Origin: a virus
Taxonomy: Duplodnaviria; Heunggongvirae; Uroviricota; Caudoviricetes
IMG/VR virus record: IMGVR_UViG_2579778842_000017
Span: 5,703-69,702 of that record
Reading direction: 5' to 3' (one strand)
Length of the DNA stretch: 64,000 nt
Numbering within the stretch: position 1 is the stretch's first letter; each line of letters begins with the position of its first letter. Made by a program: the position numbers and the translations under genes. Shown here piece after piece: positions 1 to 64,000 of the stretch. The notes under the pieces are model-generated. The model had not been told where the DNA came from, did not search any database, and saw nothing but the letters and a program-made list of their open reading frames with translations.

Positions 1-147
1 TCCGAGATCGTCATGATTTTGCAAGCCGCGATTGATGAAGATAGGTCGCCAAAGTCAGTTGAGTCATTTGCTCAGCAAGAAGCTGACAAATTCAAAGAGG
101 CGCTGCTGGAGACGCTGAAAACCATGTATGGTAAGGATGATAAATAA
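1..147 (+). CDS. 3' end of unknown gene (partial), translationally coupled to downstream gene
   Basis: In-frame ORF running off the window start, ends ...TMYGKDDK; stop TAA at 145-147 overlaps ATG at 147 (TAATG). Confidence 0.35.
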   Translation, partial: SEIVMILQAAIDEDRSPKSVESFAQQEADKFKEALLETLKTMYGKDDK

Positions 148-683
148 TGCTGCACACAATTCATTTCTTATGCCCCGTTAACACCGCCACTGTTGGGCAA
201 CTTCAGAACCACTGTCTCACCGCATTATCTCAAGGCGCAACTGAATTAAATATCCATATATCAAGTCAGGGAGGGGAAACTGCCGCTGGCTTTACTGCGT
301 ATAACTTTCTTAAGTCACTCCCTGTTACCGTTAGAACTCACAACATAAGCAATGTTGAATCCATAGCTAATATCGTTTTCCTGGCTGGCTCAGAACGTTT
401 CGCAAACCCATTATCAAGATTCCTGTTACATCCTCTATTATGGGGCTTTGCCACCCCAGCCGCCGACCATGCCAGATTGAGAGAGTACGGGAAATGCCTC
501 GATAACGATCTTGATCGCTTCGTTGAGACGTTCAATATCGACATCGGAACCCATATTAGGTGGGCATCCCTGATAGCAGACTCGACCATTTTGGATGCTA
601 ACAAGGCTCTTGAGCATGGCATAATTAATTCCATAAAAACTGCAAGGCTGGTATCCAATCAGGCAAACTGGTGGGTTGTTTGA
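147..683 (+). CDS. ClpP-like serine peptidase (ClpP/crotonase fold)
   Basis: 178 aa; by-eye alignment to the ClpP core: ISSQGGETAAG ~ INSPGGVITAG, VESIA ~ AASMG (Ser), LLHP ~ MIHQP (His). Confidence 0.55.
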   Translation: MLHTIHFLCPVNTATVGQLQNHCLTALSQGATELNIHISSQGGETAAGFTAYNFLKSLPVTVRTHNISNVESIANIVFLAGSERFANPLSRFLLHPLLWGFATPAADHARLREYGKCLDNDLDRFVETFNIDIGTHIRWASLIADSTILDANKALEHGIINSIKTARLVSNQANWWVV

Positions 684-708
684 TGGGTAAATCATGATTA
701 CTCCTTAT

Positions 709-735
709 AAAAAACCCACCTGACGGTGGGTTTTA
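709..735. terminator. bidirectional intrinsic terminator between convergent genes
   Basis: A-run, 10-bp stem AAAACCCACC/GGTGGGTTTT with loop TGAC, T-run; sits between 683 and 736. Confidence 0.6.
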
Positions 736-1158
736 TTAGTGCTTGTATAGCTTGAACTCCCTGTCGAGCCATAAGACATAAAAAGTGGCTCCTATCTTAT
801 AACCAACCATAGGTGCCTTAGAGCAAAATCTGAACGCAATGAAATCCACATCTTGAGTAACATGCTTAGGAATCGGAGCTTTTATCGCGTTTCTGGCAAT
901 TTTTTCCGTCCCAAGCCCGTGTTTATCAGATTTTCGTATCTCATCCCATGACATCCGACTTAACCTGAACAGCCTATCTGCAAATGCTGCCTTTTCATGC
1001 TTTTGGCAGCAATCTAGGCAATACCCCTTTTGTAGGTATCTAAGAGAAAATACAGGCGGACTTTTGTCTACATCATGAGATTCGTGATGGATAGAGAGGC
1101 CAACAGTAGCAGAGCTCTCTTTATCCCTCTGTTTTATTCTTCCCTTAACTCTAGACAT
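736..1158 (-). CDS. putative toxin partner of the Panacea protein (family not recognised)
   Basis: 140 aa basic protein starting 5 nt downstream of the DUF4065 gene in the same operon. Confidence 0.4.
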   Translation of the reverse strand: MSRVKGRIKQRDKESSATVGLSIHHESHDVDKSPPVFSLRYLQKGYCLDCCQKHEKAAFADRLFRLSRMSWDEIRKSDKHGLGTEKIARNAIKAPIPKHVTQDVDFIAFRFCSKAPMVGYKIGATFYVLWLDREFKLYKH

Positions 1159-1163
1159 ACACG

Positions 1164-1613
1164 TCAGTTAATTAACGTTTTGAAAAAACCTTTCATAGAA
1201 TCAAGTGTGATTTCTTGGCTAACCGCACCCTCAATGTAAGCATCTTTCCATGGCTGCTCTTCGTGAGTCATATTGCGCAGTTTCCAGGCAGAAAACTGAC
1301 CATAAACTTTATACACCTCATCCAGCAATTCAATTTCATCTTCACTGAATTTTTTAGCGTCAAAGTTTTCTGGCGCAGGTAAAGCTCCGTTACCACAGTC
1401 CCTATATTTACGATACAATTCAGGAACTACTGGCCCATGCATCCAGGCTTCAATTTTCTCATTAAATAGCGGCTTACCCAGAAGAACCAGAGAAAACCCT
1501 TGGGCATAATACGTCAACTTCTGAATTTTTAGGTTAGAGATAATGTCGCCACTTTCTTCATCGCAATGCGCCAAGAAGTAGTCGGCGACATCAAAACAAG
1601 TGAGCATAAACAT
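1164..1613 (-). CDS. Panacea (DUF4065) domain protein, putative antitoxin
   Basis: 149 aa; motifs KIQKLTYYAQGF and EAWMHGPVVPELY that I recall as typical of DUF4065/PanA. Confidence 0.6.
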   Translation of the reverse strand: MFMLTCFDVADYFLAHCDEESGDIISNLKIQKLTYYAQGFSLVLLGKPLFNEKIEAWMHGPVVPELYRKYRDCGNGALPAPENFDAKKFSEDEIELLDEVYKVYGQFSAWKLRNMTHEEQPWKDAYIEGAVSQEITLDSMKGFFKTLIN

Positions 1614-1770
1614 ACCTCCATCTTGATAGCCGCAGCTATGTATACAACTGTGTCAAGTTGCATTTAATACCATAACAAAGCTGTCATCAATCCTTCAGAG
1701 GCTAACTTACAACCACTTTATCGACACGTTTAAATCATTACATTTCACATTTACTGCATTTTCGCCGAAG

Positions 1771-1785
1771 TTACCTATAAGGTAA
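1771..1785. promoter_or_regulatory. operator-like palindrome TTACC-TATAA-GGTAA (site 1 of 5)
   Basis: Exact TTACC-N5-GGTAA in the divergent intergenic region upstream of the Panacea operon; followed by ATGTCAC half-site. Confidence 0.4.
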
Positions 1786-1981
1786 TGTCACATTTCCTGC
1801 AAGTTTCATGCAATGTTGAAAAGTGAGCTATTCACTTTTCTATGACACCAAACACCAAAAATAGCACTTTTTGCTAAATCATTCGCCCAAGTTGTGGATG
1901 GTTTGTCGTTGACACGTTTTCACACACCACTCCACCAATAAAGTATCATCTGGTATCCTGCTCAAAACTAAGGAGGTTGGT

Positions 1982-2170
1982 GTGAAGAAAAAATTTGTAA
2001 ACGTTGCAAAGTGCGCAATTTTTATATTTTTTATGACCTTTTACGGATTTAGTGCCGGAGAAGGTTTCGATCGTGATGCCAATGCATTCAGTTTCTTTTG
2101 TCTGTCTATAGTGGTCATAATTGTATGGGTGGAATTAAAGCAAACATTGTTTCATGTGCTAGGGAAATAA
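1982..2170 (+). CDS. small hydrophobic protein (likely 2 TM segments)
   Basis: 62 aa; GTG start 5 nt after a perfect AAGGAGG ribosome-binding site. Confidence 0.45.
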   Translation: MKKKFVNVAKCAIFIFFMTFYGFSAGEGFDRDANAFSFFCLSIVVIIVWVELKQTLFHVLGK

Positions 2171-2187
2171 CCATCCATGGCATTTAG

Positions 2188-4053
2188 TCACTGCTGTGTT
2201 GCCTCAGTGGCAAGCAGCGGTCTGATGGCATTTGCAGCGTTACTTAATGCTCTTTCATAGGCTGGCGTTCCTGCTTTGGTGTTTGCCAGACGTAAGAGCG
2301 CATTCCTGGCCATAGGGCTTTCATAAACCCTCGACATAAGGCCAATCCCTGTTTCCCCAGCCAATAGCGCGCCTCCGGTTTTTAGGTTACCAATAACCCT
2401 TACCAAAGGCGCGAGTGTCATGCCAGTCTTCGTCACAACATTAGCCTCAGATGCTCTTTTGGTAGCATCGAGAATAGATAACATCCCCTCTATCTCTTTT
2501 CCGTTCTTCCCACCAAATACAGTTTTAAACACCTGACCATTTGCTTGTTTTTGCAGCTTGCCAAGCTCGGTCATCATTTTCTGAGGGCTGTCACCTACCT
2601 TGTCAGCTATTTTGCTGATATATGCCGCCCTTAGCATGTCTTTACCTTTTTGATCGAGTTTCCCGTACAATCGAGCTATATCTGACCCATATTGTCCATA
2701 CACAATGGTATTTACAGCCTCGGGAGTTAAATCTCCTTTGTTTAGAACGTTTTTAAGGCGCGTTTGAGTTGCATGTGTTGCCATTTTTGCATAATCAGCT
2801 TTTCCCGCTCTCCATGCTGAAGCATCTTTTGGGCTAAGTCCTTTCGCTATAGATTTACTAAGGCTATTGGTTAGCGAGTTATAGACCCTGTCGACCATTG
2901 TTTGCGACATTGATGGCAGAACTGTACGATCGCCTTTTACGTCAATGCGGAACTGAGTTCTCAGCTTATCAAGTAACTCAAAGGCATCATCTCCATTTGT
3001 TATCTCCTGAATGGCATTCTTATAATCATTAAGCGCAGAAATGGTCTGGGTGTCAGAAACACCTTTAAGTTTCCCAAGTTCGTTTACTGCTCCGTCGATA
3101 GCTCTTATGGCGCCACTTGTATCAACTGGCTTTCCAACCATTCTTCCTGACAGGCTGTTTAGTTTTGACTTGGCTAACGATTTTTCCCTTGCAACGCCTG
3201 ACTTTAGACTATCAACGACTACAGATGGATCGTAGTCGCCGTATTTTTCGGTGAAGCGATTAACAAGCTTGGTTCTGGCATCCTGCTGTGCGGCTCTCAT
3301 TGGTCCAGTACCAGCTATGACTCCTTCTGAGTAACCCTGCAGTTGATTGCCAAGTTTTGTTTTTGGAGGAACTACATCCGATGTCATAACTGGTACATCT
3401 GCCGCAGCGGCACGCTTGAGCAATTGCTGATCTGCTGGTGATATTTCGCCACGAACAGCAGTAATTCCACGCCCTATTCCCTTTGCTGCTGCGGAAAGAA
3501 CCCCCTGAGCGGCAAGGTTAACTCCTGCATTTTTAGCTGCATTTTGTGCGAAATCGCCTTTCTGATTTGCGGCCTCTGCCAGTGATCCAATAGCCATGCT
3601 TCCTGCCGTTCCAACTCCTGGAACTAAATACCCGCCAATTGTTTCTCCAGCTTGCGCATAAGGGTCTGTTGGTCGATCTACTGGACGATAGACATCGTCC
3701 AAAACCTTGGGGCCACCAAGCCCCTGGCTGATTGCATTAATCAGGCTTGCGCCACCCTGCAATACGTCAAATGGTATGTTTACCAGACCACGACCAGCCT
3801 GCTCTGCAATTTGCCCTGCACTTTGACCACCAGTGAGCCAATCGCCAGCTTGTTGCATCAATGATGGTTCTTCTTTCTGCTGCTGAGGCGGAGGGTATGC
3901 TGCATAAAACTGATCTCTTGCTTCAGCCCATTTGTCACCAGCCTTAGGGGCAACAACCTCATCAAAATATTGCGCTTGAGCCTGTGCTTTCTGTTCTTCA
4001 GTTAACGCCTGATACTGTGGAGAGGCGATAACATCTTTCCATGCTTTAGCCAT
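2188..4053 (-). CDS. ejection (injection) protein, P22 gp16-like
   Basis: 621 aa, last gene of a P22-order late operon (3-2-1-8-5-4-10-26-14-7-20-16); size matches gp16 (~609 aa). Confidence 0.6.
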   Translation of the reverse strand: MAKAWKDVIASPQYQALTEEQKAQAQAQYFDEVVAPKAGDKWAEARDQFYAAYPPPQQQKEEPSLMQQAGDWLTGGQSAGQIAEQAGRGLVNIPFDVLQGGASLINAISQGLGGPKVLDDVYRPVDRPTDPYAQAGETIGGYLVPGVGTAGSMAIGSLAEAANQKGDFAQNAAKNAGVNLAAQGVLSAAAKGIGRGITAVRGEISPADQQLLKRAAAADVPVMTSDVVPPKTKLGNQLQGYSEGVIAGTGPMRAAQQDARTKLVNRFTEKYGDYDPSVVVDSLKSGVAREKSLAKSKLNSLSGRMVGKPVDTSGAIRAIDGAVNELGKLKGVSDTQTISALNDYKNAIQEITNGDDAFELLDKLRTQFRIDVKGDRTVLPSMSQTMVDRVYNSLTNSLSKSIAKGLSPKDASAWRAGKADYAKMATHATQTRLKNVLNKGDLTPEAVNTIVYGQYGSDIARLYGKLDQKGKDMLRAAYISKIADKVGDSPQKMMTELGKLQKQANGQVFKTVFGGKNGKEIEGMLSILDATKRASEANVVTKTGMTLAPLVRVIGNLKTGGALLAGETGIGLMSRVYESPMARNALLRLANTKAGTPAYERALSNAANAIRPLLATEATQQ

Positions 4054-5447
4054 TAATCACCCCATAGTGAAGAAAAGTTACTGCTGGCTGCTGGCTGTGA
4101 TACCTGTGTAGGTTGAGATTGCTGCCGCTGAGATTTACCAACATTAACGTTATATTGTTGGTTGTAATTGTTGGTGTATTCCTGAATCTCACGAATCGAC
4201 TGCTGCATAGCCTCCGGGCTTGAATAGTCAACCTGCGGCATCCCCTGAAAATACATCTTCGCTTCTGCAACGGTGTTAATACCACTGGCACCCATATCCC
4301 TTGCTGCCGCCACACCCTGATTCTGCATTCTGCCCTGAATACGTTGTGCTGAGTTATATAACTGGCGCTGCTCTTTTCCTGTTAATCGGCTGCGAACATC
4401 AGCACCAATTGCTGGATTACCTGCACCGCCTGTCATTCCTGTCATGAAATCGAGAGCAGAAGCGTCTGCATTTGCGATCGCGTCGATATCCTTCTTCATG
4501 GCATAGTTTTGTGCTGATGCAGACGATGTTGCAGGCGCTGCGATTGAACTGGCAGGAACGCGAACCATATTCCCCTCGTTGTCGATGCCTTCGTAGAACG
4601 CATTAGCCCCAGCGCCGTGAAGCTTCCCACCTACCGTTACAGTTCTGCCATCTGATAACTGAACTGTACGCTTATCATTCCCAGCGATTCCTCTTGTTGA
4701 CGCTCGCTGCATTGCCAAATCCTGACCTCGTCGCGCAGTAGAAGCAGATAAGTCCTGACCGCGCATCGTGATGTTCTGACCTCGTGCTGTTAGCGCCTCT
4801 CCAGCCTGATTGCTGCGGATTGTCTCTGCCAGCCTGCCTCGGTCAATTTCACGACCAGCCATCTTGTCCTGAACATTGAAGTAATCAATCGGACCAAGAG
4901 CAGCCATTCCAAGGTGATCAACAAACTCTGTGAAACCTTGTGGATTTTGCTGATACATTTTCGCCACATCCAGAGGGTCTACTCCGGCACGAGTAAGCTC
5001 AGATGAGTTGTTCTGCAACCATGACATCATGGCTTCTGGAGATGAAGCTGCCAGTCTGGCACTTGCTGCCAGTGTGCCGACAGTGGAACGCTGGTCTTCA
5101 TCGACAAATTTCATGCCGTTTCTTACAGCGTCAAACTGCTCAGGATACTGTGATGCCAGTTTTCGCATTGCATCGCGGTCACCAGATGTATATGCATCAG
5201 CATAAGCCTGCTGAAACTCTTGCTGTCGCTTCTGCTGATCCATCTGCTTATACATATCCATGACAGATGAAATGCCCTGCAAAGCCTGCAAGCCAACGTT
5301 ATTACGTCCTGAACGCTCCATCTCGTTATTCTGTCGAATGTATGCAAGCGTGGCGTCTGCATCACTTGCTCTTGGAGCGTTGGAGTTCATGCCGCCTAAC
5401 CCGGCAAGAAGCGCGCCTGAATTACCAGCCTGTTGCCATGTAGCCAA
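4053..5447 (-). CDS. ejection protein, P22 gp20-like
   Basis: 464 aa, position and size match gp20 (~471 aa). Confidence 0.6.
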
Positions 5448-5459
5448 GAGACACCTCCA

Positions 5460-6113
5460 TTAAAAAAGTGAACCAAGAAGACCGACGCCAGCACCAATTG
5501 CTGTACCCCAACCAGGCATGATTGCAGTACCTGCAGCTGCACCTGCTGCCGCTCCACCCAAGGCGCTCTGAAATCCTGATGGTTTATTCGCATTAGCCGC
5601 AGATGCTGCCGCCTGCTGTTGATACAATTGGCTGACGTTGTTGGCATAGTTCTGCCCGGCGTTTGCCTGACCTGTAAGAGCGCCAAGGCCGATATTTGCC
5701 AGATTGTTGTAGTTGTTCATCTGACCTGACAGCCAGTTTTGACCGAGTGTAGGTGCGATTGCTGCTAACTGGTTTCCTGTTGCTGTAGAGCCTAATCCAC
5801 CCGTTGCCTCTGCTGCTGCCAGACTCTGGTAACGCGCCTGCCCTGCAAGGTCTTTGTACTGCTGGGAGTTGTAATACTGGTTAAGCGCCTGACCTTGCCC
5901 CTGAAGAGAGGAAAGATTTTGCAACTGTGATACGTACTGCTGAGCGAGTGGCGTGAACGGTGCAAGGTTCTGCATGTTCGTCTGCCACATTTCACGCTGC
6001 AGTTCGATACCTTTTTCAGTTGCGCGTGCCTGGGCTTTTGAACCGCCATCACTGCCACCTTTGCAGTAAACAGCTTTGCTGAGGTGCTTATTGGCAATCT
6101 GGAAAATTAACAT
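5460..6113 (-). CDS. ejection protein, P22 gp7-like
   Basis: 217 aa, Gln/Ala/Gly-rich, position and size match gp7 (~229 aa). Confidence 0.6.
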   Translation of the reverse strand: MLIFQIANKHLSKAVYCKGGSDGGSKAQARATEKGIELQREMWQTNMQNLAPFTPLAQQYVSQLQNLSSLQGQGQALNQYYNSQQYKDLAGQARYQSLAAAEATGGLGSTATGNQLAAIAPTLGQNWLSGQMNNYNNLANIGLGALTGQANAGQNYANNVSQLYQQQAAASAANANKPSGFQSALGGAAAGAAAGTAIMPGWGTAIGAGVGLLGSLF

Positions 6114-6570
6114 TCTTTAGCTCCTCGTATTTTGAGCGCGGTAACTGATAAATCGTGATGCCTACAGGCTTTCCATTGCTGGTATAAGCATCATCAAGGT
6201 GACCAACACGGGTAGCGCCAAGCAAACGGATAATTGCCCGTCCGTATTTCGTTGTGTCAGGAACCATGGTGATGCTGTTAAGGAATGGTGAGTTTTCGAG
6301 AAGCCATTTGCAGAATAATCGATGCCCTTGCAGTGCATATTCACCACGGAATCCGGGGTCGTACACCGCATGGCATTCAACAACGCTATGCCAGAAGTTA
6401 CGCACTTCATGAACGCCAGCCAGCACTAATCCTTCGTAGATGCCGAGGTATACCGCATCAGGCTTGATGTAGTATTTATCTCCACTGTCTACGATATTTC
6501 CTGTGTTTGCCGGGTTGTTGAGGAATTCTGCAAGCTTCACCGGATTATCGATGAGCTTTATTTCCATCAC
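6088..6570 (-). CDS. P22 gp14-like head/tail-associated protein
   Basis: 160 aa, synteny between tail needle and gp7-like gene. Confidence 0.45.
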
Positions 6571-7415
6571 TGCTCCGCAATGATTTTGATGGTTGTGGCA
6601 GTAAACGACGCACCATTCGACTGAATGGTTAACGTGCTGCCATTTGTGGCAAGAAAGCCGTCTTTATCAACGCTAAAGAACGTAGCTAACAGGATGTTAT
6701 CGGTTGTTGTCGCAGAGTTACGACTGCTTACCAGTGTGTCAGGAACAGAACCGGAAAATGTTAGCTGCATTGACCTGTTGGCGGTTCCGCTGGGCCACGT
6801 CCCGACGATCGACAGCTTGAAGAACAAGGTTTTGTTCTCGTTGAACACAACCATCTTGTTGTTAACGGTGTCGAAGAATGGTGCCAACGTGCCGGATGAC
6901 GGCGTGAGAGTTTTCAGTAGGCTAACAAGGTTGGTCGGCGCTGTCGGGATGGTTACAGATACGCCAGAGTAAACAACCTCCGACTTCTTGCGAGTAGTGG
7001 CATACTCCAGAGCATCGATGCGCGTTTCATGGTCTGAAACCTGCGACTCCAGCGACTGAACTCTTGTGTCAAGCGACGAAATATCGCTTTCATTCTGAGC
7101 TATTCGTGTTTCATGGTCCTGAAGAGTTGATTCTGCCTGGCTGATTCGCTCCTCATGATTAACAAGCGTTGCTTCCGCAGCAGAAATTCGCTGCTCATGG
7201 TCAGCGAGAATCACATCCTGCTCATCGTTCCTGACCTGTGCATCATAAGCGCCCTGTCCGGCCTCGTTGGCCTTGTTAGCCACGTTACCAACATCAGTGC
7301 CCTGTGCGATAACGTAAAGCAGATACGACTGCGAGAAGATATTGCGTGGAAGGATTGATGTATCGAGCCGCGTAGCCTGCACAATAACAGGGGTGTTGAG
7401 ATTCGAATCAGCCAT
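6567..7415 (-). CDS. tail needle protein (P22 gp26-like) with C-terminal knob
   Basis: 282 aa; N-terminal heptad repeats ([13 protein letters not shown] / [13 protein letters not shown] / [13 protein letters not shown]) typical of the trimeric needle; longer C-terminus as in Sf6-type needles. Confidence 0.75.
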
Positions 7416-8833
7416 TACTCGATCCTTATCTGGCAGCCTGACAGAGTGACAGGTGACTTAGTGATAACGCGCAATTTGAAGCCGACATTTTTCCTGATGC
7501 GCCCGACACGCTTCCACAAAACACGTTTGTCGTAAATGAACGGTTCATTCTGCTCAATCATCTGCTCACGTCCGTAATTGATGCCGTCAGTGGTTGCAGA
7601 GAGAAAAAGGCGGTCAGCATACTGCGCAACGCCAGTTGACGACTCAACTTCAAGGTCGAAAACTCTGGCGTTATCCGCTTTGAACAGTGGAGTAAACAGC
7701 AGGTGTTCTTGCTGTAGCCCATACTGGCTGCTGATGTCGAACTGCAATTTGCCGGTAACCGATTCCAGCTTATCTCCGCACGTTATCTGATTGCCTTCGT
7801 AAATGAAGTCAATAGCGCGGTACACATCGTCATACAGGCCTGTTTTCAGCACACACCATTGCGGACCATTGGCGCTTGAAGATGCGTCGTACACGAGAAC
7901 ATGGCGCGGAAGGTGGATAATCAGCAACTCATGCGCATCAAACCGCAGCGATTCCATCACGCCATCAGCCAGTTCATCAGCAGTGTAGGAGCGTAGTATT
8001 TTCTCAATGCTCGCGCTGGCGATTGGTGATACCTGACCGGAGCCGATGATATACACAGACGGCGCACCTGTTGCCGGATTGCTGATAAACGCATAGGAAT
8101 CAGCAAACGGCGTTTTGCAGTAAGTTCCGGCGATGCCTTTTTGCACCATCAGCGATGGCTGTGCGACATATAAAGCGGCACCAACAGTGGTTGCGCCCGT
8201 CAGGGAGAAATATTCAATCGTCGATGAACCAAAGCAGACGATGAAGTCTCGCCATGTTCCGATGCCGATGATACCGTCCGGCTGCGATTCTGCGCGATAT
8301 TGTGCGCTGTAACGGTCAGGATGTGATTCGTCTTCAAGGTCAGTGATAAACCATGAATCAGTTCCGTCTTTTGACCACGCATAACGCCCACGTAAGCGCG
8401 TAATGTCGCGAACTGAACCTAACTCATACTGCGTGAATCCGCTGTCCGCAGGCCAGTTTGAGACGGTTTTAACCGTGCCATCATAGCGATACTCGACCAG
8501 TTGACCATTAACGCCTACAGCCTGAGATGTCCGACCATGCGCCATTGATACACGACCACTTCCGGCAACATCACCGACTTCGCTTTCGCCTTTGTAGAGC
8601 TTTCCACCACACACGCGATAAACAGCATTCTGCGCCATGTTGTACTCGACGCCGCGCGATATACCGTTCACATCAGAACGTTTTGCAATGCCCGGGAATG
8701 AGCGAAGATATCCGCTGCTGTTCAGGATTTCTTTGGGTGTAGCCAGCATATTCACTGGCAGATAGTCGATATAGTCGGCATTTCGGAAGTCTTTGCCGAC
8801 ACCTTTCATAAGCGGAAGTTGCTGAATCGGCAT
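7415..8833 (-). CDS. tail accessory/head completion protein, P22 gp10-like
   Basis: 472 aa, same length as P22 gp10, in expected position. Confidence 0.65.
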
Positions 8834-8842
8834 TTATTCACC

Positions 8843-9304
8843 TCACGTACTCGGATCATCTTTCTCGATGTAAAACCGATTCCACGTAAACGCGCTTTTG
8901 TTACCACTACCGCGAGGCATGTCATTTCGTCGCTCAAGTGGTGGTATTTTGGTTAAAGCGATACAGATTGTCTGATATGCACTGTCAGCAGCGGTCAGGA
9001 GAGCATCCGACGGCTGAATGACGTTATCCATGCACACTTGCACAGCGAGCTTCAAAGCGACGCCATCATTTGCCCATGCAGGGATACCTGAATCATCGTC
9101 AGGTAACGGCATGATGCCGTTTTCTGTATCCGCAAACTGATATCCAAGCTCGATACCTTTCGCCTGCCATGCTGCCATCATGTCTTCAAGGTCATTAATG
9201 GCATCTTCAATTGCCTGAGGGTCAGCATCTGTCAACGTGGCATTGGAATACAGCCCGGCTTTTCGTAAAGCCTTTAGAACGAGATCACCCTTCGTTTTCG
9301 CCAT
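8843..9304 (-). CDS. tail accessory protein, P22 gp4-like
   Basis: 153 aa, directly downstream of the coat region as in P22. Confidence 0.6.
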   Translation of the reverse strand: MAKTKGDLVLKALRKAGLYSNATLTDADPQAIEDAINDLEDMMAAWQAKGIELGYQFADTENGIMPLPDDDSGIPAWANDGVALKLAVQVCMDNVIQPSDALLTAADSAYQTICIALTKIPPLERRNDMPRGSGNKSAFTWNRFYIEKDDPST

Positions 9305-9473
9305 CTTCTTCCGCCTTAGCCACTTTTTGCTTCGTTGCGGTTTCTTCAGGAGTTTTTACCCAGCCTTTTTTCAGGTGAGATTTAACTTCTTCGTCATCAA
9401 CAATGATGTAATCGACAGCAAACTGACCACAGGTGATCATGTTGCCCGGCTTATAGAGCATTGTTCGTGCCAT
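9285..9473 (-). CDS. small hypothetical protein
   Basis: 62 aa from internal ATG of track ORF 9285..9512; GGGAGAA ribosome-binding site about 5 nt upstream. Confidence 0.3.
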   Translation of the reverse strand: MARTMLYKPGNMITCGQFAVDYIIVDDEEVKSHLKKGWVKTPEETATKQKVAKAEEDGENEG

Positions 9474-9514
9474 TGTCTTCTCCCAATAAAAATGGGGCCG
9501 AAGCCCCACCAAAA

Positions 9515-10768
9515 TTACTGCCCAGCTATAACGATGCCCGTATATTCAGGAACAAGTACAGAGCAACCGTACAGAGTGGTGAAACGAGCAGTGGTTACGC
9601 CTTTGATGTGGTCGAAGGCGTAAGACATGATCAGCGTAGCGCCCTGCTCGGTGGTTGCTGTCATTACCTGTGGACCCTGACCAGTCGGGAACGCTAGTTT
9701 GCCGTACATCAGCTCAACAGAACCATCAGCCCAGAACAGGTTAGCAGGTGCTGCGTTCTTGTTGAGAATGGTGATTGCTGCTGATTCTGCCGGTTTGGCA
9801 TCGACGTTTGCATATGGACGACTCGCAACATCGGTATTTTCAACAGGGAGAATCTTTGGAGAGATTGTTACGGTAGTTCCGCTAACAGCCAGAACACGGA
9901 ATACCTGCGGTTGCCCGGTGGTATCTTTTGTGATCTGGTGTACGGAATTCACACCGGCAATGGTGAACGCATCACCAACCTGCAAGCCAGATGCAGATAC
10001 CGTAATAGTCCCCTGTCGGTTATCAACTGGCATACCATTTGAATCTTTCGCTTCAACCTTGTGTTCAGGTTGGCCTGATACTGTCAAGGATTCAGCGCTT
10101 CCTTTCGGTAATCGACCAGAAATATCGGTCTTGTAGCTATCAAAGGAAGCAACCGGAGGGATCTGCGCTTTTTCGTATGCTGTCAGGGTTGCGCCCTGAG
10201 CGTAGGCACGGTGACCAAGCTCGCCAGCAAGGTCTTTGTAGTTGAAGGGGTTCCAGAAAGAGCGACGGTTGATACCCTGCGGTACACCAATCGCCGTCAT
10301 GGTGGCATCAATACCTGCCGCACAGTTCCACAAATCACGGCCCTGTGTACCTGTGGTTGAGTCAGACATTGTGATCACGTTAGTAGCACGCTGCGTAACC
10401 ATGGAAATCAGGTCAGAGTCAATCTGTGCAGCAAGGCGCATACCTGCGGCGCGACCAGCTTCAGTTTTATGCTCAGGGTCACGCATTTCACGCGCATCCA
10501 GAGTGTACAGAATGTTTTTCGGCTCCTTGAACACAGAAGGAACAAGGCGCTGAACCAGTGCTGTAGGCGTTTTGCTGCTGAGATCGAGGCCTTCCTCAAT
10601 GTTCATGTGGTAATGCTGCGGACGATACAGAACATCACCTGCTCGCTGCATTGCTGTATCACCGGGACGGAATTTTTTAGCGTTACGGGAAACTACGCAG
10701 GCGGCCTCAAAGCCTTCAACGTAGTTTTCGAACATGATTTCAAGGTTTTTTGCTAATTGGTTAGCCAT
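9515..10768 (-). CDS. major coat protein, P22 gp5-like
   Basis: 417 aa; conserved stretches resemble P22 coat (RVLAVSGTTVTISPK, YANVD, NLFWADGS). Confidence 0.8.
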   Translation of the reverse strand: MANQLAKNLEIMFENYVEGFEAACVVSRNAKKFRPGDTAMQRAGDVLYRPQHYHMNIEEGLDLSSKTPTALVQRLVPSVFKEPKNILYTLDAREMRDPEHKTEAGRAAGMRLAAQIDSDLISMVTQRATNVITMSDSTTGTQGRDLWNCAAGIDATMTAIGVPQGINRRSFWNPFNYKDLAGELGHRAYAQGATLTAYEKAQIPPVASFDSYKTDISGRLPKGSAESLTVSGQPEHKVEAKDSNGMPVDNRQGTITVSASGLQVGDAFTIAGVNSVHQITKDTTGQPQVFRVLAVSGTTVTISPKILPVENTDVASRPYANVDAKPAESAAITILNKNAAPANLFWADGSVELMYGKLAFPTGQGPQVMTATTEQGATLIMSYAFDHIKGVTTARFTTLYGCSVLVPEYTGIVIAGQ

Positions 10769-10786
10769 GCTTAATGCTCCGATAGG

Positions 10787-11680
10787 TTATTTTTTTGCCT
10801 TTTTAGCGGCGAAATACGGCGTCCAGTCACCAGTTTCCAGCGCCCTGGCTTTCAATTTGTCGAGGTTGTTGATTACTGCGCCGTTGCTCCCCTTAACTGT
10901 CGGGGTTGTGGCTGCCGTGGTTTTTGCTTTTGGCATGATTCTGGCCTTCGATTCGATACGTTCCAGCAGACGACCAATTGCTACGGGGTTTGTAGCTTCT
11001 GCCAGTTGCTTGCGCAGTTCAGCGTTGCGGCCGAGTGCCAGAACAACGATTTCCGGCTTCTCTGACTCAAACAGGATCGCGTTTTGTGTCTCGATGGGAA
11101 CTTCCTCGAGTACGGCCTGCTCAGCTTCCTGATAGCCAGGAACTTTGAGAGCCTTAACACGTTGCTGATATTTGGATAATCGCTCTTGATAGGCAGCCTG
11201 AAGCTCCTGCTCCTTCTGCTTGCGAGCCATCTCCTGTTGCTGGTACTTGCCGTTATCCTCTGCCCACTTAGCCATGCGTTGCTGGTAGATTTCTTCATCG
11301 AAACCGATGTCCTCATCATCCAGTTTTGGCATTCGCGGTGGTTGAGTGATTACCGGCTGCTGCTCGACGGGTTTCTGAGACTGACGCATCAGCTCTTTCA
11401 GCTCGCGGTCTTTCTCTTTAATCGTCTTGCGCAGGTGTTTTACCAGTCCATGCTCTGCGCCATCTTCGCTGGTTGGCGAATCCAGCTTTTCGTCACCAAA
11501 GTAGAATTCCTGTTCTGATTCGTCGTCATCAGTTTCAGTAGCTTCCTCTGCATCATTGCCGGAGGACTCACTGCCATCTTCTGTTTCGACTTCTTCAGCC
11601 AGTTCGACATCATCAGGAATCTGCTCTGACGCGTCGGTTTCGATTTCAACTTCTGGTGTGTTTTCTGCCATCTGGTCCAT
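10787..11680 (-). CDS. scaffolding protein, P22 gp8-like
   Basis: 297 aa, acidic N-terminus, helical Lys-rich C-terminus; between portal and coat. Confidence 0.75.
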   Translation of the reverse strand: MDQMAENTPEVEIETDASEQIPDDVELAEEVETEDGSESSGNDAEEATETDDDESEQEFYFGDEKLDSPTSEDGAEHGLVKHLRKTIKEKDRELKELMRQSQKPVEQQPVITQPPRMPKLDDEDIGFDEEIYQQRMAKWAEDNGKYQQQEMARKQKEQELQAAYQERLSKYQQRVKALKVPGYQEAEQAVLEEVPIETQNAILFESEKPEIVVLALGRNAELRKQLAEATNPVAIGRLLERIESKARIMPKAKTTAATTPTVKGSNGAVINNLDKLKARALETGDWTPYFAAKKAKK

Positions 11681-11770
11681 TTGTTACCCCTGTTTACTCG
11701 ATGTTCAGCCCATCGGAAGGCAATAGGGTGCCAGGCCTCATAAAGACAGCCATTGCACGTTATGGGTTAA

Positions 11771-13975
11771 TTACTGCTGTGGTTGTTGCTGAGTTGATTT
11801 TTGCAGGATGCTGCTGATGTCCATGCGCTGCGCATGGCCTTGCGCCTGACTTTTCAGGACAAGCTCTGCATCAGCACGGGCATTATCTCCTTGCTGTTGC
11901 TGGAACTGTCCGAGCAGTTTCAGCGCCTCACGGATATCAGATTTTTGCTGGCTATCGGCAGATGCGAGGATTTTCACAACATTTGCCGCTGCAACCTGAG
12001 CATCCGTCTGTGCCTGGAATGCTTTAACCTGAATGGCTGCCTGCTCGTTCTGCGCTTTCTGCAATTCAGCCTGACCAGCAAGAAGCTGACCTTGCGCTGC
12101 AACCATAGCCGGATCTGGCTGACTGGCCTGTTGTTGTTTCGCCTGTTCAACCATCTGCTGTTCTTCAGGCGTTCTCGGCTTGATAACGCCAGACAGAAGC
12201 AACTGATTGCGGTTGTATTCTTTCAGGTCGTCCATCCCTTCGCCGTCCATATTGTCGAGAATCATCGACGATACAAGGTCGTGCTTCGGCGTTCCTGGTG
12301 GGATAAGTGCCAGCATGGAAAGTAACGACTTAACCGTTGCGTCACGGCGAGTAGCGAACGACTGACCGACATCGACAGTCACTTCATAGTTACCCTGCGA
12401 AAGGTCGTTAAGCGCGATAACCTGCCCTGTCTGACGGTCAACCACTTCACCAGTCATCAGCGCCACGTCATCGCTGCCGTCCTCATTAACGATACGCATC
12501 GGCGTATCGCTGCCATAGACTTCACGCGCCATAGAAAGCCACACAACGCCAGCGCGACGCATAGATTTAGCCATGTTGTCCATGTAGATATAGGACTGCG
12601 TGTCCATCCGGTTAAAAATGCTATCAACGGTATCAGTAGCGACGTTGCTCGGCATGTTCTCAAGCTGCGACGCACCTGTAATTTGCTGAATAGCCGTTCC
12701 GGTGTACTGCAATAGCCCGGCAAGAGCTGGAGGCATTTGTGTCGGAGGCGTATAACTGCTGACCTGAGCCTGCGCAGTAATATCTCCGTTTTTGTTTTTC
12801 AGACTGACCATCGGCAGGAACGCCGGGCGCTTTTTGTTGCGCTCCGCCCAATGAGTGGCGAGAGGACCAGGAATCATGTCAACATCAACTACAGGAATGC
12901 CATCACCGCCAGCCTGAGTAGCGTTATCTGCAATCATGGAAACCATCAGGTTCTCAAGACGCTGTGCATCCATCGCTTTTGCTGCGTGTCCTTCAATTCG
13001 CTCCTGATTATCAACAAATGAGCGACGCCCATATACCGGGATGAGAGGAATATGTTCGCCCGGAATACGCTTCGGTTCTTCCAGCCATTCAGCGCCAGAC
13101 AGAAGACCGCAATAAACGCGGCGCTTCTTCACCGTTCGCTCGCCAATCAGTTCGAATGCACCATCGGTCAGTTCGTCGACAATATCTTTTATTTGCTCTT
13201 CATCATAGATTGCCGTTTCTCCGCTAACAGGGTTGCGCCACGCCGTGATCTTCACCTTCTCTATGCGAACTTCGTAGTAGCGTCCAACATAGATGGCATC
13301 TGGCGTTGACCAGTCATATTGAGTGCCAGTGTTATCACGAGAAAGGCTTGCCGCGGTGGAATCAGGGTATTCAGCCTCGAACGCTTTGGGCGTCATGGAG
13401 AACATTTCCATAGCCCACATAGCATCAGAGCGGTCATATTGCTTGCTGTCCTGATCAAAGAAGACGCATGTCGCTGGGTCGTAAACAGGAAGAAGGCTGA
13501 TGCGTCGCTGCTCGTTACTCGGATCCATTTCATCTTCGTAATCGGCACACATGCGGAAACAACCGAATCCGCCCGTTACAGCATCATCAAATGCGTTATC
13601 ACACGCTTCGCCACCGGATGTTTCCTGATAGTCAGCGCGGAATTTGCCGTTCATCTTTTCGGCTAACGCTTCCGATGCCTTATCGTCCTTAGGCCTGAAT
13701 TTAACGCTGATGCGATTCTGTCGATACTCGCCAATGATGCGATCACATTCACGGGCAATCTTATTCAGTTCAAAGCGCGGGTAATGCTCAAACCTGCCTT
13801 CATCAAATGAGTAACCAGCGTTTGTGCTGCCTTCCCACTGTGCGCCGGACACCCGGACGAAACGTTGAGCCTCAATAATCTGCTCACGCATATCCTTCGT
13901 TGCTGACCAGGCATTATCAAAGTTGCACAGCACCTTGCGATGCCAGTCAGTCATCTTTCTATCATCAGCCATCAT
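11771..13975 (-). CDS. portal protein, P22 gp1-like
   Basis: Track ORF 11771..13987; start refined to ATG at 13975 overlapping the terminase stop; C-terminal Gln-rich barrel region resembles P22 portal. Confidence 0.85.
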   Translation of the reverse strand: MMADDRKMTDWHRKVLCNFDNAWSATKDMREQIIEAQRFVRVSGAQWEGSTNAGYSFDEGRFEHYPRFELNKIARECDRIIGEYRQNRISVKFRPKDDKASEALAEKMNGKFRADYQETSGGEACDNAFDDAVTGGFGCFRMCADYEDEMDPSNEQRRISLLPVYDPATCVFFDQDSKQYDRSDAMWAMEMFSMTPKAFEAEYPDSTAASLSRDNTGTQYDWSTPDAIYVGRYYEVRIEKVKITAWRNPVSGETAIYDEEQIKDIVDELTDGAFELIGERTVKKRRVYCGLLSGAEWLEEPKRIPGEHIPLIPVYGRRSFVDNQERIEGHAAKAMDAQRLENLMVSMIADNATQAGGDGIPVVDVDMIPGPLATHWAERNKKRPAFLPMVSLKNKNGDITAQAQVSSYTPPTQMPPALAGLLQYTGTAIQQITGASQLENMPSNVATDTVDSIFNRMDTQSYIYMDNMAKSMRRAGVVWLSMAREVYGSDTPMRIVNEDGSDDVALMTGEVVDRQTGQVIALNDLSQGNYEVTVDVGQSFATRRDATVKSLLSMLALIPPGTPKHDLVSSMILDNMDGEGMDDLKEYNRNQLLLSGVIKPRTPEEQQMVEQAKQQQASQPDPAMVAAQGQLLAGQAELQKAQNEQAAIQVKAFQAQTDAQVAAANVVKILASADSQQKSDIREALKLLGQFQQQQGDNARADAELVLKSQAQGHAQRMDISSILQKSTQQQPQQ

Positions 13976-15468
13976 CCAACTCCGCAAGGTATGTTGTAGC
14001 TTGAGTAATCAATCTCTTTAGGATCTTTGATGTCTCGCATCTGTATTGCAAAACGCCTCATCATGTAGCCATAGCGAACAGCAGAAAGGATGTCGTCATT
14101 TAGCTTGACGATCTTCCCGTTCTCATCGCGGTGATACAGACGAAACTCTTCAAAGAATGGCTCGCAGGTGTTAAATACCTTGAAACGACCGTCGAGCATC
14201 ATGTCGCGTATCTCTGCTATCCCGGGTTCGACCGCATTACCTCCATCAGGCCATGTTGCATGATCTGGCAACATGTCGAACCCAGCTTCGGCGTATTGTT
14301 CCTTGAGCTGAGCGCCGCCTCCCTTTTCGTGCTGATGCCCGTCATGAGGCCAAGCCGTAGGGGTGTTTTTGCTCCATGCTTTAACAGCACTCCATGCCTC
14401 TGTCGCCTTCTTCTGTTTGGCCTTCCAGACGCGAGAAAGATAAATCACGTCCTCGTCTTTATCCCACCAAAGCTGGATATGTGCCTGTGGGTGATCCCAT
14501 CCGAAGTCCATTGCATTGATGACGTAGAAGTGATCAGGACACTCGAACGGCTGACACTTAATCGTCTCTTCCGGTATCTGGAAGATTCGACCGCTACCCA
14601 TCGTAGGAATACCGCGAGCACGCGCCTCTCTCTCATGCTCGGGATAGGATGCGATGATTTGCTCTTTCTGTTCGTCTGTGTAGTGCTCAGCGTCATAGAT
14701 GGTCATGTTGACCACTTTCTGCGACTTGCTGGGATTCTTCAGGAACTTGGTAACAACGTCAGACATCCCCATCAGCGGGGTAAACGTCAGAATTGAGAAT
14801 TGCCCGTATTTGTTGGTACGGGTAAGACCTTCGCCATAAATGCTGTATGGTGGCTCTTCGTCAAACCACACGCCGTGGATTGTGTCACCCTGCCAGCGAG
14901 CGCGGCCTTGCGAGTATGGTTTGAAGTAGCAGATTGAAATGCCATCTTCAACGCCATCAGCCGTGTGATGCTTAACCAGAAGATGATCAACAAGGTTCGG
15001 AAAGAAAGGAGACTTCTTCCAGCTAATGATGTCTTCTTTAGGTATGGAACCGTAGCCTGGCTCATCATTCTCTTCGATACGACCACACAGGATGCGTTGA
15101 GTCGTTTTGGTTACAGTCTCGTTTGTCTCGCCGCCAATCCAGAAGACAACAGGCTCATAGAAACGCTTACCTTTCCACTCACCGCCATATTTACCATCAG
15201 CAGGATAGCCTTTTGTGCCCGGGTAACGCCCGGTAAGGTGAAACGCGACTTCAGCAGCACCAGTAAATGACTTACCAAGCTGGTTACCAGCCATAAAACA
15301 TCGCTCTGGATAGTCATGCCCGGCGTCGATGAACTCACGCTGTTTGCTGTATGGCGTAAATTCATATAGCAGGTGTGTGTTACGGTAGTTCTCTTCTTCT
15401 TCGAGTAGCTCGAGCAATTCGATTTGCTCTTCGTCGCTCAAGTTATCAAGAATCGCGTCCAGTTCCAC
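13972..15468 (-). CDS. terminase large subunit, P22 gp2-like
   Basis: 498 aa; size and position match P22 gp2. Confidence 0.9.
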
Positions 15469-15934
15469 GGTTGAATAGCTCCTTGATACGAGAGCGCCGC
15501 TTATCGCGATCTCCCTTATCAGGTGTCACGTCTTCAACTTGCGACTGCTCTTTGAGGCCCAAATCACGGGCGATGATGTTAGCGTTGAGAAGGTCAGCGG
15601 CTGCGCCAGAGAATTTCTGGTCGTAGATGATGTCTTCCGCTCGTGATGTGACGTCAGAAAAACCTTCCATTGACCGGAAGGTTCCCCATGTTTGCCTGGT
15701 GATATCAAGGAAGGTACACAATCCTGAAATAGTCATGGCTCGCATCTTAGGGACATTAGCCTTAATTATTTCTCCCTGATATGAAAATACCTTACCCTCC
15801 CATAGCGGGTTATCATCAGCCCACTCGAAGTATTCACAACAAGCAGCCCACAGCGCCTCAGGCGATTCGAATTTAGGATTTCGCCCATGACTACTGCGGG
15901 CCTCCCAAAATCGGTTGCCCTTTGGTGCTGCCAT
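15446..15934 (-). CDS. terminase small subunit, P22 gp3-like
   Basis: 162 aa, same length as P22 gp3; directly upstream of the large subunit. Confidence 0.8.
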
Positions 15935-16013
15935 ATTGATTATTTCCCTTCTGCTTGCTTATCCCATTCATCGCGGAATTTGGATGGGTTGTCGAAACCT
16001 TGAGTTGCCATGT

Positions 16014-16256
16014 TTATGCTCCGGTAGTGAACAGGTCTAACGCTTCCTTCGATTTACGCACCGCTTCGATTGTGCGGGTCGTGATATCTGAATTAGCGCC
16101 GCCTGACTGGAAGTGAATTTTGAATAGCTCAAGCTTCAGCTCGTCAGTGCCAATGAACTGAAATGCTTCTTCTGCGGCTGCGTTCTGGTTCATGACCAGT
16201 TTGTAAATCTCTAGCTGGAATTTCTGTTCTTCAGTCATGGGAATAATCTCTGCCAT
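16014..16256 (-). CDS. hypothetical protein (P22 orf80-like position)
   Basis: 80 aa between lysis genes and terminase. Confidence 0.45.
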   Translation of the reverse strand: MAEIIPMTEEQKFQLEIYKLVMNQNAAAEEAFQFIGTDELKLELFKIHFQSGGANSDITTRTIEAVRKSKEALDLFTTGA

Positions 16257-16558
16257 TGTTGGCTCCGTTTATCCGTTAAAAGGGATATCAGTTAAGTTAT
16301 CCCGTGTAGGGTATAAGCCATTGTCGAGACCACTCATTGAATGGTCTCTGCAATAACCGATGTCTTTCCATCAGTCCGCCACCACAAAGAATCTTTTTTG
16401 CCATAAGGCAGGAGGTTCATCTTTCAGTGGCTGTCAGTGTTATTTCCCCACTTTCTGGCTTGGGTTGTTTCGCTGTACTGCCGTAACTGGTTACCCAGAA
16501 TAAATTCCGGTTTCATTATAAAGCCCACCCGTAGATAGGCTTTGTAATGCCTACATGG

Positions 16559-17161
16559 TTAAATGATTTGCCAGTCTTCAGCCATCAGGTCGCCAATGGA
16601 TGGAACCCATGTAGCAAGGCGGTTCTGTGAGTTTTTCAATACAAGCGTGTCATTGAAAGTTGACTCGCCAACATATTCGCCAAAGCCATAACCCAACGCA
16701 GACGCTAATTTTTCCCCTTTCACGAGATAAACAAACTGGTCTTTCCCATTCCATCCTGCCCGCTGCAAACTTTTGCCCTGTTTTAACGCTTCCATGGCAA
16801 GGCCGAAACTTAGTCCTGATACCGGACGATAAGCCTTTTCGAATACTTCTTTTGGACTCCAGCTAACGTAGCCATCAAAGCGATCGGTGTTAGGTTTTCC
16901 GCCATCCAGATATTCAACCAGATAGCCTTCGTCCTCGCCGTTTTCTCCGGCAGGAAGCTGCCAGCCACGAAAATCGTTATATGCCTGTCTCGTCATCGGA
17001 AAGGCGTTAATCAGTTTTACGCCAATATGCTGGGTCATAAAATTACCTATGCAGTTGGGAATAAAAAGCCCCGCAAATGCGAGGCTAAATCCTGGTATTT
17101 GTAATGAACTGGCTCTTATCTCAACGCAGCCCCTTACCGCGCGCCAGATGCTCAATATCAA
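16559..17161 (-). CDS. hypothetical protein with possible DUF2829-like core
   Basis: 200 aa (alternative ATG at 17038 gives 159 aa); motif FGLAMEALKQGKSLQRAGWNGK recalled from DUF2829-type phage proteins. Confidence 0.4.
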   Translation of the reverse strand: MILSIWRAVRGCVEIRASSLQIPGFSLAFAGLFIPNCIGNFMTQHIGVKLINAFPMTRQAYNDFRGWQLPAGENGEDEGYLVEYLDGGKPNTDRFDGYVSWSPKEVFEKAYRPVSGLSFGLAMEALKQGKSLQRAGWNGKDQFVYLVKGEKLASALGYGFGEYVGESTFNDTLVLKNSQNRLATWVPSIGDLMAEDWQII

Positions 17162-17260
17162 GCATCAGCAATGAGATGTTTAATCTGGATTCACTCCAGA
17201 AGTGATCATCACCCTGTCTACAGAGCCAGATGTGAAGGATGATGAGTAAAATTATCGCTA

Positions 17261-17698
17261 TCATCGAAGGCATTGCGTCCTGATGTACTCCTGCAGGTAG
17301 TTAACCTGCGCGGTTATCCTGTCGATTCCACTTCGGAGACGGTAATAATTGAGTTCAGCATCTGCTGTAAGTCTTGGGCTTTCTCCATCGCCCATGCTGC
17401 TGGCTCCGGTCGTTGACTTTGCACAGATGGCGGCGACTTGCAGGCGCTTACGACCAGCAGAAACATCAGCACGGAGACTTTCGATAGTCGCGTTAGCATC
17501 AGCAAGCTCCTTTGTGTATCTGGCGTCAAGTTCTGCTACATCACGTTGACGCTTCTGCATGTCAGCGATTGTGGATGTGGCCTTATCGCGCTGCTCTTTA
17601 TAGGCGATGGCGTTATCACGGTAATGATTAACAGCCCATGACAGGCAGACGATGATGCAGATAATCAGAGCGGAGATAATCGCGGTTACTCTGCTCAT
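17261..17698 (-). CDS. Rz: i-spanin (Rz-like)
   Basis: 145 aa, N-terminal TM segment, follows lysozyme. Confidence 0.8.
17314..17499 (-). CDS. Rz1: o-spanin (Rz1-like) embedded in Rz in the +1 frame
   Basis: 61 aa from internal Met; lipobox LLVVSAC; Pro-rich mature part. Confidence 0.6.
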
Positions 17699-18171
17699 GC
17701 CTCAATCTCTCTTACCGTTCCGCCAGCTTCTTTGAATTTTGCAATCAGGCTGTCAGCCTTATGCTCGAACTGACCATAACCAGCGCCAGGCAGTGAAGCC
17801 CAGATATTGCTGCAACGGTCGATTGCCTGACGGATATCACCGCGATCAATCATGGGTAAAGCACCACGTTCTTTAATCTGCTGCAATGCCACAGCATCCT
17901 GGCTTTTGGGAGAGAAGTCTTTCAGGCCAAGCTGCTTGCGGTAGGCATCCCACCAACGGGAAAGAAGCTGGTAACGTCCTGCTGCTGTTGATTTGAGTTT
18001 GGGGTTTAGCGTGACAAGTTTGCGAGGGTGATCGGAGTAATCAGTGAATAGCTCTCCGCCAACAATGACGTCATAACCATGATTCCTGGTTTTCTGACGT
18101 CCGTTATCAGTTCCCTCTGACCACGCCAGCATATCGAGGAACGCCTTACGTTGATTATTGATTTCCACCAT
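17695..18171 (-). CDS. endolysin, T4-type lysozyme (P22 gp19-like)
   Basis: 158 aa; position between holin and Rz. Confidence 0.85.
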
Positions 18172-18478
18172 CTTCTACTCCGGCTTTTTTAGCAGCGAAG
18201 CGTTTGATAAGCGAACCAATCGAGTCAGTACCGATGTAGCCGATGAACACGCTCGTTATATAAGCGAGATTGCTACTTAGTCCGGCGAAGTCGAGAAGGT
18301 CACGAATGAACCAGGCGATAATGGCGCACATCGTTGCGTCGATTACTGTTTTTGTAAACGCACCGCCATTATATCTGCCGCGAAGGTACGCCATTGCAAA
18401 CGCAAGGATTGCCCCGATGCCTTGTTCCTTTGCCGCGAGAATGGCGGCTAACAGGTCATGTTTTTCTGGCATCTTCAT
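18155..18478 (-). CDS. S: holin, lambda S-like
   Basis: 107 aa; sequence [25 protein letters not shown]... near-identical to lambda S as I recall it. Confidence 0.85.
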
Positions 18479-18602
18479 GTCTTACCCCCAATAAGGGGAT
18501 TTGCTCTATTTAATTAGGAATAAGGTCGATTACTGATAGAACAAATCCAGGCTACTGTGTTTAGTAATCAGATTTGTTCGTGACCGATATGCACGGGCAA
18601 AA

Positions 18603-18637
18603 CGGCAGGAGGTTGTTAGCGCGACCTCCTGTCACCC
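18603..18637 (-). terminator. hairpin, possible terminator in the Q-holin gap
   Basis: Stem CAGGAGGT/ACCTCCTG followed on the minus strand by CCGTTTTGCCC. Confidence 0.3.
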
Positions 18638-18874
18638 GCTTTCACGAAGATCATGTGTAGAAGGCCGCAGCGTAACTATCACTGATGAATTCAGGATAGC
18701 CAGTGGATACGGCTCAGTTTGGGTTGTGCTGTTGCTGGGCGGCGATGACGCCTGTACGCATTTGGTGATCCGGTTCTGCTTCCGGTATTCGCTTAATTCA
18801 GCACAACGGAAAGAGCACTCAATGCATTTAAACCAAGCCCCATAAAGGAGAATGCTCTTACCTGTTGCACAGAT

Positions 18875-18935
18875 ATAAAAAATCCCGAAACCGTTATGCA
18901 GGCTCTAACTATTACCTGCGAACTGTTTCGGGATT
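18875..18935 (-). terminator. tR'-like terminator downstream of Q
   Basis: Inverted repeat AATCCCGAAAC/GTTTCGGGATT followed on the minus strand by a U-run; about 210-270 nt past Q, the lambda 6S RNA geometry. Confidence 0.4.
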
Positions 18936-19146
18936 GCATTTTGCAGACCTCTCAGCCTGCGATGGTTGGAGTTCCAGACGATACGTCGAAGTGACCAACT
19001 AGGCGGAATCGGTAGTAAGCGCCGCCTCTTTTTATCTCACTACCACAACGAGCGAATTAACCCATCGTTGGGTCAAATTTACCCAACTTTATTCAAAAAG
19101 TCAATATCATGCCGTTAATATGTTGCCATCCGTGGCAATCATGCTG

Positions 19147-19770
19147 CTAACGTGTGACCGCATTCAAAATGTTGTCTGCGATTGACTCTTCTTTGTGGCA
19201 TTGCACCACCAGAGCGTCATACAGCGGCTTAACAGTGCGTGACCAGGTGGGTTGGGTAAGATTTGGGATTAGCATCGTCACAGCGCGATATGCGGCGCTT
19301 GCTGGCATCCTTGAATAGCCGACACCTTTGCATCTTCCGCATTCTTTCTCAACAACTCTCCCCCACTGCTCTGTTTTTGCTATATCAACCGCACGGCCTG
19401 TACCGTGACAATCTCTGCATCTTGCGCCAGGCGTCGCGGCACTACGGCAATAATCCGCATAAGCGAATGTTGCGAGCACTTGCAGTACCTTTGCCTTAGT
19501 ATTTCCTTCGAGCTTTGCCACACCACGGTATTTCCCCGATACCTTGTGTGCAAATTGCATCAGATAGTTGATAGCCTTTTGTTTGTCGTTCTGGCTGAGT
19601 TCGTGCTTACCACAGAATGCAGCCATTCCGAATCCGGCTTGTGATTGCGCCATCCCCATAGCAGCCATCACATCAGTACCGGAAAGAGAGTCAGAAGCCG
19701 TGGCCCGTGGTGAGTCACTCATCATCGGGCTTTTTGGCGAATGAAATTTAGCCACGCTTTCGAGTCTCAT
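19147..19770 (-). CDS. Q: late gene antiterminator Q
   Basis: 207 aa; recalled as near-identical to lambda Q. Confidence 0.9.
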
Positions 19771-20432
19771 GCGCCTTCTCCCTGTACCTGAATCAATGTG
19801 AGATTTCCGCAGAACACTGCCCCAGTATCGATATACATCTGGTTGGCAAATTTGAGTGGTTTCACTGCTGGCGTATGACCAAAGATGAACGTGTCCGCGC
19901 CTTTGATTTCTTTCACGATCCCGTCTTGTGAGTTGCTGATTCGTTCGCGGTTCCAGATTACCTGCTGATGATCAACTGGCTTTCCAAACTCGTATTCGTC
20001 ACAAGGATAATCGGCGTGGCAGATGACATATTTTTTATCTTTGCTCACCAGTTCGATGATTAACGGAAGTTCATCTGCTTTATGGGCAAGAGCTTTAGCC
20101 AGAATTTCTTTGTCGTAATCGAGATTAAAGAACCAGCCACCGCCATTAAGCATCCAGTGATTGACGTTTCCTCGCTCTGATAAGCCATCAATCATCATTT
20201 GCTCATGGTTTCCACGTACAGCTCTGAACCAGGGGAATGTGATTAATTCCAGGCATTCGACGTTCTCTGTACCGCGATCGACCAAATCGCCAACCGAGAT
20301 AAGCAGGTCTTTTTTGGTGTCGAATCCTATCGTCTCCAGTTTTTTCATCAGGTTCGTGTAGCATCCGTGCAGATCGCCAACTACCCAAATATTTCGGTAT
20401 TTGCTGCCATCAATTCTTTCGTAATAGCGCAT
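19767..20432 (-). CDS. Ser/Thr protein phosphatase (lambda ORF221/NinI-like)
   Basis: Start refined to MRYYERIDG...; metallophosphatase motifs GDLHGCY, GDLVDRG, GNHE. Confidence 0.85.
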
Positions 20433-20616
20433 CTCTTTCACTCCATCCGCGATGAACCATAAGAACGTCGTTGACGATGGCGTGCATTTTCCCGTCTTTA
20501 TCATCAACGTATTTTCTGACCGTACAGCGACTACATTTCAGTCTGCGTGCTACTTCTGTCTGGTTTCCGTATGCTTCAACGAGCATGTCTGGAATGGTTT
20601 TTACTGAGAACGTCAT
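20410..20616 (-). CDS. ninH: NinH
   Basis: 68 aa, [27 protein letters not shown]... as in lambda NinH. Confidence 0.85.
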
Positions 20617-21227
20617 GCGGCCTCACTTCTGCTATTTCGCAGGTCTTTGAGTTTCTGTTGGTACTCTGCCTTGATCGCCTTGCACTCTTCGACAGTCCAG
20701 CGATGGCGGTTATGGTTTGATTCGATTTCGTCTACTGCTTCCTGCCCGATACGGCTAATCAGTTCGACGCGATACGGAACGAGATTTCCGCTTTTGTGCT
20801 GGTTGCACACCACGCATTGCTTGTGAATATTGCGTTCATCAAATCGGAGTTGAGGTGCCGCAGCAGTTGTCCGGTAATGTCCGGCATCCCACTGAGCAGA
20901 CGTGATCGTTCCGCATGAGATACATGGTAAGTCGCGGTCTCTTTCTCTGATGAAGGCGTTTACGGCTTGTTGGACTTGTTTAATCCAGTAACTGCGGGGC
21001 TTTAAGGCGAGTTTTCGAATCTTAAGTTTATCTTTCTGTTTCTGCTCCTCTCGTCGTCGTTTCTTCTCTGCTGCTTTTTCCGCTTTTTCGCGTTCTTTGC
21101 TTCGTCGTTCGAGTGCTATCTTTGTTCCACACTCTGGAGAGCACCACCACTGATTAGCGAATGCAGGGTGAAACCATTCCCGACATTCTTCGTTTTTACA
21201 TCGTCTTCGCGCTGGTTTAGCCATCAT
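20613..21227 (-). CDS. ninG: NinG recombination-associated protein
   Basis: Start refined to [12 protein letters not shown]...; near-identical to lambda NinG as recalled. Confidence 0.85.
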
Positions 21228-21393
21228 CTTCTTCCTCGTACATTGAGCTATTCGGATCACTCATAAGTTCTGCGCAACAGTGCTCACACACGTGAACTTC
21301 CAGTACATGCAGCTTCTGACCGCAGTTAGCACACGTTAAAGCTCGCTCGACGCTTTCTTTCTGGTATTGAAGGGATTGGGATGGGCTAAGCAT
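21217..21393 (-). CDS. ninF: NinF
   Basis: 58 aa ORF absent from the track (<60 aa), translated by hand: [58 protein letters not shown]. Confidence 0.7.
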
Positions 21394-21748
21394 TATTGGC
21401 GTCCTGCATCATGAGAAAGACAATCATGGCGGCGCGGAGAACATTTTCATGCTCATGCTCCCAAATAGGGTTGGCAGAAGCACCGTGCAAACCGCTTTCG
21501 TTCCAGTCCCAGAGAATGTTAACTCTGTTATCATCAATAATCGGCCATGCGTCTGCTGGGTTTGCGCATGGGTTAAAGGATCCGCGCTCAACTTCTACTT
21601 CAACTGCGTCTCCGTTTACAATGTCTCCCTCAAATGAGATAAACACCATCGCGCCATTCTCACCTTCTTTGTAATCCGGTGATCCGTTATGAATGGCTTC
21701 GAATACCGCCACGTTAATTTCAAAATCACTTAACTGTGAATAATCCAT
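21386..21748 (-). CDS. nin-region protein, DUF2591/NinX-like (copy A)
   Basis: 120 aa from MDYSQLSDFEIN...; paralog of the plus-strand gene at 35707..36060. Confidence 0.55.
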   Translation of the reverse strand: MDYSQLSDFEINVAVFEAIHNGSPDYKEGENGAMVFISFEGDIVNGDAVEVEVERGSFNPCANPADAWPIIDDNRVNILWDWNESGLHGASANPIWEHEHENVLRAAMIVFLMMQDANNA

Positions 21749-21750
21749 TG

Positions 21751-21927
21751 TCATTTCCTCGCACGATTTCTTAGCCACCGGATATCCCACAGGTGAGCCG
21801 TGTAGTTGAAGGTTTTTACGTCAGATTCTTTTGGGATTGGCTTGCGTTTATTTCTGGAGCGTTTCGTTGGAAGGTATTTGCAGTTTTCGCAGATGATGTC
21901 GGTGAAACTTCGTCGCTGTCGCCTCAT
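21751..21927 (-). CDS. ninE: NinE
   Basis: 58 aa from internal Met of track ORF 21751..22062: [58 protein letters not shown]. Confidence 0.75.
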
Positions 21928-22451
21928 GCCGCCCTCCTGACGCCCTGCCCGATCGCCATCAATGCCGCTTTGGATACGGTAGTAAACATCCGTCGAGGAC
22001 TGATGAACGGTCGCCAAATCAGCAGCATGGAGCCTTTGCTGTTTCCCTTCTTCTCCAGCCATGTCGATGGTTCGATAAAATTAATCCGTCCATCAGTGAT
22101 AATGCGAACTTCGTCGACACTCTCCAGAGCCTTGCTGAACCATCCGACTGACATATCCTCTGGCACAAGCATAACTACCGTCTGTCGCTGTTGTATGCAC
22201 TGCTCAGCGGCTTTTTCCACCCACGGCCTGATATTGCTGTACGGTGGGTTATTCCAGATTGCACCGTGGCTTACCCACTCAGAATTGAGCGCGTCGTCGG
22301 CCTCAGTTAGCCAGTGAGCACACAGAGCATTTTTGTCGCTCGCTGCCGAATCCAGCCAGAATCCAAACTCAATATCCAGTGCATCAAAAAGCCAAAGCGG
22401 CGTTTGCCAGCAGTCCTTGTCGTGTGCTGGCGTATTTGATTTGATAGTCAT
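21924..22451 (-). CDS. DNA N6-adenine methyltransferase (phage Dam-like)
   Basis: Start refined to [18 protein letters not shown]...; catalytic NPPY motif (IWNNPPYSN). Confidence 0.75.
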
Positions 22452-32070: not shown

Positions 32071-32550
32071 ATGAAAATCTGCTCAAGATGCCATCAACAG
32101 AAGGAAGAAAGGGACTTTCAAATCAGAAGAGCATCCAGAGATGGATTAACTGCCGCTTGCCGGGCTTGCCTGGCTGAATACGACAAAGAGCGCGCGGGAT
32201 TGCCACATCGAGTATCAGCAAGGAGAGAATATCAATCATCGGAACGCGGCAGAGAACGGTGTAACGCAGCCAAAAAGCGGTTCATTCAGAGCAACCCATG
32301 GAAAAGAAAAGCCCACATCATTGTGGGTAATTTTTTGCGCGACGGTAAGCTAATCCGACCACCACAATGTGAGTGCTGCGGATCAGAATGTAAACCACAG
32401 GCGCACCACTGCGATTACAGTAAACCTCTTGAAGTGATGTGGCTATGCAAAGCATGTCATGTTGAATGGCACAAGCACAACAAGCCAATATATCCAGACG
32501 AGGAACCAGTAACTCTCCCCTTCCCTCGTCACGCTATTCACGCAATTTAA
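32071..32550 (+). CDS. HNH-like zinc-binding nuclease
   Basis: 159 aa; CxxC pairs and AHHCDYSKP...WLCKACHVEWH signature. Confidence 0.5.
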   Translation: MKICSRCHQQKEERDFQIRRASRDGLTAACRACLAEYDKERAGLPHRVSARREYQSSERGRERCNAAKKRFIQSNPWKRKAHIIVGNFLRDGKLIRPPQCECCGSECKPQAHHCDYSKPLEVMWLCKACHVEWHKHNKPIYPDEEPVTLPFPRHAIHAI

Positions 32551-32558
32551 GGACTTAC

Positions 32559-33107
32559 ATGAATCACTTGATGGTTGACCTTGAAACAATGGGCAACGGG
32601 CCATACGCGCCAGTTATTTCTATTGGGGCGGTGTTCTTTGACCCGAATACCGGAGAAACAGGAGAAGAGTTCTCGGTAAATATCTCGCTTGAGTCATCAA
32701 TGCGATATCGGGCGCGTCCTGACGCTTCAACGATTTTATGGTGGATGGAACAGAGTGAAGAAGCCAGAAAATCGCTAACCAGCAACACTCAGGAGCTTTC
32801 AACGGCTCTTTCATGGTTATCTGAATTCATCATAAAGAACGCTAACCACAAATTCGTTCAGGTTTGGGGGAATGGAGCATCATTTGACTGCGTTATTCTC
32901 CGCAACAGTTATTCGCTGACAGGGCAGCCAGTTCCGTGGCAGTGGTGGAATGACCGCGACGTAAGAACAATCGTCGAGCTTGGAAAGGTAATAGGATTTG
33001 ACCCTAAGCGAGATATGCCATTCAAAGGAACTCGCCACAACGCGCTTGATGATGCCATCCACCAAGCCAAATACGTTTCAGCAATCTGGAAAAAATTAGC
33101 TAAATAA
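32559..33107 (+). CDS. DEDDh-family 3'-5' exonuclease
   Basis: Start refined to MNHLMVDLETMGNG (Exo I D-x-E); C-terminal HNALDDA (Exo III). Confidence 0.7.
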   Translation: MNHLMVDLETMGNGPYAPVISIGAVFFDPNTGETGEEFSVNISLESSMRYRARPDASTILWWMEQSEEARKSLTSNTQELSTALSWLSEFIIKNANHKFVQVWGNGASFDCVILRNSYSLTGQPVPWQWWNDRDVRTIVELGKVIGFDPKRDMPFKGTRHNALDDAIHQAKYVSAIWKKLAK

Positions 33108-33123
33108 TCAACAGGAGAAAAAC

Positions 33124-33420
33124 ATGCCAGCGCCTCTGTATGGTGCGGATGACCCGCGCCGCTGTTCCGGCAATTCCATATCGGAGGTGCTGGATAAATT
33201 CAGAAAAAACTACGATCGGATAATGTCGCTACCGCAGGAAACGAAAGAGGAAAAGGAATTTCGCCACTGTATATGGCTTGCAGAGAAAGAAGAACACGAG
33301 CGAATTTACCAGACATCAATCCGACCATTCCGCAAAGCCACATATACCCACTTCCCTGAATATATCGACCCGCGCCTGCGTAATTACCGCTCACGCTATG
33401 GCGCTATCAGTAATGACTGA
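33124..33420 (+). CDS. hypothetical protein
   Basis: 98 aa, compact spacing within the operon. Confidence 0.4.
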
Positions 33421-33430
33421 GGAATTTACC

Positions 33431-33598
33431 ATGAGAGGACTTGCATACAATCCCGGCATTCTTCCGGCAGAAATGATTATTCGCCAACGCGTAAAGCCAA
33501 TGCCATCGAGAGAGGAATTGCTTAAGAGAAAGAGTTTCGGTTCTGTTAATGACAACAAATATCTGAATGCGATGTGGCGCAAAGGAGGCAACCAGTGA
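33431..33598 (+). CDS. small hypothetical protein
   Basis: 55 aa from ATG after GAGGAA ribosome-binding site, within track ORF 33278..33598. Confidence 0.3.
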
Positions 33599-33835
33599 GT
33601 AATTCAGCACGACTACAGCTTGGTTTTTCACCGCTATCAAAAACTATCATGCTGGCAAAAATGCGCGATGTTGAAGGTGGACGTATGCGCGTTGGCAATG
33701 ATCCAGGTCGTGATGTTACCAATGAGGCTGCTCAATTGGTGTGGCGACTGGTCATGGCTGAAGGTGGTGAGATCGCGTGGGAGCTGGATGATGGTTCTCG
33801 CATGGTGTTGAAGGCAGAAAAGCAGGAGGCAACCA

Positions 33836-34651
33836 GTGAGCCAGATTGATTATCAGGCACTGCGTGCTAAGGCAGAAAAAGCAACGTGTGGCGAGTGGTC
33901 GCTCGAATATGGAGAGGGCCGATTTGATGGTGATGATGCGCTAATTCATCGCGAGGCTGCTGGATATATTCCCATTTGCAGAATTGAAGGAGCGCATCCA
34001 GAAAGCGGTTTCGATGAAGATTTCCAAATGGAACAGCAGGCCAATGCTGAATTCATCGCCGCAGCCAATCCGGCTACCGTCTTGGCGCTGCTGGATGAGC
34101 TGGAAAGAAAACAGCAATACATCAAACGCCGTGACCAGGAGAACGAGGATATTGCTCTTACGGTTGGGAAGCTGAGAGTTGAGCTTGAGGAAGTAAAACA
34201 ACACGCTGAAGAATTATCCGAAACCAAGGCTGTTCGTAACCAATGGCGACCAGATATTTGCCCAATAACCGGACGTGCATTTTTCATGTGGATTGAGCAT
34301 CCAACATTGGGGAATGTGCCGACATATGGTGGCCCATTAGATAGTTACACCATTCCAACAAAGGACGGTGACGGTGAGTTTTCATGTGAGCGTTACGATC
34401 ATGATTTTGGCGGTTGGGTAGAAAGCGAATGTCTTGGGTTATATCTGATTGATGATAGAGAACAATGCAGGGTCTACGAACTGGAGGAACACGTTAAGGA
34501 ACTGGATGCTCGGGAAATATCGCTCCCGGAACGTAGCAGCATGCTTCATCGAACAGATTTTCACGATGATTACCAAACGGTAATGGCATACAAAGTTTCT
34601 GAAGTCATCGCTGCAATCCGCGCCGCAGGCATTCGCATCAAAGGAGAGTGA
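33836..34651 (+). CDS. Ea22-like (ead) protein
   Basis: 271 aa; family typical of the end of lambdoid PL operons. Confidence 0.65.
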   Translation: MSQIDYQALRAKAEKATCGEWSLEYGEGRFDGDDALIHREAAGYIPICRIEGAHPESGFDEDFQMEQQANAEFIAAANPATVLALLDELERKQQYIKRRDQENEDIALTVGKLRVELEEVKQHAEELSETKAVRNQWRPDICPITGRAFFMWIEHPTLGNVPTYGGPLDSYTIPTKDGDGEFSCERYDHDFGGWVESECLGLYLIDDREQCRVYELEEHVKELDAREISLPERSSMLHRTDFHDDYQTVMAYKVSEVIAAIRAAGIRIKGE

Positions 34652-34655
34652 TGAT

Positions 34656-35171
34656 ATGGCGTTAACACACCGCGAACTCTGTCAGATTGCGTACAAGTTC
34701 CTTAAGCGCAACGGGTTCAAGGTTTGCTTTCATGACCGCTTTGTTGCTGTAACCAGTACCGGAGAACAGCCAGATGCTATGGGATTCAGAAATTCAGCAT
34801 CATGCCTGATAGAGGCGAAGTGTTCTCGTGCTGACTTGTTGGCAGATAGAAAAAAGCGTTTCCGTAAAAATCCCTCACTTGGCATGGGCGACTGGCGATT
34901 CTTTATTAGTGAGCCGGGAATTATTTCAGTTGAGGATTTACCTCCCGGCTGGGGATTACTTCACGTTATTAACGGAAGAGTACGGAAAGTACATGGGTGG
35001 CCCAATGGTAATTGCTGTTGGGGTAATCCTGACGATAAGCCATTTACTGGAAATAAGCAGGTTGAATGCGATTACATGTTATCTGCATTAAGGCGCATGG
35101 AGTTGAGAGGGCACCTTAATGAAATATATGACGGTGTAATTGTTAATAAGAAAGAAGGAAACGCGGCATGA
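34656..35171 (+). CDS. hypothetical protein with PD-(D/E)xK-like motif
   Basis: 171 aa; D...EAK arrangement (DAMGF...LIEAKCS). Confidence 0.4.
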   Translation: MALTHRELCQIAYKFLKRNGFKVCFHDRFVAVTSTGEQPDAMGFRNSASCLIEAKCSRADLLADRKKRFRKNPSLGMGDWRFFISEPGIISVEDLPPGWGLLHVINGRVRKVHGWPNGNCCWGNPDDKPFTGNKQVECDYMLSALRRMELRGHLNEIYDGVIVNKKEGNAA

Positions 35172-35710
35172 CCACTATTACCAATAAGAAACAGTATCCC
35201 AGCGAGCAATATCTTAATGAGCTGATCACCAACATAGAGTTTGCTGCAAGGGCACCAGTTGAAGTCGTGAGAGCGATGGCAGCAGAGCTACAGAAGCGGC
35301 GCGAAGCTGATAGTGCAGAACCTGCAAGTAATCATGAAGAGTTGCCGCTTGATTATCTCCAAGGTCAAAAAGATGGTCTTGAATGGGCTGCGCAGCTTGC
35401 AGAAGCAAATCACCCACAAACTGGCGACTGGCTTTACGATGACCCGCTGGAGCTGGCTAAAGCTATCAGAAAAGGTCCTGACATGCCCGAGTTCGCTGGA
35501 CCCCATCCGGTAACTCCGGATGGTTGGATAAGCTGTAGTGAGCGAATGCCCCCTCAAGATGATTGGATTTTAATTTATTCAAAGCACGGCGAGTATATGG
35601 CAGGACAGGTACAAGGGGAATACGTGGAGTTGAGCGACGGCACTTTATCGTGGTTAGGGAACGCCTTGTACTGGATGCCGCTGCCAGAACCGCCGCAGGA
35701 GGCGAAATGA
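35168..35710 (+). CDS. DUF551-type phage protein
   Basis: 180 aa; C-terminal W/P-rich module ending WMPLPEPP. Confidence 0.55.
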   Translation: MTTITNKKQYPSEQYLNELITNIEFAARAPVEVVRAMAAELQKRREADSAEPASNHEELPLDYLQGQKDGLEWAAQLAEANHPQTGDWLYDDPLELAKAIRKGPDMPEFAGPHPVTPDGWISCSERMPPQDDWILIYSKHGEYMAGQVQGEYVELSDGTLSWLGNALYWMPLPEPPQEAK

Positions 35711-36060
35711 TGGACTATTCACAGTTAAGTGATTTTGAAATTAACAGAATGGTAGGAGACATAATTTTTAAAGGCCTTTGGGCATGTAAACCGGAAACAT
35801 CAGGGAATAACACCAACAAATGGTATTACGGAAATGCTGATACAACTTTTGAGCCATTAAACCCTTTACCTGACTACTGCAATAATCCATCGGATGCATG
35901 GCCTATTATTGTTGATAATAAAATCAGTCTAACCTGCCACCAATCTCGCGGTGAGTGGTCAGCTGTTTTTAATGCCGAGAACATTTGCTTTCATGCGAAT
36001 AATCCACTCCGAGCCGCCATGATTGTATTTCTCATGATGCAGGAAAATCAGAATGGCTAA
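35707..36060 (+). CDS. DUF2591/NinX-like protein (copy B)
   Basis: Start refined to MMDYSQLSDFEIN...; first 12 aa and last LRAAMIVFLMMQ identical to copy A, middle divergent. Confidence 0.55.
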   Translation: MMDYSQLSDFEINRMVGDIIFKGLWACKPETSGNNTNKWYYGNADTTFEPLNPLPDYCNNPSDAWPIIVDNKISLTCHQSRGEWSAVFNAENICFHANNPLRAAMIVFLMMQENQNG

Positions 36061-36391
36061 ATCAGCAGCAGAGCGCAAAGCCGCTCAGAGAGCCAGACAA
36101 GCTGCATCTGGTGTGCGTAAGCTGGAGATTGTGCTTGATGCTCAGGAAATTGAAATGCTGGAGCGTAACTGTGCCACGCGTCGCCCCGGGCGTGCGCCTT
36201 ACGAATTTGGTGAGTATATAGCGTTACTGATCCGCCAGGATGATGCACGCGTGCACGGGCGTATAAAATCGATCAGCAGAAAACGTTGCGGTAAGTGCGG
36301 CGAGAGAGTTCCTGTGAATTCATGCCCGTGTAATGGTGACTCGCAATGCTGGGTGACTAAAGGCTGGCATGAAACGAAATTAATAGTGTGA
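36053..36391 (+). CDS. hypothetical protein (Cys-rich C-terminus)
   Basis: 112 aa; the stop codon lies inside the GTGACATGTCAC palindrome. Confidence 0.45.
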   Translation: MAKSAAERKAAQRARQAASGVRKLEIVLDAQEIEMLERNCATRRPGRAPYEFGEYIALLIRQDDARVHGRIKSISRKRCGKCGERVPVNSCPCNGDSQCWVTKGWHETKLIV

Positions 36392-36399
36392 CATGTCAC
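36388..36399. promoter_or_regulatory. perfect 12-bp palindrome GTGACATGTCAC (copy 1)
   Basis: Exact palindrome; identical copy at 56151..56162. Confidence 0.35.
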
Positions 36400-36440
36400 G
36401 AGTAGATTATGCATGATGAATTTGATGGGTTTTGAATACT

Positions 36441-36466
36441 GCCGCCAACTATGGCGGCTTTATTTT
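36441..36466 (+). terminator. intrinsic terminator between early-left operon and terS-B
   Basis: GCCGCC-AACTAT-GGCGGC hairpin followed by TTTATTTT. Confidence 0.55.
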
Positions 36467-36473
36467 GCATGGT

Positions 36474-36502
36474 ACTATTACCACAACGGTAACTATTACC
36501 AC
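36474..36502 (+). repeat. 11-bp direct repeat ACTATTACCAC x2 upstream of terS-B
   Basis: Copies at 36474 and 36492; second embedded in GGTAA-CTA-TTACC. Confidence 0.35.
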
Positions 36503-36509
36503 GGTGGTT

Positions 36510-37106
36510 ATGATGCCTGCTGAACCTAAAACCTATAAACGCAAATCAACGCAATTTAAGCCACTAACAGCAATGCAGGAGGCTTATTGCCAGTCATACA
36601 TCAAAACGCCTGAAAACCAGACTCAGGCAGCGATTAACGCAGGATTCTCCCCAAATACAGCGGCAGTTAAAGCCAGTGTCATGATGCGCGATGAACGCAT
36701 TCAAAAACGGATTGCCGAGCTGATGGAGGAGCGCAACAAACGAATGCGCGTCAGTGCTGATTACGTTCTCATGCGCCTGGTGGAGATCGACCAGATGGAC
36801 GTGATTGATATCCTCAACGACGATGGGAGTCTTAAGCCAATCCGCGAGTGGCCGAAAATCTGGCGCACTACGCTTAGTGGCTTTGATCTGTCATCGACCA
36901 TCATGAACATGAACGAGGATTCGATAGAGACAATCCTCAAAAAAATTAAATGGCCTGACAAGATGAAGAACCTCGAACTGATTGGTAAGCACGTCGACGT
37001 TAACGCGTTCAAAGAGCGCCTGGAGGTTTCCGGCACGGTCACCATCGCCGACCGCATGGCCGCCGCCCGGCGCCGCGTCATAGAGCAGGCTGGTGGTGAA
37101 GAATGA
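36510..37106 (+). CDS. terminase small subunit (module B)
   Basis: Start refined to MMPAEPK... downstream of the terminator (track ORF from 36432); directly precedes terminase large subunit. Confidence 0.65.
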   Translation: MMPAEPKTYKRKSTQFKPLTAMQEAYCQSYIKTPENQTQAAINAGFSPNTAAVKASVMMRDERIQKRIAELMEERNKRMRVSADYVLMRLVEIDQMDVIDILNDDGSLKPIREWPKIWRTTLSGFDLSSTIMNMNEDSIETILKKIKWPDKMKNLELIGKHVDVNAFKERLEVSGTVTIADRMAAARRRVIEQAGGEE

Positions 37107-38578
37107 CAGCCGCAGCCATGTCGCCGGAAGAGCAACTCGTCGAGGATATCGCCTCGTTCACGTATGACCCGCTGGGCTATGCGCTGTATGCGTTTCCGTG
37201 GGGCGAGGAAGGCACAGAGCTGGCGCACGCCACCGGTCCGCGTAAGTGGCAGGCAGACGCATTCCGCGAGATACGCGATCACCTGCAGAACCCGGCGACG
37301 CGTCACCAGCCGTTGATGCTGGCCCGCGCATCCGGCCACGGCATCGGCAAGTCAGCTTTCATCTCAATGCTGATTAACTGGGGCATGTCCACTTGCGAGG
37401 ATTGTAAGGTCGTGGTGACCGCCAACACCGACAACCAGCTACGAACGAAGACCTGGCCGGAAATTATCAAGTGGTCGAACCTTGCTATCACGAAAGACTG
37501 GTTTACCTGTACCGCTACCGCGATGTACAGCAATGACCCTGGGCACGACAAGCGGTGGCGAGCTGACGCAATCCCCTGGTCTGAGCACAACACTGAGGCA
37601 TTCGCCGGATTACACAATGAGCGCAAACGCATCATCGTGGTATTCGATGAAGCGTCGAACATTGCGGATCTGGTGTGGGAAGTTGCTGAGGGTGCGCTTA
37701 CGGACGAAGACACTGAGATTATCTGGGTGGCGTTCGGAAACCCGACACGTAACACCGGGCGTTTCCGCGAATGTTTCCGCAAATATAAACACCGCTGGAA
37801 AACTGCACAGATTGACAGCCGGACGGTGGAAGGTACTAACAAGCAGCAATTACAGAAATGGGTTGATGACTACGGGGAAGACAGCGACTTCGTTAAAGTC
37901 CGTGTGCGCGGCATATTTCCTGATGCATCTGAATTGCAGTTTATCCCTACCGGTCTTACTGACGAGGCAATGAAACGGGTGGTAACTGCTGCGCAGGTGG
38001 CACATGCTCCGGTGATAATCGGCGTTGACCCGGCATACTCCGGCGTTGATGACGCTGTGATATACCTGCGGCAGGGGCTGCACAGTAAGGTGCTGTGGAC
38101 TGGCAACAAGACCACTGACGATCTGATAATGGCGAAGCGTATCGCTGACTTTGAAGACCAGTACCAGGCTGACGCAGTGTTCATCGACTTCGGTTACGGA
38201 ACCGGTCTGAAATCAATCGGTGACGGATGGGGTCGTACATGGCAACTTGTTCCGTTCGGTGGCGCGTCTACTGACCCGCAGATGCTCAACAAGCGTGGGG
38301 AGATGTTCAACTCATGCAAGACATGGCTGAGGCTGGGCGGCATGCTGGATGACCAGGAAACAGCGGACGACCTGTCTGCGGCAGAGTACAAAGTTCGAGT
38401 GGACGGTAAAATCGTTATCGAACCGAAGGAAGATATCAAGGAGCGGCTTGGGCGTTCGCCTGGTAAAGGCGATGCGCTACTGCTGACGTTTGCTTTCCCG
38501 GTGTCAAAGCGCCTGCGACTTCCCGGGCAGCAGAACCAGCAAGGCAAGGCCATCACAGATTACGATCCCTATGCTTAA
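37103..38578 (+). CDS. terminase large subunit (module B)
   Basis: 491 aa; Walker A-like ASGHGIGKS, ATPase and nuclease halves. Confidence 0.85.
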   Translation: MTAAAMSPEEQLVEDIASFTYDPLGYALYAFPWGEEGTELAHATGPRKWQADAFREIRDHLQNPATRHQPLMLARASGHGIGKSAFISMLINWGMSTCEDCKVVVTANTDNQLRTKTWPEIIKWSNLAITKDWFTCTATAMYSNDPGHDKRWRADAIPWSEHNTEAFAGLHNERKRIIVVFDEASNIADLVWEVAEGALTDEDTEIIWVAFGNPTRNTGRFRECFRKYKHRWKTAQIDSRTVEGTNKQQLQKWVDDYGEDSDFVKVRVRGIFPDASELQFIPTGLTDEAMKRVVTAAQVAHAPVIIGVDPAYSGVDDAVIYLRQGLHSKVLWTGNKTTDDLIMAKRIADFEDQYQADAVFIDFGYGTGLKSIGDGWGRTWQLVPFGGASTDPQMLNKRGEMFNSCKTWLRLGGMLDDQETADDLSAAEYKVRVDGKIVIEPKEDIKERLGRSPGKGDALLLTFAFPVSKRLRLPGQQNQQGKAITDYDPYA

Positions 38579-38668
38579 TCCGCTTGAGGGGATAATGTCG
38601 TTGATATCCTCTGATGAGGATAAAACAAAGCCAGCTCATAGGCTGGCTGTTTGTGATATGTCACGGTG

Positions 38669-39040
38669 TTATTGCTCGCTTAACTTCTGCTTCAGCAAGT
38701 AACCTTCAAGCATCCAGATTTTGTTTACAGCATTCTGTCGGGCAATCTTCCGACCAATTTCTGCATCAAAGTTTTCCGGGCTTGCACAGGCGCTCTCTCC
38801 GGTGACGGTGAAGCCGTTGCGCAGCACCAGGACGCAGAACGTCAGCAGAGAAAGTGATTCGTGCGGCTGGTAGTTTACCTCTCCGCCAGTATGTTTCGCT
38901 TTTATGGCTACGCCAAAGGCACCATCTTCTGCTGTGAAATATGCCTCCTGAGCAATAATGCTCTCGATATGGTCTGGCGTAACGCGCGGCGCGGCTAAAC
39001 CTTTAGCCTGAATTTCAGATTCAATGTCTTTGTCACTCAT
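38669..39040 (-). CDS. hypothetical protein (antisense to module B late genes)
   Basis: 123 aa on the opposite strand between terL-B and the tRNA. Confidence 0.5.
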   Translation of the reverse strand: MSDKDIESEIQAKGLAAPRVTPDHIESIIAQEAYFTAEDGAFGVAIKAKHTGGEVNYQPHESLSLLTFCVLVLRNGFTVTGESACASPENFDAEIGRKIARQNAVNKIWMLEGYLLKQKLSEQ

Positions 39041-39241
39041 AGTCTAATCTCACCTTAAAAATGCCCGGCGAACCGGGCGAACTGGAAGCAATGAGTTATG
39101 CCTTCCGTGGCTGTACGGGTTTACAGCATGAAGTCATCGCAATGGCGTCCTGCTGTAAAAAGGGCGGTGATAGTCCTTCAAGGGAAACCATCACCGCCAA
39201 GCCCCTGGAACTTCTGGCATCACGGTCCTTAGGCGTGATTC

Positions 39242-39318
39242 TGGCGTGGCATGCAGGATTCGAACCTGCGACCAACCGCTTAGAAGGCGGTTGCTCTGTC
39301 CGACTGAGCTAATGCCAC
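39242..39318 (-). tRNA. tRNA-Arg (anticodon UCU)
   Basis: 77-nt cloverleaf folded by hand: 7-bp acceptor stem, T-loop TTCGAAT, anticodon loop CTTCTAA, 3' CCA encoded; differs from E. coli argU in the acceptor stem. Confidence 0.9.
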
Positions 39319-39640
39319 AACGCTGAGAGCACTTAGCCTGTTAAGGCACCACACTTTGTCGCGGCTCCATAAATGCTCTCATCGTTGTACCCTCGTCTCT
39401 TCCGAGGCGTCACACCGAATCGCCGGGATGGTGAATCCCCGTGCGCGGCATAAAACCGCTCGACTTGCACATTCCGGCTACCTGGTTCGTTTGCCCGAGC
39501 AAGGGAGGGTGCCCCTTAAACGTATCCAGACCGCTATCGGCGCATGTGCCATACGCCGTACTGCTCAAAATAAAAGCTCACTCCACCTGTTCAATTTAAC
39601 GACAAGCCAGTCAGGTTAATAACAGGAATGCACTCTATGC

Positions 39641-39655
39641 TTACCTGAAAGGTAA
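39641..39655. promoter_or_regulatory. operator-like palindrome TTACC-TGAAA-GGTAA (site 2 of 5)
   Basis: Exact match about 90 nt upstream of the 39746 ORF and portal; flanks resemble site 5. Confidence 0.4.
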
Positions 39656-39745
39656 TAATTCGTGCGTTAAATGTCAACTACCTACGATAAATAAATCATA
39701 TGTGGTTAAATTGGTAATAATTTAATTGCGTACGGAGTCATTGAT

Positions 39746-39952
39746 ATGTGCATGGGTAGCTCACCATCAGTGCCTGCAACACCAGAAGTTCAGGCAGCAC
39801 CACAGGAGCAGGATGCCGCCGTTGTTGATGCCCGCGACGAAGAAACTCGTCGCCGTCGCGCTGCTGCTGGTCGTAGTTCTACGCTGCTTACCGGTTCTCA
39901 GGGCGACACATCAACCGCTAATACCAGCGGTAAAACGCTGCTTGGTCAGTAA
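39746..39952 (+). CDS. small hypothetical protein preceding portal B
   Basis: 68 aa; GGAG ribosome-binding site; the 12 nt before its ATG (CGGAGTCATTGA) recur before the portal ATG. Confidence 0.35.
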   Translation: MCMGSSPSVPATPEVQAAPQEQDAAVVDARDEETRRRRAAAGRSSTLLTGSQGDTSTANTSGKTLLGQ

Positions 39953-39966
39953 CCGGAGTCATTGAA

Positions 39967-41646
39967 ATGGCGGAAACAACTAAAGAGCGATTGAACAAAC
40001 AGTTCGCACAACTTGAAAGCGAGCGTCAGTCGTTCGAGCCGCACTGGCGCGAGTTGAGTGATTACATCAACCCGCGTGGTTCCCGCTTTCTGACTTCTGA
40101 GGTCAACCGTAACGATCGACGCAATACACGCATTATTGATTCGACCGGGACTATGGCGGCGCGCACTCTCGCCAGCGGCATGATGTCAGGCATCACAAGC
40201 CCCGCGCGTCCGTGGTTTCGCCTGGCTACGCCAGATCCTGAAATGATGGATTATGGCCCTGTTAAGTTGTGGCTTGAGGCGGTGCAGAACCGCATGAACG
40301 ATATGTTCAATAAGTCGAATCTCTATCAGTCGCTGCCGCAGTTATACGGAAGCCTCGGCACATACAGCACTGGTGCAATGGCAGTGCTGGAGGATGACGA
40401 GGACATCATTCGCACAATGCCATTCACGATAGGCAGTTACTACCTGGCTAACTCACCTCGTGGCAGTGTGGACACCTGTTTTCGCAAGTTCTCTATGACT
40501 GTTCGTCAGCTTGTTCAGGAGTTCGGGCTAAATAACGTCAGCGAATCCGTAAAAAGCATGTGGGAAAGCGGCACCTACGAGAAGTGGATTGAAGTGATGC
40601 ATTCGGTTTACCCGAACATTGACCGCGATACATCGAAGCTGGATAGCAAGAACAAGCCATTCAAATCGGTTTATTACGAGGTTGGTGGCGATAACGACAA
40701 GTTGTTGCGTGAGTCCGGATTCGATGAGTTTCCAATTATGGCTCCGCGCTGGGAAGTTAACGGCGAAGATGTTTATGGATCATCATGCCCGGGCATGCTG
40801 GCGCTTGGACCTGTTAAGGCATTGCAGCTTCTCCAGAAGCGCAAGTCGCAGTTGATTGATAAAGCCACCAATCCGCCGATGGTTGCTCCGATTTCCCTCA
40901 AGAATCAGCGTGCCTCCCTTCTTCCTGGCGACATCACGTATATCGATCAGATTACTGGTCAGGATGGTTTCAGGCCTGCTTATCTGGTTAACCCCAGTAC
41001 AGCAGATTTGGTGGCAGACATTCAGGACACTCGTCAAATCATTAACAGCGCCTACTTTGTCGATCTGTTCATGATGTTGCAGAACATCAATACCCGCTCG
41101 ATGCCTGTTGAAGCGGTGATCGAAATGAAAGAAGAAAAACTTCTGATGTTGGGGCCGGTTCTGGAGCGTCTGAACGACGAATGTCTTAATCCTCTCATTG
41201 ACCGCGCTTTCTCGATGATGGTGCGTAAAAACATGTTGCCGCCACCGCCTGACGCGATGGAAGGCATGCCCCTGAAGGTCGAATACATTTCCGTCATGGC
41301 TCAGGCGCAGAAGTCTATCGGCCTGTCCAGTCTGGCGTCCACGGTTAACTTCATTGGTCAACTTGCGCAAGCGAAACCAGAAGCTCTCGACAAACTCAAC
41401 GTTGATCAGGCGATCGATGCATTCGCTGATATGTCCGGAGTGTCTCCAACCGTCATTGTTCCGCAGGAACAGGTTGAGCAGGCTCGCCAGCAACGGGCAC
41501 AGCAACAACAGCAGCAACAAATGATGGCCATGGGGATGGCGGCGGCACAGGGTGCCAAGACGCTAAGCGAAGCTAAAACTTCGGATCCGAGTGTTTTGTC
41601 AGCTATGGCGAATGCAGTTAGTGGTCAGGGTGGGCAATCACAATGA
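39967..41646 (+). CDS. portal protein (module B)
   Basis: 559 aa following terminase; size compatible with T7 gp8-type portals. Confidence 0.75.
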   Translation: MAETTKERLNKQFAQLESERQSFEPHWRELSDYINPRGSRFLTSEVNRNDRRNTRIIDSTGTMAARTLASGMMSGITSPARPWFRLATPDPEMMDYGPVKLWLEAVQNRMNDMFNKSNLYQSLPQLYGSLGTYSTGAMAVLEDDEDIIRTMPFTIGSYYLANSPRGSVDTCFRKFSMTVRQLVQEFGLNNVSESVKSMWESGTYEKWIEVMHSVYPNIDRDTSKLDSKNKPFKSVYYEVGGDNDKLLRESGFDEFPIMAPRWEVNGEDVYGSSCPGMLALGPVKALQLLQKRKSQLIDKATNPPMVAPISLKNQRASLLPGDITYIDQITGQDGFRPAYLVNPSTADLVADIQDTRQIINSAYFVDLFMMLQNINTRSMPVEAVIEMKEEKLLMLGPVLERLNDECLNPLIDRAFSMMVRKNMLPPPPDAMEGMPLKVEYISVMAQAQKSIGLSSLASTVNFIGQLAQAKPEALDKLNVDQAIDAFADMSGVSPTVIVPQEQVEQARQQRAQQQQQQQMMAMGMAAAQGAKTLSEAKTSDPSVLSAMANAVSGQGGQSQ

Positions 41647-41939
41647 CAGATTACGAAGACGATCAACTGAAAGAAGAAAACGCCCGTAAGCAACGTGACA
41701 TGGCACAGCGTGAAATTGATGACATTCGCTTTGTCATGAGCAGTGAACAGGGGCGTCGCGTTGTCTGGTCTGTGCTGGAGAAAGGCCGTGTGTTTTCCGC
41801 TATCTCTCCGATGGATGCTATGGCAATGGCATTTAATGAGGGGCAACGCAATCTGGCGCTGGAACTGTTTCAGCGCGTTATGGCGCATTGCCCTGAACAG
41901 TATTTGAAGATGGCCAAAGAGGCCAGTGAACAGGAGTGA
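41643..41939 (+). CDS. hypothetical protein
   Basis: 98 aa between portal and scaffold. Confidence 0.4.
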   Translation: MTDYEDDQLKEENARKQRDMAQREIDDIRFVMSSEQGRRVVWSVLEKGRVFSAISPMDAMAMAFNEGQRNLALELFQRVMAHCPEQYLKMAKEASEQE

Positions 41940-42637
41940 TCATGAATTTATTTGAGCGTTTGCTGTATCGCCGTCTTTGCAATGAGCAACCAGTCGATGG
42001 TGGAGCAGCTCCGGCTGCGTCAGAACCATCAGCGCCTGCAGGTGATAACCATGCTCCAGTTGGTGATCCATCACAACAAGAAGGTGATAAGCCGCAACCT
42101 GTTGCTGATGGCGATAAACCTGCTGATGACAAAAAGTCTGAAAGCGATAAGCAGGGTGAAAAAAAGGACGGCGATAAACCGGATGGTGCGCCGGAGAAGT
42201 ACGAGTTTCAGGCTGCCGAAGGCGTAGAGCTGGATACAGAAGCGTTGAAGGAATTCGAGCCGGTGGCGCGAGAACTAAACCTGACCAACGAGCAAGCGCA
42301 AAAGCTGGTTGATGCTTATCCGAAGATTCTGGCAGGTGTTCAGCAGCGCCAGGCAGAAGCCTGGCAGAAAACAACCGAGCAGTGGGCTGCTGATGTAAAA
42401 GCTGACAAAGAAATCGGTGGCGACAAGTTGATTTCTAACCTTAGCGCCGCACAGCGTGCGCTTGACCAGTTCGGGACACCTGAACTCAAAGAATATCTGA
42501 ACACCACCGGGCTGGGTAATCACCCTGATCTGGTCAAAACGTTCGTGAAAATCGGAAAGGCGATGTCTGAAGATGGCATGGTCACCGGTGGTAATGAAGG
42601 CCAGCGTAGTGCGGCCGAAGTGCTCTATGGCAAATAA
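41936..42637 (+). CDS. scaffolding protein (module B)
   Basis: 233 aa, acidic Pro/Asp/Lys-rich N-terminus, helical C-terminus; precedes capsid gene. Confidence 0.55.
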   Translation: MIMNLFERLLYRRLCNEQPVDGGAAPAASEPSAPAGDNHAPVGDPSQQEGDKPQPVADGDKPADDKKSESDKQGEKKDGDKPDGAPEKYEFQAAEGVELDTEALKEFEPVARELNLTNEQAQKLVDAYPKILAGVQQRQAEAWQKTTEQWAADVKADKEIGGDKLISNLSAAQRALDQFGTPELKEYLNTTGLGNHPDLVKTFVKIGKAMSEDGMVTGGNEGQRSAAEVLYGK

Positions 42638-42645
42638 GAGAGGAA

Positions 42646-43638
42646 ATGACAATGGCTGTTAAAGGCTTAACTGCGCTAACGCTGGCTGACTGGGGTAAGC
42701 GCGTCGATCCAAACGGGAAAGTCGATAAGATTATCGAGCTTCTCGGTCAAACTAACCCGATCCTTCAGGATATGCCTTTTGTCGAAGGGAACCTTCCTAC
42801 CGGACACCGAACCACCATTCGTTCTGGTTTACCTTCAGCTACCTGGCGTTTGCTGAACTATGGCGTACAGCCAAGCAAATCAACCACAGTGCAGGTAACC
42901 GATTCCGTTGGCATGCTGGAAACCTATGCTGAAGTCGATAAGTCACTGGCTGATCTGAACGGCAATACCGCCGAATTCCGCCTGTCTGAAGACCGCGCAT
43001 TTATTGAAGCGATGAATCAGCAGATGGCGCAGACGCTATTTTATGGTGATTCCAGCGTTAACCCTCAGCAGTTTATGGGACTGTCCTCCCGCTATTCCAG
43101 CCTGTCTGCGGGTAATGCTCAGAACATCATTGATGCTGGTGGCACGGGTACAGATAACACCTCCATCTGGTTAGTGGTGTGGGGCGAAAACACCGTGCAT
43201 GGCATCTTCCCGAAAGGGCAGAAGGCTGGCATTCAGATGGAAGATAAAGGCCAGGTGACACTGGAAGATGTTAATGGCGGCAAGTACGAAGGCTACCGTA
43301 CCCATTACAAATGGGATAACGGACTTGCTCTGCGTGACTGGCGTTATGTTGTTCGCATTGCAAACATCGATGTCAGCAATCTTTCAGAACCTTCCTCTGC
43401 CGCAAATATTGCGAAGTTGATGGTTAAAGCACTGCATCGCATTCCAAATCGTGGCATGGGTCGCCCGGTGTTCTACATGAACCGCACTGTAGGCCAGGCT
43501 CTTGATCTGCAATCTCTGGAGAAAACATCTCTGGCGATCAGCGTAAAAGAGACAGAAGGCGAGTGGTGGACTTCATTCCGTGGTGTACCAATCCGTGAAA
43601 CTGATGCGCTTCTGGAAACAGAAGCCCGCGTGGTGTAA
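42646..43638 (+). CDS. major capsid protein (module B)
   Basis: 330 aa after scaffold; hairpin GTGGGTC-GTAACA-GACCCAC just downstream. Confidence 0.75.
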   Translation: MTMAVKGLTALTLADWGKRVDPNGKVDKIIELLGQTNPILQDMPFVEGNLPTGHRTTIRSGLPSATWRLLNYGVQPSKSTTVQVTDSVGMLETYAEVDKSLADLNGNTAEFRLSEDRAFIEAMNQQMAQTLFYGDSSVNPQQFMGLSSRYSSLSAGNAQNIIDAGGTGTDNTSIWLVVWGENTVHGIFPKGQKAGIQMEDKGQVTLEDVNGGKYEGYRTHYKWDNGLALRDWRYVVRIANIDVSNLSEPSSAANIAKLMVKALHRIPNRGMGRPVFYMNRTVGQALDLQSLEKTSLAISVKETEGEWWTSFRGVPIRETDALLETEARVV

Positions 43639-43689
43639 CGCCTGTTATTAACCTGTGGGTCGTAACAGACCCACTAATGGAGAAAGAAG

Positions 43690-44127
43690 ATGATCACCGA
43701 CAAACTGTTGATGTTCTCCGAAGCTCAGGCGGTTACGAATACCGCGGCTTCTACTGACGTAATCGATCTCGGTCCAATTGACGGAAAACGTCGTGATATC
43801 GGCGTGGGTTACCCGCTTGAGTTTTGGGCGCTGGTTAACACAGCCGCCGCGGCAAGCGGTAATGCAACTGTAAACATCCAGTTGCAGACGAGTGAGAATA
43901 ACAGCTCATGGACCACTATTTATGATAGTGGCGCACTGGCAAAGACCGCCCTGACAGCAGGTAAACGAGTTGTTTCTGCAAAGGTGCCTGCCGGTGTTCA
44001 GCGATATCTGCGTGTTAACTACTCCGTCGCAACCGGCCCACTAACGGCTGGCGAATTCACTGCTGGTATCAGTCTTGATGTTGATGCCAATACGCCGTAT
44101 CCGATCCGCTCAAAAGTAACTGGTTAA
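43690..44127 (+). CDS. virion-associated hypothetical protein
   Basis: 145 aa, position after capsid gene. Confidence 0.45.
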   Translation: MITDKLLMFSEAQAVTNTAASTDVIDLGPIDGKRRDIGVGYPLEFWALVNTAAAASGNATVNIQLQTSENNSSWTTIYDSGALAKTALTAGKRVVSAKVPAGVQRYLRVNYSVATGPLTAGEFTAGISLDVDANTPYPIRSKVTG

Positions 44128-44128
44128 G

Positions 44129-44473
44129 GTGATATCGATGTCAGGTGAGAAACCAAGATACCGCGTTCTGCGCCTCTCTCATATCCATAACACTCTGTGG
44201 CCGGAGGGGGCAGAAATCGAATACGAAGGTGAGCCTGGTAGCGCACTGGAACCTGTTAACGATGCAGCCAGACAGGCAAAAGCAAAAGTTGCAGGAAAGG
44301 TGTCAATGGCAGCAACCAGCACCAAAATCATCAACGATGTGTCAGATGATGATGAACTGGATAAGCTCCGTGAAGAGTACGAATTGCTCTTTAACGAGAA
44401 GCCACACCATAACGCCAAAGCCGAAACGCTCCGCGAGAAGATCGCAGATAAGCGTAAAGAACTGGGCGTGTAA
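44129..44473 (+). CDS. hypothetical protein
   Basis: 114 aa. Confidence 0.4.
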   Translation: MISMSGEKPRYRVLRLSHIHNTLWPEGAEIEYEGEPGSALEPVNDAARQAKAKVAGKVSMAATSTKIINDVSDDDELDKLREEYELLFNEKPHHNAKAETLREKIADKRKELGV

Positions 44474-44490
44474 GCCTCGCGAATCAGACA

Positions 44491-44510
44491 AGGGGCTTCG
44501 GCCCCTTTAT
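44491..44510 (+). terminator. intrinsic terminator after the capsid gene block
   Basis: AGGGGC-TTCG-GCCCCT hairpin followed by TTAT. Confidence 0.5.
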
Positions 44511-44517
44511 TGCAGGA

Positions 44518-44847
44518 GTGTATATGGAACTCGTAAACCTCAAAACCGGCACTGACAGCTACCAGGATGAGAGCGGAGAAACCAGAACTCGCGATGAATA
44601 CCCGTGGGGGCTGTGCATCACTCTTAATAACGACACATTGAATAAGCTGAAGGCGCAACCTCAGGGCGTCGGAACAGAAGTGATGATAACTGCAAAGGCT
44701 GTTATTCGAGGCCTGTCTGCCAGAGAAACTGACGATGGTGTTAATCGCAGCGCCGATCTGCAGATCACTGATATGGCGATCGCTCCTGTTTCCAGGGATG
44801 TAGAAAAATCAGCGGCTGAAACTCTGTACGGTAACGGAGGTGAGTGA
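44518..44847 (+). CDS. hypothetical protein
   Basis: 109 aa. Confidence 0.4.
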   Translation: MYMELVNLKTGTDSYQDESGETRTRDEYPWGLCITLNNDTLNKLKAQPQGVGTEVMITAKAVIRGLSARETDDGVNRSADLQITDMAIAPVSRDVEKSAAETLYGNGGE

Positions 44848-45452
44848 TGGCCTCTGTAGTAGAGATCTGTAATCGTGCGCTGTCCAATATTGGCAACAGC
44901 CGCAGTATTAACAGCCTGACGGAAGCCAGCAAGGAAGCGGGTGAATGTTCGCTGCACTTTGAGGCCTGCCGTGATGCTGTTCTTTCTGATTTTGACTGGA
45001 ACTTTGCTACCAAACGCGTGGCGCTTGCAGATACGAGCAATCCACCGCCTGACTGGGAATATGCGTACCAGTACCCGTCCGATTGTCTGCGCATTACTGA
45101 AATTATGCTTCCTGGTGTACGCAATCCAACAGCAGCAATGCGCGTTCAGTACGAAGTTGGTGCAGACACCAACGGAACAGGAAAGTTGATCTACACAGAC
45201 CAGCCGCAGGCATGGCTCAAGTATGTCTCTCGCGTTTCAGATGTGAACATGTTTGATGCCATTTTTATGGAGGCGTTGGCCTGGCGTCTTGCGGCAGCTA
45301 TTAACATGGCGCTGACTGGGAATGCAGACCTCGGTACGTTTGCCCTCAATATGTACAATCGCGTGATTCTTAGTGCTGGCTCGCATAGCCAGAATGAATC
45401 ACAGGAACCACAGCCACCGGTTGACGAGTTTACCATTGCGAGGTTGTCCTGA
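44844..45452 (+). CDS. tail tubular protein A-like (T7 gp11-like)
   Basis: 202 aa; N-terminal pattern ICNRALSNIGNSRSINSL resembles the gp11 N-terminus; precedes gp12-like gene. Confidence 0.5.
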   Translation: MMASVVEICNRALSNIGNSRSINSLTEASKEAGECSLHFEACRDAVLSDFDWNFATKRVALADTSNPPPDWEYAYQYPSDCLRITEIMLPGVRNPTAAMRVQYEVGADTNGTGKLIYTDQPQAWLKYVSRVSDVNMFDAIFMEALAWRLAAAINMALTGNADLGTFALNMYNRVILSAGSHSQNESQEPQPPVDEFTIARLS

Positions 45453-47923
45453 TGGCTATCAGTTGGATCCAGCCCAGCTTTGCCGGTGGTGAGATTGGAC
45501 CGTCGTTGTACGGTCGTATCGACATGGCGAAGTACCAGGTGGCATTGCGCAAGTGCGATAACTTTATCGTGCGGCAGTATGGCGGCGTTGAGAATCGACC
45601 TGGTACGCGTTTTGTCGGTGCCGCCAAATACCCAAATCGGAAATGCCGCCTAATCCCGTTCCAGTTCTCGACGGTTCAGACTTATGCTCTGGAGTTCGGA
45701 CACCAGTACATGCGCGTTATCAAAGATGGTGCGTTGGTGCTGAACAGCAGCAATGTTATTTATGAAATTGCCACGCCATATACTGAAGCCGATCTGTTCC
45801 GAATTAAATTCACGCAAAGCGCAGACGTGCTTACGCTGGTTCATCCGGCATACCCGCCGAAAGAGTTGCGCCGCTATGCGCATGACAACTGGCAACTGGT
45901 TGATGTGGTAACGAAGAACGGGCCATTTGAAGATATCAATATTGACGAGTCAGTGACGGTTTATGCCAGCGCCAGCACCGGGACAATTACGTTAACGGCA
46001 AGCGCCTCAATTTTTGGCGCGGAGCAGGTAGGCAAATTGTTCTATCTGGAACAGCCTGCAGTGGATTCTGTGCCGGTATGGGAAACCAGTAAGAGTACGT
46101 CGATTGGCGATATTCGCCGTGCAGACAGTAACTACTATCGCGCCGTTACAGCAGGCAAAACAGGCACTTTGCGCCCTTCGCATACAGAAGGCACATCATG
46201 GGATGGCTGGGGCGGATCCGGTGATGATGATACCGGCATTGAGTGGGAGTATCTGCACAGTGGTTTTGGCATTGCCCGTATCTCTGCTGCAAATGGAACT
46301 ACTGCAACTGCCGAGGTGATTTCCTATATCCCTTCGCAGGTAGTTGGCGAGGATAATGCCAGCTATAAATGGGCTAAATATGCCTGGGACAGTATTAACG
46401 GTTATCCTGGCACTGTTGTTTATTATCAACAACGCCTTTACTTCGCCGCATCGACTGCGTTCCCTCAGACTATCTGGGCCAGCCGTACCGGGGATTATAA
46501 GGATTTTGGCAAAAGCAATCCTACGCAGGATGACGACAGAATTATCTACACCTATGCCGGGCGTCAGGTTAATGAGATCCGTCACCTGATTGATGTTGGT
46601 TCGCTGGTGGCGCTGACTTCCGGAGGTGAGTACGTCATCACTGGCGACCAGAACAAAGTGCTTGCCCCATCATCATTTGCATTCAGCTCTCAGGGATCAA
46701 ATGGCTCGAGCAATGTCCCACCAATTGCCGTGGCGAATATTGCTCTGTTCGTCCAGGAGAAAGGCAGTGTTGTCCGTGATCTGGCCTACTCATTCGATGT
46801 TGACGGCTATCAGGGGAACGACCTGACCATCCTTGCCAATCATCTTTTTCAGAAGCACAGCATTGTTGACTGGTGCTTCTCGATTGTCCCTTACTCCAGC
46901 GCCTTCTGCATTCGTGATGACGGTAAATTACTGGTGATGACCTATTTGCGTGATCAGCAGGTTTTTGCATGGGCACCACAATCCAGTACCGGAAAATATG
47001 AAAGCACATGCAGTATCAGCGAAGGCAATGAAGATGCGGTGTATTTCGTCGTTAACCGAACCGTTAACGGGCAAACAGTGAGATACATCGAGCGGCTGTC
47101 CAGCCGTTTATTTACCAGCGATGAAGATGCTTTCTTTGTTGATTCTGGCCTTAGCTATGATGGAAGAAATACGTCTGACAGAACGATGACCATCACTGGT
47201 GGTTCTGGTGAATGGGATTACCGTGCGGAATATACAATCAGTGTTTCTGGTGGTGCGTACTTCACCAGTAGTGATGTCGGCGCGCAACTACAGTTCCCTT
47301 ATACCGGAACTGATCCTGGTACTGGCGATGAAGTGTCAAAAGAATTACGTTGCGACATTATTTCTGTAACCAGCAATACCGCTGTAGTGGTTCGTGCTAA
47401 CAGGAACGTCCCGCCATCCCTCAGGAATGTGGCCACCACGAACTGGCAGATGGCGCGCCGGACATTTGGAGGCCTGTCTCATCTTGAAGGCCAGACCGTA
47501 AACATTCTCTCTGATGCGAACGTGGAACCACAGAAAGTAGTTTCCGGAGGTGCCGTCACGCTGGAATCTCCGGGGGCTGTAGTGCACATCGGCCTGCCAA
47601 TAACTGCTGAATTCGAAACACTGGATATCAACATTAACGGACAGGAAACGCTGCTGGACAAAAAACAGGTGATCCCGTCCGTTACTCTGGTTGTGAATGC
47701 CAGCCGCGGCATCTGGGCGACTACGCCTGGCGGTAAATGGTACGAATATCCACAGCGTGAATTCGAGTTCTACGATGATCCTGTTGATGATGCTACCGGA
47801 AAAGTAGAAGTGAAACTGGACAGTAACTGGGGCAAAAACGGACGTGTAAAAATCCGTCAGCTTGACCCGTTGCCGCTGTCTGTTCTTGCCGTTATTCCTC
47901 GCCTTACTGTTGGGGGATTCTGA
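45452..47923 (+). CDS. tail tubular protein B-like (T7 gp12-like)
   Basis: 823 aa versus about 794 aa for T7 gp12. Confidence 0.55.
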   Translation: MAISWIQPSFAGGEIGPSLYGRIDMAKYQVALRKCDNFIVRQYGGVENRPGTRFVGAAKYPNRKCRLIPFQFSTVQTYALEFGHQYMRVIKDGALVLNSSNVIYEIATPYTEADLFRIKFTQSADVLTLVHPAYPPKELRRYAHDNWQLVDVVTKNGPFEDINIDESVTVYASASTGTITLTASASIFGAEQVGKLFYLEQPAVDSVPVWETSKSTSIGDIRRADSNYYRAVTAGKTGTLRPSHTEGTSWDGWGGSGDDDTGIEWEYLHSGFGIARISAANGTTATAEVISYIPSQVVGEDNASYKWAKYAWDSINGYPGTVVYYQQRLYFAASTAFPQTIWASRTGDYKDFGKSNPTQDDDRIIYTYAGRQVNEIRHLIDVGSLVALTSGGEYVITGDQNKVLAPSSFAFSSQGSNGSSNVPPIAVANIALFVQEKGSVVRDLAYSFDVDGYQGNDLTILANHLFQKHSIVDWCFSIVPYSSAFCIRDDGKLLVMTYLRDQQVFAWAPQSSTGKYESTCSISEGNEDAVYFVVNRTVNGQTVRYIERLSSRLFTSDEDAFFVDSGLSYDGRNTSDRTMTITGGSGEWDYRAEYTISVSGGAYFTSSDVGAQLQFPYTGTDPGTGDEVSKELRCDIISVTSNTAVVVRANRNVPPSLRNVATTNWQMARRTFGGLSHLEGQTVNILSDANVEPQKVVSGGAVTLESPGAVVHIGLPITAEFETLDININGQETLLDKKQVIPSVTLVVNASRGIWATTPGGKWYEYPQREFEFYDDPVDDATGKVEVKLDSNWGKNGRVKIRQLDPLPLSVLAVIPRLTVGGF

Positions 47924-48387
47924 TGATCGATGTTCAAATTATTCCCGCAACCGAAGAGCATCTTCAGATGATTTTGCCGGATGTTCGTCAGGCTGATATT
48001 GACGAACTGTATGCGGTATCACTGATGACTACCGAAGATGCGCTGCGTGTTGGTCTGCGTACTGCGACTATGGCCTGGTCAGGATTTGCGAACGGAGAAC
48101 TGGTAACCATGTTTGGCGTATCTCCGGCGTCAATGATCGGTGGCAATGGTACGCCCTGGCTGGTAGGAACCAGCCGTATTGAAAAATATCAGAAGACATT
48201 TCTGCGCCACTGCCGCCCTGTATTGCAGCAGATGCTGGCAGTTTATCCGCGCCTGGAAAACTACGTCGACGAGCGAAACCATGTTGCCAAAGCATGGCTG
48301 CACTGGCTTGGATTCAGGCTTGAAGAAGCCGCGCCTTATGGTGCTCTTGGTCTTAATTTCCACAGATTTCACATGGAGAGAAAATAA
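47923..48387 (+). CDS. internal virion protein (gp13-like position)
   Basis: 154 aa, synteny only. Confidence 0.4.
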   Translation: MIDVQIIPATEEHLQMILPDVRQADIDELYAVSLMTTEDALRVGLRTATMAWSGFANGELVTMFGVSPASMIGGNGTPWLVGTSRIEKYQKTFLRHCRPVLQQMLAVYPRLENYVDERNHVAKAWLHWLGFRLEEAAPYGALGLNFHRFHMERK

Positions 48388-48932
48388 TGTGCGATCCGGT
48401 TATTGCTGGTGGCGCAATGCTCGCCATGAGTGGCATTCAGGCATACACCCAGTACCAACAGGGAAAGTATGTCTCGAAGGTTGCAGAAGCGAACGCAGAT
48501 ATAGCCACAGCTCAGGCAAATGATGCAATAAACAGAGGTAACGCTGAAGCTGAGCAACGGCGCAGAGAGACCCGACAGCGGCTTGGTACACAGGCGGCGA
48601 CAATGGGGGCTACCGGCGCTGATTTATCTACAGGTAACGCGCTGGATATATTTGGCGACACTGCCCAGTTTGGCGCTCTTGATTCGCTGACGACGGTGAA
48701 TAACGCGCAACGCGAGGCTTACGGTTATCAGGTTCAGGCTGCCAACTATAAAGCAGAAGCCAGTTCAGCCCGTAAACAGGGGAATGTGGGAGCAGCAACA
48801 ACATTGCTCACCGCGCCTCTGAAGGCATACGGTGCGTACCAGATGTTTGGTGGGACGTGGAGTCCGTTTACTCAAAGCACTCCTGCGCCAATCGGGGCAG
48901 CAGCAGGAACCAGATTACCCGGAGGATTATAA
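48387..48932 (+). CDS. internal virion protein (gp14-like position)
   Basis: 181 aa, Ala/Gly/Gln-rich. Confidence 0.45.
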   Translation: MCDPVIAGGAMLAMSGIQAYTQYQQGKYVSKVAEANADIATAQANDAINRGNAEAEQRRRETRQRLGTQAATMGATGADLSTGNALDIFGDTAQFGALDSLTTVNNAQREAYGYQVQAANYKAEASSARKQGNVGAATTLLTAPLKAYGAYQMFGGTWSPFTQSTPAPIGAAAGTRLPGGL

Positions 48933-51445
48933 TGCCAGTCGTACCAACAGTATCCGGACGTCAGGTTGAGAGCCGTGGAGTTCAGTCAGCAGGCTTGCAG
49001 ACGTTTTCTCAGCCAGGTATTGGTGATGCTTTTGTTCGGGCAGGGACAGAGGCAATTGATGTTTTGGGGCAGGCAAAACAGCGTGCCAATATCGCTCTGG
49101 CTCAGGAGGCATCTCTTAACCTCAGTCAGATAAGCAGCGATCTGCTGAATAATCCTGAAACAGGATTGCTTAACCTGAAAGGGAAAAATGCTATTGGAAA
49201 AGGCCATGAGTATACGCAGCAGTTTGATGCTCAGGTCGAACAACTGGCTATGTCGCTGCCGGATGAACAGGCTCGTAATGCTTTCATGCAGCAGGCGCAG
49301 CAGCAGCGCATTCAGTTCACTACGCAGGCCGGGCGACACGAGATAGGGCAAATTAATGCCTACGAAGAAGGCCAGTTTCAGGCGACACTGCTGAACAATG
49401 GTAAAAATGCCGCAGCATTGTATGGCGACAACGCCGCATACGTATTGGCTAACAAGCAAACTTTCCAGCAAATTGAGGAGTACGGTGTTGCACATGGCTG
49501 GAGCAACGAGCAAATCCAGGCCAAGAAAATCGAGTTTAAAGAGAAGGTTGCTGATGCTGCATTGTCCCAGTGGTCGGCAAACAATGCGACCGCATTCATC
49601 CAAAGTAATGGCGAGTTAAGTGATACTGCTGCTGGAGCTCGCCGTGCTGTAGCAGATAGTGACTCTTCCGAGCGTGCCCGTGGCATACGCAACAATAACC
49701 CAGGAAATCTCGAATACAGCAAAACTAATCCGTGGGTAGGCCAGACCGGTGATGATGGTCGATTTGCTAAATTCGAAACACCTGAACACGGGATTCGTGC
49801 ATTAGGGCGGAACCTGATGTCGTATCAGAGGCAGGGTATTGATACTGTCAGCGAGATAATTAATCGCTGGGCACCGCCTGCTGATAAAAATGACACTATG
49901 TCGTATATCAAAGCAGTGTGCGAACAACTTGGCGTTTCTGCTGATGAGCCTCTCGATGCATCTAATCCTGATACCCTGAAGGCGCTTTGTGCAGCCATTA
50001 TCCATCATGAGAACGGTAGCCAGCCATACAGTGATCAGCAGTTAACTGCTGGTGTCAGTGCAGCACTTGGTTTATCAACAATTCCAACCAACACCAAACG
50101 CTATACCGGTAATGCAGCATTCGATGCGGCATCTCCTGAGGCGCAGGCAAGTTTTATGCGACAGGCGGATCAACTGCGTCGGCAGCAGCAGGCTGAATAT
50201 AAAACGATGATTGACAGCCAGGTTCGCGATGCGACAGCTGCGTATATGCGTGGCGTTGAATTTCCTAACCCACCTGGTGAGGCTGATTTTATTGCAGCTT
50301 ATGGAGTAAGAGAAGGAAACCTGCGATATACCGAGTTCAGAAATACGCAAATCGCCGGACAGTATATAGGCTCTTTCCGCAACATGCCGACAAGCAGCAT
50401 TACAGCATATGTTGAGCAATTACGCCCGGATACTGGTGAGACAGGGGAGGGTTATGCGGCACGAGCCGCTCTTTATGACAACGTTGTGTCGGCTGCAAGT
50501 CAGGTGATAAAGCAGCGACAGGCTGATCCTGTACAGTTCTCTCTTGCCGCCGGACAGGCAAAGCCTATCGACATGAGCAATAAGGATAACTTTGGACAGA
50601 GCGTTGCCTTGCGTGCTGCTCAGGTCAGTGACCTTGCTAAGTCATATGGCACTCCACTGACGTTCTTTTCCAAAGACGAGGCCAATCAGATCGGTGTTTT
50701 CTTTCGTGATGCTCCAGTTTCCCAACAGGCAGCATATCTCGACACCATCAGGCAGAGCACTGGTGGTGGGCAGGTGTATATGTCAGCACTACAGCAGATC
50801 AGTGCCAACGCTCCATCTGCTGCCGTTGCCGGGATACTGATGGATAAGCCTGGTGGTATTTTGGCAGAAAAAAACTGGTTTAATCCGGATGTTTCCGTGT
50901 CTCCTGAAACCGCTGCGCAGACAATTCTTGCTGGCGCGGCGGCTCGTAAAGGTACTGATGATGCGAAAGGTATTCCGATGCCTAAAGATGCTGATCTTCG
51001 CCTTGAGTTTTCTGACATGGTGAAGGATGCATTTGCTGGTGACGCTCATGGGGCATCAATGGCATACGAGATCGCAAAGGATTATTACGCTGGTGTGATG
51101 GCGAAAAAAGGCGTGGTATCAGGAGAAATTGACAATGATGTCTGGAAACAGGCTGTTAACGTAGCTACAGGTGGCGTGCATGACTATAACGGAATGGGGA
51201 ATGTCCTTTTGCCGTGGGGAATGTCTGCAGAGCAATTCGATAAGCAGGTTAATCAGGCTTGGAATGAACAAGTTGTCGGCTCCGGGATAAAAACACCGCC
51301 TGGTCAGTATGGTTTGCAAAGTTACGGCGATAGTCAGTACCTGGTGAAACTTGGTACTGGTTATCTGCTGAAAGATGATGGTTCTCCCGTTGTTCTTAAT
51401 CTGACACAGAAGCGTCAGAGATTCTCCGGAGATATTCCGCAATGA
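48932..51445 (+). CDS. internal core protein (gp15-like position)
   Basis: Start refined to MPVVPTVSG... (TAATG overlap); about 838 aa; segment RGIRNNNPGNLEYS...WVGQTGDDGRFAKF may be a cell-wall-active domain. Confidence 0.5.
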   Translation: MPVVPTVSGRQVESRGVQSAGLQTFSQPGIGDAFVRAGTEAIDVLGQAKQRANIALAQEASLNLSQISSDLLNNPETGLLNLKGKNAIGKGHEYTQQFDAQVEQLAMSLPDEQARNAFMQQAQQQRIQFTTQAGRHEIGQINAYEEGQFQATLLNNGKNAAALYGDNAAYVLANKQTFQQIEEYGVAHGWSNEQIQAKKIEFKEKVADAALSQWSANNATAFIQSNGELSDTAAGARRAVADSDSSERARGIRNNNPGNLEYSKTNPWVGQTGDDGRFAKFETPEHGIRALGRNLMSYQRQGIDTVSEIINRWAPPADKNDTMSYIKAVCEQLGVSADEPLDASNPDTLKALCAAIIHHENGSQPYSDQQLTAGVSAALGLSTIPTNTKRYTGNAAFDAASPEAQASFMRQADQLRRQQQAEYKTMIDSQVRDATAAYMRGVEFPNPPGEADFIAAYGVREGNLRYTEFRNTQIAGQYIGSFRNMPTSSITAYVEQLRPDTGETGEGYAARAALYDNVVSAASQVIKQRQADPVQFSLAAGQAKPIDMSNKDNFGQSVALRAAQVSDLAKSYGTPLTFFSKDEANQIGVFFRDAPVSQQAAYLDTIRQSTGGGQVYMSALQQISANAPSAAVAGILMDKPGGILAEKNWFNPDVSVSPETAAQTILAGAAARKGTDDAKGIPMPKDADLRLEFSDMVKDAFAGDAHGASMAYEIAKDYYAGVMAKKGVVSGEIDNDVWKQAVNVATGGVHDYNGMGNVLLPWGMSAEQFDKQVNQAWNEQVVGSGIKTPPGQYGLQSYGDSQYLVKLGTGYLLKDDGSPVVLNLTQKRQRFSGDIPQ

Positions 51446-53244
51446 GTTACTTTGGCCTTAATCCAGTAAACCAGAATCAGCAGCTTGACGAAGCAGCATC
51501 AAATCCAGCTGGCTTTAACAGCGATGTTGGTTTTTTCGACAATGCTGTAGGAGCGGCATTGTCTGGTTTGTACTCCGGGCTGGTGGCAAAGCCAGATCAG
51601 TTGCTATGGGCAGGGATGGATAAAATCGTATCCCCGATTGCTCAGTTTGTTAACGAAAACACCTCGCTCAATGACACTTCAGTTTCATACATTGCTGAGC
51701 AGAGAAAACTAGCAGAGCAGCAGGTTAAGCGGCTGACGCCTGATGCCGCGACAACCGGAACCGCCGGGCAGGTCCTTTATGGGTTGTTCGATATGGGCGG
51801 GCAGGCTGTTGTCGGTACAACGCTCGGTGGTCCGGTCGGAGGTGCTGCGGCGGTAACTTCGCTACAGGGTTTTTCTGAGTTTGAACGGCTGACAGCACAG
51901 GGTGTTGATTTCAGGACGGCGCAGGAAGCGGGATTAGTGCAGGGTATTACTGCTGGTGCCGGAACACTGATCCCTATGAGCCTCGGGTTACGTGCTGGTG
52001 GTGCGCTGGCGGAAGGTGTGGCGGCTCAGCTTGCGCGGACGGGTGAAAGTTCAGTGCGACGCGCCGCAGCAACAGCAGTACGTGCAACGCCAGATATTGC
52101 CTATGCCGCAGGTACAAATATTGCGTTCGGTATGGCACAGCGTGGGCTTACTGCAAAAACGCTTCGTGATGGTGGCTATAGCGAAATGGCTAACCAGTAT
52201 GATGTGTTGGATCGACAGGCAATTGCTATTGATGCTGTTCTTGGGGTGGCGTTTGGTGGTGTCGGCAGATTTATTAACTCTCGCGGCGAGTCTACAAGCG
52301 CACCAAATTTTTCACCAGTTGATATTGATGCTGCACTGGCGGCGAATGCCGCTCATCATGCTGAAATTGATATTGCTCCCGGCGTTCCGATCAACGTGCT
52401 TTCGCGTAATTCGCACATTCAGGCTCTGCGAAAAGCCATGTCTGATGTTAGCCAGGGGAGACCTGTAGACGTTGCCAGCATTGTTGAGTCTGCATCTTTC
52501 AGTGAAATTCCTGGGCGCAAGAGTCTGCTGTCTCAGGCAGTTAATGAGGCTCTGTCATCTGTAGATGATGGAGTAACTGCGCGCGCTATAGAAAATCGGT
52601 TGCTTGAAGAACAGGCCGCGCAGCTTTTGTCGCGTGGCGATAGACAGGTTTACCAGTCTGAAATCGCTAATAGCCAACGAATTATTGAAAATCTCACTGA
52701 ACAGCGCGCACAAATTCTTGCAGAAGAGCCAACCGGTAGCGGTAAGGCTTTATCTCGTGCTCGATCAGATAAACAGGCCAGACTTCGCGATATTGACCAA
52801 CGAATCCGGCAGGCACAAGAACGCCTGGAATTTTCTCGTAACGCGTTGGCGCCGCACGAGCCTGGAGGTCAGTTTTTTGAAGCTCGAGCAGAACTGGCAC
52901 GACGACAGCAGGCAGAAAGTGAACTTAATGCTCAGGCTGTTTCATTCTATAAAACAGCAGAGGTCAGGACGCCAGACGAAGTAGCTCCTTTTGAGCCCGG
53001 TAAGATATTGCAACAGACAGAACAAAAAATGATGGCAGATCCGGCAGGAGATATTGATCTGCGTATAGCTGAAGACTCGCTGCTTGAATCTCCGGACATG
53101 ATAATCACCGTGCTGGATGATGATGGTAATCCACAATCGCGCAGTGCGCGTGAAGTACTGGATGAAGCGAACAGGGAAAGTGAGCAGGCAATACAGGATT
53201 CCAGCCTGTTTGATGTCGCTGTGGCGTGTTTCTTGAGAGGTTAA
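51442..53244 (+). CDS. internal core protein (gp16-like, part 1)
   Basis: 600 aa, synteny only. Confidence 0.5.
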   Translation: MSYFGLNPVNQNQQLDEAASNPAGFNSDVGFFDNAVGAALSGLYSGLVAKPDQLLWAGMDKIVSPIAQFVNENTSLNDTSVSYIAEQRKLAEQQVKRLTPDAATTGTAGQVLYGLFDMGGQAVVGTTLGGPVGGAAAVTSLQGFSEFERLTAQGVDFRTAQEAGLVQGITAGAGTLIPMSLGLRAGGALAEGVAAQLARTGESSVRRAAATAVRATPDIAYAAGTNIAFGMAQRGLTAKTLRDGGYSEMANQYDVLDRQAIAIDAVLGVAFGGVGRFINSRGESTSAPNFSPVDIDAALAANAAHHAEIDIAPGVPINVLSRNSHIQALRKAMSDVSQGRPVDVASIVESASFSEIPGRKSLLSQAVNEALSSVDDGVTARAIENRLLEEQAAQLLSRGDRQVYQSEIANSQRIIENLTEQRAQILAEEPTGSGKALSRARSDKQARLRDIDQRIRQAQERLEFSRNALAPHEPGGQFFEARAELARRQQAESELNAQAVSFYKTAEVRTPDEVAPFEPGKILQQTEQKMMADPAGDIDLRIAEDSLLESPDMIITVLDDDGNPQSRSAREVLDEANRESEQAIQDSSLFDVAVACFLRG

Positions 53245-53249
53245 ATTAA

Positions 53250-55724
53250 ATGAGACAGGAATGTATACAAGCGGTCCAGCAGGCGGCGCAGCGCACGTTA
53301 ACGGCGCGAGAAATACAGAACATTGAAGACCGCATTTATCGAAATATGCGCTCCATTGCTCGTGATGACCCGATGTCGTGGAGACAACTTTCCGAATCAG
53401 AGCGGCTATATCGTGCAGCACAATTGGCATCTGAAGAATTACAGCGAGAAGCGGCATTAAAGAAACGTCGTGTGGCCCTCACTATAGCCGCACGTCAGAG
53501 ATTGGATAAATTTATCAATAGCTATCAAGGGGCTGATGGGAAACTTGGCGCTCTTAACCGTACTATTGCTTTTAATGCAGACGGTAAATCGAATTTCCTC
53601 TCTGTTGAATCCAGAACAAAAGCCACCCGTGATTATGCATTGAGTCAATTGCAGGAGGCATTCGAAGCAGTTGATCCTCGCTTTTTTGGTCTGTTTGAAG
53701 ATGAAGCGGGCGTACGTGACCTGGTATATGAAATGCGGGGGCAAAATACTGGCAATGCTAAAGCAAGAAAAGGTGCTAAGGCGTGGAGAGAAGTGACAGA
53801 GCTACTGCGCCGCCGGTTTAATGATGCTGGTGGGGACATTGGCTATCTCGAAAACTGGGGGATCCCTCAACATCATTCTATGGAAAAGGTTGGGGCGGTA
53901 TCAAAGGATAAGTGGGTTAGCGATGTTATAGGTAAGCTGGATCGCAAATATTATATCCGAGCCGATGGACAACTGATGAACGATGCCGAGTTGTCTGCAT
54001 TTCTTGGAGAGGCTTATAACACGATCGCTACTGGTGGGCTGAATAAGCTTACTGATACCGGAATGCGAATTTCCGGCGCACGTGCTAACCGTGGTAATGC
54101 ATCACGACAGATACATTTCAAAGATGCAGATTCCTATCTGCAATATCAGCAACTTTATGGCGATCGCTCTCTATGGGAAATCATGGTCGGTCACCTGGAA
54201 GGTATCAGTAAAGATATTGCACTGGTGGAAACATATGGTCCAAACCCCGATCATGTTTTCCGCTCCCTTCTTGATCAGGTTAAGGCAGAAACGGCAACAG
54301 CTAACCCGAGTAAAACCGGTAAAGTCGAGCGGCTGGCGAACAAAACAGAGAACCTGTACAACTTTATTTCCGGAAAGACACAGCCTGTAGCGAATCCGCA
54401 CATCGCGCGATGGTCTGACAATATCCGCAACTGGCTGGTTGCCAGCAGACTCGGATCCGCGTTGCTGTCATCGTTCTCTGATCTTGGAACCATGTATCTG
54501 TCTGCGAAGGTTACCAACCTTCCAATGAACCAGTTATTCCGCAACCAGCTTGAAGCTATGGACCCAACGAACCGTACAGAACTTGCGCGGGCGCGCCGCG
54601 CTGGTCTGGCGATGGAATCTCTACTTGGCAGCGTTAACCGCTGGGCGATGGATAATATGGGGCCGTCAGTGTCTCGTTGGGCGGCAACGGCGGTAATGCG
54701 TGCCAGTGGGCTTACAGCATGGTCAGATGCGCACAAGCGCGCCTATGGCGTAACCATGATGGGAAGCCTGGGAGAAGTAGTGTCACGGACACCAGACCTT
54801 CGTAGCCTCGATGACTATGATTTTCGTATCCTGAAAAGCAAAGGGATTACTGACACAGACTGGAGCGTATGGAAGCTGGCGCAACAGGAGGACTGGGGGA
54901 ACGGTAATAATACGATGCTGACACCGGAAAGCATTATGCGTATCCCTGATTCAGCAGTTAAACATCTTGGTGAGCCTGAACGTGTGAAATTTGAGGCAAT
55001 GCGTAAACTGCTCGGTGCCGTAACTGAAGAAGTTGATATGGCTGTTATTACACCGGGCGCACGTGAACGGATGTTCGTAGGGTCTGGTCTTCAGCGTGGA
55101 ACATGGAAAGGTGAATTAACGAGAAGTGTTTTCCTGTTTAAATCGTTCCCTATCTCGGTAGTTATGCGTCACTGGCATAGAGCTATGGGGATGCCGTCTG
55201 CTGGTGGGCGTGCGGCATATATAGCAACGTTTTTAGCAAGCACAACCATGCTTGGTGCTCTTTCCATGCAGATTACTGATCTTATTAATGGGAGAAATCC
55301 AAAAGAAATGACCGGTGACAACATGGTTAAATTCTGGATAAATGCATTTTTAAAAGGTGGTGGGGCAGGGTTGTATGGTGATTTTCTTTTCTCTGACCAC
55401 ACCAGGTACGGGAGCGGCGCACTAGCGTCGATGCTTGGCCCGGTAGCTGGTCTGGTTGATGACGTAGTGAAGATTGCTCAGGGCATACCGTTAAATGCTG
55501 TGGAAGGGAAGAATGAGCAGACTGGTGGTGATCTGGTTAAGCTTGGGAAAGGTTTGATGCCTGGTGCGAATCTCTGGTACTTGAAGGCGGCTCTCGATCA
55601 CATGATCTTTAATCAGATGCAGGAGTATTTTTCACCAGGCTATTTGCGTAAAATGGAGCAACGTTCGAAGAAAGAGTTTAACCAGACATACTGGTGGCGA
55701 CCTCAGGATGTCACTCCGCAATAA
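53250..55724 (+). CDS. internal core protein (gp16-like, part 2)
   Basis: 824 aa, synteny only. Confidence 0.5.
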   Translation: MRQECIQAVQQAAQRTLTAREIQNIEDRIYRNMRSIARDDPMSWRQLSESERLYRAAQLASEELQREAALKKRRVALTIAARQRLDKFINSYQGADGKLGALNRTIAFNADGKSNFLSVESRTKATRDYALSQLQEAFEAVDPRFFGLFEDEAGVRDLVYEMRGQNTGNAKARKGAKAWREVTELLRRRFNDAGGDIGYLENWGIPQHHSMEKVGAVSKDKWVSDVIGKLDRKYYIRADGQLMNDAELSAFLGEAYNTIATGGLNKLTDTGMRISGARANRGNASRQIHFKDADSYLQYQQLYGDRSLWEIMVGHLEGISKDIALVETYGPNPDHVFRSLLDQVKAETATANPSKTGKVERLANKTENLYNFISGKTQPVANPHIARWSDNIRNWLVASRLGSALLSSFSDLGTMYLSAKVTNLPMNQLFRNQLEAMDPTNRTELARARRAGLAMESLLGSVNRWAMDNMGPSVSRWAATAVMRASGLTAWSDAHKRAYGVTMMGSLGEVVSRTPDLRSLDDYDFRILKSKGITDTDWSVWKLAQQEDWGNGNNTMLTPESIMRIPDSAVKHLGEPERVKFEAMRKLLGAVTEEVDMAVITPGARERMFVGSGLQRGTWKGELTRSVFLFKSFPISVVMRHWHRAMGMPSAGGRAAYIATFLASTTMLGALSMQITDLINGRNPKEMTGDNMVKFWINAFLKGGGAGLYGDFLFSDHTRYGSGALASMLGPVAGLVDDVVKIAQGIPLNAVEGKNEQTGGDLVKLGKGLMPGANLWYLKAALDHMIFNQMQEYFSPGYLRKMEQRSKKEFNQTYWWRPQDVTPQ

Positions 55725-55733
55725 GGAACAACA

Positions 55734-56147
55734 ATGAAGGAATTATTGCTGTTATCGGTATTTTTGATATCCGCTTGCTCGACATCCTATGATGTTTATG
55801 ACGGTGTTGATAAGGCATATTGCGACAAAGTTAAAATGGATTTTTCTCTTGCCAAGACGGCGAAGGATAGTTGTATTGATCACTACGTCAAGACTTATAC
55901 CAAGCCAGCCTCATCGGCATCTGATATTGCTGAAGGTGCTGTGTTTGAGTGTAACAAGGTGATATCCATCGCAGCGAGTTCTTCATACGATGCTGCTGTA
56001 TGTGCAATGGCTGAAAGAAACGGCATGTCAGTGCAAAAAATTAATAGCATGATAAGCAGTAATGACGAAGCCAAAATAAGAACTGATATCAGCTCGGTGA
56101 AAAAAGATGCCATGAACAGAGTTGTAAAATATCAGTCATCTTTATAA
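55734..56147 (+). CDS. lipoprotein (possible superinfection-exclusion moron)
   Basis: 137 aa; signal peptide with lipobox LISAC; last gene of the plus-strand structural block. Confidence 0.55.
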   Translation: MKELLLLSVFLISACSTSYDVYDGVDKAYCDKVKMDFSLAKTAKDSCIDHYVKTYTKPASSASDIAEGAVFECNKVISIAASSSYDAAVCAMAERNGMSVQKINSMISSNDEAKIRTDISSVKKDAMNRVVKYQSSL

Positions 56148-56150
56148 GTC

Positions 56151-56162
56151 GTGACATGTCAC
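56151..56162. promoter_or_regulatory. perfect 12-bp palindrome GTGACATGTCAC (copy 2)
   Basis: Starts 4 nt after the lipoprotein stop, directly followed by a terminator hairpin. Confidence 0.35.
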
Positions 56163-56186
56163 AGGCCGCTTTCGCGGCCTTGTTTT
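56163..56186. terminator. terminator between lipoprotein gene and convergent peptide gene
   Basis: GGCCGC-TTTC-GCGGCC hairpin followed by TTGTTTTT on the plus strand. Confidence 0.55.
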
Positions 56187-56347
56187 TAACGAATGCCACC
56201 GCCACCCGGGCGGGAATCCGCAGAACGCCCACCGCAGCGGGAGCCGTCAGCAGCAGTGTCGCTGTCGTGCTGACAACGACCGGCAAAGGCCTGAGTTGAA
56301 GCTACCAGAGACAACAAAACGAACAGTGCAGCAAATGCTTTTTTCAT
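56186..56347 (-). CDS. small secreted Cys-containing peptide
   Basis: 53 aa from internal Met of track ORF 56186..56566; signal peptide MKKAFAALFVLLSLVASTQAFA; 31-aa mature part with 2 Cys and Gly-rich tail. Confidence 0.4.
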   Translation of the reverse strand: MKKAFAALFVLLSLVASTQAFAGRCQHDSDTAADGSRCGGRSADSRPGGGGIR

Positions 56348-56420
56348 TGTGAAATTTCCATCTATAAGCCACCTCAATGTGGCGTCAATGAGTGTTAGCA
56401 CTGACTTTTGTTTCGTCCAC

Positions 56421-56440
56421 AAAAAATCCCGCAGCGCGGG
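56421..56440 (-). terminator. intrinsic terminator after the two-gene cassette
   Basis: Minus strand: CCCGCGCTGCGGG hairpin followed by TTTTTTGT, right after the stop at 56442. Confidence 0.5.
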
Positions 56441-56441
56441 C

Positions 56442-56882
56442 TTATTCTTCTTCATCATTAAAAAGCGGATTGTTATTTCCATCTGATGAAAGGAAAGGTA
56501 TGTGTTCTCTTGAAAATCCAACAATGACAATTTCATTATCATTTTTTGCATAATGAATGCATTCATTAGAATGCATTCCGCCAGGGTTGAAATTTAAGTT
56601 AATGGTATAATTCTTAAATGTGTTTGGATACCATGTTGGCCCACAATGATAATGCCAATAATTCTCTTGCTCATAATTGTCTGAGCCGGGAATTTTATCA
56701 TGGTTATCATCAACCCACGAGGGCTTGTTTTTTCCAACAAGCGCCCTTCCATTGGCAACATCCTCTAAAAAACTTTGTATGATTTTTATTTCATCATCAG
56801 TAAGGAAAGGTCCGTCTACAGCGAAAGGGGTGTTGCTTTCCCCATGTAGAAAACTATTAGATATTCTAATGTTAAACTTCAA
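56442..56882 (-). CDS. hypothetical protein, AT-rich cassette gene 2
   Basis: About 146 aa from a TTG 6 nt after an AGGAG site (track ORF extends to 57023 in overlap with gene 1); no in-frame ATG near the 5' end. Confidence 0.4.
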   Translation of the reverse strand: MKFNIRISNSFLHGESNTPFAVDGPFLTDDEIKIIQSFLEDVANGRALVGKNKPSWVDDNHDKIPGSDNYEQENYWHYHCGPTWYPNTFKNYTINLNFNPGGMHSNECIHYAKNDNEIVIVGFSREHIPFLSSDGNNNPLFNDEEE

Positions 56883-56902
56883 GGAAAACTCCTGATGTGC
56901 TT

Positions 56903-57070
56903 CTATTTGGAGCGAAATGCCGCCTTGAAGTCGCTGAAAGATGTTCCTGTCTGGTAAACCATATCCTTGTCGCGCTCTTTGCTTGCGCGGCCAAGCATAA
57001 CTTTTCCAATGACATCCCAGCATTGCTTGGCTTGTTCATTGTGCTGAGTACGATTTTTCAACGCTGTCAT
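56903..57070 (-). CDS. 55-aa basic protein, candidate regulator, cassette gene 1
   Basis: ORF below the track cutoff, translated by hand (MTALKNRTQHNEQAKQCWDVIGKVMLGRASKERDKDMVYQTGTSFSDFKAAFRSK); AAGGAGG ribosome-binding site; operator-like site at its promoter. Confidence 0.4.
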   Translation of the reverse strand: MTALKNRTQHNEQAKQCWDVIGKVMLGRASKERDKDMVYQTGTSFSDFKAAFRSK

Positions 57071-57082
57071 ATCGCGCCTCCT

Positions 57083-57097
57083 TTACCTTTAAGGTAA
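57083..57097. promoter_or_regulatory. operator-like palindrome TTACC-TTTAA-GGTAA (site 3 of 5) at a promoter
   Basis: Minus strand reads TTGCAG-17 nt-TACTAT then TTACCTTTAAGGTAA and AAGGAGG before the 55-aa ORF. Confidence 0.5.
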
Positions 57098-57170
57098 TAG
57101 TACGCTATTCACCCACAGTCTGCAATCTGTACAGAATTATTTAAAGGCACATCCCTGTGCCGCCGTTCTG

Positions 57171-57881
57171 TCAGAAGAACCCTGCCTTGTCGTTGATGTA
57201 CTCCGCGTGCGTCTGGATATCACGCAGGCATTTGCTCACACCGACGATGTAGCAGAACATGGTGGTCAGCTCCGCCGCCGCGCCAGATACGTCGTGCCCG
57301 TCGTCCTGCAACTGGTTCAGCAGATTCATCAGCAGTGAGTTCTCCGTCAGGCCGAGAACACCAGACGGCGAGTGAATCAGGCTGCGGTAGCCGGGCTTCA
57401 GTGGGGCACTGTAGGTTTTGTTCTCTATCTTCATTGCCTGTATTACTGCTGACGCCGTGGCGTTGGCTACCTGGTCGGCAACCATCTTTATGCGTTCTTC
57501 CTGCGGGAGCGAGTCTTTAATGTAACTTCCGGTGCGGCGGATCTGAGGAAGAACCTCACCTGTAACCCATTTACGAAAGCGGTAGGGGATAGTGCCTGGT
57601 GTCACCGCATCGCGGCAGCGGAGGATCAGTGTGTAGAGGCCTGACTCGGAGATGATGTTGAGCTCTTTTACTCGGCTATCAAAAATTGCACGATGTTCAT
57701 GCCCTATGTTGAACATAGACCTTTCATCATCATCCAGTTTTTCAAGTGATTGGGTGACGTTTTGGATACGCAGCGCACTACAAACGTCTTGGGCTACAAA
57801 CCATGGTTGGCCATCGATAATGATGGAACGGATAGGGTTAACAGATTCAAATTTGAAGATGGCAGTTTGAGCATTAGCCAT
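57171..57881 (-). CDS. Bro-N domain antirepressor-like protein
   Basis: Start refined to MANAQTAIFKF...; N-terminal IIIDGQPWFVAQDVCSALRI is a Bro-N signature; C-terminal domain paralogous to the 85-aa protein upstream. Confidence 0.65.
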   Translation of the reverse strand: MANAQTAIFKFESVNPIRSIIIDGQPWFVAQDVCSALRIQNVTQSLEKLDDDERSMFNIGHEHRAIFDSRVKELNIISESGLYTLILRCRDAVTPGTIPYRFRKWVTGEVLPQIRRTGSYIKDSLPQEERIKMVADQVANATASAVIQAMKIENKTYSAPLKPGYRSLIHSPSGVLGLTENSLLMNLLNQLQDDGHDVSGAAAELTTMFCYIVGVSKCLRDIQTHAEYINDKAGFF

Positions 57882-58036
57882 GGTGGTTATCTCCACTTAG
57901 TGATTTTAATCACCACCGCAACGCCAATTACTGGTGGTGAACTGGACAAGGTTGGCGTACCGGCCTAAGTGGTACCGGCGTCCTTTCGGACCCCTGCCCA
58001 GCCCACCATAATTCGGATATGGCTGTGCTTAACGCA

Positions 58037-58059
58037 TAAAAAAACCACGTCTGGCGTGG
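58037..58059 (-). terminator. terminator-like hairpin with U-run
   Basis: Minus strand: CCACGCCAGACGTGG followed by TTTTTTT. Confidence 0.4.
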
Positions 58060-58150
58060 TATGCGCCACTTAGTAACTCGGGACGCCAATCCCGGCACTG
58101 GATTTTTCCAGTGCCCGATTACTATGGCACAAGAGGAGTGCGATGTAAAT

Positions 58151-58165
58151 TTACCGCAAAGGTAA
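58151..58165. promoter_or_regulatory. operator-like palindrome TTACC-GCAAA-GGTAA (site 4 of 5)
   Basis: Nested inside inverted repeat GGAGTGC...GCACTCC (58135..58178); minus-strand context TTGCAA-18 nt-TATATT then TTACC. Confidence 0.4.
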
Positions 58166-58196
58166 ATATAAGCACTCCACTTGGTAATTGCAAACC

Positions 58197-58454
58197 TTAT
58201 CTGGTTTGTTTTCGTAATTGTTCGGCACAATAGTCGAGATGTGTTTGCAGATCCCGCATAGACATCTGTGAGCTGGTGACGTAGTTAATCAGTGCAGTCA
58301 GTTCGGCAAGTGGGCCATCGACATTAAATCCATCCTTATCGAGCTCCCGGAGTAATTTCATCAAGTGCGATCCCTCCACCAGTGATCTAACGCCTCCCGG
58401 CGTGTGAATCCTTTCGGTAAATCCGTCTTCCAGTGGATAGTGATACTGCTGCAT
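58197..58454 (-). CDS. small antirepressor-like protein (paralog of the Bro-N protein C-terminus)
   Basis: 85 aa from ATG after GGAGAA site (track ORF 58197..58472 starts at TTG); about 45% identity by eye to residues about 150-236 of the Bro-N protein. Confidence 0.5.
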   Translation of the reverse strand: MQQYHYPLEDGFTERIHTPGGVRSLVEGSHLMKLLRELDKDGFNVDGPLAELTALINYVTSSQMSMRDLQTHLDYCAEQLRKQTR

Positions 58455-58475
58455 CTTATCTTCTCCATGCAATAA

Positions 58476-58491
58476 CTGTATAAATATACAG
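58476..58491. promoter_or_regulatory. LexA (SOS) box
   Basis: CTGTATAAATATACAG, a near-consensus CTGT-N8-ACAG palindrome about 22 nt upstream of the 85-aa gene start. Confidence 0.7.
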
Positions 58492-58530
58492 TATCAAATA
58501 ATTTATTTGCTATCCAGCACGTTTTGCGAA

Positions 58531-58545
58531 TCACCTGAAAGGTAA
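58531..58545. promoter_or_regulatory. operator-like palindrome TCACC-TGAAA-GGTAA (site 5 of 5, one mismatch)
   Basis: About 105 nt upstream of the tail fibre gene; flanks resemble site 2. Confidence 0.35.
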
Positions 58546-58649
58546 TATCTGTTCGTATTTATGGGTTGTCTATCCATATATGGTTTTTCAGGTAATAGAA
58601 TAACCGGATATGCGGCGCAACGGGTGCTGCGACTATCTGGAGATTTAAC

Positions 58650-64000: not shown

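Follow-up and report, generated by a model that had tools for sequence, protein, structure and literature searches.

The window, the 64,000-nucleotide stretch of phage DNA analysed here, derives from an epsilon15/phiV10-like (Uetakevirus) prophage of Escherichia coli. On its minus strand, a gene for an 85-aa protein is followed by a hairpin-rich segment of 160 nt and, further downstream, by a Bro-N antirepressor gene. The RNAs, sites and genes of this region are as follows.

57171..57881, minus strand: Bro-N antirepressor gene, 236 aa (Pfam Bro-N, 4.7e-19; phrog_130 'anti-repressor Ant', 3.4e-55; RefSeq CDS in E. coli UMNK88)
57893-57900 (entry 57891..57900), minus strand: b2 site CUAAGUGG, overlapping the Shine-Dalgarno sequence GGAG at 57891-57894
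57921..57928, minus strand: a2 site AUUGGCGU, whose start is 2 nt beyond the C4 match
57930..58013, minus strand: C4 antisense RNA (Rfam C4, RF01695; 66 bits, gathering score 45; full length, 1-87)
57952-57958, minus strand: a′ element of C4, ACGCCAA
57965-57972, minus strand: b′ element of C4, CCACUUAG, in the loop of hairpin 2
58038..58114, minus strand: IsrK-family small RNA, the a1b1 leader (Rfam isrK, RF01394; 66 bits, gathering score 50; full length, 1-77)
58038..58060, minus strand: Rho-independent terminator ACCACG-CCAGA-CGUGGU and U run (by scan, a stem of 6 pairs with 4 G-C and a 5-nt loop)
58066..58073, minus strand: b1 site CUAAGUGG, perfectly complementary to the C4 loop and placed in a single-stranded linker, 5 nt short of the terminator stem
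58079-58094 and 58095-58114, minus strand: hairpin 2 and hairpin 1 of the IsrK-like RNA, whose remaining parts are the linker carrying b1 and the terminator
58083..58090, minus strand: a1 site AUUGGCGU, complementary to a′ and identical to a2 over its 8 nt; forms part of the hairpin 2 loop
58197..58454, minus strand: 85-aa gene (ORF; phrog_450; RefSeq CDS WP_001188258.1 at the same place in E. coli UMNK88)
58476..58491, minus strand: LexA-box-like palindrome CTGTATAAATATACAG, an exact CTGT-N8-ACAG just upstream of the 85-aa gene and outside the element described here

An IsrK-type RNA followed by a C4 RNA

The hairpin-rich segment represents a previously unannotated copy of IsrK (or c4-a1b1), a small RNA already known from phages, and lies directly upstream of a C4 antisense RNA; the pair is an ordinary member of a described system in which both RNAs jointly control translation of a prophage antirepressor. 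The isrK match had an E-value of 6.9e-12 over the whole window. The c4-a1b1 model (RF03163) overlapped it at 58075-58127 and scored 40.9 bits, below its gathering score of 46.7, which 4 of 15 related loci reached (CP-1639, VT2-Sakai, P1 and Gifsy-1). The P1 leader matched c4-a1b1 with 51 bits and isrK more weakly, with 35 bits, and by sequence Salmonella IsrK and the P1 c4 a1b1 leader are the same element. Neither the phiV10 record nor the RefSeq record of E. coli UMNK88, whose sequence agrees with our 331-nt query at every position, has an RNA gene annotated here.

The first-pass annotation had described the segment as hairpin-rich and as a candidate small RNA or attenuator. Its minus strand folded at −66.9 kcal/mol, compared with −41.5 ± 4.3 kcal/mol for shuffled sequences (z = −5.9), and because the fold beat all 200 shuffles, the structure exceeds chance. 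A second hairpin noted at that stage (GGCACTGGA/TCCAGTGCC, 58094-58102 and 58107-58115) is 100% complementary, and the terminator-like hairpin ACCACG-CCAGA-CGTGGT occupies 58060..58044 of the minus strand, ahead of a T run whose U7 is 58038-58044. The 77-nt RNA alone folded at −31.7 kcal/mol (z = −3.95). Compensatory changes, counted without the terminator because the MAFFT alignment is out of structural register there across loci, were present at 5 of the 7 pairs of hairpin 1 (12 loci). Over the two 5′ hairpins, 97.9% of cells were paired in 12 loci and 6 pairs were changed on both sides, with none of 500 shuffles as good and slid controls at 47.5% paired or less.

The terminator, predicted from sequence, lies inside the isrK match, and the homologous hairpin is annotated as a terminator in phiV10. 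A discrete minus-strand RNA ending at the U7 is the best reading, since the isrK score exceeds the gathering threshold, but its predicted length is 77 nt from the conserved promoter and not the ∼110 nt first suggested. The term small RNA fits this element, while attenuator fits loosely, in the sense that in Salmonella a short IsrK RNA has been detected experimentally, with a Rho-independent terminator at its end that lets part of the transcription continue into an antirepressor operon (PMC4825925).

The main actor of the locus, the C4 RNA, falls outside the 160 nt to which attention had been drawn. It starts 24 nt downstream of the IsrK-like RNA and is followed by the Bro-N gene. Its minimum free energy fold is the family structure (−43.6 kcal/mol, z = −5.0), 8 pairs of its helices show compensatory changes (13 loci), and the closing helix is conserved, with a 3′ tail ending ...CACCACCA. 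In P1 immI, C4 is matured from a longer precursor by RNase P. For this prophage, C4 would likewise be processed from RNA reading through the terminator, and the 5′ and 3′ ends of the IsrK-like RNA are those predicted above.

The product of the 85-aa gene is 43% identical over 74 aa to residues 155-228 of the Bro-N protein, its C-terminal domain (E = 4e-16). LexA would be expected to bind the palindrome at 58476..58491, which is conserved ∼375 nt upstream of the IsrK +1 in phiV10, phiv142-3, ZX5 and Tyrion. Overexpression of the ZX5 gene located at the same position as the Bro-N gene (ORF4) lowered the prophage titre from 10^9 to 10^6 PFU/mL (PMC9782041). Between C4 and the antirepressor ATG (48 nt) no icd-like ORF was found, and the frame opened by the conserved AUG (58009..58007), equivalent to orf45, stops after 14 codons at a UAG inside b′ (57967..57965). 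No match to isrJ was obtained at the gathering threshold anywhere in the window; isrJ is present in Gifsy-1 and SW-37.

Promoters and operator-like DNA upstream of the RNA

Upstream of the IsrK-like RNA we located two promoter-like sites, a palindrome that overlaps both of them, and repeats that enclose or accompany these elements.

58121..58149, minus strand: P_b, conserved promoter TTTACA-17-CATAGT with TG at −15/−14 (consensus scan; CTTGTGCCATAGT invariant in 8 loci)
58130..58183, no strand assigned: outer inverted repeat CAAGAGGAGTGC / GCACTCCACTTG, enclosing the palindrome and the P_a −10 box
58151..58165, no strand assigned: operator-like palindrome TTACC-N5-GGTAA, between the P_a −10 box and the P_b −35 box
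58165..58193, minus strand: P_a, promoter-like TTGCAA-17-TATATT (consensus scan, 9/12 matches)
58177..58185, no strand assigned: third CCACTTGGT copy, in the P_a spacer and the left arm of the outer repeat; C-A mismatch with b′

P_b predicts a +1 at ∼58114 and hence the 77-nt RNA. As consensus matches, its −10 box and those of the related loci end 6 nt before the start of the IsrK model, with the same geometry in all 14 related loci, and the loci with a sigma-70-like −10 box include the P1c4 promoter annotated in the P1 record. P_b is the counterpart of this P1c4 (former P51b), and P_a is possibly that of P2c4 (former P51a); the −10 boxes of the two tandem c4 promoters are 40 nt apart in P1 and 44 nt apart in the window. 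P_a is the promoter-like sequence that had first made a short transcript seem plausible. It is present (58193..58165), with a spacer of 17 nt and not 18, but it would give an RNA of ∼120 nt and is conserved in a subset of loci only, whereas TTTACA-N17-TGcCATAGT is kept in all relatives. Its −35 hexamer is confined to the E. coli Uetakevirus loci; TL-2011b and Klebsiella KPC3phi13.3 have lost it.

The nested inverted repeats of this region, GGAGTGC/GCACTCC around an inner TTACC-GCAAA-GGTAA, had been noted among the hairpins of the segment. Both were found, the former inside 12-nt arms (58130-58141 and 58172-58183, 92% complementary) and the latter at 58151-58165, but they lie upstream of the predicted +1, in promoter/operator DNA. 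TTACC-N5-GGTAA occurs at 8 sites in the 64-kb window (0.94 expected) and at 14 in phiV10 (0.63 expected), where it flanks the repressor gene and marks the start of almost every operon; its half-sites are invariant and its spacer is free among 8 relatives. It is a dispersed operator-like DNA motif and not an RNA hairpin, and a protein bound to it may control the two promoters. The outer repeat was present in 4 E. coli loci, was replaced by ATGGGT/ACCCAT in Klebsiella OXA245phi3.2, and was absent from TL-2011b, Tyrion and KPC3phi13.3 (3 of 8 relatives). It is therefore not essential to the RNA module, and since it also lacks a U tract, we rejected two readings of it, one as a hairpin conserved in the RNA and one as a terminator serving the upstream gene.

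Complementary sites and their co-variation across phages

The a′ and b′ elements of C4 are complementary both to a1 and b1 of the IsrK-like RNA and to a2 and b2 of the antirepressor leader. The calculated duplex energies were −11.9 kcal/mol for a′-a1, −12.6 for b′-b1, −10.3 for a′-a2 and −12.6 for b′-b2, and the GGAG that b2 overlaps stands 9 nt before the antirepressor ATG (57879-57881). Whole molecules gave RNAduplex energies of −50.9 kcal/mol for C4 with the IsrK-like RNA and −35.4 kcal/mol for C4 with the ant leader, which barely improves on shuffled targets (29 and 32 of 500 as good), in a test that ignores intramolecular structure; for this reason the exposed a′ and b′ elements were used instead.

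The repeated motif CCACTT(A/G)GT, three copies of which had been reported from the segment, indeed occurs exactly three times in the 64-kb window (57893, 58066 and 58177), although the copy at 57893 lies beyond the segment. By chance 0.59 copies were expected, and three were reached in 1 of 100 shuffles. The complement of the repeat, CTAAGTGG (57965-57972), sits in the C4 loop just downstream of the segment. The three copies are not equivalent sites: two are functional, as b1 and b2, and the third is without co-variation. At the position of this third CCACTTGGT copy, phiV10 and ZX5 keep CCAAGTGG/CCAAATGG despite a b specificity of CUAAAAGG, and because it does not track the b class in either phage, we rejected it as an additional C4 target ('b0').

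The same pair of isrK and C4 was found in 16 phage loci (the window, 13 related phage loci, P1 immI and the Gifsy-1 type locus), separated by gaps of 23-26 nt. Within every locus the three copies of each site co-vary, and a and b assort independently. There were 11 b classes. The a sites are given as three core classes (GGCGU, GGUCU and GACAG), their 'non-own' statistic being inflated, as flanking bases make identical cores look different. For b′-b1, the duplex energy was −10.9 kcal/mol with the own partner and −3.75 kcal/mol with foreign ones (permutation p ≤ 1e-5), and the own target was the best partner of b′ in 10 of the 11 classes. Family membership, geometry, the complementarities and their co-variation are established in this analysis.

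A proposed antirepressor switch and its alternatives

The layout of the window matches that of the immI region of phage P1 and of the isrK locus of Salmonella Gifsy-1. The c4 antisense RNA of phage P1/P7 immI was reportedly the subject of work by Citron and Schuster in 1990. In P1, c4 RNA represses Ant synthesis; icd is the direct target of translation control, with Rho-dependent polarity on ant. Our account of P1 draws in part on its GenBank record (NC_005856) and on PMC8546580. The record annotates a1, b1, c4, a2, b2 and two promoters with a C1 operator at a spacing nearly identical to that of the window, and the order is the same: tandem promoters, a1, b1, a terminator-like hairpin, C4, a2, b2 at the ribosome-binding site, and the antirepressor. 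In both, a′ follows hairpin 2 of C4 and b′ lies in the loop of that hairpin. The starts of a2 and b2 are 28 nt apart in the window and 29 nt apart in P1, the ATG follows the end of b2 after 12 and 11 nt, respectively, and a2 starts 2 nt after the C4 match in the window and 4 nt after the annotated c4 in P1. The promoters are overlapped by a palindromic candidate protein site in the window and by the C1 operator Oc4 in P1, the putative operator being TTACC-N5-GGTAA in the former and a C1 site in the latter.

There are also differences from P1. Whereas P1 acts via icd, the window has no icd-like ORF, so that b2 covers the Shine-Dalgarno sequence of the antirepressor itself. The Bro-N antirepressor is unrelated to P1 Ant1 (KilAC/ANT domain), and its a and b sites have other specificities. 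The module resides in a short-tailed integrating Uetakevirus and not in a plasmid prophage, and, unlike in P1, a LexA-box gene lies immediately upstream. The P1 record calls a1 and b1 'putative' targets only, which counts against an established decoy role in P1.

Gifsy-1 and the window share an RNA of 77 nt, made up of two 5′ hairpins, a linker and an intrinsic terminator, and their a1 (AUUGGCGU) and a′ (ACGCCAA) are identical. In Gifsy-1, as in the window, a C4-like RNA (STnc1160/orf45 region; C4, 69 bits) lies downstream, at 25 nt, and is followed by an antirepressor-like gene, whose expression needs terminator read-through. There, IsrK provided in trans raised anrP translation 139-fold, and the double mutants G28A/C162U and G31A/C159U restored the single conformer of the wild type (structure A) and lowered the elevated basal anrP translation of the single mutants (PMC4825925). 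We mapped G28 and G31 to a1, and C159 and C162 to a′; both the a1:a′ pairing and IsrK trans-activation are thus demonstrated in Gifsy-1, and binding of IsrK to Hfq is likewise a Gifsy-1 result (PMC4825925). The Salmonella authors attribute activation to refolding of the long transcript and not to titration of a processed C4-like RNA, and IsrK-mediated growth arrest became stronger there when orf45 (STnc1160) was constitutively expressed as well (PMC4825925); both points count against the decoy reading proposed below. In contrast to the window, Gifsy-1 has an orf45 of 45 codons (14 in the equivalent frame here), an isrJ, an ORF6N cargo without detectable homology to Bro-N and, as upstream neighbour, antQ in place of the LexA-box antirepressor-like gene; the b specificity differs, and the antQ toxicity cascade has no visible counterpart in the window. 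Among the regulated antirepressors of the window, Gifsy-1, P1 and VT2-Sakai no homology was detected.

We propose that the same events take place in this prophage. Minus-strand transcription would begin at the conserved promoter, with a +1 near 58114, and further transcripts could come from the second promoter 44 nt upstream and possibly by read-through from the LexA-box gene. Most would end at the U7, yielding the 77-nt RNA with a1 in a hairpin loop and b1 in a single-stranded linker. Read-through transcripts would contain C4 (57930-58013), which after processing would expose a′ and b′ and pair with a2 and b2 in the Bro-N antirepressor mRNA leader. Given the overlap of b2 with the Shine-Dalgarno sequence, this would block translation and protect lysogeny; with no small upstream ORF of the icd or orf45 kind, direct occlusion of the antirepressor's ribosome-binding site would have to be the mechanism. 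The short a1b1 RNA, since it carries the same two target sequences, would compete for C4 as an anti-antisense decoy, and upon its accumulation C4 would be titrated and the antirepressor translated. Release of antirepressor translation by such titration is the most likely role of the short terminated RNA. Overall, we put at about 85% the probability that the segment comprises the promoter/operator region and the a1b1 leader of a P1-type antisense-RNA immunity module (immI-like) working through this series of events.

The a1b1 leader could instead act mainly in cis, with a1 and b1 pairing with a′ and b′ of the nascent C4 in read-through RNA ('structure A') and setting the folding and processing of the precursor and the translatability of what follows, the short RNA being a by-product or a competitor of the cis helix. 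We regard this as possible, with the odds somewhat against it. Almost all of the wild-type Gifsy-1 long RNA adopts a conformer in which the middle of IsrK pairs with the orf45/C4 region, and the a1 mutations G28A and G31A raise basal translation in cis (PMC4825925). In folds of longer window transcripts, b1 is buried in a helix with upstream GCCAUAGUAAU, so that exposure of the site depends on the transcript made. However, C4 keeps its family structure in the 289-nt window fold, unpaired with a1b1, and the short RNA of Gifsy-1 strongly trans-activates, an effect that is lost when it carries G28A or G31A (PMC4825925). Since trans-activation by the short RNA comes from the same study, cis and trans roles are not exclusive.

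In satellite phage P4 immunity, a processed antisense CI RNA is flanked by two target copies (seqA/seqC) within one transcript. Its outcome is premature transcription termination of the replication operon, whereas occlusion of the antirepressor ribosome-binding site is proposed for the window. Attenuation of the P4 type would mean that C4, bound to nascent a1/b1, promotes termination (at the U7 or Rho-dependent) and autoregulates c4-ant transcription. The end of b1 lies 5 nt from the terminator stem, the 19-nt stretch around b1 and the terminator mimics b2 with the ribosome-binding site, and the IsrK authors, who call P4 SeqA a structural homolog of IsrK, cite the SeqA/CI homology, in which CI pairing leads to premature termination, and raise the possibility for STnc1160 (PMC4825925). 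We nevertheless judge attenuation unlikely. The terminator is of the canonical intrinsic type, which works unaided, and the minimum free energy folds held no obvious antiterminator alternative. Moreover, a termination factor that reduces read-through should have eased the IsrK-mediated growth arrest in Salmonella, yet constitutive expression of orf45 (STnc1160) alongside IsrK aggravated it (PMC4825925).

It is very improbable that the segment is a mere 3′-UTR and terminator of the LexA-box gene joined to the antirepressor promoter region: the terminator does lie ∼140 nt downstream of the stop codon of the 85-aa gene, and GenBank/RefSeq records mark a terminator only or nothing, but two Rfam families match at full length above their thresholds, hairpin 1 co-varies, a1 and b1 track C4 across 11 specificity classes, and lambdoid, P1-like and Gifsy phages have the cassette but no LexA-box gene with it. 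Equally improbable is that the conserved nucleotides encode a small 'Ash'/orf45-like protein in place of RNAs: an 'Ash family protein' is annotated over the cassette in ZX5 and Hafnia yong2, whose long ORFs match Pfam Phage_ASH, and translation of orf45 contributes to Gifsy-1 anrP expression (PMC4825925), but ORF length varies among close relatives (14 codons here, 37 in ZX5), the Phage_ASH match coordinates are those of isrK plus C4, terminator included, with RNA helices that co-vary, and the only long ORF of the window here (100 aa, TTG start) has no Pfam match, on which ground the coding reading was rejected.

Within the preferred reading, an antisense-RNA immunity module with a short decoy RNA, an SOS link can be imagined. 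The IsrK/C4 switch of Uetakevirus prophages may have been rewired as an SOS integrator, in which transcripts from the LexA-box promoter, P_a and P_b differ in b1 exposure. LexA, together with a global repressor bound at TTACC-N5-GGTAA, would gate the mix of these promoters, which would set the decoy-to-C4 ratio, and C4 would target the antirepressor ribosome-binding site itself, without a relay through icd or orf45. This extension, which we consider doubtful, builds on the longer-transcript folds, where b1 is buried against the P_b −10 sequence; if true, the promoter mix would also time the appearance of Bro-N as a second antirepressor beside the small one under LexA control.

The 331-nt region gave near-identical matches in 456 of the 5,426 complete E. 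coli genomes searched, and a search for distant matches hit 244 phage records. Recognition of the cassette, which some records translate as an 'Ash family' protein, thus sets many annotations right. The value of the finding lies mainly in annotation, for the element is already known and current understanding is nowhere overturned. For the phages that carry it, the a and b sites constitute a combinatorial specificity code (3 × 11 classes, 16 loci), by which unrelated temperate phages should fall into heteroimmunity groups.

An IsrK-family RNA and its C4 partner

Scanning of the whole window with Rfam models returned two minus-strand matches, isrK (RF01394) at 58038-58114 (66 bits; gathering score, 50) and C4 antisense RNA (RF01695) at 57930-58013 (66 bits; gathering score, 45). 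A permissive scan added c4-a1b1 (RF03163) at 58075-58127, which overlaps isrK at 40.9 bits, under its threshold of 46.7. Judged by sequence, the 3′ half of the hairpin-rich segment at 58037-58196 is an IsrK-family small RNA, and the partner that gives it its meaning is C4, just beyond the segment. The feature is real and a member of the known families isrK/c4-a1b1 and C4, not new biology. Folded alone, both the 77-nt RNA (-31.7 kcal/mol, z = -3.95) and C4 (-43.6 kcal/mol, z = -5.0) take their family structures. The intergenic space, 57897-58196, is flanked by two minus-strand genes.

Parts of the locus (a1/b1, upstream target sites; a′/b′, C4 elements; a2/b2, target sites in the antirepressor leader)
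58476-58491: perfect CTGT-N8-ACAG palindrome matching the LexA-box consensus, preceding the 85-aa gene
58197-58454, minus: 85-aa gene, upstream flank of the intergenic space
58193..58165, minus: P_a, promoter-like site of the first-pass annotation, TTGCAA-17-TATATT
58165..58151: palindrome TTACC-N5-GGTAA
58149..58121, minus: P_b, conserved promoter, TTTACA-17-CATAGT, TG at -15/-14
about 58114, minus: predicted +1 of the small RNA
58114..58095, minus: hairpin 1 of the IsrK-type RNA
58090..58083, minus: a1, AUUGGCGU, the loop of hairpin 2
58073..58066, minus: b1, CUAAGUGG, within the linker
58060..58038, minus: terminator with U7
between terminator and C4: 24-nt spacer
57972..57965, minus: b′, CCACUUAG, in the loop of C4 hairpin 2
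57958..57952, minus: a′, ACGCCAA, single strand 3′ of C4 hairpin 2
57928..57921, minus: a2, AUUGGCGU
57900..57893, minus: b2, CUAAGUGG, overlapping the Shine-Dalgarno GGAG
57881, minus: antirepressor ATG
57171-57881, minus: Bro-N gene, 236 aa, downstream flank

The first-pass annotation had described this segment as a small RNA or attenuator candidate. The arms of its outer inverted repeat (58130-58141 and 58172-58183), its inner palindrome TTACC-GCAAA-GGTAA (58151-58165), its second hairpin (perfect, 9 bp, 58094-58115) and its terminator-like hairpin (58060..58044, followed by a U run) were all found, and structure prediction, which it had proposed as a check, gave the 160-nt minus strand a much more stable fold than shuffled versions of it (z = -5.9). 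The promoter-like site TTGCAA-TATATT is present with a spacer of 17 nt, not 18. A short terminated RNA is upheld as the best reading, its predicted length being 77 nt from the conserved P_b; from P_a it would be about 120 nt. As RNA structure the nested repeats do not stand, since the palindrome is operator-like DNA and the outer repeat is missing in three of eight relatives.

The locus carries no annotated RNA gene in the public UMNK88 and phiV10 records: the former (L016, NC_017641.1 3007957-3011287) lists only the two flanking CDSs, and the latter (L001) has a "terminator" and a "similar to SF0880" misc_feature across the isrK/C4 nucleotides.

Co-variation of target sites and C4 elements

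Over a 331-nt query of the region, E. coli UMNK88 is 100% identical to the window, phage HEMP4 98.6% and phiV10 about 91%, which places the window in Uetakevirus. The region is present in 244 phage records (distant search) and in 456 of 5,426 complete E. coli genomes (near-identity search). At each of the 13 phage loci sampled, isrK and C4 occur together with 23-26 nt between them. Compensatory changes affect five of the seven pairs of IsrK hairpin 1, where 97.9% of cells are paired, and eight pairs of C4.

The a sites fall into three classes (GGCGU, GGUCU, GACAG) and the b sites into eleven, and the two sets of classes assort independently: the window shares b and not a with phiv142-3, and a and not b with phiV10. 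At each locus a1 equals a2 in core sequence and is the complement of a′, and b′ pairs with both b1 and b2, which differ by 1-2 bases in a few loci. Own b′-b1 pairings averaged -10.9 vs -3.75 kcal/mol for foreign ones (permutation p <= 1e-5), with the own target pairing best in 10 of the 11 classes; for b′-b2 the values were -11.3 vs -6.1 kcal/mol (p <= 1e-5). In the window, local duplex energies were -11.9 (a′-a1), -12.6 (b′-b1), -10.3 (a′-a2) and -12.6 kcal/mol (b′-b2). Such co-change of classes is the mark that selection for pairing between RNAs leaves in the sequence, at the upstream and the downstream target sets alike.

CCACTTRGT, reported as three copies, does occur three times (0.59 expected by chance). 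The copy at 58177-58185, CCACTTGGT in the P_a spacer, was rejected as a C4 target because it does not follow the b class: phiV10 and ZX5 belong to b class CUAAAAGG and yet keep CCAAGTGG or CCAAATGG at this place.

Rival readings are that a1b1 has a role in cis folding only, or that the locus works by P4-like attenuation. Two further readings, a plain UTR with a terminator and a protein-coding "Ash" gene, are effectively excluded, given the covariance-model matches and the way the sites co-vary. Phage_ASH (PF10554, Pfam) matches in annotated long ORFs (L008 988-1671; L011 831-1973; L009 1337-1624; L003 1401-1514; own coordinates of each locus) coincide exactly with isrK and C4 nucleotides; in Hafnia yong2 the match spans residues 68-161 (nt 1189-1471) and in 118970_sal3 residues 115-209 (nt 1173-1458). 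Window frames over the cassette are closed and gave no Phage_ASH match. Much of the "Ash protein family" may consist of translations of the IsrK/C4 RNA cassette.

Comparison with P1 and Gifsy-1, and a proposed mechanism

The P1 record annotates, in order, the Oc4 operator, P2c4, P1c4, a1, b1, c4, a2, b2, icd and ant. The window has the same order from its two predicted promoters to b2, with 28 nt from a2 to b2 (29 in P1), 12 nt from b2 to the ATG (11 in P1) and two -10 boxes 44 nt apart (40 in P1). The P1 leader scores 51 bits against c4-a1b1 and 35 bits against isrK. At the Gifsy-1 type locus a c4-a1b1 match of 48.1 bits, above threshold, overlaps isrK (79 bits); C4 (69 bits) follows 25 nt 3′, and then come an antirepressor-like gene and isrJ. 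On these matches IsrK is the leader, a1b1, in a module of the c4 type, with which the published IsrK mutations are consistent. Gifsy-1 numbering from the isrK model start agrees with every published base identity and puts G28 and G31 in a1 and C159 and C162 in a′, two elements identical in sequence to those of the window. The double mutants G28A/C162U and G31A/C159U regained the single wild-type RNA conformer (structure A) and brought down the basal anrP translation, which is raised in the single mutants, and IsrK in trans raised anrP translation 139-fold (PMC4825925).

By analogy, the module would work like P1 immI and the Gifsy-1 isrK locus. An intrinsic terminator, predicted from sequence, lies between a1b1 and C4, so C4 and ant would be made only by read-through. 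In P1, trans-acting c4 RNA represses Ant synthesis (PMC8546580); by this homology, processed C4 probably blocks antirepressor translation here and stabilises lysogeny, and the geometry is such that b′ pairing with b2 would occlude the Shine-Dalgarno sequence. The short terminated RNA would probably sequester C4 or compete for it and activate translation, as homology with Gifsy-1 and a1/b1 co-variation suggest. Unlike P1 and Gifsy-1, the window has no icd/orf45-like relay: the frame from the conserved AUG ends after 14 codons, with UAG within b′. Since no relay ORF is present, control would have to act straight on the antirepressor ribosome-binding site.

In folds of transcripts starting upstream of P_b, b1 is buried in a helix (58062-58078 with 58114-58133) whose other strand is GUGCCAUAGUAAU, the P_b -10 region, and b1 is free in the 77-nt RNA, so that promoter choice could set decoy activity. 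The leader segment GGUGGUGA (57908-57919), just 3′ of a2, can pair with either of two partners: UCACCACC (57933-57945), which forms the 3′ side of the closing helix of C4, leaving a2 in the loop, or AUAACCACC (57882-57890) beside the start codon, enclosing b2 and the Shine-Dalgarno sequence. The two helices are mutually exclusive and resemble the Gifsy-1 A/B conformers.

Promoters, a dispersed palindrome and exchangeable cargo

Every locus conserves a promoter with a -10 box ending 6 nt upstream of the IsrK +1; it is P_b in the window and corresponds to P1c4 (former P51b) of the P1 record. The P_a -35 hexamer is conserved only in E. coli Uetakeviruses, and P_a may correspond to the second promoter of P1. 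In TL-2011b (L004), about 0.9 kb of other sequence (346-1260) separates the 85-aa gene from the cassette; similarity to the window ends within the P_a region, which marks the left arm of the outer repeat as a recombination joint.

The inner palindrome probably acts at the DNA level, as an operator would, and not as a hairpin in RNA. Eight relatives keep both half-sites unchanged, with a free spacer between them. TTACC-N5-GGTAA occurs at eight sites in the window vs 0.94 expected (1771, 36478, 36496, 39641, 57083, 58151, 58531 and, weak, 15272) and at 14 in phiV10 (L015) vs 0.63 expected (87, 105, 3252, 20497, 20877, 24692, 26870, 31953, 32015, 32727, 32775, 33112, 35070, 35132). The phiV10 sites mark nearly all operon starts, follow terminators and flank the two-HTH repressor gene p40 on either side. 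The motif looks like a putative genome-wide dispersed operator for one regulator, recalling P1, where C1 binds 22 dispersed operators, one at c4 (PMC8546580; P1 record). The literature searched gave no description of it. The site at 39641 is 320 nt from a tRNA-Arg (anticodon UCU; 39242-39318, minus) that the prophage carries between its terminase and portal regions.

No intrinsic terminator was found between the 85-aa gene and the cassette, and SOS-induced read-through from this LexA-box gene could plausibly feed the switch. The LexA box is kept in phiV10, phiv142-3, ZX5 and Tyrion, and a strict pattern did not find it in Klebsiella relatives. Because the 85-aa product shares 43% identity with the C-terminal domain (residues 155-228) of the Bro-N antirepressor, the prophage may have two tandem antirepressor-type proteins, one LexA-controlled and one C4-controlled.

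The absence of a relay ORF, the LexA-box neighbour and a different putative operator make this a lineage-specific layout. The cargo varies as well: Bro-N here, AntA in phiv142-3, KilAC/ANT in P1, and ORF6N with or without P22_AR_C in Gifsy-1 and Stx phages, with no detectable homology among the Bro-N, AntA, ORF6N and KilAC/ANT proteins. Since its cargo is non-homologous and interchangeable, the RNA cassette is a portable switch.

Follow-up and report, generated by a model that had tools for sequence, protein, structure and literature searches.

Gene content of the ant locus

The window analysed here (64,000 nucleotides, positions 5,703 to 69,702 of the tailed-virus record IMGVR_UViG_2579778842_000017) contains two related genes on the minus strand, ant (58197–58454) and, downstream of it, a larger Bro-N gene (57171–57881), in a region that also carries a LexA (SOS) box, operator-like palindromes and two predicted RNA elements. 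The ant open reading frame codes for 85 residues from an ATG at 58454, or for 91 residues from an upstream TTG. A PDB sequence search with Ant returns a single match, chain E of entry 5D50, ‘Anti-repressor protein’ (E 5.5e-47, residues 2–84), and tblastn aligns Ant at 88% identity to the annotated ant of phages SPC32H (KC911856) and SPC32N. The protein is assigned to phrog_450; no Pfam family matches it above threshold, and a match to DUF724 falls far below. Judged by its sequence, the 85-aa protein is an ortholog of Ant of Salmonella phage SPC32H and thus of a component of a characterised system, the Ant–Rep switch. This switch was reportedly described by Kim & Ryu in J Virol in 2013 and by Kim et al. 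in PNAS in 2016; PDB entry 5D50 is a crystal structure of Ant together with its repressor, and 5D4Z belongs to the same system.

The distribution of Ant is narrow. At E ≤ 1e-3, tblastn against 50,697 phage records matches 35, which are named Uetakevirus phages and unclassified Escherichia or Klebsiella phage or prophage records; the homologs include those of phiV10, epsilon15, Tyrion and Klebsiella phages and prophages. In every locus inspected, ant is divergent from the tailspike gene and follows the last virion gene. The exact Ant protein is present in 1231 blocks of the protein collection, and all eight listed places of it are at the same chromosomal site, beside yfgI and yfgH. In phiV10, UMNK88 and most of the related records inspected, Ant is labelled ‘hypothetical’.

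Tum of phage 186 and GfoA/GfhA of the Gifsy prophages are LexA-repressed small antirepressors that bind a non-cleavable repressor, and their logic is like that of Ant. A previous reading of the window from sequence only (hereafter the sequence-only reading) had named Tum and the Gifsy-type prophages as precedents for the 85-aa protein. Its description as a LexA-gated small antirepressor stands, but membership of that group is not supported: Ant is of the SPC32H type, none of the 35 matching phage records is 186-, Fels-2- or Gifsy-like, and no Pfam family is assigned to the protein.

The Bro-N gene codes for a predicted two-domain antirepressor of 236 residues, with a Bro-N domain at residues 17–112 (PF02498, E 4.7e-19) and an Ant-like domain at residues 155–232, and the protein matches PHROG anti-repressor families with E-values down to 3.4e-55. 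The paralogy that the sequence-only reading had noted between the 85-aa protein and this C-terminus is borne out, with residues 2–79 of Ant aligning to residues 155–232 at 41% identity (E 3e-16). Loci differ in the N-terminal domain that this second gene encodes, which is Bro-N, AntA or P22_AR_N, while the C-terminal Ant-like module is constant, at 39–43% identity to Ant. Antirepressors with these N-terminal domains are common and poorly understood proteins, and the recurrence of the solved Ant fold at their C-terminus suggests that it is their ‘business end’. For the E. coli locus, one study was found, on the related phage ZX5, in which overexpression of the Bro-N protein ORF4 reduced lysogeny and lowered the prophage titre from 10^9 to 10^6 (PMC9782041). 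ORF4 is likened to the protein in the window by its domain and corresponding position, not by sequence, and the ZX5 work considers the Bro-N protein alone, with no mention of LexA or SPC32H (PMC9782041).

Rep-type operators and promoters

The palindrome ATTACC-N5-GGTAAT is strongly over-represented, with 12 copies observed in the window against 1.5 expected, 17 against 1.3 in the UMNK88 prophage, and 18 against 1.1 in SPC32H. The copies in SPC32H and UMNK88 are concentrated to either side of rep; SPC32H also has sites before terS, the portal operon, the lysis genes and int, and one in the spacer between ant and the tailspike gene. The GenBank record of epsilon15 annotates this ant/tailspike copy as a repressor binding site. 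We infer that the palindrome is the Rep operator.

Three copies in the window lie in the ant locus, where they flank both antirepressor genes. First, ATCACCTGAAAGGTAAT (58530–58546) lies between ant and the tailspike gene, upstream of the LexA box by about 40 bp, and its half-sites are invariant in the tailspike–ant alignment; a conserved half-site, AGGTAAT, is found in the same spacer at 58590–58596. Second, TTTACCGCAAAGGTAAA (58150–58166), identified by motif search, overlaps the -35 element of a predicted minus-strand promoter (58121–58166; -35 TTTACA, TG-n-CATAGT) that a promoter scan places correctly for the start of the IsrK-like RNA described below and thus for an IsrK–C4–antirepressor operon. 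Third, TTTACCTTTAAGGTAAT (57082–57098) lies directly upstream of a 55-aa gene of unknown function (57070–56903, minus strand, phrog_8607). Rep therefore probably regulates both antirepressor transcription units as well, and the first Ant to be made would then set off positive feedback.

The operator half-sites and the -10 element at the IsrK promoter are invariant in eight loci, with a variable spacer. In two of these, TL-2011b and one further locus (L013), an insertion of about 1 kb separates ant from this promoter, and the promoter/operator block is intact. The second module is therefore autonomous. An arrangement of ant and the Bro-N gene as one obligatory LexA-controlled operon was considered and rejected as a rule on account of these two insertions and the intact IsrK promoter.

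IsrK-like and C4 RNAs

Two RNA elements occupy the minus strand between ant and the Bro-N gene. An IsrK-like RNA (58038–58114) matches Rfam family RF01394 at 66 bits, against a gathering score of 50, and contains the a1/b1 target hairpins, with b1 (TTGGCGT) at 58089–58083 and a1 (CTAAGTGG) at 58073–58066; the c4-a1b1 family RF03163 overlaps it at 40.9 bits, and a terminator scan closes it with an intrinsic terminator (58060–58044 plus a T-run). It is followed by a full-length C4 antisense RNA (57930–58013; RF01695, 66 bits against a gathering score of 45, model positions 1–87 of 87), whose pairing segments are a’ (CCACTTAG, 57972–57965) and b’ (ACGCCAA, 57958–57952). The leader of the Bro-N gene (57882–57929) then repeats the C4 targets as b2 (TTGGCGT, 57927–57921) and a2 (CTAAGTGG, 57900–57893), and a2 overlaps the GGAG Shine-Dalgarno sequence of the gene. 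No terminator is found between ant and the IsrK-like element.

The exposed segments of C4, CCACUUAG and ACGCCAA, are exactly complementary to CUAAGUGG and UUGGCGU, which occur once in the IsrK-like element and again in the Bro-N leader. The duplex of C4 with the leader has a predicted energy of -48.3 kcal/mol, compared with -31.2 ± 4.8 for shuffled sequences, and none of 300 shuffles reaches it. Across seven variants, a’/b’ covary with both a1/b1 and a2/b2: the b element is GCG or GTC, and the a element AGUG, AAAG, ACAAAG or AACG. The three copies change together, and this compensatory covariation defines several specificity types, as seen between P1 and P7. The two RNAs also track the gene that they are predicted to control, for each of the seven loci that have a second antirepressor gene carries both, and none of the four without one does (SPC32H, epsilon15, BUCT554 and BUCT711). 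Translation of the Bro-N gene is thus predicted to be blocked by C4 pairing, a prediction that is well supported by the covariation. The sequence-only reading had recognised the downstream Bro-N paralog but overlooked its predicted separate control by IsrK-like and C4 antisense RNAs.

Two prophages in one window

Positions 34076–64000 of the window form a phiV10/epsilon15-like prophage and are 99.67% identical to the phiV10-like prophage of E. coli UMNK88 that sits between guaA and yfgI. The match begins at 34076, inside an Ea22-like gene, and the segment contains the terminase, virion genes, the ant region, tailspike and lysis genes, and then yfgI and yfgH. Left of 34076 lies a P22/Sf6/IME10-like prophage. 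Its minus strand carries P22-type virion and ejection genes, Q, nin, a DnaB-type helicase, a Phage_rep_O replication protein, CII and P22_Cro; its plus strand carries c2, an N-like protein, Ral, CIII, Kil, Rad52, SSB and Abc. The P22-like left part joins the phiV10-like right part in a recombination zone at 34076–35714, running from an ead/Ea22-like gene to DUF551. This stretch is common to both phage types, matches to P22-like phages extend to 35551–35714, and the switch between the two falls within it.

The junction appears confined to a single assembly. Among 5,426 complete E. coli RefSeq genomes, no record covers at least 80% of the junction query, and the hybrid Ea22 protein is found on one draft contig only (GCA_000696835.1, JNBX01000102.1). 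The best co-linear match, strain 2017.15.01CC, was rejected as a carrier of the junction; it has an ordinary P22-like prophage ending in Eag/TorI. The junction may have arisen by inversion or deletion between two prophages, or it may be an assembly join at a 1.6-kb repeat.

This mosaic structure bears directly on which repressor Ant would act upon. The c2 repressor of the window (27210–27860, plus strand) has an HTH_3 and a Peptidase_S24 domain; its N-terminal domain matches PDB entry 1ADR, ‘P22 c2 repressor’, at E 3e-37, and the C-terminal one matches the corresponding domain of lambda cI at E 2.6e-32 and Peptidase_S24 at E 1.1e-30. The sequence-only reading was therefore right that c2 has an intact autocleavage domain. 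It had, however, assigned c2 to the same prophage as ant, whereas the gene belongs to the P22-like module and stands outside the Ant system. The intact UMNK88 prophage instead contains a Rep protein (WP_000836290.1) of 194 residues with two HTH regions and no Peptidase_S24 domain, which matches chain A of 5D50, ‘Repressor’, over residues 1–190 with gaps (phmmer E 4e-42). Rep homologs are confirmed in both relatives checked, SPC32H and the UMNK88 prophage, and c2 is unrelated to them beyond a generic HTH. Divergence between the E. coli Rep and SPC32H Rep greatly exceeds that between the two Ant proteins, so that compatibility of Ant with Rep in the phiV10 lineage is an assumption.

No Rep homolog is found in the 64-kb window (tblastn best E 1.7), and the Uetakevirus integrase and replication genes are likewise missing from it, because P22-like DNA replaces the left arm of the Uetakevirus part (left of ~34–35.7 kb). 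Thus, Ant is without a cognate target in cis. The target of the antirepressor had been described as unclear, a puzzle that dissolves once it is seen to come from reading two prophages as one: the cognate kind of target is the non-cleavable, two-HTH Rep, which is present in the intact UMNK88 prophage and missing here. In this genome, the switch may lack a target altogether, or it may act in trans on a Rep elsewhere. More generally, adjacent or recombined prophages can make false regulatory puzzles if a window is read as one element.

The same structure admits two further explanations of the locus. It is conceivable, although unlikely, that ant was left behind in a prophage made defective by recombination and plays no part in regulation, its LexA box still driving SOS-inducible expression of a target-less protein. 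Such a history would fit the missing Uetakevirus Rep, integrase and replication genes and the start of the Uetakevirus part within an Ea22-like gene. Yet the Rep-type operators before terS, the portal operon, the tailspike gene and holin are all intact, as are ant, the RNAs and the Bro-N gene, which are 99.7% identical to their counterparts in the UMNK88 prophage. Were there no Rep in the cell, the genes behind these operators, among them those for lysis, would be expected to be derepressed; this speaks either for a Rep encoded elsewhere in the genome or for an assembly artefact at the join.

It is less plausible still, indeed very improbable, that Ant or the Bro-N protein inactivates the P22-type c2 and so provides a second, LexA-dependent induction route beside RecA-mediated cleavage. 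The c2 and ant genes do share a contig, and trans-acting antirepressors directed against the repressors of other prophages are documented in Salmonella (PMC3121763, as summarised in PMC7380047). In addition, one E. coli locus (L015) has an Ant-like module fused to P22_AR_N beside Arc and a sar RNA, and the module therefore circulates in P22-type immI regions. However, tblastn finds Ant in Uetakevirus-type records only, at the same tailspike-side position in the inspected loci, and the two relatives checked both have a Rep homolog. Moreover, c2 is related to Rep in the generic HTH only and comes with a full S24 domain of its own, and its juxtaposition with ant is unique to one draft assembly and therefore cannot have shaped Ant.

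The LexA box upstream of ant

The LexA box AACTGTATAAATATACAGTA (58474–58493) overlaps the ant promoter and has a 16-nt core, CTGTATAAATATACAG, at 58476–58491. Compared with the E. coli LexA consensus TACTGTATATATATACAGTA, it has two mismatches over 20 nt. It is the one site in the 64 kb that matches with three or fewer mismatches, and none of 100 dinucleotide-preserving shuffles contains any such match. Read along the minus strand, the last nucleotide of the box is 58476; TTATTGCATGGAGAAGATAAG comes next, and then the ATG at 58454; the gap is 21 nt, and a GGAG Shine-Dalgarno sequence with good spacing lies between the box and the ATG. The two features on which the sequence-only reading had built, a near-consensus LexA box and a spacing of about 22 nt to the open reading frame, are therefore confirmed, at 18 of 20 positions and with a spacing one nucleotide shorter. 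Two -35/-10 candidates for ant, TGGATA-17-TACTGT and TTGATA-17-TATTGC, both overlap the box, and neither is uniquely assignable. No second LexA box that could serve the Bro-N gene is found in 56.8–58.4 kb.

Comparisons among relatives bear further on the box. First, in the tailspike–ant intergenic alignment it occupies the same position in 10 of 10 Uetakevirus relatives, and its CTGT and ACAG arms are kept in all ten while the neighbouring bases vary. Second, the two Klebsiella phages retain it, shifted by 1 nt and with one base substituted. Third, SPC32H contains one AT-rich CTGT-N8-ACAG sequence only, upstream of ant, and the sole difference between SPC32H and SPC32N in the aligned stretch is a C>A change in the CAG of this box. 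SPC32N is reportedly the constitutive-Ant variant of Kim & Ryu (2013), arising through mutation of the LexA site, and the agreement of the C>A change with that reported phenotype counts against a chance box. Despite a Rep-type operator about 40 bp upstream that is equally conserved, it is scarcely credible that the box is an AT-rich accident and that ant is run mainly by Rep through this operator rather than by LexA, given the shuffles, the fixed arms amid varying flanks and a natural change that falls inside the box itself.

A putative SPC32H-type switch

The reading that we favour, and hold to be very probably correct, is that the locus is a switch of the SPC32H type, in which LexA holds ant off, the SOS response frees it, and Ant disassembles a non-cleavable Rep. 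It builds on the identity of Ant, on the conservation and position of the box, and on the finding that Rep of intact relatives has no S24 domain; that LexA binds, that SOS induces ant and that Ant binds Rep would follow by analogy with the 88%-identical ortholog. Similar to SPC32H, which belongs to the same genus, Uetakevirus, the window has ant divergent from the tailspike gene, a LexA box at the same distance from the start codon and the same Rep-type operator palindrome, and Rep of the intact E. coli relative is without an S24 domain. Unlike SPC32H, the window itself is missing Rep. A second difference lies downstream: in SPC32H and epsilon15 ant stands alone and is followed by a terminator, whereas in the window, phiV10, Tyrion and some Klebsiella prophages an IsrK–C4–antirepressor operon follows.

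In an uninduced cell, host LexA bound to the box that overlaps the ant promoter would silence ant. DNA damage would lead to self-cleavage of LexA and to synthesis of the 85-aa Ant, which would bind the Rep protein that has no autocleavage domain and break its DNA-binding tetramer, and loss of the tetramer would open the Rep-controlled lytic promoters. The corresponding steps in SPC32H are outlined in two papers, one of which links LexA self-cleavage to Ant synthesis, citing Kim & Ryu 2013 (PMC7380047), and the other of which has an SPC32H Ant tetramer binding two Rep dimers and breaking the DNA-binding Rep tetramer (PMC9638917). The second antirepressor, the Bro-N::Ant-like fusion, would be downstream and separately controlled, with C4 pairing over its ribosome-binding site blocking translation and the upstream IsrK-like RNA offering decoy C4 targets. 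The LexA–Ant switch is itself known biology in a new host lineage and adds nothing new; the practical value of identifying Ant lies in annotation.

A more speculative extension, which we put forward tentatively and consider rather doubtful, is that in the phiV10 lineage both antirepressors belong to one SOS-triggered cascade, a feed-forward loop of protein and RNA that would link an SPC32H-type switch with a P1-type immI. As there is no terminator before the IsrK-like element, LexA-derepressed ant transcripts would carry the a1/b1 decoys at their 3’ end. By titrating C4, the decoys would allow the Bro-N::Ant-like protein to be translated, and the removal of Rep by Ant would at the same time free the IsrK promoter from its Rep operator. 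The Ant-like C-terminal module found in the Bro-N, AntA and P22_AR_N fusions would be the shared repressor-binding part. In the literature searched, no description was found of a LexA-gated Ant and an RNA-gated Ant-domain fusion in tandem in E. coli Uetakeviruses, or of their possible coupling.

Comparison with other immunity systems

Among the RecA-stimulated, self-cleaving repressors of the P22 c2 and lambda cI type, c2 of the window is a member, unrelated to Rep, the target of Ant. The P22 immI region (mnt–arc–ant–sar) has no counterpart at the locus: sar gives no match at the gathering threshold in the window, and no open reading frame for Arc or Mnt is found near 56–59 kb.

The immI regions of P1 and P7 consist of the c4 antisense RNA, icd and ant, with C1 as master repressor. 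The second antirepressor module resembles them in having a C4 RNA of the same family (RF01695), a1/b1 upstream and a2/b2 over the ribosome-binding site, and an antirepressor as cargo, as well as a master-repressor operator at the operon promoter and specificity variants that differ in the pairing loops. Among open reading frames of 40 aa or more in the window, no icd-like one was seen and none terminates at the first codon of the Bro-N gene. In contrast to P1 and P7, the cargo is a Bro-N::Ant-like fusion and not P1 Ant1/2, and the phage is a podovirus whose master repressor would be Rep and not C1. The second antirepressor of the E. coli Uetakeviruses, with its predicted RNA gating and covarying specificity types, represents a natural series for RNA-based immunity.

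The isrK–orf45–anrP region of Gifsy-1 offers a second parallel. There, IsrK RNA ends at a terminator with partial read-through into a predicted antirepressor gene (Hershko-Shalev et al. 2016, PMC4825925), and translation of anrP is blocked by RNA structure or pairing (PMC4825925). In Gifsy-1, a 45-codon open reading frame whose stop overlaps the anrP start couples translation, whereas the start codon of the Bro-N gene lies in the context ACCATGG and not ATGA.

Two prophages joined in the window

Two different prophages are joined in the window (1-64000), a P22/Sf6-like element on the left and a phiV10/epsilon15-like element on the right, and the point of fusion is a common Ea22-like/DUF551 stretch at 34076-35714. 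Within the window, integrase, Rep (the non-cleavable repressor that Ant targets) and the replication genes are missing from the Uetakevirus part, as are xis and int from the P22-like part. One draft contig, JNBX01000102.1 (assembly GCA_000696835.1), is the sole sequence found to carry the fusion. The P22-like prophage carries a minus-strand gene for a 797-aa DnaB-type helicase (23163-25556). A putative intein is suggested within this protein, since the source-contig product has two DnaB_C matches, one on either side of a faint LAGLIDADG_3 match.

A likely Rep operator

The palindrome ATTACC-N5-GGTAAT occurs before terS (36477-36511), before the portal/tRNA region (39640-39656), before the 55-aa gene (57082-57098), before IsrK (58150-58166), at ant/tailspike (58530-58546) and before the holin gene (60804-60820). 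This motif is likely the Rep operator, because its copies cluster around rep in both phage SPC32H and the phiV10-like prophage of E. coli UMNK88. If so, nearly all transcription units of these phages would be directly repressed. The P22-like part has one near-perfect copy of this Uetakevirus motif (1770-1786, GTTACCTATAAGGTAAT), flanked by a gene-16-like gene (2188..4053) and accessory ORFs.

Antirepressor cassettes and their exchange

Between ant, the small antirepressor gene, and the Bro-N antirepressor gene lie an IsrK-family RNA and a C4 antisense RNA (57930-58114, minus strand), both scoring above the Rfam gathering score. The IsrK/C4 target sites are duplicated, and they covary among phage variants. 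Antirepressor cassettes have evidently been swapped between Uetakevirus and P22-type phages, to judge from an E. coli locus (L015, GCA_030346465.1, 10001-15243) in which a Uetakevirus ant-IsrK-C4-BroN block precedes an immI segment of the P22 type. Present in this segment are Arc, a sar RNA and a P22_AR_N protein of 312 aa that ends in the Ant-like module. In the reference phage phiV10 (NC_007804, locus L004, 3071-3750), the Bro-N gene codes for just 194 aa, with a 29-codon ORF behind it. Compared with the versions of 228-236 aa it appears to be truncated, because its product retains only ~31 residues of the Ant-like domain.

A second candidate LexA site

A second CTGT-N8-ACAG palindrome is present at 39111-39126 (minus strand, CTGTAAACCCGTACAG), with a GC-richer centre. 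It lies just downstream of a phage tRNA-Arg and ~70 nt upstream of a Gp49-family gene (39040..38669, minus strand), and is possibly a weak LexA site.
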